Virus record (IMG/VR): IMGVR_UViG_3300045960_000077
Span: 1-47,421 of that record
Length of the DNA: 47,421 nucleotides
Origin: a virus
Taxonomy: Duplodnaviria; Heunggongvirae; Uroviricota; Caudoviricetes
Reading direction: 5' to 3' (one strand)
Each line of letters opens with the position of its first letter. Position 1 is the first letter of the stretch. A model generated the notes under the pieces. It saw only the letters and a program-made list of their open reading frames with translations, was not told where the DNA came from and did not search any database. Of the stretch, positions 1 to 47,421 are shown in pieces. A program made the position numbers and the translations under genes.

Positions 1-1
1 A

Positions 2-1318
2 TCCTGAAATACCAGAATATCCTTGAAGTCCCGTTGAGCCGCTGTAACCCGAAGTGCCGCTATATCCTGAATGTCCACTATGTCCTGAATAGCCCGATGT
101 TCCTGAAAGACCTGAATAGCCAGAAAGTCCCTGAACACCTTGAACCCCAGAGCCTGAATAGCCTGAAATTCCAGAGTAACCCGAAGAACCAGGATTGTCT
201 CCTGAGTATCCTGATTTGCCTGAATATCCACTATATCCTGAAGTTCCAATTCCTGAATATCCTGAAGATCCTGTGGCACCGGTAAATCCTGAATAACCTG
301 AACGGCCACTATATCCTGAAATTCCAGAATATCCGCTCACACCAGAACCGGAGTAGCCAGAGCGTCCAGAGTAACCAGATATACCGCTATCTCCTGAGTA
401 GCCCGAGATGCCAGAGTAGCCTGAGATTCCGCTATTGCCAGAATAACCACTTATGCCTGAGTAACCTGATGTACCGCTATCTCCAGAGTAACCTGAATAT
501 CCAGATAGTCCTGAATAGCCTGAAACCCCAGAATATCCCGACGTGCCGCTATCTCCAGAATAACCTGAAATGCCAGAGTAGCCTGAGTCACCAATTCCCG
601 AGTAGCCTGAGTCACCAATTCCCGAGTAGCCAGAATATCCACTTACGCCAGAACCAGAATATCCACTTTCACCTGATCCTGAATAGCCAGAGATGCCACT
701 ATATCCTGAAGTACCTGAATAACCAACTTCGCCAGATATTCCAGAATATCCAGAAGCACCCTCACCCGAATATCCGCTATAGCCAGAAATGCCATCTAAG
801 CCAGATATTCCCGAATCACCTGATGCACCATCAATTCCAGAGTAACCAGAGATTCCCGAATCACCACTATATCCAGAGAATCCAGAAAATCCAGATGCAG
901 TTGCTAAACCGTCTAATCCAGAATAACCCGATGCTCCAGAATAACCAACACCTGAATAGCCCGAATAACCACTTGTACCAGCGCCTGAATAGCCCGAAAC
1001 ACCTCTTCCAGAGTAGCCTGAAATGCCAGAATATCCTGAATGACCCGACATTCCCGACTGTCCCGATGTGCCCTTATAGCCGGAATAGCCAGATGTTCCA
1101 ATACCAGAGTAGCCAGAATAACCAGACTCACCCACGAAACCTGAATAACCTGAAGATCCTGGATTATCACCCGAAAATCCTGAATAACCAGACTGGCCGG
1201 GAGTTCCTGTCCCGGACGCATTCATTAACGTCCCATCAGCACCCCAGACTAAAAACTGACCTTCAGTCGGAGTTGGAGCATCTCTGAGATCGCGGAATAA
1301 GTCAAAAATTCTTCTCAT
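2..1318 (-). CDS. Gly-X-Ser (SGYSG) repeat fibre protein, collagen/polyglycine-II-like; 3' end lies beyond the window edge
   Basis: Missing from the ORF track. Manual translation from ATG at 1318 (just after the upstream TAA) gives MRRIFDLFRDLRDAPTPTEGQFLVWGADGTLMNASGTGTPGQSGYSGFSGDNPGSSGYSG..., open for 439 codons to the edge with Gly at nearly every third residue. Confidence 0.9.
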   Translation of the reverse strand, partial: MRRIFDLFRDLRDAPTPTEGQFLVWGADGTLMNASGTGTPGQSGYSGFSGDNPGSSGYSGFVGESGYSGYSGIGTSGYSGYKGTSGQSGMSGHSGYSGISGYSGRGVSGYSGAGTSGYSGYSGVGYSGASGYSGLDGLATASGFSGFSGYSGDSGISGYSGIDGASGDSGISGLDGISGYSGYSGEGASGYSGISGEVGYSGTSGYSGISGYSGSGESGYSGSGVSGYSGYSGIGDSGYSGIGDSGYSGISGYSGDSGTSGYSGVSGYSGLSGYSGYSGDSGTSGYSGISGYSGNSGISGYSGISGYSGDSGISGYSGRSGYSGSGVSGYSGISGYSGRSGYSGFTGATGSSGYSGIGTSGYSGYSGKSGYSGDNPGSSGYSGISGYSGSGVQGVQGLSGYSGLSGTSGYSGHSGHSGYSGTSGYSGSTGLQGYSGISG

Positions 1319-1319
1319 C

Positions 1320-1652
1320 TTATATGTCCCTTGTCGAGATTATTTCAGGCTGGAGATCAATTTCGTACATCTGCAGCGTTTGATAAGAACCTGCAACAGT
1401 TAGACGAACTAATTCGCCGTAGTATTTACTTGTATCAAGCGTTGCGGTAAGATCGTTGGTAATAGTAACTTCAAAAAGCCCATTGACTGCATCTGTTATA
1501 GTGCATTCTATGGGCTCTATCGCATAAAATTCATCTTTTCGGTCATTTTTCATCGCGAAATACATCTTGTCGTCATTAGATATAGTGCGATGGAGATCGA
1601 ACTGAAGGTTTATCGTCCGATCCCGAACAAATATCATTTTCGTTACAGCCAT
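1320..1652 (-). CDS. BppU-N-like fibre/baseplate attachment protein
   Basis: 110 aa beta-rich ORF with an AGGAGA RBS. The pattern (move to fixed table, DAVNGLFEVTIT..DT, YYGEL) resembles BppU N-terminal domains; it lies next to the fibre gene. Confidence 0.5.
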   Translation of the reverse strand: MAVTKMIFVRDRTINLQFDLHRTISNDDKMYFAMKNDRKDEFYAIEPIECTITDAVNGLFEVTITNDLTATLDTSKYYGELVRLTVAGSYQTLQMYEIDLQPEIISTRDI

Positions 1653-1677
1653 CAGTTTCTCCTAAGACACCTCTATC

Positions 1678-1690
1678 TGTTTATAAATTA
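1678..1690 (-). promoter_or_regulatory. Candidate late promoter element TAATTTATAAACA
   Basis: Identical 13-mer also found in the intergenic gap at 20973-20985, in the same orientation upstream of an RBS. Confidence 0.4.
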
Positions 1691-1708
1691 ATGAAATTGA
1701 ACCGATTA

Positions 1709-2173
1709 CTAGGGTAAAAGTACCTTGGTAACGACAAAAACTGCGACAGTTGCAGAGATTGTGAACCAGGGTTGTCTATACCACACAGATTTTGCAGCAA
1801 GTTCTTCTTTTAATCCCTTTTCAACAGCAGCAGCTTCTTTCATTTTCAGTTCTAGCGTTAGATCTGCGATCTTTTTCTCTGCTGCTAATTTCTCTTCATA
1901 ATACTGCTTCTGAATCTCACCAAGTGATTTATAGTAATCTGAATCCTGAACAGCAATGACGCATTTCTGTAAACGATCTTGTTCAACAAGATAACCATCA
2001 AATGGAGCAGGAACGCCCTTGACGAGATAAACTGTCGGATTCAAGCCGGGAGCTTTGAGTGACTTCAGTGCCTCGATGTCAAGAGCAAACGAGCTATTTA
2101 CTAGGGACGTAACCGTCAATAGTATTATCAAAGAAGCTAGAAATAACTTTTTTGTCGCCGCTATTAAATACAT
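1709..2173 (-). CDS. Secreted coiled-coil protein with C-terminal hydrophobic anchor; spanin-like partner
   Basis: Signal peptide ending SSFA, coiled coil, hydrophobic C-tail WYRQPWFTISATVAVFVV; GAGAGGA RBS embedded in the upstream gene; 80 nt overlap. Confidence 0.45.
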   Translation of the reverse strand: MYLIAATKKLFLASLIILLTVTSLVNSSFALDIEALKSLKAPGLNPTVYLVKGVPAPFDGYLVEQDRLQKCVIAVQDSDYYKSLGEIQKQYYEEKLAAEKKIADLTLELKMKEAAAVEKGLKEELAAKSVWYRQPWFTISATVAVFVVTKVLLP

Positions 2174-2471
2174 TGGTCGTTGTTCCTCTCAATTTATTTT
2201 TGATACCCACAATTTCATCTCGTTGAAGGCTATATTTGTATTCGAGTTGTTGAGTTCTATCTTTCAGCACTGCTAGGTTGTCATAGAGTGCTTGATTTTC
2301 TTGACGAAATTGAGTTCTAAGTTTTTCAGCAAGAGCGTTAGCTTGACCTGTTGCATACCATTGGCCTATGAGCACCAAAACTATGATAACAACAATCAAT
2401 GCCGCCGCACCAATGATGTAATGCCTAAATCGCATCCAAAAATCACTCACAGTTGCTTTAATATCAGCCAT
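2094..2471 (-). CDS. Inner-membrane spanin (Rz-like) candidate
   Basis: N-terminal TM helix (IIGAAALIVVIIVLVLIG) followed by a predicted coiled coil; overlaps the downstream gene. Confidence 0.5.
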   Translation of the reverse strand: MADIKATVSDFWMRFRHYIIGAAALIVVIIVLVLIGQWYATGQANALAEKLRTQFRQENQALYDNLAVLKDRTQQLEYKYSLQRDEIVGIKNKLRGTTTNVFNSGDKKVISSFFDNTIDGYVPSK

Positions 2472-2480
2472 ACTTACTCC

Positions 2481-3068
2481 TTACGTTCTATATCCGAGCA
2501 CATTGACAATTACAACGTATGTGCTCAATGCATTAAAGTAAATATCAAACGAACGACCAGCTTCATAAGGAAGTTCAATCATACTAGTATCTGAAGCATT
2601 ATCATCGCTGTTAGCTCTCGATCTAGAATATACGCCTACAAACTCTGGGACCGACGTTGATTTCACAGATATATAAGCTGCAGAAGAAGACATAGACATA
2701 GCAACAAGTTGAATCAAAATAGATCCTACACCTGTAGGAACCGTAACGGGATATGTCAGCGTCTTCCAAACTCTAATATCTCCAGTATTATGTGTTGTTG
2801 CTGGAGACCAAGCAGGAGGTGTTCCATTTTCGGTCGCAATACCTGTATTATTTGCAAGATATAGTTGAACGGGTGTTATTCTAACTATTGCCGAAGGAGG
2901 CACAGCTTGCAAAGCTGCAATTGCAGGGTCAATTGTATTATCCAAATAATCTTTAATCGCATTATCATTCGAAAGCAATCCAGCATGAGGAGTATTGTGC
3001 GCTGTAAAACTATGCACAGTATCGGCAGCAAATGGAGTATATGTTGGGTACGGTAATGTCAAAGCCAT
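2481..3068 (-). CDS. Tail fibre/receptor-binding-associated structural protein
   Basis: 195 aa, short helical N-terminus plus beta-rich C-terminus; downstream of the baseplate genes. Confidence 0.45.
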   Translation of the reverse strand: MALTLPYPTYTPFAADTVHSFTAHNTPHAGLLSNDNAIKDYLDNTIDPAIAALQAVPPSAIVRITPVQLYLANNTGIATENGTPPAWSPATTHNTGDIRVWKTLTYPVTVPTGVGSILIQLVAMSMSSSAAYISVKSTSVPEFVGVYSRSRANSDDNASDTSMIELPYEAGRSFDIYFNALSTYVVIVNVLGYRT

Positions 3069-3080
3069 TTTATTTTCCTC

Positions 3081-3575
3081 TTAGAAGATTATTTTCCAGT
3101 CTATTGTGATAGTTCGTGTATCTGCTACCGTTATAGAACTTAAAGTTGTTTTTAGTCTTGCAATCATTGTTCCTGTCATTGTAGGAGGATCAGAGCCTCG
3201 TGTTGGAAAGCTGTCTGAATCAGGACGATAGAATAATCCCAGCTCTCTAATTATTGTGTCCCCAGCAGCCGTAAAGGTAAATTGAAAATGTACACCAGTA
3301 GGAGCTTCTGGATAACTAACTATAGTTGCGCCTGCAGCTAATGAATTAGTAAAATTAATAAGATCTAGTTGATCTGGAGCTGAGTTAGTAGCATCATCGC
3401 CTAAGTCACAAGCTATTTTTGTAGAAAGTGCTGCATCTGCTACATCACCTCTAAATATTTTCGCAATCAATTCTCGACCAGAGTCTACAAAGAGATTGCT
3501 ATCAGCGAAAAGAATTTTGCCTTCTTCGTCTTTAATACACACATTAGCCTTAGAATATTTTAGAATTTCTTTCAT
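3081..3575 (-). CDS. Baseplate/tail-fibre attachment protein
   Basis: Likely start MKEILKY at 3575 (TAATG coupling, AAGGA RBS) rather than 3653. N..VDSGRELIA and FTF...IIRELGLF motifs are typical of myovirus fibre-attachment proteins. Confidence 0.55.
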   Translation of the reverse strand: MKEILKYSKANVCIKDEEGKILFADSNLFVDSGRELIAKIFRGDVADAALSTKIACDLGDDATNSAPDQLDLINFTNSLAAGATIVSYPEAPTGVHFQFTFTAAGDTIIRELGLFYRPDSDSFPTRGSDPPTMTGTMIARLKTTLSSITVADTRTITIDWKIIF

Positions 3576-5851
3576 TATGATGTCCTTGTTAATGTAACAA
3601 TGTCGTCGGGACCATCGTTTCCATAGAATTTCTTTCCATCGCCCATCGTCCACTGATTATCTAAATACAGTTCTTCATCAATTGCCCAGTCATCTCCAGC
3701 AGTTGTTTTAGACCCAGTATAGGTAGGAGCTCCCATAAATATTGGGCCATAGGGAATATTTCCGTATATGACATCCCAATCGTCGAATGAAGCAATAACA
3801 TCTTGAACAATTTTAATCAAAACATTTCCCAGAGCAGCTAGAGGGAAGATTGTATCAAAAATCTCGTTCAAAGCAGAGTCGGGCAATGAGACAACGCCGA
3901 GATTAACACTATAAATATTTGACAAAAGCTTTGGATGAATGCTTACATTTGATGACGTTACTAGTTCAGGATCAGAAGCAAGAACTGCCAAGTGATAAGA
4001 AACTCCCGCAATGTCGGCTTTTATATAATCATATTGACTTGGAATTCCTGAAGCTATATTTCTCTCGAATGTAAGAACTCCCCCAATATTGCTAAGGAAA
4101 TTTCCATAGTTCGTAGTCAATCCATCTTGTGACACAAAAGTAAGTAATGTGCCTGGAGTGTTCACCCAGAAACCCAATGTATTATAAAGAGGATCGTGCT
4201 TTAATGTACCTGATGTTATTGGACCATCTTGTAAGCACGACACATTGTCGACGTACCCTATTGTCGTTCCTGCTTGATAGAATCTAAGATAACAATCATT
4301 TGGAGCGCTTCCTGCAATTATTGATATCGTATGTCCTGTTCCAACGTTATATAGTGTTGGACCGCCTAATTGCGTCCCGCCGGACGTCGTTCCCAATGTC
4401 ACATAAACAGACCCGGCAAGAACATCAAACGTAATATCAAAAGCTTCTCCAACAACTGTAGGAATTTTATATTCTCTAGCAGCGACTCCATACTGGAGCT
4501 TCATTGCTCCACCGTATTCTGCAGTCCATAATGAAACACCTGGAGCTGGCCATCCATATCCTTCTATACGAACATCATATACATATGTAGGAGTATAACT
4601 ACTTCCAAATTCATCAGTATATGTTCCTTCATTCATGACTTGTACTCTGACTTGTGATAAATCCTGATCAAGCGGAAGTGCTATTGTTACTGTTCCTTCT
4701 GCAAGACCGGCATCATTAATACCGCCACCAATGATTATAGGAACCGATATCGTTGTCCAGTTAACTCCGTTATTTTTTGAATATTTGTATGATGCAAACC
4801 ATGCTGATGATGGGCCTCTTACTTTTACAATAAGATTCACACTTGTGGCGCCTCCGGCGGGACCAGTAAATCCCGAAACAGTGAATATAGAAGGACTACC
4901 ACTTTGCCATGATCCTCCTAAAACTTCTGCATACGAATTAACGTTCGTATCATAAGCGTATGTTGGATTTGTAACTGAATATATTCCACTTACAGTATAC
5001 GTCGTCGGTCTAAAAGTTCTTGGAGTTGGGTCAGGCGGGCCTTCATTACCCGCATCATATATTCGCCAAAAGGCCTGATTATGCTGATCATGAGAAACCT
5101 GAGCCATAGACTCGGCTGTATCAAAAGCGCCGAGTGAAATTAATTCAACTTTACCTGCTGCAGGAGGGCCTGTTGGAATTGCTCTAAATAAATTAGTGTT
5201 ATTGCCTTGAATCCAAGCAGGTTGAGTGTCGGGGCCCACATAATCAGAATAAACTAATGTTGAACCATCGTCCGACACACACTTCGCCGTAAAACTTGGA
5301 CCAACGAATCCAAAAGTGATTATTTCGTCAGTAAAATATCGTAAATCCCAATCTGCCGTAAGTTTTGCAATAGCTTGTTCTGGAAGAACCTTGAATGTAT
5401 CAGCTGGAGTTCCAGAGTCTGTAACAGTCGCATCTCGTCCAAGCTTCAATAGCATAGTCTTTTTAAGAGCTAAGTTAGAAATTTTATCCCAGAAAACGCT
5501 GTCAACAAGACGCTGGCGATATTCAGCATCTGTTTCTGGACGTAGTTCGCCTGTAACAGCATCAGTGACATTTTCTCTTGAAATGCCGACGATACCGTTC
5601 CACATATTGAGAAAGACGTCGATTGCCTTTTGAAGATTGAGCTGCTTTAGAGCTTCTTTTATCTCGAATCTGCTTTGAGCAAGTTCTGAAGCAAGAGATT
5701 CTACAAACGATTTCCACAAAATCGAATCTTCATATTGCTTTCGAATCTCTGGAGTAAATCTTAAAAGAAGTTCTTCAAGAGTCTTCTTATGAAGCTCCTC
5801 ATAAATGGCCAGCTTGAAGTTATAGTTTGTTACCTGATTTGATAGACTCAT
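3575..5851 (-). CDS. Baseplate wedge protein (P2 gpI/Mu gp48-like N-terminus) with inserted beta-sandwich domains
   Basis: 758 aa; FLNMWNGIVGISRE...ETDAEYRQRL is a gpI-like motif; long Gly/Ser/Thr-rich beta middle. Confidence 0.65.
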   Translation of the reverse strand: MSLSNQVTNYNFKLAIYEELHKKTLEELLLRFTPEIRKQYEDSILWKSFVESLASELAQSRFEIKEALKQLNLQKAIDVFLNMWNGIVGISRENVTDAVTGELRPETDAEYRQRLVDSVFWDKISNLALKKTMLLKLGRDATVTDSGTPADTFKVLPEQAIAKLTADWDLRYFTDEIITFGFVGPSFTAKCVSDDGSTLVYSDYVGPDTQPAWIQGNNTNLFRAIPTGPPAAGKVELISLGAFDTAESMAQVSHDQHNQAFWRIYDAGNEGPPDPTPRTFRPTTYTVSGIYSVTNPTYAYDTNVNSYAEVLGGSWQSGSPSIFTVSGFTGPAGGATSVNLIVKVRGPSSAWFASYKYSKNNGVNWTTISVPIIIGGGINDAGLAEGTVTIALPLDQDLSQVRVQVMNEGTYTDEFGSSYTPTYVYDVRIEGYGWPAPGVSLWTAEYGGAMKLQYGVAAREYKIPTVVGEAFDITFDVLAGSVYVTLGTTSGGTQLGGPTLYNVGTGHTISIIAGSAPNDCYLRFYQAGTTIGYVDNVSCLQDGPITSGTLKHDPLYNTLGFWVNTPGTLLTFVSQDGLTTNYGNFLSNIGGVLTFERNIASGIPSQYDYIKADIAGVSYHLAVLASDPELVTSSNVSIHPKLLSNIYSVNLGVVSLPDSALNEIFDTIFPLAALGNVLIKIVQDVIASFDDWDVIYGNIPYGPIFMGAPTYTGSKTTAGDDWAIDEELYLDNQWTMGDGKKFYGNDGPDDIVTLTRTS

Positions 5852-6180
5852 GGCCTGTCACCGTTCTTATTGTAAGCAAGAACTCTATAATAGAGCACAT
5901 AGAGGCTATATACTGCTGGAATGAAATGATTGTATGAAACTTGTTCATCAACTGTTAGCCCTGGAGTTGGAACATCGGTTGTTATTACATGCACGCCTCG
6001 ATCGTGAATAGTTTCAAAAGGCTTTGCCGACCAATATACCGCAAAAAAATCCGTAAAATACGGTGAATTCCAAGACAATTCTGAAATATCTTCGGTCGGC
6101 AATATCGACAATACAGGTGGAGCAGGAATCTGCGATGTTGCATTCACCTCAGCTGTATTAATCGAATGAAAATTAAACAT
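5848..6180 (-). CDS. Small virion structural protein (FN3-like fragment)
   Basis: 110 aa, coupled to both neighbours; LSW...F.VYWS...YYRVLAYN pattern. Confidence 0.4.
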   Translation of the reverse strand: MFNFHSINTAEVNATSQIPAPPVLSILPTEDISELSWNSPYFTDFFAVYWSAKPFETIHDRGVHVITTDVPTPGLTVDEQVSYNHFIPAVYSLYVLYYRVLAYNKNGDRP

Positions 6181-6896
6181 TAGTTTCTATCTACCGTCAA
6201 TGATATCGTGCATTTAGTGATTGTGTTGCAAGTTGTGACATCAAAATAGAGAATTTCACCGGCTTCAAAATTACGAACCCAATTTCCTGCAACAAGAGCC
6301 GCCGGGAGGATTTCAGACTTAAATCCAGAACTAATTGTTGGTGGCGCAGTACCTACAATCGAATCTCCTGATTGATCAATCGTTGGATCATAATTCTCAT
6401 AAGTGTCTTTATAAATATCAAATACTATGTCGCCAGATAGATCGGCAAATAATCTCACTGCTTCTATCGATCCGCTGAATGGGAGTTCAATAAAGCCTTT
6501 CATGCCTGTAGTTATAGCAGAACCGCCACCATCTACAACAAATACAATCGATCCTTTTTTTATAGCATCAATGAATCCAGCTGTCAAGCGAAGCTCGACT
6601 AAATCATTAGCAATGAATCCTCTTGCCGTCGTTCCTTCCTGACCTCGACCTAATACATTCGGATCTGAGCTTCCAGGAATACCTACTGTGAATGTGTCGC
6701 CTGACCTAGCAACAATAGTGACTATCTCTCTTTGACCCGATGCATTCTCCAGTGTCACCATGAAATGATCAACACCAGATGCATCCAACACAGGAAATAG
6801 ACTTCCCTCACTTGTCAGAATAGTAAAGGTCGTCGAAGTTTCTGAGATGTCCGCAGACAATCTTGATTTTGCGTTATTATTAAATAATTGTGCCAT
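6180..6896 (-). CDS. Tail structural protein, two-domain
   Basis: NNAKSRL...FP...EIV...RGQEGTTARGF..NDLVELRLTA N-domain, as seen in tail proteins of Gram-negative phages, plus a beta-sandwich C-domain. Confidence 0.55.
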   Translation of the reverse strand: MAQLFNNNAKSRLSADISETSTTFTILTSEGSLFPVLDASGVDHFMVTLENASGQREIVTIVARSGDTFTVGIPGSSDPNVLGRGQEGTTARGFIANDLVELRLTAGFIDAIKKGSIVFVVDGGGSAITTGMKGFIELPFSGSIEAVRLFADLSGDIVFDIYKDTYENYDPTIDQSGDSIVGTAPPTISSGFKSEILPAALVAGNWVRNFEAGEILYFDVTTCNTITKCTISLTVDRN

Positions 6897-6908
6897 GTTT
6901 ATTTCCTC

Positions 6909-8363
6909 TTAATAAAGATATGAAGCATTTGAATTAAGCTGTCTAAAGAAAAGGCTGTCTTGAACAATCTTGCTGGAGCCCGGAGGATTACCGACAGGAT
7001 CATTGACATTTTGTTCATTTATATTATTGAATTTAAAATACATCATTGGCATTAACATGCTATCATCGGGTTGATTTCCTGTAATAGTCCACGAAGTTGG
7101 GCTTGGTTTAGAAATATAAGTATGAAGAATAGAATCGTAATGTTCGCCTTCACCAAATTTATCATAATCATCATTGATCATTAAATTAACTAAATAAGTA
7201 CCGTCTAATTGCGAGTCTGATAAGAGATGCTTTCTAATAGAGATCTTCAAATTAAGCTTTACTGGGAACTCAGAATTATATGTGAAAGAATCTGATTTTG
7301 CAAGTTCAGTTACTGGTGAAAATGTCGTTGTCTTACCAACATCGGGGTTTGTAGATATGAGATATCCGAGAGCACTTCCGGGGAAAACATCATTACCGTA
7401 CAATTTAAAATAATCTGTTCCTAAGATTCCGTTCCATGCTGAACTGTCAGGTATCAAACCCCAGTTAAACTTAACTATAGCAAACTCTAGATTAGAACCA
7501 GATCCAGAAGGACGAAGAACAATAGCATATGAATTAAAAGCAATTTCAAAGTGAGTTGAAGTTCTAGTGACAATTGTTGAATCACTATAGCCAAAGAAAT
7601 AAGCCCATAATACAGGCTTTACATTATTCCCTGCAGTGTCGACGACATTGAATAAGTTAGAGTTTATTCCGCCTTGCGGATCGATGTCTGATCCCGTTTG
7701 AAATCTGAATCTAGTATATAAATCTGATGGTAGAATTCGAGTAAAAGTTGCTGTGGGAACAGCGTATATGTTTTTTAATGTAAAAAGTGTAGATGTAAAG
7801 CTTTTTCCTCTAGCATCTGTTGGAGACCTATAATCAGCAATTTGAAAAACAGGACCCAAAGCAACTCCAGATGAACCCGATATAAGAGCCGCCGCTGAAT
7901 ATGACGTCGCAACAGGAAGTTTTGTTTCAAAATCAAATGTTGATAAATCCCCAGCAATAGAATACACAGTCCACGTTCCATTTATTGATGGATGCGCATC
8001 GTCCCAATCAACTCCAGTTATAGCAACGATATCGCCGACTGCATAAGAATGAGGAGCTGTTGTTGTCACTGTGCAGGTTCTTATTCCTGTGTCGGGATCT
8101 TCTGTTATAACTACATCGCTTATAACATAAGAAACTGGCGACATGGCGTCCATATATTTATAATCCATATTTACTGGGTTGGGAATTGAAACTGTTCCCG
8201 TCGTTAAAGGAAGTTGATCAAATTCAGCTCCTTCAAGAGAGTTATTTGCATATGCAGCTGGAAGAAACGACCCTATTTCACAGTCGGCAAAATAAATATA
8301 CGGATATTTACCCACAACGTCATACGGAGTAGCATCTCTAAACTTTAAGTCGTGTGATGACAT
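6909..8363 (-). CDS. Virion structural protein with FCCH-like beta domain
   Basis: TVTTTAPHSYAVGDIVAITGV...NGTWTV motif common in phage tail/baseplate proteins; operon position. Confidence 0.5.
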   Translation of the reverse strand: MSSHDLKFRDATPYDVVGKYPYIYFADCEIGSFLPAAYANNSLEGAEFDQLPLTTGTVSIPNPVNMDYKYMDAMSPVSYVISDVVITEDPDTGIRTCTVTTTAPHSYAVGDIVAITGVDWDDAHPSINGTWTVYSIAGDLSTFDFETKLPVATSYSAAALISGSSGVALGPVFQIADYRSPTDARGKSFTSTLFTLKNIYAVPTATFTRILPSDLYTRFRFQTGSDIDPQGGINSNLFNVVDTAGNNVKPVLWAYFFGYSDSTIVTRTSTHFEIAFNSYAIVLRPSGSGSNLEFAIVKFNWGLIPDSSAWNGILGTDYFKLYGNDVFPGSALGYLISTNPDVGKTTTFSPVTELAKSDSFTYNSEFPVKLNLKISIRKHLLSDSQLDGTYLVNLMINDDYDKFGEGEHYDSILHTYISKPSPTSWTITGNQPDDSMLMPMMYFKFNNINEQNVNDPVGNPPGSSKIVQDSLFFRQLNSNASYLY

Positions 8364-8375
8364 TTTATTCCCTCG

Positions 8376-10184
8376 TTAATAAGCTAAATATAGATCTGTT
8401 TTATTTACAGTATCTTTGTAATAATCGTTATAATTCGTTCCGTTATCTTTAAATGCATAACCTGTAAGAGTATTCACCAGCGTGTTGAGATTACGCACAA
8501 CGTAAATATCAGAAAGTAAGAGATCTACTTTTTCATTTATAGAAGCATCAAGCGTATTGTCGCGGAATCCTTCTTTAAAGACATCGTTCCCAAGATCTTC
8601 ATAGATAGATGGATCATATCTATAATAAATATAAAGATTTCCATATTGACTATATCTCTGATACAAATAAGCATAGAGCTCGTTCCTAATAAAATCTACG
8701 CCAATATTTTTAGTATTAGCGAATGCAATGACATCGTTTCTAATGCTTGTAATAATGTCTGATGGGACAATTGAATTCGTCAAATTATTTGTATTCAAGA
8801 TAATTGTTGGGTGTATCTGAACAACTGAAGCATTTGCAACAGTTGTTATTACACCAGCAGCTTTGAAATTATCAATTGACTCAGCAATGAGCGTCTTATC
8901 ATCATTCGTGATTAGATCACGATAATTCTTCAAGCAATAAATATCGATATATCCAGGGAAAGGATAAGTCATCACCTTGTAGACGTCCAAATTTGGACGG
9001 CCATCACCTGATTTATACATATTTATTCTTATAAAATATGCTGTATAGTCTAATATCTGATACTTACCCCATTTTGTCGTATCAATTTGCCAAGCCAAAT
9101 ATTGTTCGGCCTGTATAGGATAGTCGATAGAAAGATCTATGTTTCTAACTTCAGCCTGAGCCCATGTTTGAGTTGTAGCGTCCCAATATTCTATTCCGCC
9201 TGCAACATTTGGATGGAGAGGATCTCCTACAGCCACAATCAAATAACTTCCAGCATCTCCCTCGGAAGGGACAGACTGAGTTGAAATAAGAAGATTGCTG
9301 AACTTATCTTCTGACCCAATGTATAGATAGAAAGCATCAGTACCCAGCGCATCACTGTCGGTAAACAATGAATAAGCAGGATAGAATTTGTTTTTGAGCG
9401 TTAGATCAACATCATAATTTCCTGTTCCGACGGACGCCGATCTCTGCTTTACAATATCTAAGAATCTGTATCCGCTAATTGAATACATGAGGCCCGTAAA
9501 AGCAGCATTAGATGCTAATGCATATTCAAGAGATTCTTTTGTTCCTCTACGGAGAGAAACAAGATATTTCTGAAACCTCAATTTCATATTGTCATCGGTT
9601 TCAGCATCAGTACCGCCAGAAGCCGATGAATTTCTTATCCAATAAGCATAGTTATTGATATTTGTGATTGTAGAAGCAAATTTCGTTATTGTATTTGTAG
9701 CAACATTTCCGTCTGTTCCCGAATTAGAACAAATAGCCTGAACAGAATATTGAATTTTGCCGTAGAATTCTCCTGAGGTAGACACAACCATGCCATCAGT
9801 CGAATAGTCATCTGCAATTTCGAATATCACAGATCCATCATCCGTAGAAACTTTAGTTCCTCTAGGAATAGAAAAGAAGTCAGAACCAAGAGCCGATATG
9901 CTTGGTGCATTTATGTATATGTTCAATGATACCAAAGCTTTTTTGCCTGGCATCTTAAAGAAATTAAATCCATTGTAGATATTTTCTAGTGAATCCCTTG
10001 TCACCTGAAAGAGATCAAAATAATAATTCTCTAAGACATCAGCAAAGGCTTCTACAAGGACGTTTAAGACGCTACCGACGTTATAATCGGTGACATTTGG
10101 ACCACCATTCTCTTCTATCGCTGATCTTAAAAAATTAATAAAATCAGATTTAATTGTATCAGCTGTCTTTATTTGTATTGTCAT
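8376..10184 (-). CDS. Baseplate J-like wedge protein
   Basis: TDYNVGSVLNVLVEA, A...GTDGNV..NTIT, GGTDAETDDNMKLRFQKYLVSLRRGTKESLEYA and FKAAGV motifs. Confidence 0.9.
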   Translation of the reverse strand: MTIQIKTADTIKSDFINFLRSAIEENGGPNVTDYNVGSVLNVLVEAFADVLENYYFDLFQVTRDSLENIYNGFNFFKMPGKKALVSLNIYINAPSISALGSDFFSIPRGTKVSTDDGSVIFEIADDYSTDGMVVSTSGEFYGKIQYSVQAICSNSGTDGNVATNTITKFASTITNINNYAYWIRNSSASGGTDAETDDNMKLRFQKYLVSLRRGTKESLEYALASNAAFTGLMYSISGYRFLDIVKQRSASVGTGNYDVDLTLKNKFYPAYSLFTDSDALGTDAFYLYIGSEDKFSNLLISTQSVPSEGDAGSYLIVAVGDPLHPNVAGGIEYWDATTQTWAQAEVRNIDLSIDYPIQAEQYLAWQIDTTKWGKYQILDYTAYFIRINMYKSGDGRPNLDVYKVMTYPFPGYIDIYCLKNYRDLITNDDKTLIAESIDNFKAAGVITTVANASVVQIHPTIILNTNNLTNSIVPSDIITSIRNDVIAFANTKNIGVDFIRNELYAYLYQRYSQYGNLYIYYRYDPSIYEDLGNDVFKEGFRDNTLDASINEKVDLLLSDIYVVRNLNTLVNTLTGYAFKDNGTNYNDYYKDTVNKTDLYLAY

Positions 10185-10193
10185 CGCGTCCTC

Positions 10194-12887
10194 TTATAAC
10201 GTAGTCTTAATTAGTACATCATCATTATTAACAAGAATAATAGAAGCCTGTGATCGTATTGAATCTCCCACATCCTCTAGTTGAATGTCGCTTGCAGATC
10301 GTACTCTCACATCCGACATAAGCTGACTAAAGAGATTATAGCGAAGAAGAATGAGGTTTTCTAATGTGTTCTTCTTACCAAGCAATACAGGAAGTCCATA
10401 ATCTAGATGGAGAATTAAGCCGCCTTGAGGGCATTCTAATCTATTTCTTATTGCTTGTTTAACATTATCTAAGCCGCTTATGAGCTTAAAATCAAGATAA
10501 CCCTGGCCAACTCCTAAGTCTGGTCTAGGCAGAATAGACACATGTATATCATCGAAATACTGGAAGCGAACGTCTAAATCGACTTTGTATGTGTCCTCTT
10601 TTGTGAATGCTTCAGCAAATGGCAAGAAATTGTTTTCCAAAGAAGGAAGCATTATTTCTTGTCCATCAACTAATATTCGATACTTACTAAATGCTGCGAC
10701 TACATATTTGCTGTCTGTAATTGACCCTGTGCCTGTGAAGTTTGTCAAAATAACATAATTATTATTTTCATCGTCTCCCGACAAGAAGACCTTATCATCA
10801 TGTGTAAATGGAAAATCGCCATGTTGTATAAATGGACCTACATTTTCTCTATAGATCTCTTCAATTGTCAGCACTTCAGTGTCAAATAATGGAACATCAG
10901 CAGATGAGTTGTCTTCAAAATACGTCGTCTGTCCATAATAAGCCACAAGATCACTTGTAAGTGTGTATGGACTCAATATTTCGAATAGCGAATTATTGTC
11001 AATGTCATACGATCGACCTTTTTCGAGAGCACAAATAACATAACTATCAGCTTTAAATAGCCCGCAAGAAGAAGCATTCGTTATTCCAAATATAGCGTAG
11101 CATCTATTTGAATATGTTTCTTTGAATAGAAGAACAAAGAATTTAGTGCCTGTCTTGATTTGATCTAATACTTCTTGTTCTTGTAGTAAGAAAGTGAGAG
11201 GATCATCAACGACAGAAACATCATAAAGCGGAAGATTTGGACCTGGAGCAGCGTTCGTATCAACATTATAGATGTATCTTAGAAATTCACCTTGAGTTGT
11301 AAAAATCTTATAGCCATAAGACCCGAAATATGCTTCAAAATTAGGATTGTCTGATGTTACAACATATGGATATTCAATTCCGTTTAAATATGCGACTTCT
11401 GAAATATAAGTCTTAGACGCATTTGCCTCGTTTGGTACATATCTTTTTACAATAGAATCAATCGTATCGCCTTTTTGTATTAAAATTCTCTTTATACTCT
11501 TATATTTTGGCTGTACGATCGATTCAAAGGTCGTATAGTTATATTCGATAATAAAATCATATAAATATCCAGAATTATTGTAGTTTGTTGAAAGTACAAT
11601 ATTTGAGTCATTAAATGATTCAACAAAATCATTTTCTTTTCCAAAATCATTCGACGCATAAATTTTAACACTTGAAATCCCTAATGCAGAGGGGAGTGAA
11701 CTGAAAAATATATTGATCTTTGTCTTTCCGTCTGATGTAACTTCTTGAACTCGATCAACAGGAAACGGAAATGGAATGCGATTTAATTGACGTATATCTT
11801 TTTGAAATTGTGCAACTGTAGCTTTGTTCGCAGCTAATGTAACAGGAGCAGAAACAGAAGCTAATCTAGTCAAGTTTACATTGAATTGCAAATTTTGCTG
11901 CTCACCGACCATTGCTGTTGTAAGAAGGTCTACTTGAGCTGCAATATTTTTAACTCTGACATATGGCTCATAAAATGCAGTCTGCAAATCAGAAAATGAC
12001 TTGACATTATTCACGAAACTTCTTATATTAACTAAGCCCGATGTGACGCCGTTAAGCGCATCTGTCATTCGCTCTAATCTACGAATATCATTAATGACAG
12101 AGTTTGCTGAGTTTATAAATGCATTACTTATTTCTACAGTATCATTAATCGTATTCACTGCTAAATCGTAACTATCAAGAAGCACTTTTGCGCCAGGATA
12201 AGAATTAACTAAGCTGTCTATTGACCTTGGCAGGAATGTTGACATATTTGAAATTGTCGTAGTTATATCTTCAACACCTAATAGATTGAAAAGTGATTTC
12301 GGCCGTTTTAATGGATCACCAGATGATTCTTGAACTACTATGAAATCTAATTTATATTTGTAAAGATGAGGTTGCTCTCTATTTCGCATAAATGAATCAT
12401 TTTGAAGTAAAACATCATACGTAATTCCTTGATCGGGAATCGTAATCTTTACAGCTTCAATATTATCTATATTATCAATTGTAAAAAAATTTTTCACTTC
12501 TTTTTGATATTGTGAAAGAAATTTATTCTCACCTTTAATCAACTGGACTAATGAATATAAATCAAGCCAAAGTGATTTACCAGGCGCTGAATCTGCAGGG
12601 GCAGCGGCGGATGCGAGATCAGATCTTGGTCCACCTTGAATTCCATACTTCTTTGGATCTAGCTTATATCCTGTATGACCCTCAATTGAAAGAGTTTTTA
12701 ATCCAGCACCAAGATTCTGAAATACTTTTGCTGCATAAGTAAATGTAGCACTAACACGGCTAGCTTGATTTATAGTCAATGATGCAGGATTCAATGGAAA
12801 TAAATAAGTAATAGTTTGTTTTGTTCGCCTTAGCGCGACAGAAAAAACTATAAGATTCTTGGCTTGTGGGTTAAATCGTGTAGACAT
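10194..12887 (-). CDS. Fused tail-tube initiator (gpU-like) / LysM (gpX-like) / gp25-like baseplate protein
   Basis: N: FPLNPASLTINQ...LSIEG...F.R.REQPHLYKYKLDF. Middle: IQKGDTIDSIVKRY...VAYLNGIEYP. C: DFKLISGLDNVKQAIRNRL...G.L..HLDYG...DVRV. Confidence 0.7.
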   Translation of the reverse strand: MSTRFNPQAKNLIVFSVALRRTKQTITYLFPLNPASLTINQASRVSATFTYAAKVFQNLGAGLKTLSIEGHTGYKLDPKKYGIQGGPRSDLASAAAPADSAPGKSLWLDLYSLVQLIKGENKFLSQYQKEVKNFFTIDNIDNIEAVKITIPDQGITYDVLLQNDSFMRNREQPHLYKYKLDFIVVQESSGDPLKRPKSLFNLLGVEDITTTISNMSTFLPRSIDSLVNSYPGAKVLLDSYDLAVNTINDTVEISNAFINSANSVINDIRRLERMTDALNGVTSGLVNIRSFVNNVKSFSDLQTAFYEPYVRVKNIAAQVDLLTTAMVGEQQNLQFNVNLTRLASVSAPVTLAANKATVAQFQKDIRQLNRIPFPFPVDRVQEVTSDGKTKINIFFSSLPSALGISSVKIYASNDFGKENDFVESFNDSNIVLSTNYNNSGYLYDFIIEYNYTTFESIVQPKYKSIKRILIQKGDTIDSIVKRYVPNEANASKTYISEVAYLNGIEYPYVVTSDNPNFEAYFGSYGYKIFTTQGEFLRYIYNVDTNAAPGPNLPLYDVSVVDDPLTFLLQEQEVLDQIKTGTKFFVLLFKETYSNRCYAIFGITNASSCGLFKADSYVICALEKGRSYDIDNNSLFEILSPYTLTSDLVAYYGQTTYFEDNSSADVPLFDTEVLTIEEIYRENVGPFIQHGDFPFTHDDKVFLSGDDENNNYVILTNFTGTGSITDSKYVVAAFSKYRILVDGQEIMLPSLENNFLPFAEAFTKEDTYKVDLDVRFQYFDDIHVSILPRPDLGVGQGYLDFKLISGLDNVKQAIRNRLECPQGGLILHLDYGLPVLLGKKNTLENLILLRYNLFSQLMSDVRVRSASDIQLEDVGDSIRSQASIILVNNDDVLIKTTL

Positions 12888-13231
12888 TAACTACATCCTA
12901 ATGAACTAATTTTAGCTGCAATTTCTATCTGAAGCGCTGCTAAACTTGCAGCGTATTCAGCGGTTTTAATTTGATATTCTGTATATGGTCCTGCTATATA
13001 TGCGGCTAGATCTTTAAGAGCAGAAGCAACATCACCAACATTAGACAAGCTAAGATCTTTTATCTCATATATTGGTTGAAGCAACATCATCTGTGCATTA
13101 AGATCTGCGATCATTTGACTCATAGTAGCATTTATTTCAGCATTTGCAATTGATAAGTCTGCACAAGTTTGACAACTTGCAATTCTGTCAGACATCGCTT
13201 CAGTTAGCGTTTTTTGAGGGAGAGCTGGCAT
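12887..13231 (-). CDS. Small helical protein downstream of the spike
   Basis: 114 aa, TAATG-coupled; Cys residues at both ends. Confidence 0.5.
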   Translation of the reverse strand: MPALPQKTLTEAMSDRIASCQTCADLSIANAEINATMSQMIADLNAQMMLLQPIYEIKDLSLSNVGDVASALKDLAAYIAGPYTEYQIKTAEYAASLAALQIEIAAKISSLGCS

Positions 13232-13240
13232 ATAGTTTCC

Positions 13241-13999
13241 TTAAACAGGCGTTATACTCGTCACTATTCCGTTGGTTACAATTACGACTTTGCCATCTGG
13301 AGTTGAAAATGTTCCTGTCGCGCCCGTGCTTATATTGACTTGGCCATCGACATTCATAATCGGTGTAGTAATGTCTATTCGAGTAGGCGTATTTATAATA
13401 AGATTACCGTTATTGTCTATTGTTATTTCTTGACCTGCGTGCCATTTAATGAATAAATTAGTCTCTTTTCGTGCATTATAGTCTGAAGCTTTTCTTACGT
13501 AAAAATTATCAACCGTAGTTGGGATTATTGCATCGTTCGACATCTCATTTTCATTATCTGAACCTATTTTTATCATACTTCCACTAGGATGATAAACCTG
13601 AACTGTTCCATCGCCTCTAATCATCCACATGACATCTGATTCATGTCTAAAAATATATAATCCATAATCAGGAATAGATAGAGCATTTTCTTTTGGAAAT
13701 AAGAAACCCAATATAACTGGTTGCTGATAATCTTCCACAAATGTTGCAATGCAATAAATATTCGCAGGCGTCATACAATAATTAGTGTCGGGAGCGGGAT
13801 CGTAGGACGGAACATATCTCTCGCCGAATGAAAAACCCGCAGGCATTGAACAACATATCATACATCCGTCAAGAGAAATATTGTCATCAATTGTTACAAT
13901 ATCTGCCGTATTTGTGCTTGCATAAAATTTCACTACTTTTGCAAAATAAATAGTTTGATCAGGGTTGCTTGCAGAATTATCTATAAGGAGATTACCCAT
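13241..13999 (-). CDS. Baseplate central spike (gpV-like)
   Basis: OB-fold-like N-terminus, beta-helix-type repeats, C-terminus GATGTFSTPDGKVVIVTNGIVTSI. Confidence 0.75.
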   Translation of the reverse strand: MGNLLIDNSASNPDQTIYFAKVVKFYASTNTADIVTIDDNISLDGCMICCSMPAGFSFGERYVPSYDPAPDTNYCMTPANIYCIATFVEDYQQPVILGFLFPKENALSIPDYGLYIFRHESDVMWMIRGDGTVQVYHPSGSMIKIGSDNENEMSNDAIIPTTVDNFYVRKASDYNARKETNLFIKWHAGQEITIDNNGNLIINTPTRIDITTPIMNVDGQVNISTGATGTFSTPDGKVVIVTNGIVTSITPV

Positions 14000-16154
14000 G
14001 TTTATTTACCACTAATCCCGAATCTTCTAAGGCTGTTCGATTAATCGTAAAAGCTGATTTCATCGAAGCACTATTAAAGTCTATAGTGTGAGATATCGCC
14101 GTAACATATCCCTTAAATTTTGGTGAATTAAATGTTTCATTATTAGGATATTCTGATTTAACTATCATTCCCGGCAATATAGAAAGATTTATTGGCATGG
14201 TTAATTGGCAATCATAAAGATGTTCGTTTTCTCGATATGCTTTGGAAATAATTCCATTTAATTTTGCAGCAAAGTCCCCTATTTTCCCCGAACCAACTTT
14301 TTTAACATTTTGTATGAATGAAACAAGATCTTGAGTTTTCATCTTTTTGATATCTTCTTCAGTAAATCCTAGACGATATATAGACGACCTGAAATCATCA
14401 TTATTAAAAGCATTTTCATAAAAAAGACCTATTTTTTTTATTTTTGGCGCTTGATTTTTAGGATTTTTACCGTTTTTACTTACTGGCGGAGTATCTATGA
14501 GTTGCTGATTCTTTTCTAAAGCAGCACTGATAAATTTCGTAAGGCTGTCGTCTAATTTATTTTCTTCTATTATTTTATCTAGTAATGATCGATCAATAAA
14601 ATTTAGAACATGATATACAGTTGAATCATAAACGGTCAAACAATTCCACTTAATCTCAAACTCTCTAAATCCGAAATAATTCATATCTCCAGAAACATAT
14701 TTATCAGAATACATATCTCTATAATTCCAAAAGAATACAGGATTAGGCTGCTTGTTTTTAACATATTGTTCAGCAATATAATTAGCAAACTGATCTGAGC
14801 CTCCTCCAATTTCTTTAAGCTTTTGCTGTAATAAGCCGTATACTAACGATCTTCCTGATGATTGTAGAACGGCTGTGTCGGTTGTGGGCACTGTCCAGAC
14901 AACATTTACAACATTTTGTGCCGATCTAGTCATGTTCATAGTTTCAATAAATCGTATATCCATTGGGATTTCATTAAAATATGCTGCTATTAATTCATCA
15001 TTTTCTTTATTGTCTGGCAACAGCGAATCTACATCTAATTTTTTAGATTGTTTAAGCGTATCATTTAATAATTTTGTAATACTTTTTAAATGCTCTCTTA
15101 TTTGATTAGAAACTGATAAACCAGTTTCACTACTCATTTTTCTTATCCGTAAATGACCAAAATCCTCTTCATCTATAACTTTGTATGTATCAACCCCAGA
15201 TATTGAGCCTTCTAGGAGAATCTGTCGTGAACTATAAAGATCTTCACCCGCGTCTTCTGCTAATCCTACTTTCGGTCCATATTTCAACGACACTGGATCA
15301 ACGCGAGGACGCGAAAAAGACATCAATGGAGTCAGTCTGATTTGCAATATCACTGATTTTTCTGTTTCGTGTGTCGTAAATTCAAAAATTGGCTCTGGAT
15401 AAATATATTTAAACAGATCGAGAGCTACACCCTGAAGTTGTTTATATATAATTAGTGACGATACCTGACTTTTAAACATCGATTCTATTTTAACTGATTT
15501 ATTATTAATTAAATCGAATCCGAAAGGCATGAATATCTTGAATTCTTTAAATATAGATTCATTTCCTGATTTTTTAGATTCACCAGGTTTATCATACACA
15601 ATACTATATAAAAATTTAAAGAAAAAGAATGCAAAAAATATGAAACCTATTTGATTTATTGAATAAAAATTATTGAGTATCTTATTCTGGGGGTCATTAA
15701 ATACTTCGGCTAAATTTATCAATCGAAATTCAGGAACAGCTTCTTGCAAAATCTGAACAAATGTGAGATTCTTTGTGTAAAATGTTGTCTTGAATAAATT
15801 CGCAAAATCAACAATAGTAATAGATACTTGCGCCGAGGGAGTTGTTCCGTATACGACATTCTTATTGACAGTCTGTATGAATCCTGAAAAATAAAAGTCA
15901 GTTATTGTATTTTCAATATCATAATTTTTTAACGTCAATTTAATTTTTACATAATTATAAAGTTTCAATTGCTCTTCAAGCCCTAATAATACATATGACC
16001 GATCTTTGGCAAAAGAGATTGTGGCAGAATTATCTAATGAAGTATTTTTTCGTACTTGAATTCCTCTAACGAGATTAGAGTCGTCTTTTATCTTCATTGA
16101 CAATCTTGTTCTAATGTCAAAAATTTCTATTGAAAAATTTAATATCTGTTGCAT
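13992..16154 (-). CDS. Baseplate hub (gp27/gpD-like)
   Basis: Between tape measure and spike; FYFSGFIQTV N-motif; C-terminal LSILPGMIV...GYVTAISHTIDF. Confidence 0.7.
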   Translation of the reverse strand: MQQILNFSIEIFDIRTRLSMKIKDDSNLVRGIQVRKNTSLDNSATISFAKDRSYVLLGLEEQLKLYNYVKIKLTLKNYDIENTITDFYFSGFIQTVNKNVVYGTTPSAQVSITIVDFANLFKTTFYTKNLTFVQILQEAVPEFRLINLAEVFNDPQNKILNNFYSINQIGFIFFAFFFFKFLYSIVYDKPGESKKSGNESIFKEFKIFMPFGFDLINNKSVKIESMFKSQVSSLIIYKQLQGVALDLFKYIYPEPIFEFTTHETEKSVILQIRLTPLMSFSRPRVDPVSLKYGPKVGLAEDAGEDLYSSRQILLEGSISGVDTYKVIDEEDFGHLRIRKMSSETGLSVSNQIREHLKSITKLLNDTLKQSKKLDVDSLLPDNKENDELIAAYFNEIPMDIRFIETMNMTRSAQNVVNVVWTVPTTDTAVLQSSGRSLVYGLLQQKLKEIGGGSDQFANYIAEQYVKNKQPNPVFFWNYRDMYSDKYVSGDMNYFGFREFEIKWNCLTVYDSTVYHVLNFIDRSLLDKIIEENKLDDSLTKFISAALEKNQQLIDTPPVSKNGKNPKNQAPKIKKIGLFYENAFNNDDFRSSIYRLGFTEEDIKKMKTQDLVSFIQNVKKVGSGKIGDFAAKLNGIISKAYRENEHLYDCQLTMPINLSILPGMIVKSEYPNNETFNSPKFKGYVTAISHTIDFNSASMKSAFTINRTALEDSGLVVNKHG

Positions 16155-17902
16155 TATTGTTGTCCTTCGAATCCTCCCAGCGGATTAGGGTTTCGACGAC
16201 CAGCAGTTCCTGGCTTTCTTGGCGTGATATGCAATTTTTCTCGTACACCAGCCATATATGCTTCAATTACATCTGTCAAAGCTTTAAGTTGTGGTATTAG
16301 AAGATCTTTTGTAATACCAGCTGACTCAGTTGTTGCTCTTGAAACTGACATAAGTTGATCACTAGCAATTGACATCATCTTTGCGTATTGAGTATCCATA
16401 CTACTTTGAAGATCTTTTTCATTAGCAACTTGACCTGGTTGAGCTCTAGCCAAAGCCTGCTGCAGAGCCAATCTATTTCTAGCATTTTTATCTAAACCAG
16501 CTTGACCCTTCACAGTAGTAATAGGAGTAACGGCTCGTTCGCCTGCAGCTTGCTCTAAAAACTCTGTAGATGTCGCCATGGCTTCAGCAGATGCACCCTG
16601 AAATACATGAGTTCCCACTCCAAGTAATCCACCCATTTGTCCCATAGCACTAAACGTTCTAGCAGCATGAGACATCATCTTTTTCCATCTAGGATCGTTA
16701 GATCCCATAGTTTTTGCTTCTAAGAAATCCATATAAGATGAGCCAGGATTAGCTGCCTGAAATTGTTGAAATAAAATCATTTCAGTAGCATCATTACCAG
16801 AAGCAGCAGAAGCGACCGCTTGTCCTGTTTGCATCAATGCTTGAGCAGCTGCGGGAGCTCCCATCATTTGTGATAAAGATGTGTTTGTAGCAGAATTAAA
16901 AATACCATTTCCAGCCGACGCACCAAACATATACGATTGGCCTCTAATCATTTGTGCTGCCTGTGCTAGTTGAGGTACTTGAAATCCCGTGCGAAGTGAA
17001 GCCGCTGTCAATTCATTTTCACTAAATCCCGTACGATTACCTATTTGAAGTGCTATAGCCATTTGTACAGGATCAAATCCAAAAATGCCCTGTTCGGTAA
17101 GCATTTTAGCTCTATTCATATTAAATCTATTGTAACCTCGAGCTCCCTGCGACATTATAGCTTGGGCCGCCGAAGCGCTCTCAGGAGCACTCATTCCCAT
17201 TTGTGCTAAAACTGCTGAAATTGCAGTGGCAGATCCTCCCGTACCTGCTCTCATCCCAGAAGCTGCATAATTACCTTTTTCTATTTGATAATTATATAAA
17301 TAATTTTCATTTATATCCATAGCAGCAGAGGGCATATATTCAAGAAAAGTCTGCCTAGTTGCTGCTCTTGCAACTCCTTCTCTATATTGACTTCCAAGCC
17401 ATGCGTTGCCGCCAGCGGCAGTTAGACCTCCTACAATCATGCCCGCAGTTTTAAGCCCTCCCAGCCCAGGAACAAGTCCTAATAGCCCTAAAATACCGGC
17501 GAAAGTACCTCCAATAGTATTGCCAAGACTTTGCTCTCTAGCTAAAGTTGTTTGTGCAACTCTTCCTTGAACGCCACTGAGCATTTGCATTGGAAGCTGT
17601 ATTGAATATTTCGCAAATTGATTCAATAAAGGACCGAGTATTGCTGTAGAAGAAGCTGCAACTTCTAATGCCTTAATATTTTTCTCTTGTGATTCTCTCG
17701 TCTTTGTTAGAGCATCAGCGACTCTGTCTAATGATTTTATTTGATCAGACGTCAGATCATTAATACTTTTTCCTGTAAGAGCGGGAGCTCCACCAGGACC
17801 TAAAATCGGACTTATTCCTCCAATTGCAGCTACAATTGCCTGTAAGTCAGCCTTTAATGAATAAACTGCGCCCACAACATCAGGAGGTGTTGGTGTTGCC
17901 AT
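16154..17902 (-). CDS. Tape measure protein
   Basis: Ala/Gly/Gln/Met-rich helical protein immediately after the chaperones. Confidence 0.8.
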   Translation of the reverse strand: MATPTPPDVVGAVYSLKADLQAIVAAIGGISPILGPGGAPALTGKSINDLTSDQIKSLDRVADALTKTRESQEKNIKALEVAASSTAILGPLLNQFAKYSIQLPMQMLSGVQGRVAQTTLAREQSLGNTIGGTFAGILGLLGLVPGLGGLKTAGMIVGGLTAAGGNAWLGSQYREGVARAATRQTFLEYMPSAAMDINENYLYNYQIEKGNYAASGMRAGTGGSATAISAVLAQMGMSAPESASAAQAIMSQGARGYNRFNMNRAKMLTEQGIFGFDPVQMAIALQIGNRTGFSENELTAASLRTGFQVPQLAQAAQMIRGQSYMFGASAGNGIFNSATNTSLSQMMGAPAAAQALMQTGQAVASAASGNDATEMILFQQFQAANPGSSYMDFLEAKTMGSNDPRWKKMMSHAARTFSAMGQMGGLLGVGTHVFQGASAEAMATSTEFLEQAAGERAVTPITTVKGQAGLDKNARNRLALQQALARAQPGQVANEKDLQSSMDTQYAKMMSIASDQLMSVSRATTESAGITKDLLIPQLKALTDVIEAYMAGVREKLHITPRKPGTAGRRNPNPLGGFEGQQ

Positions 17903-18332
17903 TTAAGTCTTCCCAATCTTCTTTTGGAGTCATTAGAGATTCTAAATCTATATCTTCGCCTCTTTCAAGGCGTTTTACTAATGCGTCATATTCTTCAGTA
18001 TTTTTATAGATGACACGCTTATCATCCGTATCTTCTTCATCCTGTCGATTTTCTTCCCATCGATTAAATTCCGATTGCAAGACGAGCTCATATACAATAT
18101 CTTCATCGGTAAGGTCTAAAAAACGAGGATCGTTAGGAGGGAGGTTATACTTAGACCTATAAAGTAGATAGGCTAAGTTATTTTTAATTTCTTTTTTAGC
18201 TTGATCACGTAACTTCTTAAACGCAAAATCTTCTATGTCATCATTGGGGTCAACATCCGGGTCTTTAAGAGACTCGGTCGCGAGCTCACGTCGAAGGAGA
18301 TTCTGCCGGAGCCTCGTTACGAAAAAAGGCAA
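17880..18332 (-). CDS. Tail assembly chaperone, downstream (GT-type) part, probably reached by frameshift
   Basis: YRSKYNLPPNDPRFLDLTDEDI motif; no ATG near the 5' end; only a TTG overlapping CC-TTT-TTT-C. Confidence 0.65.
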   Translation of the reverse strand: MPFFVTRLRQNLLRRELATESLKDPDVDPNDDIEDFAFKKLRDQAKKEIKNNLAYLLYRSKYNLPPNDPRFLDLTDEDIVYELVLQSEFNRWEENRQDEEDTDDKRVIYKNTEEYDALVKRLERGEDIDLESLMTPKEDWEDLNGNTNTS

Positions 18333-18615
18333 AATTCTGATAATCAGTCAACATCTGACGAAGAGTAGCCCAATCAGATGAATCAAGGTCTTCTAGTTTA
18401 AGATCAGCAGGCTTGTCGACAATGACAATATTTAGTGTTGCAGTAGCATAGGCCAAAACATCGGCTACTTCATCTAATGTAGTAAATCCAGCTTTTAAAG
18501 ATGCATATGCTTGGCCTATTGCTATCTGCTCACCAACTTTTGGAGTTTTAAATCTTAGCTTATATTCTTTTTCACCAATTTTGTAAGTAAAATATTGCGA
18601 AATCTTTTGTGCCAT
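18286..18615 (-). CDS. Tail assembly chaperone (G-type)
   Basis: Directly after the tube gene; GAGGTG RBS; ends NFAFFRNEAPAESPST. Confidence 0.75.
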   Translation of the reverse strand: MAQKISQYFTYKIGEKEYKLRFKTPKVGEQIAIGQAYASLKAGFTTLDEVADVLAYATATLNIVIVDKPADLKLEDLDSSDWATLRQMLTDYQNFAFFRNEAPAESPST

Positions 18616-18633
18616 TTTACACCTCTTTATTTA

Positions 18634-19071
18634 TTAAGCTGAAGCTTCGTAGAATCCAGCTGCGTCTCCACCAATAGCTTCTGTGGCCATCAATGTGCAA
18701 TCATGAGAAACAATAGTATGCTTTCTTACAGATACTGTTCCTCTTGCAAAGATACAGTTATTATATTGCCTGATAGTCTTTTGCGTAACCTTGTCAATAA
18801 CGACTACCGTAAACGGCTCAGTTGCCAAATATTTGTCGATACCCTCAGGAAAGACCCCGACGGAAAAGAGAGAATCTTTCTTAAGAGACATTGAAGACAC
18901 TCTTAACGAGATTGTATACATCTGAGGGACATATTCTACAACTCTTGGATCACCGATTCCTGAAGCAGGAGCTGGATCAAAAGATTCGTCGGCAGACATG
19001 TCCTGAAGCAAACCGACAGGTTTGTTCTTGATGACCACCATGATAGTATTGCCTGAATAAACTTTAGCCAT
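18634..19071 (-). CDS. Tail tube protein
   Basis: 145 aa after the sheath; KVYSGNTIMVVIKNKPVGLLQ...GIGD...EYVP; tube-fold pattern. Confidence 0.85.
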   Translation of the reverse strand: MAKVYSGNTIMVVIKNKPVGLLQDMSADESFDPAPASGIGDPRVVEYVPQMYTISLRVSSMSLKKDSLFSVGVFPEGIDKYLATEPFTVVVIDKVTQKTIRQYNNCIFARGTVSVRKHTIVSHDCTLMATEAIGGDAAGFYEASA

Positions 19072-19088
19072 TGTTATAGCTCCTTATA

Positions 19089-20930
19089 TTAGATCGTTGC
19101 TTGGAAAACGGTTGCATGGATGTTGATGAGAATGTAGTTTATTGGAAGCACAGGTGAGCACTCGAATGTAACTCTAACGGTGTCGCCATTAGCAGTGAGA
19201 GTTAGATTTCGATATGCCGGATATGCCAAAGTTCCGACAATGATTTCATTATTCTCAAGCTCTCGAAGAACCTGAACCAATGATCCCTTGATGATTGAAA
19301 GAATCTGTGGAGAATTCTTTCTACCAATGAATTGCTTGAGATTGTCTCTGCAGTTCTTAGCAATGTAGTTCGTTGCTAGTCTAACTGAGATCTCTTTCTT
19401 ATTGTAGTTGTCGTTAGAAACCCAAGTTGTTACACCTTGGACAACCTTGAGAGCAGATCCCTGACGTTCAATCACAAGAACTCCATTGTCAATAAGCTGG
19501 AGAATCTGACGATTCTTGAAATATGTTGAAAGTGCCTGAACACCCGTAATATCCTTGTTGGTAATAGGTTCGCCAACTGGGAAGAGAGCAATCAATCCAG
19601 CAATATACGCTGCTGTATATGAGCCATTGAAGAACTTGAGGTTACCCTTGATGTCGAAGGTTTTAAGTCTTGGAGCACAAAGGACCATATACGGAGAATT
19701 GATGCCAGTTGCTGTATTGATAAGATCGGTAGTAAGATCGTCGGCATCTCCGTCAGAAGTTGAAGTTGTATTTCCAATACCATCAAATTGATGTCCAACA
19801 AGACCGACTCTTTCTTCAGATCCGATTGTACTCATTGATTTACAATGAGTAAGAACAGCGTTGTTGATAGTATCAGCTTGATCGGTAATGACAATTCCTA
19901 GATAATCATCAATAATAGGAACGACGAGATCAAGATCTAGATTTTCATAGATTTCTGCCAAGACACCCGTAAAGGAAGTGCTATCAATATCTCCCGTAAC
20001 TCCGCCAGCTAAGCTGAAAGTATAAGTTACGTCATGATCAGCAGCGTTAGCAAGAAGTGTTCTATCTTTAGCTACAGCTGTCGTAAAAATGTCGTTAGTG
20101 TCTTCAGCATAGACATATGGTTGAGTTGCTGCATTCAACCAATCAAAAGCAGCTTTAACGTCAGCAGTCATTATTCCACTAGATCCGTTGCTAATAACTA
20201 GAACTTGATCATCAATCTGGATTGCGGGAATATCCGACATCACTGTAAATTCAAAATCAGCAGGATTAATAGCAGGAGTCTTATCAGGCATGACTGCCTT
20301 GATTCGTTCAACTAAATCGGTCGTTGTTGCAACGCCTATAAGATCAATCGCTGAACCACCCGAGCCTGTCATTGTCAAAACACCAGTAGTGATTGTAAAT
20401 GTTATCGGGTCAGCTGAATTATTAGCGATCTTGAGAACGTCTGTATAAATTCCAGTTCCTGTAATCGTATTACCCTGAGCAACAACGGAGATATCCAATC
20501 CTCTAGAAGGGAAACCCGTGATACCAGCTTGCTGAGTTATTACTTGAATGCCATTAGCGTGAAGTCCATAGGCTCCCGAAAATAGCTTGAACGGAATGTC
20601 TGTGTCTAGATATGTTGCTTGAGCTGGGACACTAGCAAATGAATGATCACTGCCTGTATATGTTCCACCAACCCTAGTTGCCCAAATGTACTGAGCACCG
20701 CCATTGAAAGCCATAGCGACGCCATCAACAAGCGGTCCCTCTCCGAAGATATCTGTTGCATCATTTAGTGAAGTCAAGAGATAGGCTTGATTTGGGATAC
20801 CGTCTTTAGCGGGGCCCATCATTCCTATAACGTTTGAACCAACAAGCCCAACTGGTGTTAATGCTGTATCATCAACAAAAGTTGCTACCTGTGGCTTGAT
20901 GTAGTAGCGTCCGTTAAAATATACACCCAT
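19089..20930 (-). CDS. Tail sheath protein
   Basis: Y.KPQV.TFVDD..L, GPAKDG.PN, PITNKDI, KVVQGVTT, EISVR...Y, PVLPINYI motifs. Confidence 0.95.
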   Translation of the reverse strand: MGVYFNGRYYIKPQVATFVDDTALTPVGLVGSNVIGMMGPAKDGIPNQAYLLTSLNDATDIFGEGPLVDGVAMAFNGGAQYIWATRVGGTYTGSDHSFASVPAQATYLDTDIPFKLFSGAYGLHANGIQVITQQAGITGFPSRGLDISVVAQGNTITGTGIYTDVLKIANNSADPITFTITTGVLTMTGSGGSAIDLIGVATTTDLVERIKAVMPDKTPAINPADFEFTVMSDIPAIQIDDQVLVISNGSSGIMTADVKAAFDWLNAATQPYVYAEDTNDIFTTAVAKDRTLLANAADHDVTYTFSLAGGVTGDIDSTSFTGVLAEIYENLDLDLVVPIIDDYLGIVITDQADTINNAVLTHCKSMSTIGSEERVGLVGHQFDGIGNTTSTSDGDADDLTTDLINTATGINSPYMVLCAPRLKTFDIKGNLKFFNGSYTAAYIAGLIALFPVGEPITNKDITGVQALSTYFKNRQILQLIDNGVLVIERQGSALKVVQGVTTWVSNDNYNKKEISVRLATNYIAKNCRDNLKQFIGRKNSPQILSIIKGSLVQVLRELENNEIIVGTLAYPAYRNLTLTANGDTVRVTFECSPVLPINYILINIHATVFQATI

Positions 20931-20972
20931 TAAATTTCTCCTATCGCATAGAGTGAAGATAAACCTATGTCA

Positions 20973-20985
20973 TGTTTATAAATTA
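20973..20985 (-). promoter_or_regulatory. Candidate late promoter element TAATTTATAAACA upstream of the sheath gene
   Basis: Exact match to 1678-1690; intergenic. Confidence 0.4.
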
Positions 20986-21008
20986 GCAATTCTATGACGT
21001 TTCTTGAA

Positions 21009-21641
21009 TTATACATCGATATTTTGCCAAAAATCATTGCCGCACGATTTTAAGAAAATATTATTTATTGGGCCGTATATTTCATTCCACGTCTCTGGAT
21101 ATCTGAATCTCACGATCAAATGAACGTGAAATACATCATTCGGGAAAAACTCGGCATCTGGCGAAAATCTATCCGTATTAATATCCAAATCGGGCATGTC
21201 ATCATGATTCACTGAATATTGTTCGAGAATAAATCTCACAAATGTACCGAGAATACGTATTAAAAGTATCTGCTTACCAAGAATGTTTATTGAATAAACA
21301 CCTTGCATAATGTTTCCAAACTCGTCAGTTTCGACGCCGTCATCCATCGTTTCACTTCCCATCACATCGCCGATGGGTTTATTTGATTCAATCTGCGTTT
21401 CTTGATCCATGACGCAGACAATTACGGGAAGCATCGTTGAAATTGTGGAATATGTCGTGTGATATTGTATCTTTTCGTTTAATATGACATCTTTGAAAGC
21501 ATTTCGTTCCTCATCGCTTAAGTCCATCTTGTCAAAGAGGTATTTAAAAGTCTGATCGAACGAACTACCCAACGAGCTCAACGCAGTGAACGCCGACTGT
21601 ATGATGCGTAGTATTTTATATTCATTAAAAGGCAGAGACAT
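21009..21641 (-). CDS. Tail completion / sheath terminator protein
   Basis: 210 aa immediately upstream of the sheath; TAATG-coupled to the 1011 aa gene. Confidence 0.6.
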   Translation of the reverse strand: MSLPFNEYKILRIIQSAFTALSSLGSSFDQTFKYLFDKMDLSDEERNAFKDVILNEKIQYHTTYSTISTMLPVIVCVMDQETQIESNKPIGDVMGSETMDDGVETDEFGNIMQGVYSINILGKQILLIRILGTFVRFILEQYSVNHDDMPDLDINTDRFSPDAEFFPNDVFHVHLIVRFRYPETWNEIYGPINNIFLKSCGNDFWQNIDV

Positions 21642-24600
21642 TATTCAGCTCCGTTATCGTCGTCCTCATCCTTTGATAAATCCTGAACTTCACCACCCGG
21701 ACCTACAGGCATCACTTTTGCGCCCTTAGTGATATAGGGAGAATCAGTTTGCCAAGTATTTACGACATCCTGCATAGATTTCTTGGCTAATTTGAGATTA
21801 TGCTGCCACACTTCTTCGGTTAGCCCTTCATTAAAGTCGTCTCTTTGTTTCTCATCTTTATTCTTAAAGTGAAATTTCTCGGCAACACGTTTTGATTGTT
21901 CGTGTTTCTTGGGATTATTACTTACATATCCTCTGCCCACTGCGTGGCCCGTAGTCTTGCCCGAGAAACCCTTATGAAGATCAGCAGTACGTTCGTCAAG
22001 AGATTTTGGAGCAAGTTTTTCTCTTAAAGAAGCCTCTTTTTTATAAGCCTCTTCTCTACCAGGTTCGGCTGCTGTTATACCAGGATTCTTGTCTCTAATT
22101 GCTTTGCTTTGCTTATAATCTGCCTCAGCTTTATGATCATAATCTTCGCCAGTTTGTTTTATCGACTCTTTCTTATATCCTTCACGAAGATCTTTATTTA
22201 AATCTGAATCAAGAGATTTCTGAGTTTTGTCTTCGGCGGTCCAACGACGGCCGCCATCTTTGATTGCCGAGTTTTTAGTCCCAACTTGAGATTTCTTTTC
22301 ATCGGCATCCATCTTTCGTTCTTTTTCTCTCTCGATCCCAGCATCAGGATCTTGACTTGATCCACCTCTACGATAACCTGATTTACGAGGACCATAATCG
22401 ACATTCAATGCCTTCACTAAATCAACTGTTCTCTCATCAATAGACTTTTTAGCATCTGCTGCATCGGCCTCTTCATACATCTTTTTAATCCGTATATTTG
22501 ATAGATGTTTATTGTGCGATATTCTATCGCCCTTTAGCTTTCCACCTTCGTCAATACCAAAATGAGATTCTAGTTCTTTCAAATCATCCATGTCTTCATT
22601 AGATGGTTGAAAATTATGAGAGTCTTCAGATTTTTCAGCTCTAATCTTAGCAGCCTGGCCATGTAATCCACCCATTTCAGCCTGTGTCAAGGCTTTCTTT
22701 CGAGATCCTTCAATGATTTCTTTCTTTCTGGCTTCTGAAAGTTGAGGAGTAGAGACCTTACCGTGATGCTTAGGATTTTTATGAGTTCCTTGAACATGGA
22801 TCTTACCCTTTCTAGTTCCAGGACCAAACATAGCCTTTTCCATAAGAGCATCGATAGATTTTATCAAATTATTGCTCTCTTCATCGACAGATAAACCAAA
22901 CCATGTATTTTTTGAATTCACTGGAGGGTTAGCCTCTCTTTCGGCTCTCTTCTTCAATCCTTCATTCATTTTCTTCTTCTTACTTTCTTTATACTCCGAA
23001 ATAATCCTTTTTCCCTCATCAGTATGAGGATTTTTAGGAGCAGTAGTACTACTATAATATTTTGCTTTTTCTTTCTCTCTTTTAGATTCTCTAGCTTTAA
23101 TTCCGCCAGTTCGGCTGTATGATTGATGTTTTTGCTTTGGTGTAAGATGTTCTTGAGCATCTTTTTCATAATCAGAGTGATTTTTAGGAGCAGTAGTCTC
23201 ACTATAATATTTTGTTTTTTCTTTTTTAGATTCTCTAGCTTTAATTCCACCAGCTCGGCCAGACGATTGATGTTTTTGCTCTGGCGTAAGATGTTGTTGA
23301 GAATCTTTTTCATAATCTGTAGATTCATCAGCATGATGTCGTTTATCGATAAATGTATATCCCATTCGTTTTGCTGAAACTTCTTTAAGTAAAAGATCGA
23401 TAGACTTCACAAGACTTGACTTCCAAGCACCCTCAACAGGAACCTTCACCATCTCTTTATTTTCTGTCTGAAGAGGAGTATTGCCAAATACATGGCCATT
23501 CTTTTTCTCTGGCTGTTTCTTTTCGGCTTTTCCTTCAGTCAAAACATGAGAATTGCACTTTTCAAGAAGAGCATCAATGGACGTGATTAAAGATTTCTTG
23601 GTAGCAGGCTTAGGTTTACTATAATCAGCCTCGTCATCTTCACTCCAAGTAGACTTTGGTTCCGTCTTTCTACGATGCTCTTCTACGTCTGCATAATGAG
23701 AAGCAGCGTCAGAATCATCTTTAGACTTACCCATTTCAGCTCGTTTCTTAGACTCTGCAGCTATTTCTGCTTGACGAATTGCTCTAGCTGCTTGATCCCT
23801 AAGACTTTCAGCTTCTTTGTGAGTTTCTCTTTTCACCATTGCTTCTCGGACTTTTGGATGAGTAGACCCTGATTTCTCTAGATCTGATTCTTCAGACTTT
23901 TCAGTCTTATGTTTAGATCGATAAGGCCAACTAGGCATAGGACCAGGATCAGCGGCACCTCCTGCGCCAGGACGAGATGCAGGAATTTTCGGATGTTTTT
24001 CATTCCATTCATCTTCTTCAATCTTATGATCACGAGAACTGTCTTCTTTCCAAGACTTATCCATTGACTTCCCCTGGGATTCTAATTTCTTTGCAGCATT
24101 TTCATCTGCTGTTCTAACAGCTGTTTCGCGCTTAGTGACAGGGACGTCTTCATCGTTATCGATTCGACGTTTATCTAAATTCCTAAGATAACTTTCTACC
24201 TTGGGATATGATTTAGCTTTATTGAGAAGCTCGTCTATAGCGACTCGTAGAGAAGCATTTTTGAGATCATTTTCACTCGTTATAGAAATTTCTTTACTTC
24301 CTTTTGTACCGTAACCAACATGCATTTTTTCTTCATAGGGATCATATAAAGATGTTGAATGAATTTTCTTCTTTTTTCCTTTTCCCTCGGTAACAACAGT
24401 GTGACCGCCACCAGAATGAGAATGTTGTTCTATTGCCCTTGCGTTTATTTTATAGTCTTTGCCCGCTTTTTCAATATCGAAGTCGACTTGAGATTTCTTA
24501 TTTCGACGATTATAATCAGCAATTCTAGATCGATTAACTTCATTATTATTTTCCCACTCGCTAGAATTATCAGCATGATTTGTTCTAAGTGGCGGAGCAC

Positions 24601-24676
24601 GATGAATAGCCTCGTGCACAGCTCGCTTATTAGAATCGTTGTAAACCTCGTCTGACTTGTCTTTTTTAGTTATCAT
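21641..24676 (-). CDS. Giant charged modular protein; putative internal head polyprotein
   Basis: 1011 aa, K/E/D/H/S-rich, almost no hydrophobic core; recurrent KS...D-L-x-K linkers. Confidence 0.6.
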   Translation of the reverse strand: MITKKDKSDEVYNDSNKRAVHEAIHRAPPLRTNHADNSSEWENNNEVNRSRIADYNRRNKKSQVDFDIEKAGKDYKINARAIEQHSHSGGGHTVVTEGKGKKKKIHSTSLYDPYEEKMHVGYGTKGSKEISITSENDLKNASLRVAIDELLNKAKSYPKVESYLRNLDKRRIDNDEDVPVTKRETAVRTADENAAKKLESQGKSMDKSWKEDSSRDHKIEEDEWNEKHPKIPASRPGAGGAADPGPMPSWPYRSKHKTEKSEESDLEKSGSTHPKVREAMVKRETHKEAESLRDQAARAIRQAEIAAESKKRAEMGKSKDDSDAASHYADVEEHRRKTEPKSTWSEDDEADYSKPKPATKKSLITSIDALLEKCNSHVLTEGKAEKKQPEKKNGHVFGNTPLQTENKEMVKVPVEGAWKSSLVKSIDLLLKEVSAKRMGYTFIDKRHHADESTDYEKDSQQHLTPEQKHQSSGRAGGIKARESKKEKTKYYSETTAPKNHSDYEKDAQEHLTPKQKHQSYSRTGGIKARESKREKEKAKYYSSTTAPKNPHTDEGKRIISEYKESKKKKMNEGLKKRAEREANPPVNSKNTWFGLSVDEESNNLIKSIDALMEKAMFGPGTRKGKIHVQGTHKNPKHHGKVSTPQLSEARKKEIIEGSRKKALTQAEMGGLHGQAAKIRAEKSEDSHNFQPSNEDMDDLKELESHFGIDEGGKLKGDRISHNKHLSNIRIKKMYEEADAADAKKSIDERTVDLVKALNVDYGPRKSGYRRGGSSQDPDAGIEREKERKMDADEKKSQVGTKNSAIKDGGRRWTAEDKTQKSLDSDLNKDLREGYKKESIKQTGEDYDHKAEADYKQSKAIRDKNPGITAAEPGREEAYKKEASLREKLAPKSLDERTADLHKGFSGKTTGHAVGRGYVSNNPKKHEQSKRVAEKFHFKNKDEKQRDDFNEGLTEEVWQHNLKLAKKSMQDVVNTWQTDSPYITKGAKVMPVGPGGEVQDLSKDEDDDNGAE
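23031..23317 (-). repeat. Intragenic tandem duplication of about 48 codons
   Basis: DYEKDSQQHLTPEQKHQSSGRAGGIKARESKKEKTKYYSETTAPKN / DYEKDAQEHLTPKQKHQSYSRTGGIKARESKREKEKAKYYSSTTAPKN. Confidence 0.9.
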
Positions 24677-24950
24677 GTCTCTTCATCCCTGCCTCTGCAG
24701 CCTTCCTATCATGAGGATCTTTGCTTTCGGCTAGTTTCTTAAGATTTCTCTTTGAGCCTTCACTTGTACGTTCATAGTGCTCAGCTTCAGTCGGACCAGG
24801 ATTGCTCATAGTCTGAACGTGCTTTGAATCTGGAACTACAAGTTCACCTTCTGGAAGCTCAGCTTTCTTCTTGCCACCTTGTGCCTTGTTCTTACCGGGT
24901 CGACCTTTTTCTAGCTCAGTGTTTTTTTTTCGAGGATGGCGTCGAGTGCC
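24666..24950 (-). CDS. Hidden -1 frame extension (85 aa) of the 561 aa protein
   Basis: Open frame NTELEKGRPGKNKAQGGKKK...AGMKRHDN*, entered at the A9 run 24922-24930; its stop overlaps the ATG of the next gene. Confidence 0.7.
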   Translation of the reverse strand, partial: GTRRHPRKKNTELEKGRPGKNKAQGGKKKAELPEGELVVPDSKHVQTMSNPGPTEAEHYERTSEGSKRNLKKLAESKDPHDRKAAEAGMKRHDN

Positions 24951-26596
24951 TTATGAAGGTCGAAATCACCTTCAGAGGCATTCTTCAGCTTCTTCTGATT
25001 TTCCTCTGAGTTTCCTGTATCAAGCTTTCGTTCTTTCCATTCGGCAGTCTTGTCACCCTTTGGACGTGAACGAACTGTCACTTCTCCCTTTTCAGGTTCG
25101 TGACGATATCGTTTATCTTCCTTTGACTTTGGATGTTCAAATCGGCTTTCTGGCTTATCACTATAACTGATCTGCGTAGCCTTACCACCCGAGACCTTCT
25201 TGGAAACCGATGGTGAGCCCTTCTCGAGAAGGCCCATGTTTTCTAGAACTGATTTTGAGAAGTCCAACGAATAAGATTTATCTTTCATGTGCTCTTCCTT
25301 TTCCTTTTCGGGTGATTTTGCCCATTCGGCTCTTTCTTCTTTTTGACCGCCTTCGCCCTTTTCTAGGTCGAAGTCATCTTCTGATTTTTCAGCAGCCCCT
25401 GTTCCTAATCTATTCTTCAAAGCTTTGAGAGCTTCGGGATTCACTTTGCGATTAGTGAGAGGATTTTCTTTCTTTGGATTATTCTTTGAAGCAAGTGCTC
25501 CAGGTTCAGTATACTTTGAGTTAATGACTGCCTTGATAACAGTCTCAAGTCTTTCAGGACCCATAGTCTTGAGCAAATGACCAAGAGTTAGCTCATCTTC
25601 TGTCCATGACTTCTTGCTGACAAGAACATCACCATCATCATCTTCACCATCGGCACCGACTAATCCATCTTCAAACTCTTCTGGTTCATTATCAGTGAAG
25701 TTGTCAGACTTTTCAACATCATCTTCGCTGTCATCTTCTGATTTCTCAAGATCTGCATCACCTTCTGACTTCTGTTGTGATTCCTTCTTTGTGGCAGTTC
25801 CAGGATGATCTCCACCCTTATCGCCGTCGTGAACTGTGGCTGGTCGAGCTACAGCAGCATGTCCTTCGCCACCAATAGTATCCTCGGAGCCATCTTGAAA
25901 TTCTTCACCAGACTCATTCTTCTTAGACTTGTTGAGCTCATCTAAAATCTCTTGAGCTTGTGGATGGCCCTTGAGAAGTTGAGCCGTTGTAATTTCATCA
26001 ATCGTATAAGATCGTTTCATTTCTCTACCTCGAGGATTTGGATATTTCTTCTTCATTTCTTGCTGATGTTCATATTTTTCAACTTTATCGGGATCTTTAG
26101 TGTTTTCTAGAGTTTTAGGGTAAGGATGAGGATCAACCTGCTCATCTTTCTCTCGGCTCTTGAATAATTCAGGCATAGCCTTTCTATTTTCAAAAGATTT
26201 ATTTAAAAAAGAATCCATAGAAGCATTCTTTAATTCAGTTTCATGTTCGGCATTAGCAGGAATACGTTTATGTTGATATTCACCTGCACGTCTTACTCGA
26301 ATATCACCCTTTTCTTTGTCGAGCTCATAAGAATCAGCATGAACATTTGTTACTTTATCTTGATGTTTACCGCCGACATCATAATCATGTTCTTTCGTAT
26401 GCCAACGAACACTTGTAGGCTTTTTACTTCTATGTCCGTATTGCATAACTTCTTCTTTAGGAGCATCTAAATCATGATGCGTATCTTTAGCCCTTCCAAG
26501 CTTTACACGCTCAGGATTAGTAACTTTAAACTGAGTCTCTGATTTTCTTCCCTTTTCAAGCCCCATATTAGCTAATACTGATTTACTATATTCCAT
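24911..26596 (-). CDS. Charged modular protein; putative internal head polyprotein (about 643 aa if frameshifted)
   Basis: 561 aa; repeated SKSVL.NMGL(L)EKG...LKNAS modules; contains a segment shared with the scaffold. Confidence 0.6.
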   Translation of the reverse strand: MEYSKSVLANMGLEKGRKSETQFKVTNPERVKLGRAKDTHHDLDAPKEEVMQYGHRSKKPTSVRWHTKEHDYDVGGKHQDKVTNVHADSYELDKEKGDIRVRRAGEYQHKRIPANAEHETELKNASMDSFLNKSFENRKAMPELFKSREKDEQVDPHPYPKTLENTKDPDKVEKYEHQQEMKKKYPNPRGREMKRSYTIDEITTAQLLKGHPQAQEILDELNKSKKNESGEEFQDGSEDTIGGEGHAAVARPATVHDGDKGGDHPGTATKKESQQKSEGDADLEKSEDDSEDDVEKSDNFTDNEPEEFEDGLVGADGEDDDGDVLVSKKSWTEDELTLGHLLKTMGPERLETVIKAVINSKYTEPGALASKNNPKKENPLTNRKVNPEALKALKNRLGTGAAEKSEDDFDLEKGEGGQKEERAEWAKSPEKEKEEHMKDKSYSLDFSKSVLENMGLLEKGSPSVSKKVSGGKATQISYSDKPESRFEHPKSKEDKRYRHEPEKGEVTVRSRPKGDKTAEWKERKLDTGNSEENQKKLKNASEGDFDLHKALDAILEKKTLS

Positions 26597-26609
26597 CTTT
26601 TATCTCCAA

Positions 26610-27389
26610 TTAGCCGAATAAATAACTATCCGGGATTTCAAGTTTTGCCGTAAAGAGCCTTGGTAGATCTTCAAAAGCCTGTTCTCCACCCTGAGAAGGA
26701 GGTTTTCCTGCTACTGTACCTCTAATTTCATGAGCAGCAGTGATTACAATATAGCTAGGGAAGAAGGTATAAAGGGCACTAAATCCCACTCCCGAAGGAG
26801 GCCTACATTTCCCTTCATTCCACACTAATAATCCGCTGTCATTCGAATCTACATCTCTGTCTTCAACATTAAGATTTCGACAATCGTACGATGTACCATT
26901 TTGATCTAAAACCTGCATTAGTTCGACAATGGGAAACGTAAATTTATACGTCTCTTTCGTAGGATCATATATCTTAGCTTCACTTCTAAATGTGACAGAC
27001 TCCTTAAAAATCATACGATCACGAATATTTACTTTGTATTCTGGTTCACATGTTAAATTAACAAAGATGTTGCTCATAATACCTGGTTGAGCCACTCTAT
27101 ACGTTAATGTCTGCTCTTCTCTTCTATTCGAAGAAGGGACGGCTCTTATTTCTTTTGTAAATACATAAGTCCATCCAGTACCGTTGCAAAGACCGCATGC
27201 TAATTGCCTGAACTTTAGATCGTTCTGTTGCGGTGCTAAAGTACAAGGGCAAACTAATGCTTGCCACCAGTCATACCTTGAGCCATATTGCTGTATTAAT
27301 CCAATTGCCGCCTGAGTATTATAATCGATTTTAATCGGATTGAAATGGACTCTAGCAGCTCCCTTTGGAGTTCCTCTATTAAGAGCCAT
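26610..27389 (-). CDS. Neck / head-closure protein (SPO1/Twort-like, Cys cluster)
   Basis: WWQALVCPC...CGLCNGTGW motif typical of Herelleviridae-type neck proteins. Confidence 0.7.
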   Translation of the reverse strand: MALNRGTPKGAARVHFNPIKIDYNTQAAIGLIQQYGSRYDWWQALVCPCTLAPQQNDLKFRQLACGLCNGTGWTYVFTKEIRAVPSSNRREEQTLTYRVAQPGIMSNIFVNLTCEPEYKVNIRDRMIFKESVTFRSEAKIYDPTKETYKFTFPIVELMQVLDQNGTSYDCRNLNVEDRDVDSNDSGLLVWNEGKCRPPSGVGFSALYTFFPSYIVITAAHEIRGTVAGKPPSQGGEQAFEDLPRLFTAKLEIPDSYLFG

Positions 27390-28138
27390 TACGCACCTAC
27401 GAGTTGCAGACCGTAATAATATTGACGGAGAGTTTTGACAATTTCTGTCATTTCTCTTTCCATTTGTCTAATACGACCTCCATATGCAGCGTTTTCAGCC
27501 GATGCCGTCGTGCTGACCGACTGTGAGAGTCCATCAATTCCAATAGAATAGCCTGCCAAAGCAGCCTGACCGCCCAAAGCAATTTCACCAAGAACATTTA
27601 ATACTCCAGTTGTAGCATTCATGGCGATAAGCTGTGCAAGCAAATCAGGAACATCCTCATTCTCGCCGTACCCTGCTTCATATGAAACTCGTAAAATCTG
27701 CGGAACATACGTTGTTGCAGAAAGTAATGGCATGAACATTAAAATTTGATTACCGATATTCGAACTTGCTAAAATTCCATAATATGGAATCAAATTTACC
27801 TGTGCTGATTTCTTTTTAAGTTGAATCCATTCACTGGGAATCCTAATGACTGATGTAATAACGTTCAATGACATTTCAGTAACTTGGATTGCTGGTCTAG
27901 TATTGAGCTGAATATATCCGAATCCCGACATCCATTCTTCAAGCCTATAATCATAAGACTCATTCTCAATAGTCTTTGGGCGTATTGAGATATTTAAGAG
28001 CATTTCTGCTCTACTTATTGCAGAATCAATATAGAACTGAATAGCTTCATCTGTTAGTTTGTCATCGTCGAATTCAATGGGAATTCTCCAAAGCCAAACT
28101 TCTTTAAGCCAATCAGGAGTAAGATCTTTTATCTTCAT
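27389..28138 (-). CDS. Head-tail adaptor / neck protein
   Basis: IDSAISRAE..LNI.I, YEAGY...VP, SIGIDGLSQSVSTTASAENAAYGGRI motifs. Confidence 0.75.
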   Translation of the reverse strand: MKIKDLTPDWLKEVWLWRIPIEFDDDKLTDEAIQFYIDSAISRAEMLLNISIRPKTIENESYDYRLEEWMSGFGYIQLNTRPAIQVTEMSLNVITSVIRIPSEWIQLKKKSAQVNLIPYYGILASSNIGNQILMFMPLLSATTYVPQILRVSYEAGYGENEDVPDLLAQLIAMNATTGVLNVLGEIALGGQAALAGYSIGIDGLSQSVSTTASAENAAYGGRIRQMEREMTEIVKTLRQYYYGLQLVGA

Positions 28139-28711
28139 TTACTTCTTCTTTGTATTAGACGTTTCATCGCCATCAGGTTCTTTGTGCCGAGGGACTACGA
28201 CTATGACTTCGTCGCCGCCTATTTTCTCGCCCTTCTTAATTGGTGGACCAACTATAACAGCGGGGACATCATGAGGTACTGGTTTTCCTTTAAGTTTTCT
28301 TGCCAAGTCTGCATTAGCAGGGTTAAAGAACTGAACGTGACAAGAATTGCATTTGTTTTCTGAAACTATCGCCGTATGATGAACCACTGCGTTTGCTGTA
28401 GCAGCAGCTCTTGAAGCGTCATTATGTTCCATGAGATCTTTTTGAACATCATTGATTTGTATTCTCATTGAAACAATTTCTTTCTGAACTTCTACTATAG
28501 TTATAGCGACCCAAGAAACCAAAGCGACTAAAAGAACAGGAAGAATTTTCCCGACAATGTCAATTAACCAACCACCTGACCACGGCTCTTTTTTCTTTTG
28601 AATATCAGCAACGTTTGATATAAGTTCACTAAGCGATTCGTCGATCGCAGTTTTAATATCTCGTTTTGTCATTATGATTCTTTCTTCATTTGGAGTAGTC
28701 ATATGACTCAC
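28139..28711 (-). CDS. Single-TM membrane protein with coiled coil and a CxxCH motif
   Basis: TM ILPVLLVALVSWVAITIV; CNSCH encoded at 28337-28351. Confidence 0.6.
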   Translation of the reverse strand: MSHMTTPNEERIIMTKRDIKTAIDESLSELISNVADIQKKKEPWSGGWLIDIVGKILPVLLVALVSWVAITIVEVQKEIVSMRIQINDVQKDLMEHNDASRAAATANAVVHHTAIVSENKCNSCHVQFFNPANADLARKLKGKPVPHDVPAVIVGPPIKKGEKIGGDEVIVVVPRHKEPDGDETSNTKKK

Positions 28712-28720
28712 CTTCTATAA

Positions 28721-29107
28721 TTAGACCTTATATTCGACTACCGAAATCATGAATGGACCATTTGACGTAATTAATAGAAAAACGTCTGTGGAATTTGGTT
28801 TTATATATTGTGTGAAAGGAGTGGCAGAAAAGAACCGAGTTAAATCAATCGGTCCGGCGCCTTGAGCAAATGTGAAGAGTGTTCTTCCAGAAATAATTGT
28901 TGACCCGTTAGTAGACACACCAATAGAAAAGGTTGTACCTGCTGTAATTGCAGAATAAATAATGTATCGAAGTCCATCCGCAAGAGGGAGCACAATCGGC
29001 ACATTCGCTAAACTAGATACGAATCTAGCTTTATGTCTGAGAATAGACTCAGTATTCTGTGAAATTACTGGGAATAGAGTGGTGTGCGCTCCTGTTAAAT
29101 CAGCCAT
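28721..29107 (-). CDS. Small beta-rich protein, possible head decoration
   Basis: 128 aa; AGGAG RBS; sits in the post-capsid cluster. Confidence 0.4.
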   Translation of the reverse strand: MADLTGAHTTLFPVISQNTESILRHKARFVSSLANVPIVLPLADGLRYIIYSAITAGTTFSIGVSTNGSTIISGRTLFTFAQGAGPIDLTRFFSATPFTQYIKPNSTDVFLLITSNGPFMISVVEYKV

Positions 29108-29145
29108 TATAAACTCCTAACCTATGTTATTCATTTTATGTTATG

Positions 29146-29496
29146 TTACGCCGATGCAACTTCCTTTTTCTTTGACTTTTTAACTTCTTTAGGACTTTCG
29201 CCTTCACTAACAAATGATGGTGCCTCAGAACCTAATTCATCAGTCACTTTTTGTGTTTCAGCAGCCAACTTTGCTTCTTCGACTGCTATTGCCGCCTTAC
29301 GAGCTGCGACTGCTTTGGGTGTAACATCGAGAGTAATTCTTTGAGGCTCGAGCCCCAAACCTTTGCGCATATTCTCTAGACGCTTTTGATTAGCCTTATC
29401 GGCATCTGTCTTTATTTTTTCAATTTGATCGGGCGTAAGACGCTTTGCTTCTTCTCCCGTTAAAGTCCTATTGCCAACTCTTATATATAGAGTCAT
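29146..29496 (-). CDS. Hypothetical charged protein following the capsid genes
   Basis: 116 aa; AGGAGG RBS; Lys/Glu-rich tail. Confidence 0.6.
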   Translation of the reverse strand: MTLYIRVGNRTLTGEEAKRLTPDQIEKIKTDADKANQKRLENMRKGLGLEPQRITLDVTPKAVAARKAAIAVEEAKLAAETQKVTDELGSEAPSFVSEGESPKEVKKSKKKEVASA

Positions 29497-29540
29497 ATCG
29501 ATACCCTCCTAGGGATACAAAATATTGATAGAGAAAATTA

Positions 29541-29560
29541 AGTGGGCCCGAAGGCCCACT
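29541..29560 (-). terminator. Intrinsic terminator/hairpin with C(UUCG)G tetraloop
   Basis: Minus strand AGTGGGCC-TTCG-GGCCCACT followed by TAATTTTCT. Confidence 0.75.
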
Positions 29561-29565
29561 CTTTA

Positions 29566-29799
29566 TTAAGCGCCAGAAACGCCAGAGTAGCCAGAAGTTC
29601 CTGTTGCTCCAGAATAACCAGAAATTCCTGAGCCTGAATAACCAGATGTGCCAGCTCCTGAATAGCCTGAAGTTCCAGTAGCACCAGAATATCCGCTGAC
29701 ACCACTATATCCAGAGATACCCGAAACGCCTCGAGGACCTGTGAACGGATTAACATACTGATAACCAACTGTGTCACCAGCTTTTGGGTAAAGAGTCAT
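29566..29799 (-). CDS. Mini Gly-Tyr-Ser repeat protein, paralog 2
   Basis: MTLYPKAGD...GPRGVSGISGYSG...; GGAGG RBS. Confidence 0.85.
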   Translation of the reverse strand: MTLYPKAGDTVGYQYVNPFTGPRGVSGISGYSGVSGYSGATGTSGYSGAGTSGYSGSGISGYSGATGTSGYSGVSGA

Positions 29800-29826
29800 T
29801 TAAAACCTCCAAATCAATTCTTTTAA

Positions 29827-30057
29827 TTAAGGCGCGTAGCCTGAGTAACCCGAAGCGCCGAGATATCCCGAATATCCTGATACGCCATATCCAGAAGTGC
29901 CCGAGCCCGAGTAACCTGAAGTTCCGCGAGCACCAGTATATCCAGAAACTGTTCCAGACATACCAGAATATCCTTGAGGACCACGAGGGCCTCTCATATT
30001 TGCAGGAATCTCATAGGGATAACCCGTTACATCGCCTGCTTTTGGATAAAGTGTCAT
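29827..30057 (-). CDS. Mini Gly-Tyr-Ser repeat protein, paralog 1
   Basis: MTLYPKAGD...GPRGPQGYSG...; AGGAG RBS. Confidence 0.85.
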   Translation of the reverse strand: MTLYPKAGDVTGYPYEIPANMRGPRGPQGYSGMSGTVSGYTGARGTSGYSGSGTSGYGVSGYSGYLGASGYSGYAP

Positions 30058-30084
30058 TGATAGAGCTCCTTTTGCGAGTCTAAG

Positions 30085-30122
30085 AAAAAAAGGGTCTTAA
30101 CAGCAGTGCCATTAAGACCCTT
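30085..30122 (-). terminator. Rho-independent terminator after the major capsid gene
   Basis: AAGGGTCTTAA/TTAAGACCCTT stem, 11 nt loop, T-tract on the minus strand. Confidence 0.75.
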
Positions 30123-30180
30123 CTCATAAGTATAGTTGCTGTTATAACTATGCTGTCAGTTTTTATTTAGTAAAGTAGAA

Positions 30181-31623
30181 TTAATACTTTACGTTAATGA
30201 CTCTCGTCCACTTCAAAGGGGCAAAGAGAACGGGGACACCGTAGAGCAGGATCATCCACTTGTAAGCAGGAGCGATCGTTGCTAGATCCATCTTGACCAG
30301 CGGAGCCAACTGACGGAACGTGAGTACGTCAGGGGTCATCTGACCGATGAAGCATGTATAAGTATTAGGCATACGAACGCCTGAATAATCATATGCAGCA
30401 TCAGCTGTTGCAGCAAGAGGAATCGTCTGTACCCAATATTGCGTACCAGCAGCATCATCAACTTCGGTGATGAAGATGTCCATGAACTGAGCAGTATTAG
30501 CGTTTGAATCAACACCCGACACTGTAAAGCGAAGAGTATTAGATCCCGATGTTGTTACCGTACCACCAGCGCATGTCTTAGCAATTGTTTCTCCCCACTT
30601 ATTTCTAAGTGTGAAAGAAGCAGCATAGTCACCGGCGGCGACTGAATATCCTGAAGTAGGAGAACCAGCAGCGGTCATGGTAACAGTTACTGAACCAAGA
30701 GGCATTTCATCAGACTTGAGAAGAGTTGCTGCTGTAGGAGCTACTCTTGTCTTGTTCAAGAAGAAGGTTGGCTTTAGGTTAACTCGACCAGCCTGAGTCA
30801 TAAGACCGTCGATGTTGATGTTGACCTGAGTGTTACCAGATGCTGTTGGGAGAATTACTCTCTGTGCAGCAGTTCCAGCGAACTCTTCGTTGATCTTTGC
30901 AAGAACAGGGAATGGAAGATAAATATCAGTTGGGAAACCGAAGTTATCAACAACAGTCTGAGCTAGATCATTGACGATTGTGGTGAAAGGAGTTGAGGAG
31001 AAAGTAGTTCCACGAAGATCGTAGGTATTACCTGCACCAGTTCCGCCAGTAGAAGGACCGTCGCCAAGAAGCTTGTCAAGGCCTGCCCATTCAACATACT
31101 CTGTGGCATTTCGTCCCTTGTCATTTCCCCAGAAGAGGGAATTTTCAATCTGGCGAAGCATCCACATGATTCCGTTTGAGTTTTCCTGAGCGATAACGTC
31201 AGGAACCATCGTACGAACCAAGGTTAGAGGGTGGGAGACTGATCTGGTTGTACCAACGAACTTAACCAATGCGGCTCGTCTTGCGTAGTCGGAATTTGTC
31301 TGATAAGGTAGTTCACCTTCAGTCAAGAACCCACCGGCCTGAGTGCCGTAAGAGGTTAGCTGGTTGAATTCTTCAACCGTTGAATAAGCAGGTGACTTCG
31401 GAATATCTTTCCAGAAGTTGATGTGCTTATCTGTGAATGTGATAACCTTAAGTGAACTGTCCAGAGATTCAACTCTTAGGGACTGAGCACCCGTGGTACC
31501 ATAGTTTGAGCTACCAAAGGCTGCGCCGGCGGATAGACCATTGTCTGTTACGCCTTCGAGGGCTTTATTAAGAGCCGCGACATCCTGTAGGTCGCCGATT
31601 CCAAAACCTTGTACATCGTTCAT
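30181..31623 (-). CDS. Major capsid protein (SPO1/Twort-like, HK97 fold)
   Basis: SLRVESLDSSLKVITF...FWKDIPKSPAYSTVEEF, IE...FWG, LAPLVKMDLA...LLYG motifs; putative cleavage at ALNKA. Confidence 0.95.
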   Translation of the reverse strand: MNDVQGFGIGDLQDVAALNKALEGVTDNGLSAGAAFGSSNYGTTGAQSLRVESLDSSLKVITFTDKHINFWKDIPKSPAYSTVEEFNQLTSYGTQAGGFLTEGELPYQTNSDYARRAALVKFVGTTRSVSHPLTLVRTMVPDVIAQENSNGIMWMLRQIENSLFWGNDKGRNATEYVEWAGLDKLLGDGPSTGGTGAGNTYDLRGTTFSSTPFTTIVNDLAQTVVDNFGFPTDIYLPFPVLAKINEEFAGTAAQRVILPTASGNTQVNINIDGLMTQAGRVNLKPTFFLNKTRVAPTAATLLKSDEMPLGSVTVTMTAAGSPTSGYSVAAGDYAASFTLRNKWGETIAKTCAGGTVTTSGSNTLRFTVSGVDSNANTAQFMDIFITEVDDAAGTQYWVQTIPLAATADAAYDYSGVRMPNTYTCFIGQMTPDVLTFRQLAPLVKMDLATIAPAYKWMILLYGVPVLFAPLKWTRVINVKY

Positions 31624-31650
31624 TGTTTAGTGTTCCTCCTAGTGAACTGA

Positions 31651-32619
31651 TTACTCTAAACCGAGTTTAGATCTTACTAATTCTGGTAGAATTGATGTGT
31701 CACCAACAGCGTCGAATCTTAGAACCATATTCGTATCTACGCCTTGATTTCCTGCCATTTGCATATCAAGAAGTCGGCTAGAGATTTCACCCTTGCTCAA
31801 CGTTGACTTGCTGAGAGAAGGATTGTCAATTCCCTTAATATTGTCGGCTGATTTGAGCAGAGACTTTCTGATATTCATTGTGTTAGCAATGTTGACGATT
31901 GCCGTTTCGAGCTCTTTGTTGGATTTTTCAAGTTCTTCAATCCTGTCAAGAGTAATTGCGAGTGATTTTGCCAATCCTGCTTCTACATATTCGGCTTCAT
32001 TGGACTTCTGAACGGTTTGTTCAACAAATTCACTATACTTCTCGTCGAGCTGGGCAACCGCCTTAGCTACAATCTCGGTGGTAAATTCGTCGATGTCAAG
32101 ATAAACTTCGCCTGGATCTTCGGACTTTTTAGCATCGTCCTTATCATCGTCGTCCTTCTTTTCATCATCATTGTCATCATCATCCTTCTTCTCGAAAGGA
32201 TTTTCGCCCTTCACAAGATCAGGATCGGATTCTGACTTCTGCTGTGATTCTGTCGAAGTAGCTGTTCCAGGATGGTTAGGTCCCGTTCCGCCGCCTTCGT
32301 GCTTAATTGTTGCCGGACGAGCTACTGGGGCTCTTCCGCCGGCGCCCTTAGGAGTCTGAATTTCATCCTGTTCGGCTCCGCCATCTTCAAAATCTTCGCC
32401 ACCTAGAGGACGACTACCGCCATCATGGCTACCACCAGCGCCCTTGGGATGCGTTCCCGAATTAGCTGCATTGGTCTCCTTTTCGGCTTCATCTTCCTTA
32501 GGAGCAGTCGCGAGTTCATGATTGACAGCCTCGGCTGGTCCACCTGAACCCGTGTGCTTTGTACCATAGCCTTGAGCTTTATTGATGAGCTCTTCGACCG
32601 CTTTAAGAATTCCTGACAT
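31651..32619 (-). CDS. Capsid scaffolding protein
   Basis: Between protease and capsid; acidic, disordered N-half, coiled coil, short C-terminal helical domain. Confidence 0.75.
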   Translation of the reverse strand: MSGILKAVEELINKAQGYGTKHTGSGGPAEAVNHELATAPKEDEAEKETNAANSGTHPKGAGGSHDGGSRPLGGEDFEDGGAEQDEIQTPKGAGGRAPVARPATIKHEGGGTGPNHPGTATSTESQQKSESDPDLVKGENPFEKKDDDDNDDEKKDDDDKDDAKKSEDPGEVYLDIDEFTTEIVAKAVAQLDEKYSEFVEQTVQKSNEAEYVEAGLAKSLAITLDRIEELEKSNKELETAIVNIANTMNIRKSLLKSADNIKGIDNPSLSKSTLSKGEISSRLLDMQMAGNQGVDTNMVLRFDAVGDTSILPELVRSKLGLE

Positions 32620-32669
32620 TCGCTTTCCTCCGTGTTACGTAATGTAAATTAGTAAGATCTCATCGTTTT

Positions 32670-33623
32670 TTACTGTAAGACATTAGAATCTTTAATAATT
32701 CTTACAAAATTATCGATTCCGTCAGCTCTATAAACGAGACCTACGATTTCTTCTAGCAGGACATCACTAGCCTTAGGATGTACTGTCTTGAGAAGTGTGA
32801 TTAACTCTTTGTGGGATTTTTGTGCTGTGCGAAAATTAGCATGTAGACGTGATTCTAATTCTTCTTCTGAACTTTGTCTGTTTCCTACTACTGCGTTGTT
32901 TTTAATAGCATTTGTGTTAGCGCCTTCAAGATCTTCCGTCCTAAGTGATTCATGACCCGTATAATTGCTACTACCAAATGAATGACCTGCAACTGCTCCA
33001 ACTTCTGCAATTGCTGCCAAATCTTTCTTGAGTGAAAGGTCTTTCATTATGTAGGAGACGATTTCGTCATAGGCAGGAGGAACGAAGGATTTTGAAACTG
33101 CTTCGAATGTAGCTTCAGTATTCACCGGGATATGTGTGACAGCAACGTTCGTTACTTTTGCTTTCACGATTTTTGACTTGTTGATCGCCGACCGGGCTAC
33201 GATTTTTCCTTCAATAGAATATCCTAATCTGCGAGGATGTCCTAATGATTTCAATTCAGTAGCTAGATTCCAAACATGGGTAGCCATCTCATTGTTAAAG
33301 AGCATTCCCTTTGTGAAGAAGCCGATGTGGTCGATTTTTGAGTAGACAGGAATTCCAATTACGTGGTTGGGTGAGTTGTTGTGCATCCAATTGAGCCAGC
33401 CCTGGTTGACATAATAGGATATGTCTAAACCCGATTTGATGATGCTTTCACCATCAGAATCCCAGGCTGGAGTTGAGGCATAACCTTGAATAAATCTCCC
33501 GGTTGCCTTAGTGGCATCAAAATTTTGATTTTGAAATTCCGCTTTATTCAGCTCGCCTTCGACAAACTCGATATTATCAGTATAAAACTGAAATATATCG
33601 TCGAAAGTTTTCGGATCTGTCAT
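32670..33623 (-). CDS. Prohead maturation protease
   Basis: IQGYASTPAWDSDGESI, LNWMH, GYSIEG, VAVTHIPVN motifs. Confidence 0.9.
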   Translation of the reverse strand: MTDPKTFDDIFQFYTDNIEFVEGELNKAEFQNQNFDATKATGRFIQGYASTPAWDSDGESIIKSGLDISYYVNQGWLNWMHNNSPNHVIGIPVYSKIDHIGFFTKGMLFNNEMATHVWNLATELKSLGHPRRLGYSIEGKIVARSAINKSKIVKAKVTNVAVTHIPVNTEATFEAVSKSFVPPAYDEIVSYIMKDLSLKKDLAAIAEVGAVAGHSFGSSNYTGHESLRTEDLEGANTNAIKNNAVVGNRQSSEEELESRLHANFRTAQKSHKELITLLKTVHPKASDVLLEEIVGLVYRADGIDNFVRIIKDSNVLQ

Positions 33624-33853
33624 TATTTACCTCTTTTGTTTAATTCTGCGTATATAGAAATATATTCATCAATAATTGTCTTAGATAACGTTCGTTCAAA
33701 TGGATCAAGTCGACCTTCAAGTAAATCAGTGAAATTGATTAAAAACCGAGTTGCACGTTCGACTCTTTCTACAGGAGTTAAAAACTGCTTCGTAATTTCT
33801 TTTGGTGACATCGATACCTCGCATTTTGTGTATTCATGTACTATATTAGTCAA
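33623..33853 (-). CDS. Hypothetical protein, first gene of the late leftward operon
   Basis: 76 aa, TAATG-coupled to the protease; start codon uncertain. Confidence 0.55.
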   Translation of the reverse strand: MTNIVHEYTKCEVSMSPKEITKQFLTPVERVERATRFLINFTDLLEGRLDPFERTLSKTIIDEYISIYAELNKRGK

Positions 33854-34055
33854 ATTGCGCTCATTTTATTGAAAAAATAGCTAATTTAGTCTTTAAAGCT
33901 ATCAAATGATGAGATCTAGAACTATTTTTAGCAACTCAGTTCTCGATAACGATAACAAGGGTATAATGGTTTCAACATACTTCAAACGTAAAGCAGAAAT
34001 TAAAACCATTTCATATGAACTCATCAAAACGGTATAGGTTAAAAGGGGTTAAATA

Positions 34056-34661
34056 ATGGCCAATGATGGAAAGAAGATTGAAAATGACAGCATCCGAGAA
34101 GTTCAGTCAAAACTGAATGAATTGAATCGAATCGTAAGAGAAAAAGATGCGACCGTAGAATCAATCCCAGAAGTTTCTTTAATTCAGAAATATCAGAATG
34201 AAAGCCTTCCAGACGTAGTTGAGGATGAGCAATTTGCCAGCTTGTGTGAGCAAACTGCAGCACTTCAGTACAATGGTTCGAAGAAAGAAGACATCTGTAA
34301 AGCACTTGAAATAGACGCCAGAAAATATAAAGAAATTGTCTTATCACAGGATTTCATTGACATCAAGCGTCGTATTGCTGAAGACCACAAAGTAACTATT
34401 CTTTCAAAAGTCTTGGGACAGGTTGATGCTGCTATTTTTGCTTTGTCGGAATTGTTAGATACTGCCGATGAAGACAGAGTAAAACTAAATGCAGCGGCTT
34501 TAGTATTAGAGCACGCTTCTAGACTTCTAGAAGATCAAAAGTCTTCGTTCCCCAGCATAAGCAATGTCATTAAAGATGCTGCTAATAGTGGCGAACCAGT
34601 CACACTTACTTTAGCCCAAGTTATTATGCGCCAGCGTGACGAACGTGGCCTCAACCGTTAA
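34056..34661 (+). CDS. Terminase small subunit candidate
   Basis: HTH-like segment (KKEDICKALEIDARKY) followed by helical oligomerisation-like region; upstream of TerL. Confidence 0.55.
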   Translation: MANDGKKIENDSIREVQSKLNELNRIVREKDATVESIPEVSLIQKYQNESLPDVVEDEQFASLCEQTAALQYNGSKKEDICKALEIDARKYKEIVLSQDFIDIKRRIAEDHKVTILSKVLGQVDAAIFALSELLDTADEDRVKLNAAALVLEHASRLLEDQKSSFPSISNVIKDAANSGEPVTLTLAQVIMRQRDERGLNR

Positions 34662-35032
34662 TGAAAGAGTTCGATTATGACGGAGCAGAACGGCTCAAAA
34701 AAAGAAATGCCTTCGCTCATGTTAACAAAAGACCAGTCAAACGGTCAGGGCCAAATAAAGTGGAATGGAAGTTATGGAAAATTCTTGGCCCATCGTTTAC
34801 TTACACAGGCGATGGATCCTATAAGATCGACAACCTTAGACCCGATTTCATTAGCAAAACTAGGAAGCTTGTTATTGAAGTCTACGGAAATTATTGGCAT
34901 CGAAATGAGCCAATCCAAAAAACAATGCAAAGAATCAGTCGATTTGAAAGACAAGGATGGCGAGTAATAATCATATGGGAGCATGAAGTTCATGACCCAG
35001 TAAAATTAAGTAGGAAGTTGGCATTAATATGA
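34661..35032 (+). CDS. DUF559/Vsr-like PD-(D/E)XK endonuclease
   Basis: RPDF...KLVIEVYGNYWH...GWRVIIIWEHEV. Confidence 0.8.
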   Translation: MKEFDYDGAERLKKRNAFAHVNKRPVKRSGPNKVEWKLWKILGPSFTYTGDGSYKIDNLRPDFISKTRKLVIEVYGNYWHRNEPIQKTMQRISRFERQGWRVIIIWEHEVHDPVKLSRKLALI

Positions 35033-36780
35033 CAGACACAACTGCAATGGAGCAATTAGTACAACGTGCTCTGACCGACCATAGATTCTTTATCGAAACT
35101 TTTATCAGCATTAAAGATAAAGATCGATATATCGTACCATTCGTATTTAACCCAATTCAGGAATTATTCTTCACTAAATATGAAGAAATGAACGCGAAGG
35201 GTGTTAGACGACACATCATTCTCAAACCCCGCCAGTTAGGATTTACCACTCTTGTTTGTGCTCTCTTTCTTACAGAATGTATCCTCGTGCCTAATACGGT
35301 TGCAGCAATCATTGCACACGATGCTGAATCTACGGCAAGAATATTTGAAATCACTAAACTCATGTACGAAAAACTGCCCGAAGAAATCAGGCCTATTAAG
35401 AAGTACTCATCAAAACGAGAAATCGTGTTTGAAGATATCGGCAGCAAGATCTTCATCGGTACTGCAGGGTCGGTTGGGTTTGGCCGAGGAACCACAATCA
35501 ACCTACTACATTGTTCAGAGTACGCGTTCTGGGAAAAACCAGAAGAACTCCTTCCCTCCCTCTTAGAAACTGTCCCTAAAGACAACGGTGTTATCATCTA
35601 CGAAACCACGGCAAATGGATATAACCATTTCCATGATGACTATCTAGTCGCTAAAGCAACGAGTGATATGGATCGAAGATTGAATCAAATTGCCTATCCT
35701 CATTTCTATAGATGGTTTGACCACCCAGAATATTTCTTTGATGTTCCCGTTGGAGGGCCCGAAGAAGAGTATATAAAGAGCTCTCTAAACAAAGACGAAG
35801 AAAGCATGATCAAAGTCCACGGTCTTTCTTATGGACAAATAGCTTGGAGAAGATCTAAACAATCTTCACTAAAAGACAAGTTCATGCAAGAATATCCCGA
35901 AGATGATATTTCGTGCTTCATTGCATCAGGTAAGCCCTTCTTCGATCGTTCTATCATCAAGTCAATCGGTATATGGCTTGAAGAAAATAAGGTCGATGAG
36001 TGGAAGAAAAAGCAGATGGAAGACAAAATAACCATCTTCAAGAATTATATTCCGGGTGATCAATATATTCTATGTGTAGATCCCGCCGAAGGAAACCCTC
36101 AGTCTGATAATTCATCGGCATATATCTTGAGACTGAATAAAGAGCCAATATTCATTGAGCAGTGTGCAGAGATTTCCGATAAATTAGCGATGCCAAAATT
36201 CTATAGACTTCTATATCATTTGGGTGCTCTTTATGGATTCCCAAAATTAGCAATAGAACGAAATAATCACGGTCATCTATTGAATTATTGGGCTGCGAAT
36301 GGATTCATGCAAGATCAAGTGAAGCTATTGGATAACTATCCTAATATATACATGGGAAAAGACGGTAAACCGGGATTTATCACTTCTAGTACCACTCGTC
36401 CTTTGATTCTTGATAATCTCGCTGAATTGTTGAGAAATAACATGCTTGTTATATATTCGAGAATTTGGCTAGATCAAGCGCTCTCTTTTGTGTATAATGA
36501 TTCAGGTAGGCCAGAAGCTCAGGGTAATAAGAAAGATGATAGCATTATCGCAACAGGAGTTGGAAGCTTCGTTCTGATCAATGAAAAACAATCGTCCTCT
36601 TTCTCATTCGTAAACAAAGATTTATTTGGTGTCAGCCCATCTGAGCAACCTAAAGTGTCAGTTTATGATAAAAAAGCTCTAATTTATGATGATAGCAATA
36701 AACATCCTCTAGATTTTAACGTCGTTCTTGGTGAAACTGCTGTAGAGATCGACTGGAAACAATATATCGGAGACAAATAA
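35029..36780 (+). CDS. terL: Terminase large subunit
   Basis: ILKPRQLGFTT, LHCSEYAFW, YETTANG, VDPAEG and KDDSII motifs. Confidence 0.95.
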   Translation: MTDTTAMEQLVQRALTDHRFFIETFISIKDKDRYIVPFVFNPIQELFFTKYEEMNAKGVRRHIILKPRQLGFTTLVCALFLTECILVPNTVAAIIAHDAESTARIFEITKLMYEKLPEEIRPIKKYSSKREIVFEDIGSKIFIGTAGSVGFGRGTTINLLHCSEYAFWEKPEELLPSLLETVPKDNGVIIYETTANGYNHFHDDYLVAKATSDMDRRLNQIAYPHFYRWFDHPEYFFDVPVGGPEEEYIKSSLNKDEESMIKVHGLSYGQIAWRRSKQSSLKDKFMQEYPEDDISCFIASGKPFFDRSIIKSIGIWLEENKVDEWKKKQMEDKITIFKNYIPGDQYILCVDPAEGNPQSDNSSAYILRLNKEPIFIEQCAEISDKLAMPKFYRLLYHLGALYGFPKLAIERNNHGHLLNYWAANGFMQDQVKLLDNYPNIYMGKDGKPGFITSSTTRPLILDNLAELLRNNMLVIYSRIWLDQALSFVYNDSGRPEAQGNKKDDSIIATGVGSFVLINEKQSSSFSFVNKDLFGVSPSEQPKVSVYDKKALIYDDSNKHPLDFNVVLGETAVEIDWKQYIGDK

Positions 36781-38511
36781 ATGCCTAGAAAGAAAACGCC
36801 AACTGCGAAATCAAGTTTATCATACGCATTTGCTGATGACAGTAGCGTCGTAGGGGCAACTCAGCAAGACCTCGCAGATTTAGAAAAAGCGCAAAAGGTT
36901 GCTTTGTCGGGTGGTAAAGTCCTCGACAAGCAAGACCCAAGAGATCAAGTCCCAGTCACGAAATTCTATGATCCTCTTTTTGTTCTTGACTACCTTCAGT
37001 TTAAAACCAAGAATGCTTCATGGGCTCTTAGCTATCAGTTACTCAGAAAAATCTCTTACCGAAATGGTGTTATTGCGTCAATAATCAATACTAGAATCAA
37101 TCAATGCGGATTATTTGCTACGCCCTATATCATGCCGAATGATAGAATTGGGTACACGATTACGCCCAAAGATAAAAAGTATCAATATATGTTGAAACAA
37201 GCCGACCCCAACAAGAAAGTTCCAAACGTCTCTGAAGAAGAAGTTAGAACGATCATGGAAATCGGTGAATTCATAGATAATTGTGGTACGACCGACACTA
37301 AAATGAGAGACCCTCAAAGAGACGACTTCGGAACATTCCTTAGAAAAATTATTAGAGATAGTCTGACGTTTGACCAACTTTGTTTCGAAATTGTCAAAGA
37401 TCCCGTTACAGGTAAACCTTCGGCATTCTATGCAGTCGATTCAGGAACTATTAGATTGTCAGATCCCAAGACAAGGATCGAAAAGGGAATTTATTATGTC
37501 CAATTCATTGACGGAAATCTCTACACAGCTTATGACTACGGAGAGATGGCCTTCGCAGTTAGAAATCCTACAACAGATATCAAAGCTAATGGATATGGAA
37601 TTTCAGAAATTGAAATGGCCCTCAACTACATCTCTTCACAAATCTATGGAGAAGAATATAATAAAAAATTCTTCACCCAAGGATCAACACCAAAAGGAAT
37701 AATAAATATCAAGGGATCAAATGTACCTAGAGAAGAACTAGATGCATTTCGTAGAGCATGGCACGCTCAACTGACGGGTGTTGCAAATGCCTGGAAAACC
37801 CCTATCCTTTCATCAGAAGGTGGCGTTGATTGGATTAATCTCGGTCAATCCAATAGAGATATGGAATTCGGCAGATGGTTAGAATATCTAGTAAACGTCG
37901 TTTGTGGTGTTTATCAAATAGATCCTGTTGAAATCAATTTCCCTAACAAGGGCGGTGTATCAGGACAGTCGAGACCAATGAATGATTCGTCAGCAATTGA
38001 AAGAATCAAGTTCTCGAAGGATAAGGGACTTGTCCCTTTGCTAAGATTCATCGAAAAGACGATCAACAGATATCTCGTATTCCCTCTTACTGACGGTAAA
38101 TATGAATTTGCTTTCCACGGCTATACCGACCTCATTGAAGAGCAGAAGATCAGGCTTGAAAAGCAAGAAGTCGAATATCTCAAAACCGTGAATGAAATCA
38201 GAGCTCAATATGGATTGAAAGAAATCCCATCAGGTGATATTATTCTCAATCCTGTCTATGCTCAAGCCAAGATGGCTGCTGATGCAGCCGCTGCAGAGCA
38301 GGGACAGCCTCCTGAAGGCGAAGAACAAGATCAAGAAGATCAAGAAGAAAATGATTTTAATCCGAATGAAGAAGGCGAAGAAGATGATGTTGCTGCTGAT
38401 GAGAGTGGTGAAGATGAAAGTGGAGAACTAGATGATTATGGCGGTAATTATAATGCTATGGGGCCAACCTCAGCCGCCGGAATGCTTCCAACAGGTGGAA
38501 TTTTGCCATAA
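36781..38511 (+). CDS. Portal protein
   Basis: RDSLTFDQ, VDSGTIR, YGISEIE, FFTQGSTPKGII, NAWKTPI, S..D.EF..W motifs; acidic C-tail; N-terminal DLEKA. Confidence 0.93.
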   Translation: MPRKKTPTAKSSLSYAFADDSSVVGATQQDLADLEKAQKVALSGGKVLDKQDPRDQVPVTKFYDPLFVLDYLQFKTKNASWALSYQLLRKISYRNGVIASIINTRINQCGLFATPYIMPNDRIGYTITPKDKKYQYMLKQADPNKKVPNVSEEEVRTIMEIGEFIDNCGTTDTKMRDPQRDDFGTFLRKIIRDSLTFDQLCFEIVKDPVTGKPSAFYAVDSGTIRLSDPKTRIEKGIYYVQFIDGNLYTAYDYGEMAFAVRNPTTDIKANGYGISEIEMALNYISSQIYGEEYNKKFFTQGSTPKGIINIKGSNVPREELDAFRRAWHAQLTGVANAWKTPILSSEGGVDWINLGQSNRDMEFGRWLEYLVNVVCGVYQIDPVEINFPNKGGVSGQSRPMNDSSAIERIKFSKDKGLVPLLRFIEKTINRYLVFPLTDGKYEFAFHGYTDLIEEQKIRLEKQEVEYLKTVNEIRAQYGLKEIPSGDIILNPVYAQAKMAADAAAAEQGQPPEGEEQDQEDQEENDFNPNEEGEEDDVAADESGEDESGELDDYGGNYNAMGPTSAAGMLPTGGILP

Positions 38512-38536
38512 ATAATAGCAATTAAGGAGATGTAAG

Positions 38537-39211
38537 ATGGCTGGTGAACAATCAACCGAAAAAACTTCAACGACAAAATTGATTTCAGTGTTCTTTCCGT
38601 TGAAGCCGTTAAAAAACAAGTTCTCTGAGAACTTCATTAGTATACAGATTGCCGACTTCATACCAAAGTTAGTGAAGTATACTGATAAATCAATAATCTA
38701 TAAGATTGATAAAGAGCGTTTCTATACATATGACCTCAAAGAAGAATCGTTTGACGATAAATTCGATGTAGTTGACAATCAAACTATTGTTGTCATTTTC
38801 AGTATAGACAAGAGCTCTCAGATAGATATAACAAATCTATTTGAACCCGATTTTTCAAAAAATATAAACACTATCCGGATCCACCGCAAACGAGTGGATT
38901 CTGTGGCTGCAGGGCTGGCTAAGCCCTCGTATATTTTCTATACTATCAACAGTACGAAACTCCTCAATAGTATCGTTCCGATCATCCAGAGCGATAAACC
39001 AGAAAATGGCGAAGCTGTGGGTGGAAAGACTTATTTCATTCTTGGTGCAAATAATGCTAAACGAGATATTAATCCTCTAGAGAAAGCATTTACGACTGAA
39101 AAAATCTGTAGAATGAACTACGTTACTACAATAGATTATGATAATATTATATTCAATGAAGATTACGCCAAGAATCTCAAGAGAAAGATCAATAGTCAAA
39201 TAAAGTTCTGA
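38537..39211 (+). CDS. Hypothetical protein
   Basis: 224 aa ORF with AAGGAG RBS. Confidence 0.6.
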   Translation: MAGEQSTEKTSTTKLISVFFPLKPLKNKFSENFISIQIADFIPKLVKYTDKSIIYKIDKERFYTYDLKEESFDDKFDVVDNQTIVVIFSIDKSSQIDITNLFEPDFSKNINTIRIHRKRVDSVAAGLAKPSYIFYTINSTKLLNSIVPIIQSDKPENGEAVGGKTYFILGANNAKRDINPLEKAFTTEKICRMNYVTTIDYDNIIFNEDYAKNLKRKINSQIKF

Positions 39212-39236
39212 ACCCGCAAAAGCAGCGCGCATGTTG

Positions 39237-39245
39237 TGGTATAAT
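39237..39245 (+). promoter_or_regulatory. Extended -10 sigma70-type promoter (TGGTATAAT) for the replication cluster
   Basis: Perfect TGnTATAAT in the intergenic gap; GGAGGT RBS at 39261-39266. Confidence 0.7.
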
Positions 39246-39274
39246 AAAATTACAATGCATGGAGGTTATTACAA

Positions 39275-40141
39275 ATGCGGATTAGACCCAAGGAAACGTT
39301 CGAACAGACACACCAGAAATTTTCTTCTAACGGCGGTTCGTTCGGAACCGTAGAATTCTTAAAATTCTCGAAGGATCAGGTTTACGAATTTTACATAGTC
39401 CCTAAAGTCGTCTCAATCGACTTAGAGCAGGACGAATGTGAAATCGATTATCCTTTCGAGGAAGTAAACACTCACTTCGGCACCTATGATTTCATGCGAA
39501 ACTATGCAAGCATGAAACCACAGCGTATCAACTGTACAGGATGTGCTATTGATCATTGGATGTCAGAAACAAGGCTCCCAAAGTCGGTCTTCAAAGTAGC
39601 AGTTCCCACCAAATTTTTTGTCGCCTACTTAATTCATGAAAAGAAAATCAAAATCGGGTGGTTTCAAGATTATCTCTATTCTATTCTAATGGAGAAGATT
39701 GCCAAGTTGATGACCGACAAGGAAATCAATTTGATTGATGCTCTTCGCCACAAAGTCAAATTATTTACAAACTCTCAAAACAAATTTGATATTGAAGTGA
39801 ACTCTGAAGTTGCTATACCGACAGATTCTCAGGGTTTTAAGACTATTCTAGTCTCTGTTAACCAGAAGCCCCTCGATAAGCTCATCGACCAGCAGGTCAC
39901 ATGTGATCCCGAAACAATCAATGCAGTCCTTCATGCATTGCAAGATTATACACAAGACGTATTAAAAACTGAAAGAAACGCAGAAGTTGCGGAAAAGATG
40001 GAAGCTAAATCAAAACAATTTGAGGCTTCTTTAGAAGGATTCAAGAAAGATTCAGATTATAAGCCAGGCGGCAATGAACCCTTTGTTGAGTCAGTCGGCC
40101 CCGCCTCAGAACCAGAAGTCGATGACGACGTACCATTTTAA
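39275..40141 (+). CDS. Single-stranded DNA-binding protein (T4 gp32-like)
   Basis: H...CTGC Zn-like motif; acidic C-terminus EPEVDDDVPF; precedes the recombinase. Confidence 0.7.
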   Translation: MRIRPKETFEQTHQKFSSNGGSFGTVEFLKFSKDQVYEFYIVPKVVSIDLEQDECEIDYPFEEVNTHFGTYDFMRNYASMKPQRINCTGCAIDHWMSETRLPKSVFKVAVPTKFFVAYLIHEKKIKIGWFQDYLYSILMEKIAKLMTDKEINLIDALRHKVKLFTNSQNKFDIEVNSEVAIPTDSQGFKTILVSVNQKPLDKLIDQQVTCDPETINAVLHALQDYTQDVLKTERNAEVAEKMEAKSKQFEASLEGFKKDSDYKPGGNEPFVESVGPASEPEVDDDVPF

Positions 40142-40151
40142 GGAGAAATAA

Positions 40152-41192
40152 ATGAGAGTTAAGGCAGGAAAAGAAGAAGCGACCCCGACTAATGGAAAGA
40201 AGAAGGGTCCCGGACTTCTAAAGATACGTGAAGCAATTTTCGGCAGCGCCGAACAGATTCAAATTGATGCATTCGAATTCATACCAACGGGTATTCCAAC
40301 ACTAGATAGAAAATTAGGAGGAGGAATAATCATTGGAGGAGTTGTTGAGCTTCTAGGACTAGAAGCGACAGGGAAATCTACGTTAGCCGCAATGATTGCC
40401 GCTCAAGCGCAGAAAAGAGATATGCCTGTTGTTTATCTTGACACAGAAGCAGCAACATCAATGGCGAGACTAAAGATGCTAGGAGTAGATATCGATTCAC
40501 TCATCTATGTTCAGCCAGGATGTCTAGAGGATGTCTATGATACTATAGGACAAGTCCTCTTATCAAAAGTAAAAGAGAAATCATGGGAGGGACCAGCATT
40601 GATTGTCTGGGATTCATTGGCTCAAACTCCAAGCAAGAAGGAAATTGAAATGGAAGAGGGCGATGAATACACTAAGGAAATGGCAGTCAGAGCCAGAGTC
40701 AATTCGATGGGTCTCCGCAAGCTCACCCTCCCAATTCAGAAAGCCCAAGTAACCCTACTCATAGTCAATCAAGTCAGAGAAAACGTTGGTCAGACATTCG
40801 GTGAGAAATATTCATCGCCTGGTGGACATGCACCAAAGTTTGCTTCTATCCAAAGAATTAAACTCGATGCTACGAATACTGTGAAAATTGATGAAGCAGC
40901 GGGAATTACTGGGAAGAAAGTTAGAGCCAAGACCATTAAAAACAAAGCTTATACTCCTCTACTAGAGACAGACCTCATTTTTAATCATTCAACGGGATTA
41001 TTTGATGAGGCACTCACTGTTTATGAAGAATTAAAAAGTCAGAAAAGATTGACTACTGGGACTACAAACGAACTTAATCTTAATCAGGACGTTACTGATT
41101 CCTCTTCTACTGGAATTGTTAAGTTTAGACGAAAGGAATGGGATCAAGTCTATACGGCAAACAAAGACAAGATCTATGCCATACTCAAATGA
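40152..41192 (+). CDS. recA: RecA/UvsX-like recombinase
   Basis: PTGIPTLDRKLGGG, Walker A GLEATGKST, YLDTE, IVWDSLA, NQVR, PGGHAPKF. Confidence 0.95.
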   Translation: MRVKAGKEEATPTNGKKKGPGLLKIREAIFGSAEQIQIDAFEFIPTGIPTLDRKLGGGIIIGGVVELLGLEATGKSTLAAMIAAQAQKRDMPVVYLDTEAATSMARLKMLGVDIDSLIYVQPGCLEDVYDTIGQVLLSKVKEKSWEGPALIVWDSLAQTPSKKEIEMEEGDEYTKEMAVRARVNSMGLRKLTLPIQKAQVTLLIVNQVRENVGQTFGEKYSSPGGHAPKFASIQRIKLDATNTVKIDEAAGITGKKVRAKTIKNKAYTPLLETDLIFNHSTGLFDEALTVYEELKSQKRLTTGTTNELNLNQDVTDSSSTGIVKFRRKEWDQVYTANKDKIYAILK

Positions 41193-41821
41193 CAAAAAAG
41201 ATGTACTTCGACAATGCAAAAGTTGAAGAGCTCATCGTTGAATGGCAGAAAACAAGAGACCCGGCAATCATTGATGAGTTAAACCCGATTTTTAAGCAGC
41301 TTATAACAGGAGTTATTGGACGGTATAAACTGCTTCGTAGGAATTTTGTTAACGATGACTTATCGCAAGAAGCATGGGTGGGAATTTTAGAAGCCGCACC
41401 CAAGTGGAGCAAAGAAAAGGGAGATGCATTTTCATATTTCACCGGAGTAGCTAGAAATAAAATTTTCTGGTATTTGAAGTCTTATTATCAGGACACTTCA
41501 ATGAATTCAGAAGATCCGTCTAAACTAGCTCTAGATGATTCGACACTCAGCTTTGAACTTGGATCAGACGAAGAAAATGGGTTTGAAAACATGTCTGCAA
41601 TTAGAGATTACATACTAAAGCTGACGCCTGACAACTTGAACCTTCCAGATGATGAGAGTTATGGTATAATATTAGATAGCATAAAAATGAAAATCATGCA
41701 CGGTGATAGTGTGAAATATGAAGATCTCATTAAAGAGACACAAAAAGAAATAGGACATCCAAAAAAGAAAGTGCGATTTGTACTGGATGCAATCTATTCG
41801 CATTTTATGGGGGAAACATGA
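41189..41821 (+). CDS. Phage RNA polymerase sigma factor (sigma70 region 2)
   Basis: Start MTKKMYF by ATGA overlap with recA; DDLSQEAWVGILEAAPKW..EKG.AFSYFT.VARN. Confidence 0.8.
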   Translation: MTKKMYFDNAKVEELIVEWQKTRDPAIIDELNPIFKQLITGVIGRYKLLRRNFVNDDLSQEAWVGILEAAPKWSKEKGDAFSYFTGVARNKIFWYLKSYYQDTSMNSEDPSKLALDDSTLSFELGSDEENGFENMSAIRDYILKLTPDNLNLPDDESYGIILDSIKMKIMHGDSVKYEDLIKETQKEIGHPKKKVRFVLDAIYSHFMGET

Positions 41822-41997
41822 GCAAGCCAGAATATCAAGATCTAGTTGATGTACTTAGAAAAGTCTGGAAGGCCACAAGAGTCGAATCAGCACTCAACAT
41901 CGAATGGGCCAATTATCCTGTAGAAGTTTTTGACGAGCTTACTGAAATCGTCATGGAATTAGAAATTCCGCACGAAAATGATCCTGAACATGAGTGA
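41818..41997 (+). CDS. Small acidic hypothetical protein (59 aa)
   Basis: Not in the ORF track; ATGA-coupled, MSKPEYQDLVDVLRKVWK...HENDPEHE*, fills the gap exactly. Confidence 0.65.
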   Translation: MSKPEYQDLVDVLRKVWKATRVESALNIEWANYPVEVFDELTEIVMELEIPHENDPEHE

Positions 41998-42976
41998 TAT
42001 TCTCGTATGTGATGGCTCCAACCTATTCGTTAGAGCCTTCTTCTCAATGACAGATGCAATGCTTCAGAACTCTAAGAGTCAAGACACTACAGCAATCTAT
42101 GTATTCCTCCAGCATCTCCGGAAGCTAATCGATACTGAAAAGCCTGAAGAATGCTATATTATCTTTGACTTTGGCCGAGATGTTCGTAAGAAAGGGCTGT
42201 ACAAGGACTACAAGGCCAACCGTAATATTGACCTTGGTGCTCTTGCTGGATACGATCTGACGGTCAAGATGAATGAGATAGAGAGTAGAAAACGTCAGAA
42301 GGCTGTCATTATCGATATTCTTAAGACTCTGCCTGTAAAGCTAGTTATCGTCAAGCAAATTGAAGGTGACTCTCTAATAGCATATGTAGCAAAGCATTTC
42401 ACTGATAGAAACAAGACCGTGACTATTGTTTCGAATGATAAAGATTTCTATCAGCTTCTAGACCATGAAAATATCAAGATCTTCAATCCTCACAAGAAAG
42501 CATATATCGCCAGATGCAATATGGACGAAGTGTTTCCAATAAAAGACTTTCCAATCAGTTGCTATAGACTTTATAAATCAATTAGAGGTGATAGTTCAGA
42601 TAATATCCCAGGCGTTAAGCTCTTTGGTGACAAGAAAATTCAAAGCATGTTTGATTTAATGAAATCTAAAAAGCCCACAAATGTAGAAGAACTCTACCAA
42701 GAATTTGAATCAAACCCCGACTTAAAAAAGAAGTACTGGAAATATTTTGAAAACAGTAGAGACCTCCTAGAACTCAATTACAAACTTGTCGATTTGATTG
42801 ATATGGATTGGTCTCCTCAGTCTTTATCACTTATTTATGCTGCAATTGAATCTCATCCTTCATTTTCAAGAATGGATTTTATGCAAATCCTTATTAGAGA
42901 AAATATTAATACTATCCTAGCAAAGGTTGATAAATTTATTGAGCCCTTCAATAAAATGTTGCCCATCAAAGCATGA
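41990..42976 (+). CDS. 5'-3' exonuclease / flap endonuclease (T4 RNase H, PolI-N family)
   Basis: DGSNL, FD, EGDSLIA, SNDKDFYQL, GDSSDNIPGV; likely start MSDILV at 41990. Confidence 0.92.
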   Translation: MSDILVCDGSNLFVRAFFSMTDAMLQNSKSQDTTAIYVFLQHLRKLIDTEKPEECYIIFDFGRDVRKKGLYKDYKANRNIDLGALAGYDLTVKMNEIESRKRQKAVIIDILKTLPVKLVIVKQIEGDSLIAYVAKHFTDRNKTVTIVSNDKDFYQLLDHENIKIFNPHKKAYIARCNMDEVFPIKDFPISCYRLYKSIRGDSSDNIPGVKLFGDKKIQSMFDLMKSKKPTNVEELYQEFESNPDLKKKYWKYFENSRDLLELNYKLVDLIDMDWSPQSLSLIYAAIESHPSFSRMDFMQILIRENINTILAKVDKFIEPFNKMLPIKA

Positions 42977-44127
42977 AAATATTATCATATGGCGACCTCC
43001 ACGCCGCCAACCTCTATAGCTTTAATGTAAAAAAGTCAAAATATCAATTTACGGAATATTCACGAATTGATGAACTTTATTCTACACTTGCGTGGATAGC
43101 AAAAGTTACAAAAGATAATAGTATAATGATGACGATAAATATGGGAGATACTTTCCATCAAGCACTTAGATTCTATGTAGAGAGATATAATACAGTCGTT
43201 AAAGCTGTCAATTCAATCAATCAAAATACTCTTTCTAAGTCTGGCGTCATTATTGAGGGCAATCATGATAGGAGTGATGATGTCTCGGCTGTTGATACAT
43301 TCGAGAACGTGCAAGGGACTGTCTTAGTAAAGAATACTATAAAAGTTAAATTCATTAGTGAAATAAACTCTCACATTATTTTTGTGCCCTATATCAGAGA
43401 TCCTGAAAAGACCAGGGAAGCATTTCAATCTTTACATGAAAAATACAAAAATAGTCGGACTGACGTGTATGTATTCTGCCATCTAGATATAAAAGAAGCA
43501 TATGAGGGACTTATTTCTTCAACGTATCAACTTGGTCAGTTCAATACATATGCTGACCTTGGACTTGACATATATAAAGCCGTCTTTTCGGGACATATAC
43601 ATTTCAAGAAGCAAATCAATAACAACTTCTATTACATTGGTTCTGCATTAAATCATAATTTTGGTGACTCTTTAACGCGAAAGGGAGTAACGATAGTCGA
43701 TATTGAACCCGGCAAATATGATATAATATACAAAGAAAATCCATATTGCCCGTTCTTTGTCAAGTTTAATCTTGAAAAACCCGACAATGTTAAGTCTAAA
43801 ATAAAGGCAATTGAAGATGAAATAAACAAGTATCCAGCCACTAATGTCTACGCCCGTATATTTTCTCTTAACACAGAACAAGGCAGAAAGAAATCTAATA
43901 ATTTCATTAGAGATCATGGTCATTTATTTACAGCTTATGAAACAAAAAATCTTGATTCTGAAGACGAGTTTAGTGAAAACGATTCAATCTCTAATACGAT
44001 GGAAAACGTTAATGTCGTCGATCTCATTATTGATCACGGCACTAAAATACTTAAGTCGCAGGGAAAGACAGAATATCAAATTGAGCAATACATAACGAGG
44101 TTTAAGCGCATATGTCTGTTAAACTAG
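42973..44127 (+). CDS. Mre11/SbcD-like nuclease (T4 gp47-like)
   Basis: GDLH, GDTFH, GNHD, CHLD, FSGHIH, YIGS motifs. Confidence 0.92.
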   Translation: MKILSYGDLHAANLYSFNVKKSKYQFTEYSRIDELYSTLAWIAKVTKDNSIMMTINMGDTFHQALRFYVERYNTVVKAVNSINQNTLSKSGVIIEGNHDRSDDVSAVDTFENVQGTVLVKNTIKVKFISEINSHIIFVPYIRDPEKTREAFQSLHEKYKNSRTDVYVFCHLDIKEAYEGLISSTYQLGQFNTYADLGLDIYKAVFSGHIHFKKQINNNFYYIGSALNHNFGDSLTRKGVTIVDIEPGKYDIIYKENPYCPFFVKFNLEKPDNVKSKIKAIEDEINKYPATNVYARIFSLNTEQGRKKSNNFIRDHGHLFTAYETKNLDSEDEFSENDSISNTMENVNVVDLIIDHGTKILKSQGKTEYQIEQYITRFKRICLLN

Positions 44128-45875
44128 GCGAAATTATAATCGAAAATTTCAACTCATATCTGGGATCACATAGGATTTCATTTACTGAAAAGCAAGGCAA
44201 CCTCGTTCTCATTAAGGGCGTTGATGAATTTGATAAATCATCGAATGGCGTAGGAAAGTCGACTATTATTGATGCAATTGTATTTGCTTTTTATGGAAGA
44301 TCGCTAAAGAAAGAGCTCAACCTTGATGATCTAGTATGTAAAAAAGCTACAGAACCATTAAAGGTCATGCTGTCTTTTGTCGATTCATCGGACGGCGTTG
44401 TTAAACATTCATATATGATTGAACGGCAACGCTCGACAAAACCTTTGTTTTCTAAATGCATTCTTTATGAAGATGATATATGCATTTCTAATAACATGAC
44501 GAATACCGAAGTTCAGACGAAAATAGAGTCACTCATTGGTATGGACTATCAAATGTTCATCAACAATAACGTCTTGAACCCAGAACTCTTTAGATTTGTC
44601 AAGGGAAATAGTGCTCAAAAGATTGACATCCTTGAAAGAGTCTTGAACTTGAATATAGTAAGTAAAATATTCTTTACATTGTCAAACGTAGTAAAAGAAG
44701 ATTCAGCTGTACATCAAAAGAACGATACTGAATATTATGCATTGAAAAAATCACTTGAAAGTCTTGTCCAGCAAGAGGAAAGCGTTAATAAGAATGTTAA
44801 TGAAAACATAGAATTATTAACAAATATGAATACGAAACTTGCAGGTGAAATAAAAGAGCTAGAAACCAAGAGAGATCTTCATTCGGCTATTGTTAGTGAT
44901 CTTCACATAGTCGTTGAAAAAATAAACAGCAAGCTTGATAAACTCAATGAAAATAAAATCAAGCTCGATCAAAATATATTAGAGCATAAAAAGAAAGTTA
45001 AATATTACGAAAAAAATGAAAACTGTCATTCTTGTGGACAAGCAATCCAGAATAGAGATGCGATATTAGCTGAAGAACGAGCTAAAGTAAGAGAGCATGC
45101 AGAAAGCATGAATGCGCTTATTCTAGCAATCGACCAACTAAAGAATGACGAAAATATAGAAAAGTATGAAAAAGCTGTAGAAGCCGCCGATGAATGCACT
45201 AGACTTATAAGTGAAAAGTCTTATCAGATTAGGAACAACAACAAGAATATAGAGCGATTCAGTAACATTACATCATCAGTAGATCAAGTAGAAGAAGTAA
45301 AAGCAAAGATGGCTATTGCTTATCTAGAATATGAAGATTCTAAGAATAAGCTCGACATTACCGACTTTTGGAGAGAAATGCTTGTCCCTAAGTCTAAAAC
45401 TCGAATGACGCTGGCATCAGATCTATTAAAAGTGTTGAATGCTAATATTCAAAAACACATTAATAATTTCTATAACAAAGATTTCCATTTGCATTTCAGT
45501 ATAAATGATAACTCTATCATGGAAATAATTGAAATAGAGGGCCGTCAGTTTAAGTATGATCAACTGAGTTCGGGAGAAAAAGCTAAAGTAGACATCGTTA
45601 TTGTCATTTCACTGCTTGATATTGCTATGACGTATTTTAAGAATAATAAACTCAAATTCTTAATAGTTGATGAAGCCTGCGATCACCTCGACCTTGTTTG
45701 GTCAAAATATGTGATAGAATTTATTAAACAATATGCAGTCAATCTTAATATGATGGTGCTATTCATTTCACACCACGCTGCTGTTGAAGACATGACTTAC
45801 GTATTTGATAATACAATCACTGCAATGAAGGGTCTAGATGGTAACTCATACATCGCAAAGAATAGAGTTCATTAA
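44112..45875 (+). CDS. Rad50/SbcC-like ATPase (T4 gp46-like)
   Basis: NGVGKST, Zn hook CHSC, LSSGEK, IVDE, ISHH. Confidence 0.95.
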   Translation: MSVKLGEIIIENFNSYLGSHRISFTEKQGNLVLIKGVDEFDKSSNGVGKSTIIDAIVFAFYGRSLKKELNLDDLVCKKATEPLKVMLSFVDSSDGVVKHSYMIERQRSTKPLFSKCILYEDDICISNNMTNTEVQTKIESLIGMDYQMFINNNVLNPELFRFVKGNSAQKIDILERVLNLNIVSKIFFTLSNVVKEDSAVHQKNDTEYYALKKSLESLVQQEESVNKNVNENIELLTNMNTKLAGEIKELETKRDLHSAIVSDLHIVVEKINSKLDKLNENKIKLDQNILEHKKKVKYYEKNENCHSCGQAIQNRDAILAEERAKVREHAESMNALILAIDQLKNDENIEKYEKAVEAADECTRLISEKSYQIRNNNKNIERFSNITSSVDQVEEVKAKMAIAYLEYEDSKNKLDITDFWREMLVPKSKTRMTLASDLLKVLNANIQKHINNFYNKDFHLHFSINDNSIMEIIEIEGRQFKYDQLSSGEKAKVDIVIVISLLDIAMTYFKNNKLKFLIVDEACDHLDLVWSKYVIEFIKQYAVNLNMMVLFISHHAAVEDMTYVFDNTITAMKGLDGNSYIAKNRVH

Positions 45876-46818
45876 TATCGGAGATGCTGTCCGAGAGATT
45901 GAACGTAAATTTTCAGTCGATCCGCACTATAGAGACTGGAAAGGCAAAAAAGAAATAAACATTCGATGTCCTGAATGTAGCGTTAAAAAGTTTCATGCAC
46001 ACTATCATCTTGGTTTAAATTTCGCCAAGAATGCATATAATTGCTATCGCTGTGCATTTCACGGAAGACTTTCAGACTTTCTTAAAAAGAATGGAATACG
46101 GTATGAGACAAAAACACAGACGTTCCGACCTGAAATTATTTCGTCAACAGCTCCGAAGATTAAAATTCCAATTGATCTTGTCAGACATGAAGATATTGCT
46201 CGTAAAGCTAAAGATTATATGGTATCGCGCGGTTTTGATCTTAAATTCTTAAAACAAAACTTCAAAATTTGGCCGATAACGAATTATAATCACTATTACT
46301 TTGGATATATCATTGTAGCACTCAATGACTATGCTTTCTATGCTAGAGATTTTTTAAAAAGAGATGATAAGCAGAAGCATATCATACGTAAATCTGATAA
46401 AGAAATGAGTTTATATTATATGTATGAGAAAAATAATTCTGAAACCGTACTTGTTGTCGAATCAATGTTTAATTTAATGAAAGCCGCTCAATATGGATAT
46501 GACGCAGTCTGCATATTCGGGAAAGCGCACTGGGCAGGATTCGCTGAGTATTTGAAGAAATACAATAATCATAGGAACCTGTGCTTATGCTTCGATAAAG
46601 ATGTTATAATAAAAGATGTGGATAGGTTTATTCGTCGAGTGCAGAAAGTTACTCAATGTCCTCCGCTGTTCTATATAGATCCCAGTAATATGCCATGTAA
46701 TGATATAGCTGAGATTCGAGATAAAGAAACTTTAATAAAAACAATCAATAAGAAAAAATCTGTAGATGAGATATATCTAAACACGATGTCGATAGGAGAT
46801 TTAAATGGGAATGACTAA
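45838..46818 (+). CDS. DNA primase (Zn finger + Toprim)
   Basis: CPEC...YNCYRC zinc-binding domain; VVES.FN and CFDKD Toprim motifs. Confidence 0.8.
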   Translation: MVTHTSQRIEFINIGDAVREIERKFSVDPHYRDWKGKKEINIRCPECSVKKFHAHYHLGLNFAKNAYNCYRCAFHGRLSDFLKKNGIRYETKTQTFRPEIISSTAPKIKIPIDLVRHEDIARKAKDYMVSRGFDLKFLKQNFKIWPITNYNHYYFGYIIVALNDYAFYARDFLKRDDKQKHIIRKSDKEMSLYYMYEKNNSETVLVVESMFNLMKAAQYGYDAVCIFGKAHWAGFAEYLKKYNNHRNLCLCFDKDVIIKDVDRFIRRVQKVTQCPPLFYIDPSNMPCNDIAEIRDKETLIKTINKKKSVDEIYLNTMSIGDLNGND

Positions 46819-47176
46819 AGCAGCTCTTGATTTTCAGCTTCAGCAAGAAACGCAAAAAGCTATTGGGGTTCTTCAAAAGAATGTCGAGCGGCTAGAAGGC
46901 ATATGCCGAGTAATTGACGGAAACATGAGACAAGCGCACATGATGGCGTATCAGGACATCATGCAACTAAGAATTCGAATAAACTTTATTTTAGATGAAT
47001 TAAAGAAAGCTAACCCAGAAATTGATGAACGCTTTAAACAATTCGCCGCAGAAGCAGCAAAACAAATGGAAAAAGAAGTTGCAGCCGCAATTGAAGCTAG
47101 AGAAAAAGCTCAAGCAGAGAAAAAGATAGAAGTAGGTGGACCAGGAAGTGAGAACACGCCAAATGTCGTGCAATGA
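46805..47176 (+). CDS. Coiled-coil hypothetical protein
   Basis: 123 aa helical ORF coupled to its neighbours. Confidence 0.6.
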   Translation: MGMTKAALDFQLQQETQKAIGVLQKNVERLEGICRVIDGNMRQAHMMAYQDIMQLRIRINFILDELKKANPEIDERFKQFAAEAAKQMEKEVAAAIEAREKAQAEKKIEVGGPGSENTPNVVQ

Positions 47177-47421
47177 TTTTAAACGACCAGAAATAGATCC
47201 GCTTGTTGTTTCTGGAGATGAGTACTATGCCATGCAAGATAGAGTAGTACATGTAGCTATAAATGCTTTAAATGAATTACAAGGTAAATTGTTTTTGTGG
47301 CAGCAACAGAATTTCAAGAAACAAGATACTGGGATTGAATGGATGGCTTTAGGAGCCGCAGAGGAAGTAGGTGAAGTTGCCCATGTCATTTTAAAAGCCC
47401 GCCAAAAGATTCGACAACATC
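47163..47421 (+). CDS. MazG-like NTP pyrophosphohydrolase (partial, runs off the window)
   Basis: Manual translation MSCNDFKRPE...WMALGAAEEVGEVAHVILK; EExGE is the MazG motif. Confidence 0.7.
   Translation, partial: MSCNDFKRPEIDPLVVSGDEYYAMQDRVVHVAINALNELQGKLFLWQQQNFKKQDTGIEWMALGAAEEVGEVAHVILKARQKIRQH

Follow-up and report, generated by a model that had tools for sequence, protein, structure and literature searches.

The DNA analysed here (the window, 47,421 nt) comes from an uncultured SPO1-like phage of a sediment metagenome. At the end of its head-gene block lie two large, fast-evolving genes, whose products we refer to as the 561-aa and the 1011-aa protein (Table 1). Upstream, they are bordered by a neck or head-completion protein, which is 26% identical to SPO1 gp6.4 over 258 aa, and downstream by a 210-aa protein that matches no family in Pfam, PHROG or NCBIfam and has no tblastn match in cultured phages; it may be the gene in the tail-terminator position. 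No terminator is found before the sheath gene.

Searches of Pfam, PHROGs and NCBIfam revealed no enzymatic or known effector domain in either protein, and the 561-aa protein matches no family in these databases. The AF2 models lack confident globular domains, except for one small β module at residues 465–526 of the 561-aa protein. Otherwise, this protein (mean pLDDT 49) is predicted to be mostly disordered, with short helices that end at the sites described below, and the 1011-aa protein (mean pLDDT 55) to form isolated helices. Both are of mixed charge and not simply basic, with isoelectric points of 5.65 and 9.1, respectively. The 561-aa protein begins with a 15-aa leader ending in LEK15/G (the slash marks the predicted cut), which is followed by an optional module (B01) and a conserved core (B02–B07). 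The 1011-aa protein corresponds to a typical A-type protein with two extra modules at its N-terminal side; its C-terminal tail beyond ITK984/G is conserved.

Table 1. Features of the polyprotein locus and of the head genes in the window
Feature	Position	Strand	Description
Downstream border of the slot, 210-aa protein	21009..21641	-	immediately precedes the tail sheath gene
A-type polyprotein ORF P0001	21641..24676	-	1011 aa
Tandem duplication within the 1011-aa ORF	23029..23317	-	~144-150 nt; 48 aa
Bext module, -1 frame	24666..24923	-	85 aa; without a start codon of its own
A9 run, putative shift site to the -1 frame	24922..24930	-	A_AAA_AAA, zero frame GAA AAA AAA
B-type polyprotein ORF P0002	24911..26596	-	561 aa
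Upstream border of the slot, neck/head-completion protein	26610..27389	-	259 aa; phrog_1004; SPO1 gp6.4 homologue
Major capsid protein	30181..31623	-	480 aa; phrog_752; predicted maturation site ALNK20/ALE
Scaffold protein	31651..32619	-	322 aa; 11 sites
Prohead protease	32670..33623	-	317 aa; phrog_1028, E = 1e-52
Portal protein	36781..38511	+	576 aa; phrog_12 and PF04860; N-terminal DLEK36/AQ

The original prediction for this locus held that the two proteins are polyproteins, in which basic modules alternate with short linkers cut by the prohead protease, with at least ten [LIVM]-x-K-[ASG] sites in each. The linker strings it quoted all occur in the two translations, and we find 11 strict sites per protein, namely K15, K133, K146, K209, K223, K285, K296, K355, K413, K459 and K549 in the 561-aa protein and K70, K153, K207, K268, K317, K424, K606, K614, K755, K902 and K984 in the 1011-aa protein. 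In one of the quoted linkers, IDALLEK/C, the lysine is followed by Cys and not by Ala, Ser or Gly. The motif also lies, as had been stated, near the N-termini of the capsid protein (ALNK20/AL), the portal (DLEK36/AQ), the scaffold (LINK14/AQ) and the protease (ELNK27/AE), the last of which has further sites at K63, K149, K154 and K178. Cuts at the motif sites would yield pieces of 8 to 182 aa. Most of those from the 1011-aa protein have a mildly basic pI of 8–10, and half of those from the 561-aa protein are acidic. The anticipated '20 or more small basic peptides' are therefore an oversimplification that applies only in part.

In phage 812, the mature major capsid protein comprises residues 25–463 (chains in PDB 9row, 9rox and 9roz) and, as deduced from the deposited chain boundaries, starts directly after EDVVK24. 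This VVK24 boundary aligns with DALNK23/A in SPO1 and with AALNK20/A in the capsid protein of the studied phage, which aligns to SPO1 gp6.1 (PDB 9vel, with DALNK23/ALE); in the A511-type phage P200, the corresponding site reads EDALK24/SF. This indirect evidence supports the view that the [LIVM]-x-K-[ASG]-type motif marks the cut by which heads of the SPO1/Twort type mature. The 317-aa prohead protease, the presumed processing enzyme of the polyproteins, is 46% identical to SPO1 gp3.2 and 36% identical to the phage 812 protease.

Compared to composition-preserving shuffles (5000 per protein), the motif is enriched in the 561-aa protein (11 observed vs 2.27 expected, P<2e-4), in the scaffold (11 vs 1.40, P<2e-4) and in the protease (5 vs 1.19, P=0.006). 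In the 1011-aa protein, the enrichment is moderate (11 vs 4.63, 2.4-fold, P=0.006), and D-[LIVMF]-x-K-[ASG] occurs four times where 0.39 are expected (P=0.001). Scaffold, 561-aa ORF, protease and 1011-aa ORF are the top four among the 135 ORFs of the 111-kb contig, whereas the remaining 129 total 105 sites vs 93.9 expected. The observation behind the original prediction is thereby confirmed. In the cultured control genome, SPO1, the scaffold and the protease top the enrichment ranking of 170 ORFs, and across SPO1, YungSlug and 812 both of these proteins are enriched 5- to 10-fold (observed/expected for the scaffolds: 11/1.2, 14/1.4 and 7/1.2, respectively). Summed over 59 family proteins, relaxed [LIVMF]-x-K-[ASG] sites number 503, with 150 expected. 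An unbiased profile around all lysines in the polyprotein family shows P3 enriched in Leu (5-fold) and P4 in Asp (2.9-fold), next to Glu at P2 and Ser, Ala or Gly at P1', and the same P4–P1' profile is found in the scaffolds of this clade. Moreover, site lysines are better conserved than other lysines, both in the B family (0.78 vs 0.38, P = 0.0003) and in the A family (0.83 vs 0.33, P = 0.003).

These proteins might instead be no protease substrates at all, but charged and disordered components of the neck or tail, or non-virion proteins, for instance whisker- or fibre-like proteins or late proteins that interact with the host, in which D-L-x-K-[ASG] represents a duplicated helix-capping or binding motif. 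Their genes do lie between the neck genes and the tail sheath gene, predicted amphipathic helices have the motif at their ends, and many sites are part of duplicated linkers and hence do not count as independent events. Furthermore, the control motif [LIVM]-x-E-[ASG], while absent from the 561-aa protein (0 vs 2.2 expected), is equally enriched in the 1011-aa protein (9 vs 3.4 expected), where some of the Lys sites may consequently just reflect amphipathic helices. Duplication alone, however, is insufficient to account for a P4–P1' profile that recurs in the scaffold, the protease and the capsid and portal leaders, and the other 129 ORFs, all tail proteins included, remain at expectation. Given also that no residues are more conserved than the site lysines and that linkers coincide with gene boundaries in relatives, we regard this explanation as quite unlikely.

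About 60 metagenomic relatives occupy a single variable slot, which is flanked by a conserved neck gene and by the gene of the tail sheath. The slot holds two to four genes, and its borders are 63–89% (259-aa neck protein) and 54–77% (210-aa protein) identical in related loci. There are 38 homologues of the 561-aa protein and, among 1.84 billion representatives, 21 relatives of the 1011-aa protein, each matched in several separate stretches. In the A-family alignment, the linker blocks are invariant, and across relatives modules have been gained, lost, moved, duplicated or split off as genes of their own; gain and loss between linkers had been predicted. Gene boundaries in the relatives coincide with linkers. 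For example, stand-alone A-type genes start with a 12–13-aa leader ending in LL-x-K/A; its pattern, M-x-x-x-I-I-D-x-L-L-x-K/A, is that of the internal linker at residues 146–153 and 607–614 of the 1011-aa protein. Likewise, stand-alone B-type genes begin with MENRR..P.LF, a string that follows LNK133/S in the window. As the leaders of stand-alone genes are internal linkers here, a cut would release the very products that relatives encode separately, and this identity fits a putative combined role of the linkers as address and cut site. The cultured relatives SPO1, YungSlug and 812 have no counterpart of the slot, which indicates that the polyprotein system is dispensable for SPO1-type head assembly, and tblastn searches with both proteins found nothing in 50,697 phage records.

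The 235-nt intergenic 'gap' between the two ORFs, which the original prediction overlooked, corresponds to a further module in the −1 frame. Three-frame translation places an A9 run three codons ahead of the stop of the 561-aa ORF. A −1 shift at this run would lead into the start-less Bext module, recreate an L-E-K/G site immediately after the shift, and extend the 561-aa protein to a 643-aa long form, with an end that lies four codons inside the next gene. Five contigs (the window and contigs from four other metagenome samples; four distinct sequences) share an invariant ATCCTCG-A9-C block despite differing flanks, and the 85-aa −1 ORF is conserved as well. In relatives, Bext is fused in frame (P0020), forms the C-terminus (P0038, P0039 and P0050) or is a separate gene with an ATG start (L014). 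An in-frame slippery heptamer, a start-less −1 ORF downstream and conservation in relatives are thus present, as in a programmed −1 shift; in a search for a stimulatory RNA structure, the minimum free energy of the 92 nt downstream of the A9 run was no better than that of shuffles (z = 0.67). Long A runs can slip in transcription, too, and the shift may occur in ribosomes or in transcripts, two modes that cannot be told apart. Since homopolymer runs are prone to errors and Bext is fused in frame in P0020, one might suspect an assembly or sequencing error within one continuous gene. Yet the A9 block, the early zero-frame stop and the start-less −1 ORF recur in four other metagenome samples, with flanks that differ at many positions, which makes such an error highly improbable.

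Our preferred reading, to which we assign a probability of roughly 60%, is that both ORFs encode polyproteins of the prohead core, which the SPO1-type protease cuts at many sites, constituting a Lys-site, multi-site analogue of the T4 internal proteins. It builds on the enrichment of the motif over shuffles and over the other ORFs of the genome, its match to the capsid cut site of phage 812 and to the corresponding sites of SPO1 and P200, the lysine profile shared with the clade's scaffolds, the conservation of the site lysines, and the SPO1 control genome, where the motif ranks scaffold and protease first. The identity of stand-alone leaders and internal linkers and the location of the locus, which closes the head/neck block and is not separated from the sheath gene by a terminator, point in the same direction, as does the paralogy between residues ~228–310 of the 561-aa protein and residues 74–140 of the scaffold. 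Against it count the moderate enrichment in the 1011-aa protein, with its equally enriched Glu control motif, and the lack of a counterpart of the slot in the cultured relatives. In addition, the genes adjoin tail genes and are not located between protease and capsid protein. The polyprotein interpretation of the original prediction is thereby partly supported.

According to this model, each ORF would encode a chain of small, highly charged modules, mostly disordered or helical. In front of each module would lie a short amphipathic leader with a protease site at its end, with the consensus (F/M/A)-D-L-E-K before Ser, Ala or Gly. Produced late, alongside the neck and tail proteins, the polyproteins would be brought into the prohead scaffold core by these leaders and by the scaffold-like segment of the 561-aa protein. 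The activated protease would then cut them into about a dozen pieces each, along with the scaffold, the capsid protein, the portal and itself. At the A9 run, a fraction of ribosomes or transcripts would enter the −1 frame, so that the 561-aa protein gains one module. Finally, larger lysine-rich modules might remain with the DNA and short acidic leaders exit, a guess by analogy to the T4 internal proteins and the least certain step.

Scaffold peptides exit from the capsid ahead of DNA packaging or while it proceeds. The polyproteins could similarly be auxiliary scaffold or core fillers, which are cut in the prohead and of which all pieces exit at that stage, without any role after assembly. They share their motif with the Herelleviridae scaffolds (SPO1 gp3.3, phage 812 gp93 and the 322-aa protein), at comparable density in the 561-aa protein; one segment is a scaffold paralogue, and the predicted disorder and the lack of enzymatic or known effector domains would suit fillers as well. 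Unlike the scaffolds, however, they have no C-terminal scaffold domain as in SPO1 gp3.3, are two to three times larger, are encoded elsewhere in the genome, after the neck genes, and are mosaic between relatives. The slot proteins are also far more variable (30–60% identical, with rearrangements) than the true scaffold (45–79%, colinear), a pattern that, together with the changing gene number, is more in keeping with host-facing cargo than with a component of head assembly. Moreover, several lysine-rich pieces are predicted at 80–180 aa, similar in size to the T4 internal proteins that are retained. We thus find the filler role unlikely, if somewhat less so than the absence of cleavage. An outright identity with the Herelleviridae scaffold is rejected: residues ~228–310 match only the N-terminal extension of the scaffold and not its gp3.3-like part (residues 137–321), and neither gene lies between protease and capsid protein.

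The closest parallel is found in T4, where IPI, IPII, IPIII and Alt carry a capsid targeting sequence and are processed by the prohead protease gp21, and where the internal-protein locus is hypervariable across related phages, with the leader alone conserved (PMC3012670). The 561-aa protein likewise has a short N-terminal leader ending in a head-protease site, the proteins are likewise lysine-rich and the locus hypervariable, and we propose that core loading and cutting proceed likewise. In contrast to T4, the site is hydrophobic-x-Lys before Ser, Ala or Gly instead of L/I-x-Glu, the protease belongs to the SPO1/Twort type (phrog_1028), about a dozen sites per gene string many modules together, leaders are reused as internal linkers, and packaging and ejection are predicted from sequence. 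Membership in the T4 internal-protein families is rejected, as Pfam and PHROG yield no similarity to them, P1 is Lys, and the 561-aa protein is devoid of the Glu motif.

In the giant phages phiKZ, 201phi2-1 and SPN3US, many non-shell head proteins have propeptides that the prohead protease cuts at S/A/G-x-E, some at more than one site, and ejected proteins are among them; SPN3US has 14 sites over nine substrates (PMC10052503). By comparison, at least 11 sites are predicted in each single polyprotein here, and P1 residue and phage lineage differ from those of the giant-phage inner-body proteins, to which there is no homology. Polyvalent proteins, too, are large and composed of many modules; their genes lie next to virion genes, and both packaging into the head and processing are predicted for them. 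They are, however, defined by recognizable enzymatic or effector domains and often have their own metallopeptidase (Iyer et al., 2017; PMC5512222). The proteins described here do not qualify, as searches of Pfam, PHROGs and NCBIfam yield neither a known domain nor a peptidase for them and the AF2 models show mostly disorder; their processing would be left to the prohead protease.

We tentatively go one step further, to a possibility we hold at well below even odds: the slot may be a hypervariable cargo locus with a reshuffled collection of small, lysine-rich proteins. Reusable leader-linkers would direct these proteins to the capsid, the head protease would free them, and they would be injected along with the DNA to counter host defences or aid takeover. 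The leader-linkers could then combine the functions of address tag, cut site and joint for in-frame recombination, and the −1 shift could set the dose of the extra module.

If the polyprotein reading is true, an uncultured SPO1-like clade has a capsid cargo system akin to the T4 internal proteins, but built as polyproteins and with a different protease code, Leu-x-Lys before Ser, Ala or Gly. If the cargo proposal holds as well, it would be the first internal-protein or cargo system in the SPO1-like lineage, with cargo that is predictable from sequence. The code appears to work as a predictor, given that scaffold and protease are among its top matches in SPO1 and in the studied genome, and it could therefore be used to find unrecognized head-internal proteins in the Herelleviridae, a family with uses in phage therapy. 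In addition, the locus illustrates how phages may assemble and reshuffle cargo, with the same module occurring as a gene of its own, within a larger gene or behind a frameshift. Within the 1011-aa ORF, this process is reflected in the 48-aa tandem duplication (residues 461–505 vs 509–556; 73% protein identity and, for repeat families D1 and D4, 87–91% DNA identity), which shows that modules are still multiplying.

The IMG/VR record is a viral contig of 111 kb from a sediment sample, with an estimated completeness of 68%; a search of sequencing runs yielded one DNA run, probably of that sample, and none of RNA. The window covers the initial 47 kb of the contig, where the structural genes of an SPO1-like myovirus form a module. 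Two of its genes, encoding proteins of 561 and 1011 residues, occupy the stretch between the neck genes and the tail sheath. Based on sequence comparisons, we consider it probable (roughly 0.6) that both products are prohead-core polyproteins, addressed by leader sequences and cut by the prohead protease. The gene order is compiled in the table.

Features of the structural module and neighboring elements in the window
Feature	Position	Strand	Remarks
Prohead protease	32670-33623	minus	phrog_1028
Scaffold, 322 aa	31651-32619	minus	C-terminal half matches SPO1 gp3.3
Major capsid protein (MCP)	30181-31623	minus	37-42% identity to Spounavirinae MCPs
Small ORFs	between MCP and adaptor homologue	minus	
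Strong terminator	29540-29561		bidirectional GC-rich hairpin
Adaptor homologue	27389-28138	minus	SPO1 gp6.3 / phage 812 gp96
gp6.4 homologue	26610-27389	minus	
561-aa ORF	24911-26596	minus	
A9 run	24922-24930		
1011-aa ORF	21641-24676	minus	
17-nt A/T-E-K-S-E element	22623-22639, 23889-23905, 25377-25393		in both giant genes
210-aa orphan	21009-21641	minus	
Tail sheath, tail tube, remaining tail genes	after the 210-aa orphan, in this order	minus	
Terminase and portal		plus	
384-aa ORF	42973-44127		SbcD-like nuclease

The sole strong terminator lies in the gap 3' of the capsid gene and divides the head genes off from an operon running from neck to tail, to which both giant genes belong; there is none between the neck genes and the sheath. 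The 210-aa gene, directly 5' of the sheath gene, is 54-77% identical within the clade, belongs to no family and has no match in cultured phages (tblastn, 50,697 phage records). Because no recognizable tail terminator of the phage 812 gp99 / SPO1 gp7.2 type was found within the window, this gene may fill that role.

The presumed cleavage site is suggested by capsid maturation. The capsid protein of phage 812 is deposited in the PDB in two forms, one with the full 463 residues (5lii) and one as a 439-residue chain (9row, 9rox, 9roz), which corresponds exactly to residues 25-463 and begins with SFQTGYG immediately past EDVVK24. This boundary aligns with DALNK23↓ALE in SPO1 gp6.1 and AALNK20↓ALE in the window MCP (arrows mark putative cuts), and the A511/P100-type phage P200 has EDALK24↓SFTTGYG at the corresponding position, in agreement with the A511 site given in the original prediction (..ALKS/F). 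Likewise, the motif [LIVM]-x-K-[ASG] is enriched in the scaffolds and proteases of SPO1 (11 observed against 1.2 expected and 8 against 1.3, respectively), YungSlug (14 against 1.4 and 9 against 1.0) and 812 (7 against 1.2 and 5 against 1.3), and when all 170 ORFs of SPO1 were ranked as a control, these two proteins came first. Given the capsid alignments and this enrichment, we take hydrophobic-x-Lys↓Ser/Ala/Gly to be the SPO1/Twort-type prohead protease site; that the deposited mature 812 chain results from such a cut is a step we infer. A literature search retrieved no stated cleavage site for the SPO1, A511 or 812 capsid proteins, and a search with the protease sequence found no match in the PDB.

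Both giant proteins are rich in this motif. The linker strings quoted in the original prediction are all present in the two translations, and its estimate of at least 10 sites per protein compares with 11 counted in each. Measured against 5000 composition-preserving shuffles per protein, these counts exceed shuffle means of 2.3 (561-aa protein, P<2e-4) and 4.6 (1011-aa protein, P=0.006), as do those of the scaffold (11 against 1.4, P<2e-4) and the protease (5 against 1.2, P=0.006). Across the 135 ORFs of the whole contig, the scaffold, the 561-aa ORF, the protease and the 1011-aa ORF rank as the top four, and 129 others stay near expectation (105 observed, 93.9 expected), which bears out the proposed enrichment over non-head proteins. 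The enrichment of the 384-aa ORF (5 against 1.3) was taken as chance; its sites lack the acidic context. The 59 proteins of the two families together contain 503 copies of the relaxed motif [LIVMF]-x-K-[ASG], where 150 would be expected.

When Glu replaces Lys in the motif as a control, the 1011-aa protein shows an equal enrichment (9 against 3.4 expected), and part of its signal may therefore come from amphipathic helices. D-[LIVMF]-x-K-[ASG] occurs four times in this protein against a shuffle mean of 0.39 (P=0.001). It seems quite improbable that the two giant products are neck or tail proteins in which the motif is no more than a helical or binding element. A profile around all lysines, which does not presuppose the motif, displays Phe/Met at P5, Asp at P4, Leu at P3 (5-fold among K-[ASG]), Glu at P2 and Ser/Ala/Gly at P1', and is identical across the families of both proteins and the scaffolds of the clade. 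Such an element would leave unexplained that head proteins share this P4-P1' profile, that counts in all tail proteins remain at baseline, and that gene boundaries coincide with linkers.

A search of 5.8 billion proteins recovered 38 relatives of the 561-aa protein, all metagenomic and none with a Pfam domain. For the 1011-aa protein, 21 relatives were recovered from 1.84 billion representatives, each matched in several separate stretches. Neither protein belongs to a Pfam, PHROGs or NCBIfam family or has a megablast or tblastn match among 50,697 phage records, and the ESM Atlas holds no usable match for the 1011-aa protein. Within these families, the site lysines are far more conserved than other lysines (0.78 against 0.38, P = 0.0003, for the 561-aa protein; 0.83 against 0.33, P = 0.003, for the 1011-aa protein), and the invariant columns are largely linker blocks, namely LLK↓G, DLEK↓S, DLEK↓G, DLHK↓A, ID-x-LL-x-K↓A, KS-L/I-DERT-x-DL-x-K and ITK↓G. 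At residues 373-379 of the 1011-aa protein (about 23540-23560), the linker IDALLEK is followed by Cys and then N-S-H-V-L, where relatives have a conserved K-C-H-S/T-H-V-L; this Cys may be a non-canonical P1' residue or part of a small metal-binding element.

The modules between the linkers are mobile, as had been predicted. Most relatives lack the module at the N-terminus of the 561-aa protein (16-133); it is internal in P0005 and P0025, occurs twice in P0039 and is also found in relatives of the 1011-aa protein. Another relative of the 561-aa protein, P0020, contains module 756-902 of the 1011-aa protein. Moreover, leaders recur as linkers. Stand-alone relatives of the 1011-aa protein typically start with M-D/E-R/K-Q/S-I-I-D-x-L-L-x-K↓A, an element that lies internally at 146-153 of the 1011-aa protein, with the same downstream module behind it, and again at 607-614. 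The typical start of genes related to the 561-aa ORF, MENRR-x-x-P-x-L-F, is preceded in the window by LNK133↓S, and the 561-aa leader (1-15) is repeated at 445-459, where the module that follows is akin to the first (34% over 61 aa). Thus, cuts at the predicted sites would free the very products for which relatives have separate genes, each with its own leader, and we regard this identity of leaders and linkers as the strongest comparative argument for a polyprotein. At the DNA level, the linkers are not frozen; a repeat search recovered as recurrent only the 17-nt A-E-K-S-E element (82-94% identity), the only linker piece conserved in DNA; the three copies listed in the table are 88-94% identical.

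A further module appears to be hidden behind the A9 run. The 561-aa ORF stops three codons past this run, and the -1 frame continues for 85 codons, without a start codon and with L-E-K↓G restored at once, to a stop four codons past the start of the 1011-aa ORF. Five further contigs (four distinct sequences) with differing flanks keep the ATCCTCG-A9-C block and the -1 ORF, as well as the early stop, and the module forms an in-frame fusion in P0020 and a separate ATG-started gene in the related locus L014. An assembly error is much less likely than a programmed -1 shift, whether at the ribosome or during transcription. No RNA structure stands out downstream of the run.

In AlphaFold2 models based on the family alignments, pLDDT averages 49 over the 561-aa protein and 55 over residues 590-1011 of the 1011-aa protein. 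Disorder extends over long stretches, the short helices end at sites and, in the 561-aa protein, there is a single small beta module (465-526, pLDDT about 80). A VIA-align search of the 561-aa model against 48,161 chains aligned only 460-536, as a generic beta-sheet with Z under 7, and gave no specific fold. Cuts at the relaxed motif would yield pieces of 8-182 aa. The predicted release of small basic peptides is therefore borne out only in part: 9 of 12 predicted pieces of the 1011-aa protein have a pI above 8, and the 561-aa protein has an overall pI of 5.65 and a strongly acidic center.

Mechanistically, the leaders, perhaps together with a scaffold-like segment of the 561-aa protein, would address the polyproteins to the prohead core, where the prohead protease would cut them. 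The pieces would then share the fate either of T4 internal proteins, which stay and are ejected, or of scaffold peptides, which leave. Departing pieces would be filler, a rather unlikely reading that fits the lack of a folded effector domain; the variability of the locus favors cargo. A detailed comparison of seven distinct related viral contigs shows colinear flanking genes with 54-90% identity. In the slot itself, bounded by the gp6.4 homologue and the 210-aa gene, lie two to four rearranged genes with products of 195-1011 aa and a similarity of only 30-60%. The cultured relatives YungSlug, SPO1 and 812 have no comparable giant genes between neck genes and sheath.

Cargo polyproteins would follow the logic of the T4 internal proteins, in which a polymorphic locus encodes proteins that vary apart from a conserved capsid targeting sequence in front (PMC3012670). 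The window proteins also resemble those head proteins of phiKZ-like phages that are cleaved several times (PMC10052503). They differ from both systems in their lysine-type site and protease lineage, in having about a dozen predicted sites per protein, and in the reuse of leaders as internal joints. Since they contain no known domains, they fall outside the definition of polyvalent proteins (Iyer et al., PMC5512222). As the original prediction had supposed, a literature search found no description of such arrays for SPO1-like phages.

Two observations concern the protease and its substrates more broadly. In SPO1, gp2.31 (26602-27546; 7 sites against 1.8 expected) and the ParB-like gp2.12 (24642-25265; 4 against 0.9) are the next most enriched after scaffold and protease, which makes them candidates for unrecognized prohead-protease substrates in a cultured phage. 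In the window, residues 197-233 in the C-terminal part of the protease (32925-33035) resemble MCP residues 17-55 (31459-31575), the N-arm just past the maturation site, with about 48% identity over roughly 40 residues. The same pairing is seen in SPO1 and YungSlug (...K↓SLEAGY... in the protease, ...K↓ALEAGH... in the MCP), and this copy of the N-arm may dock the protease inside the shell.
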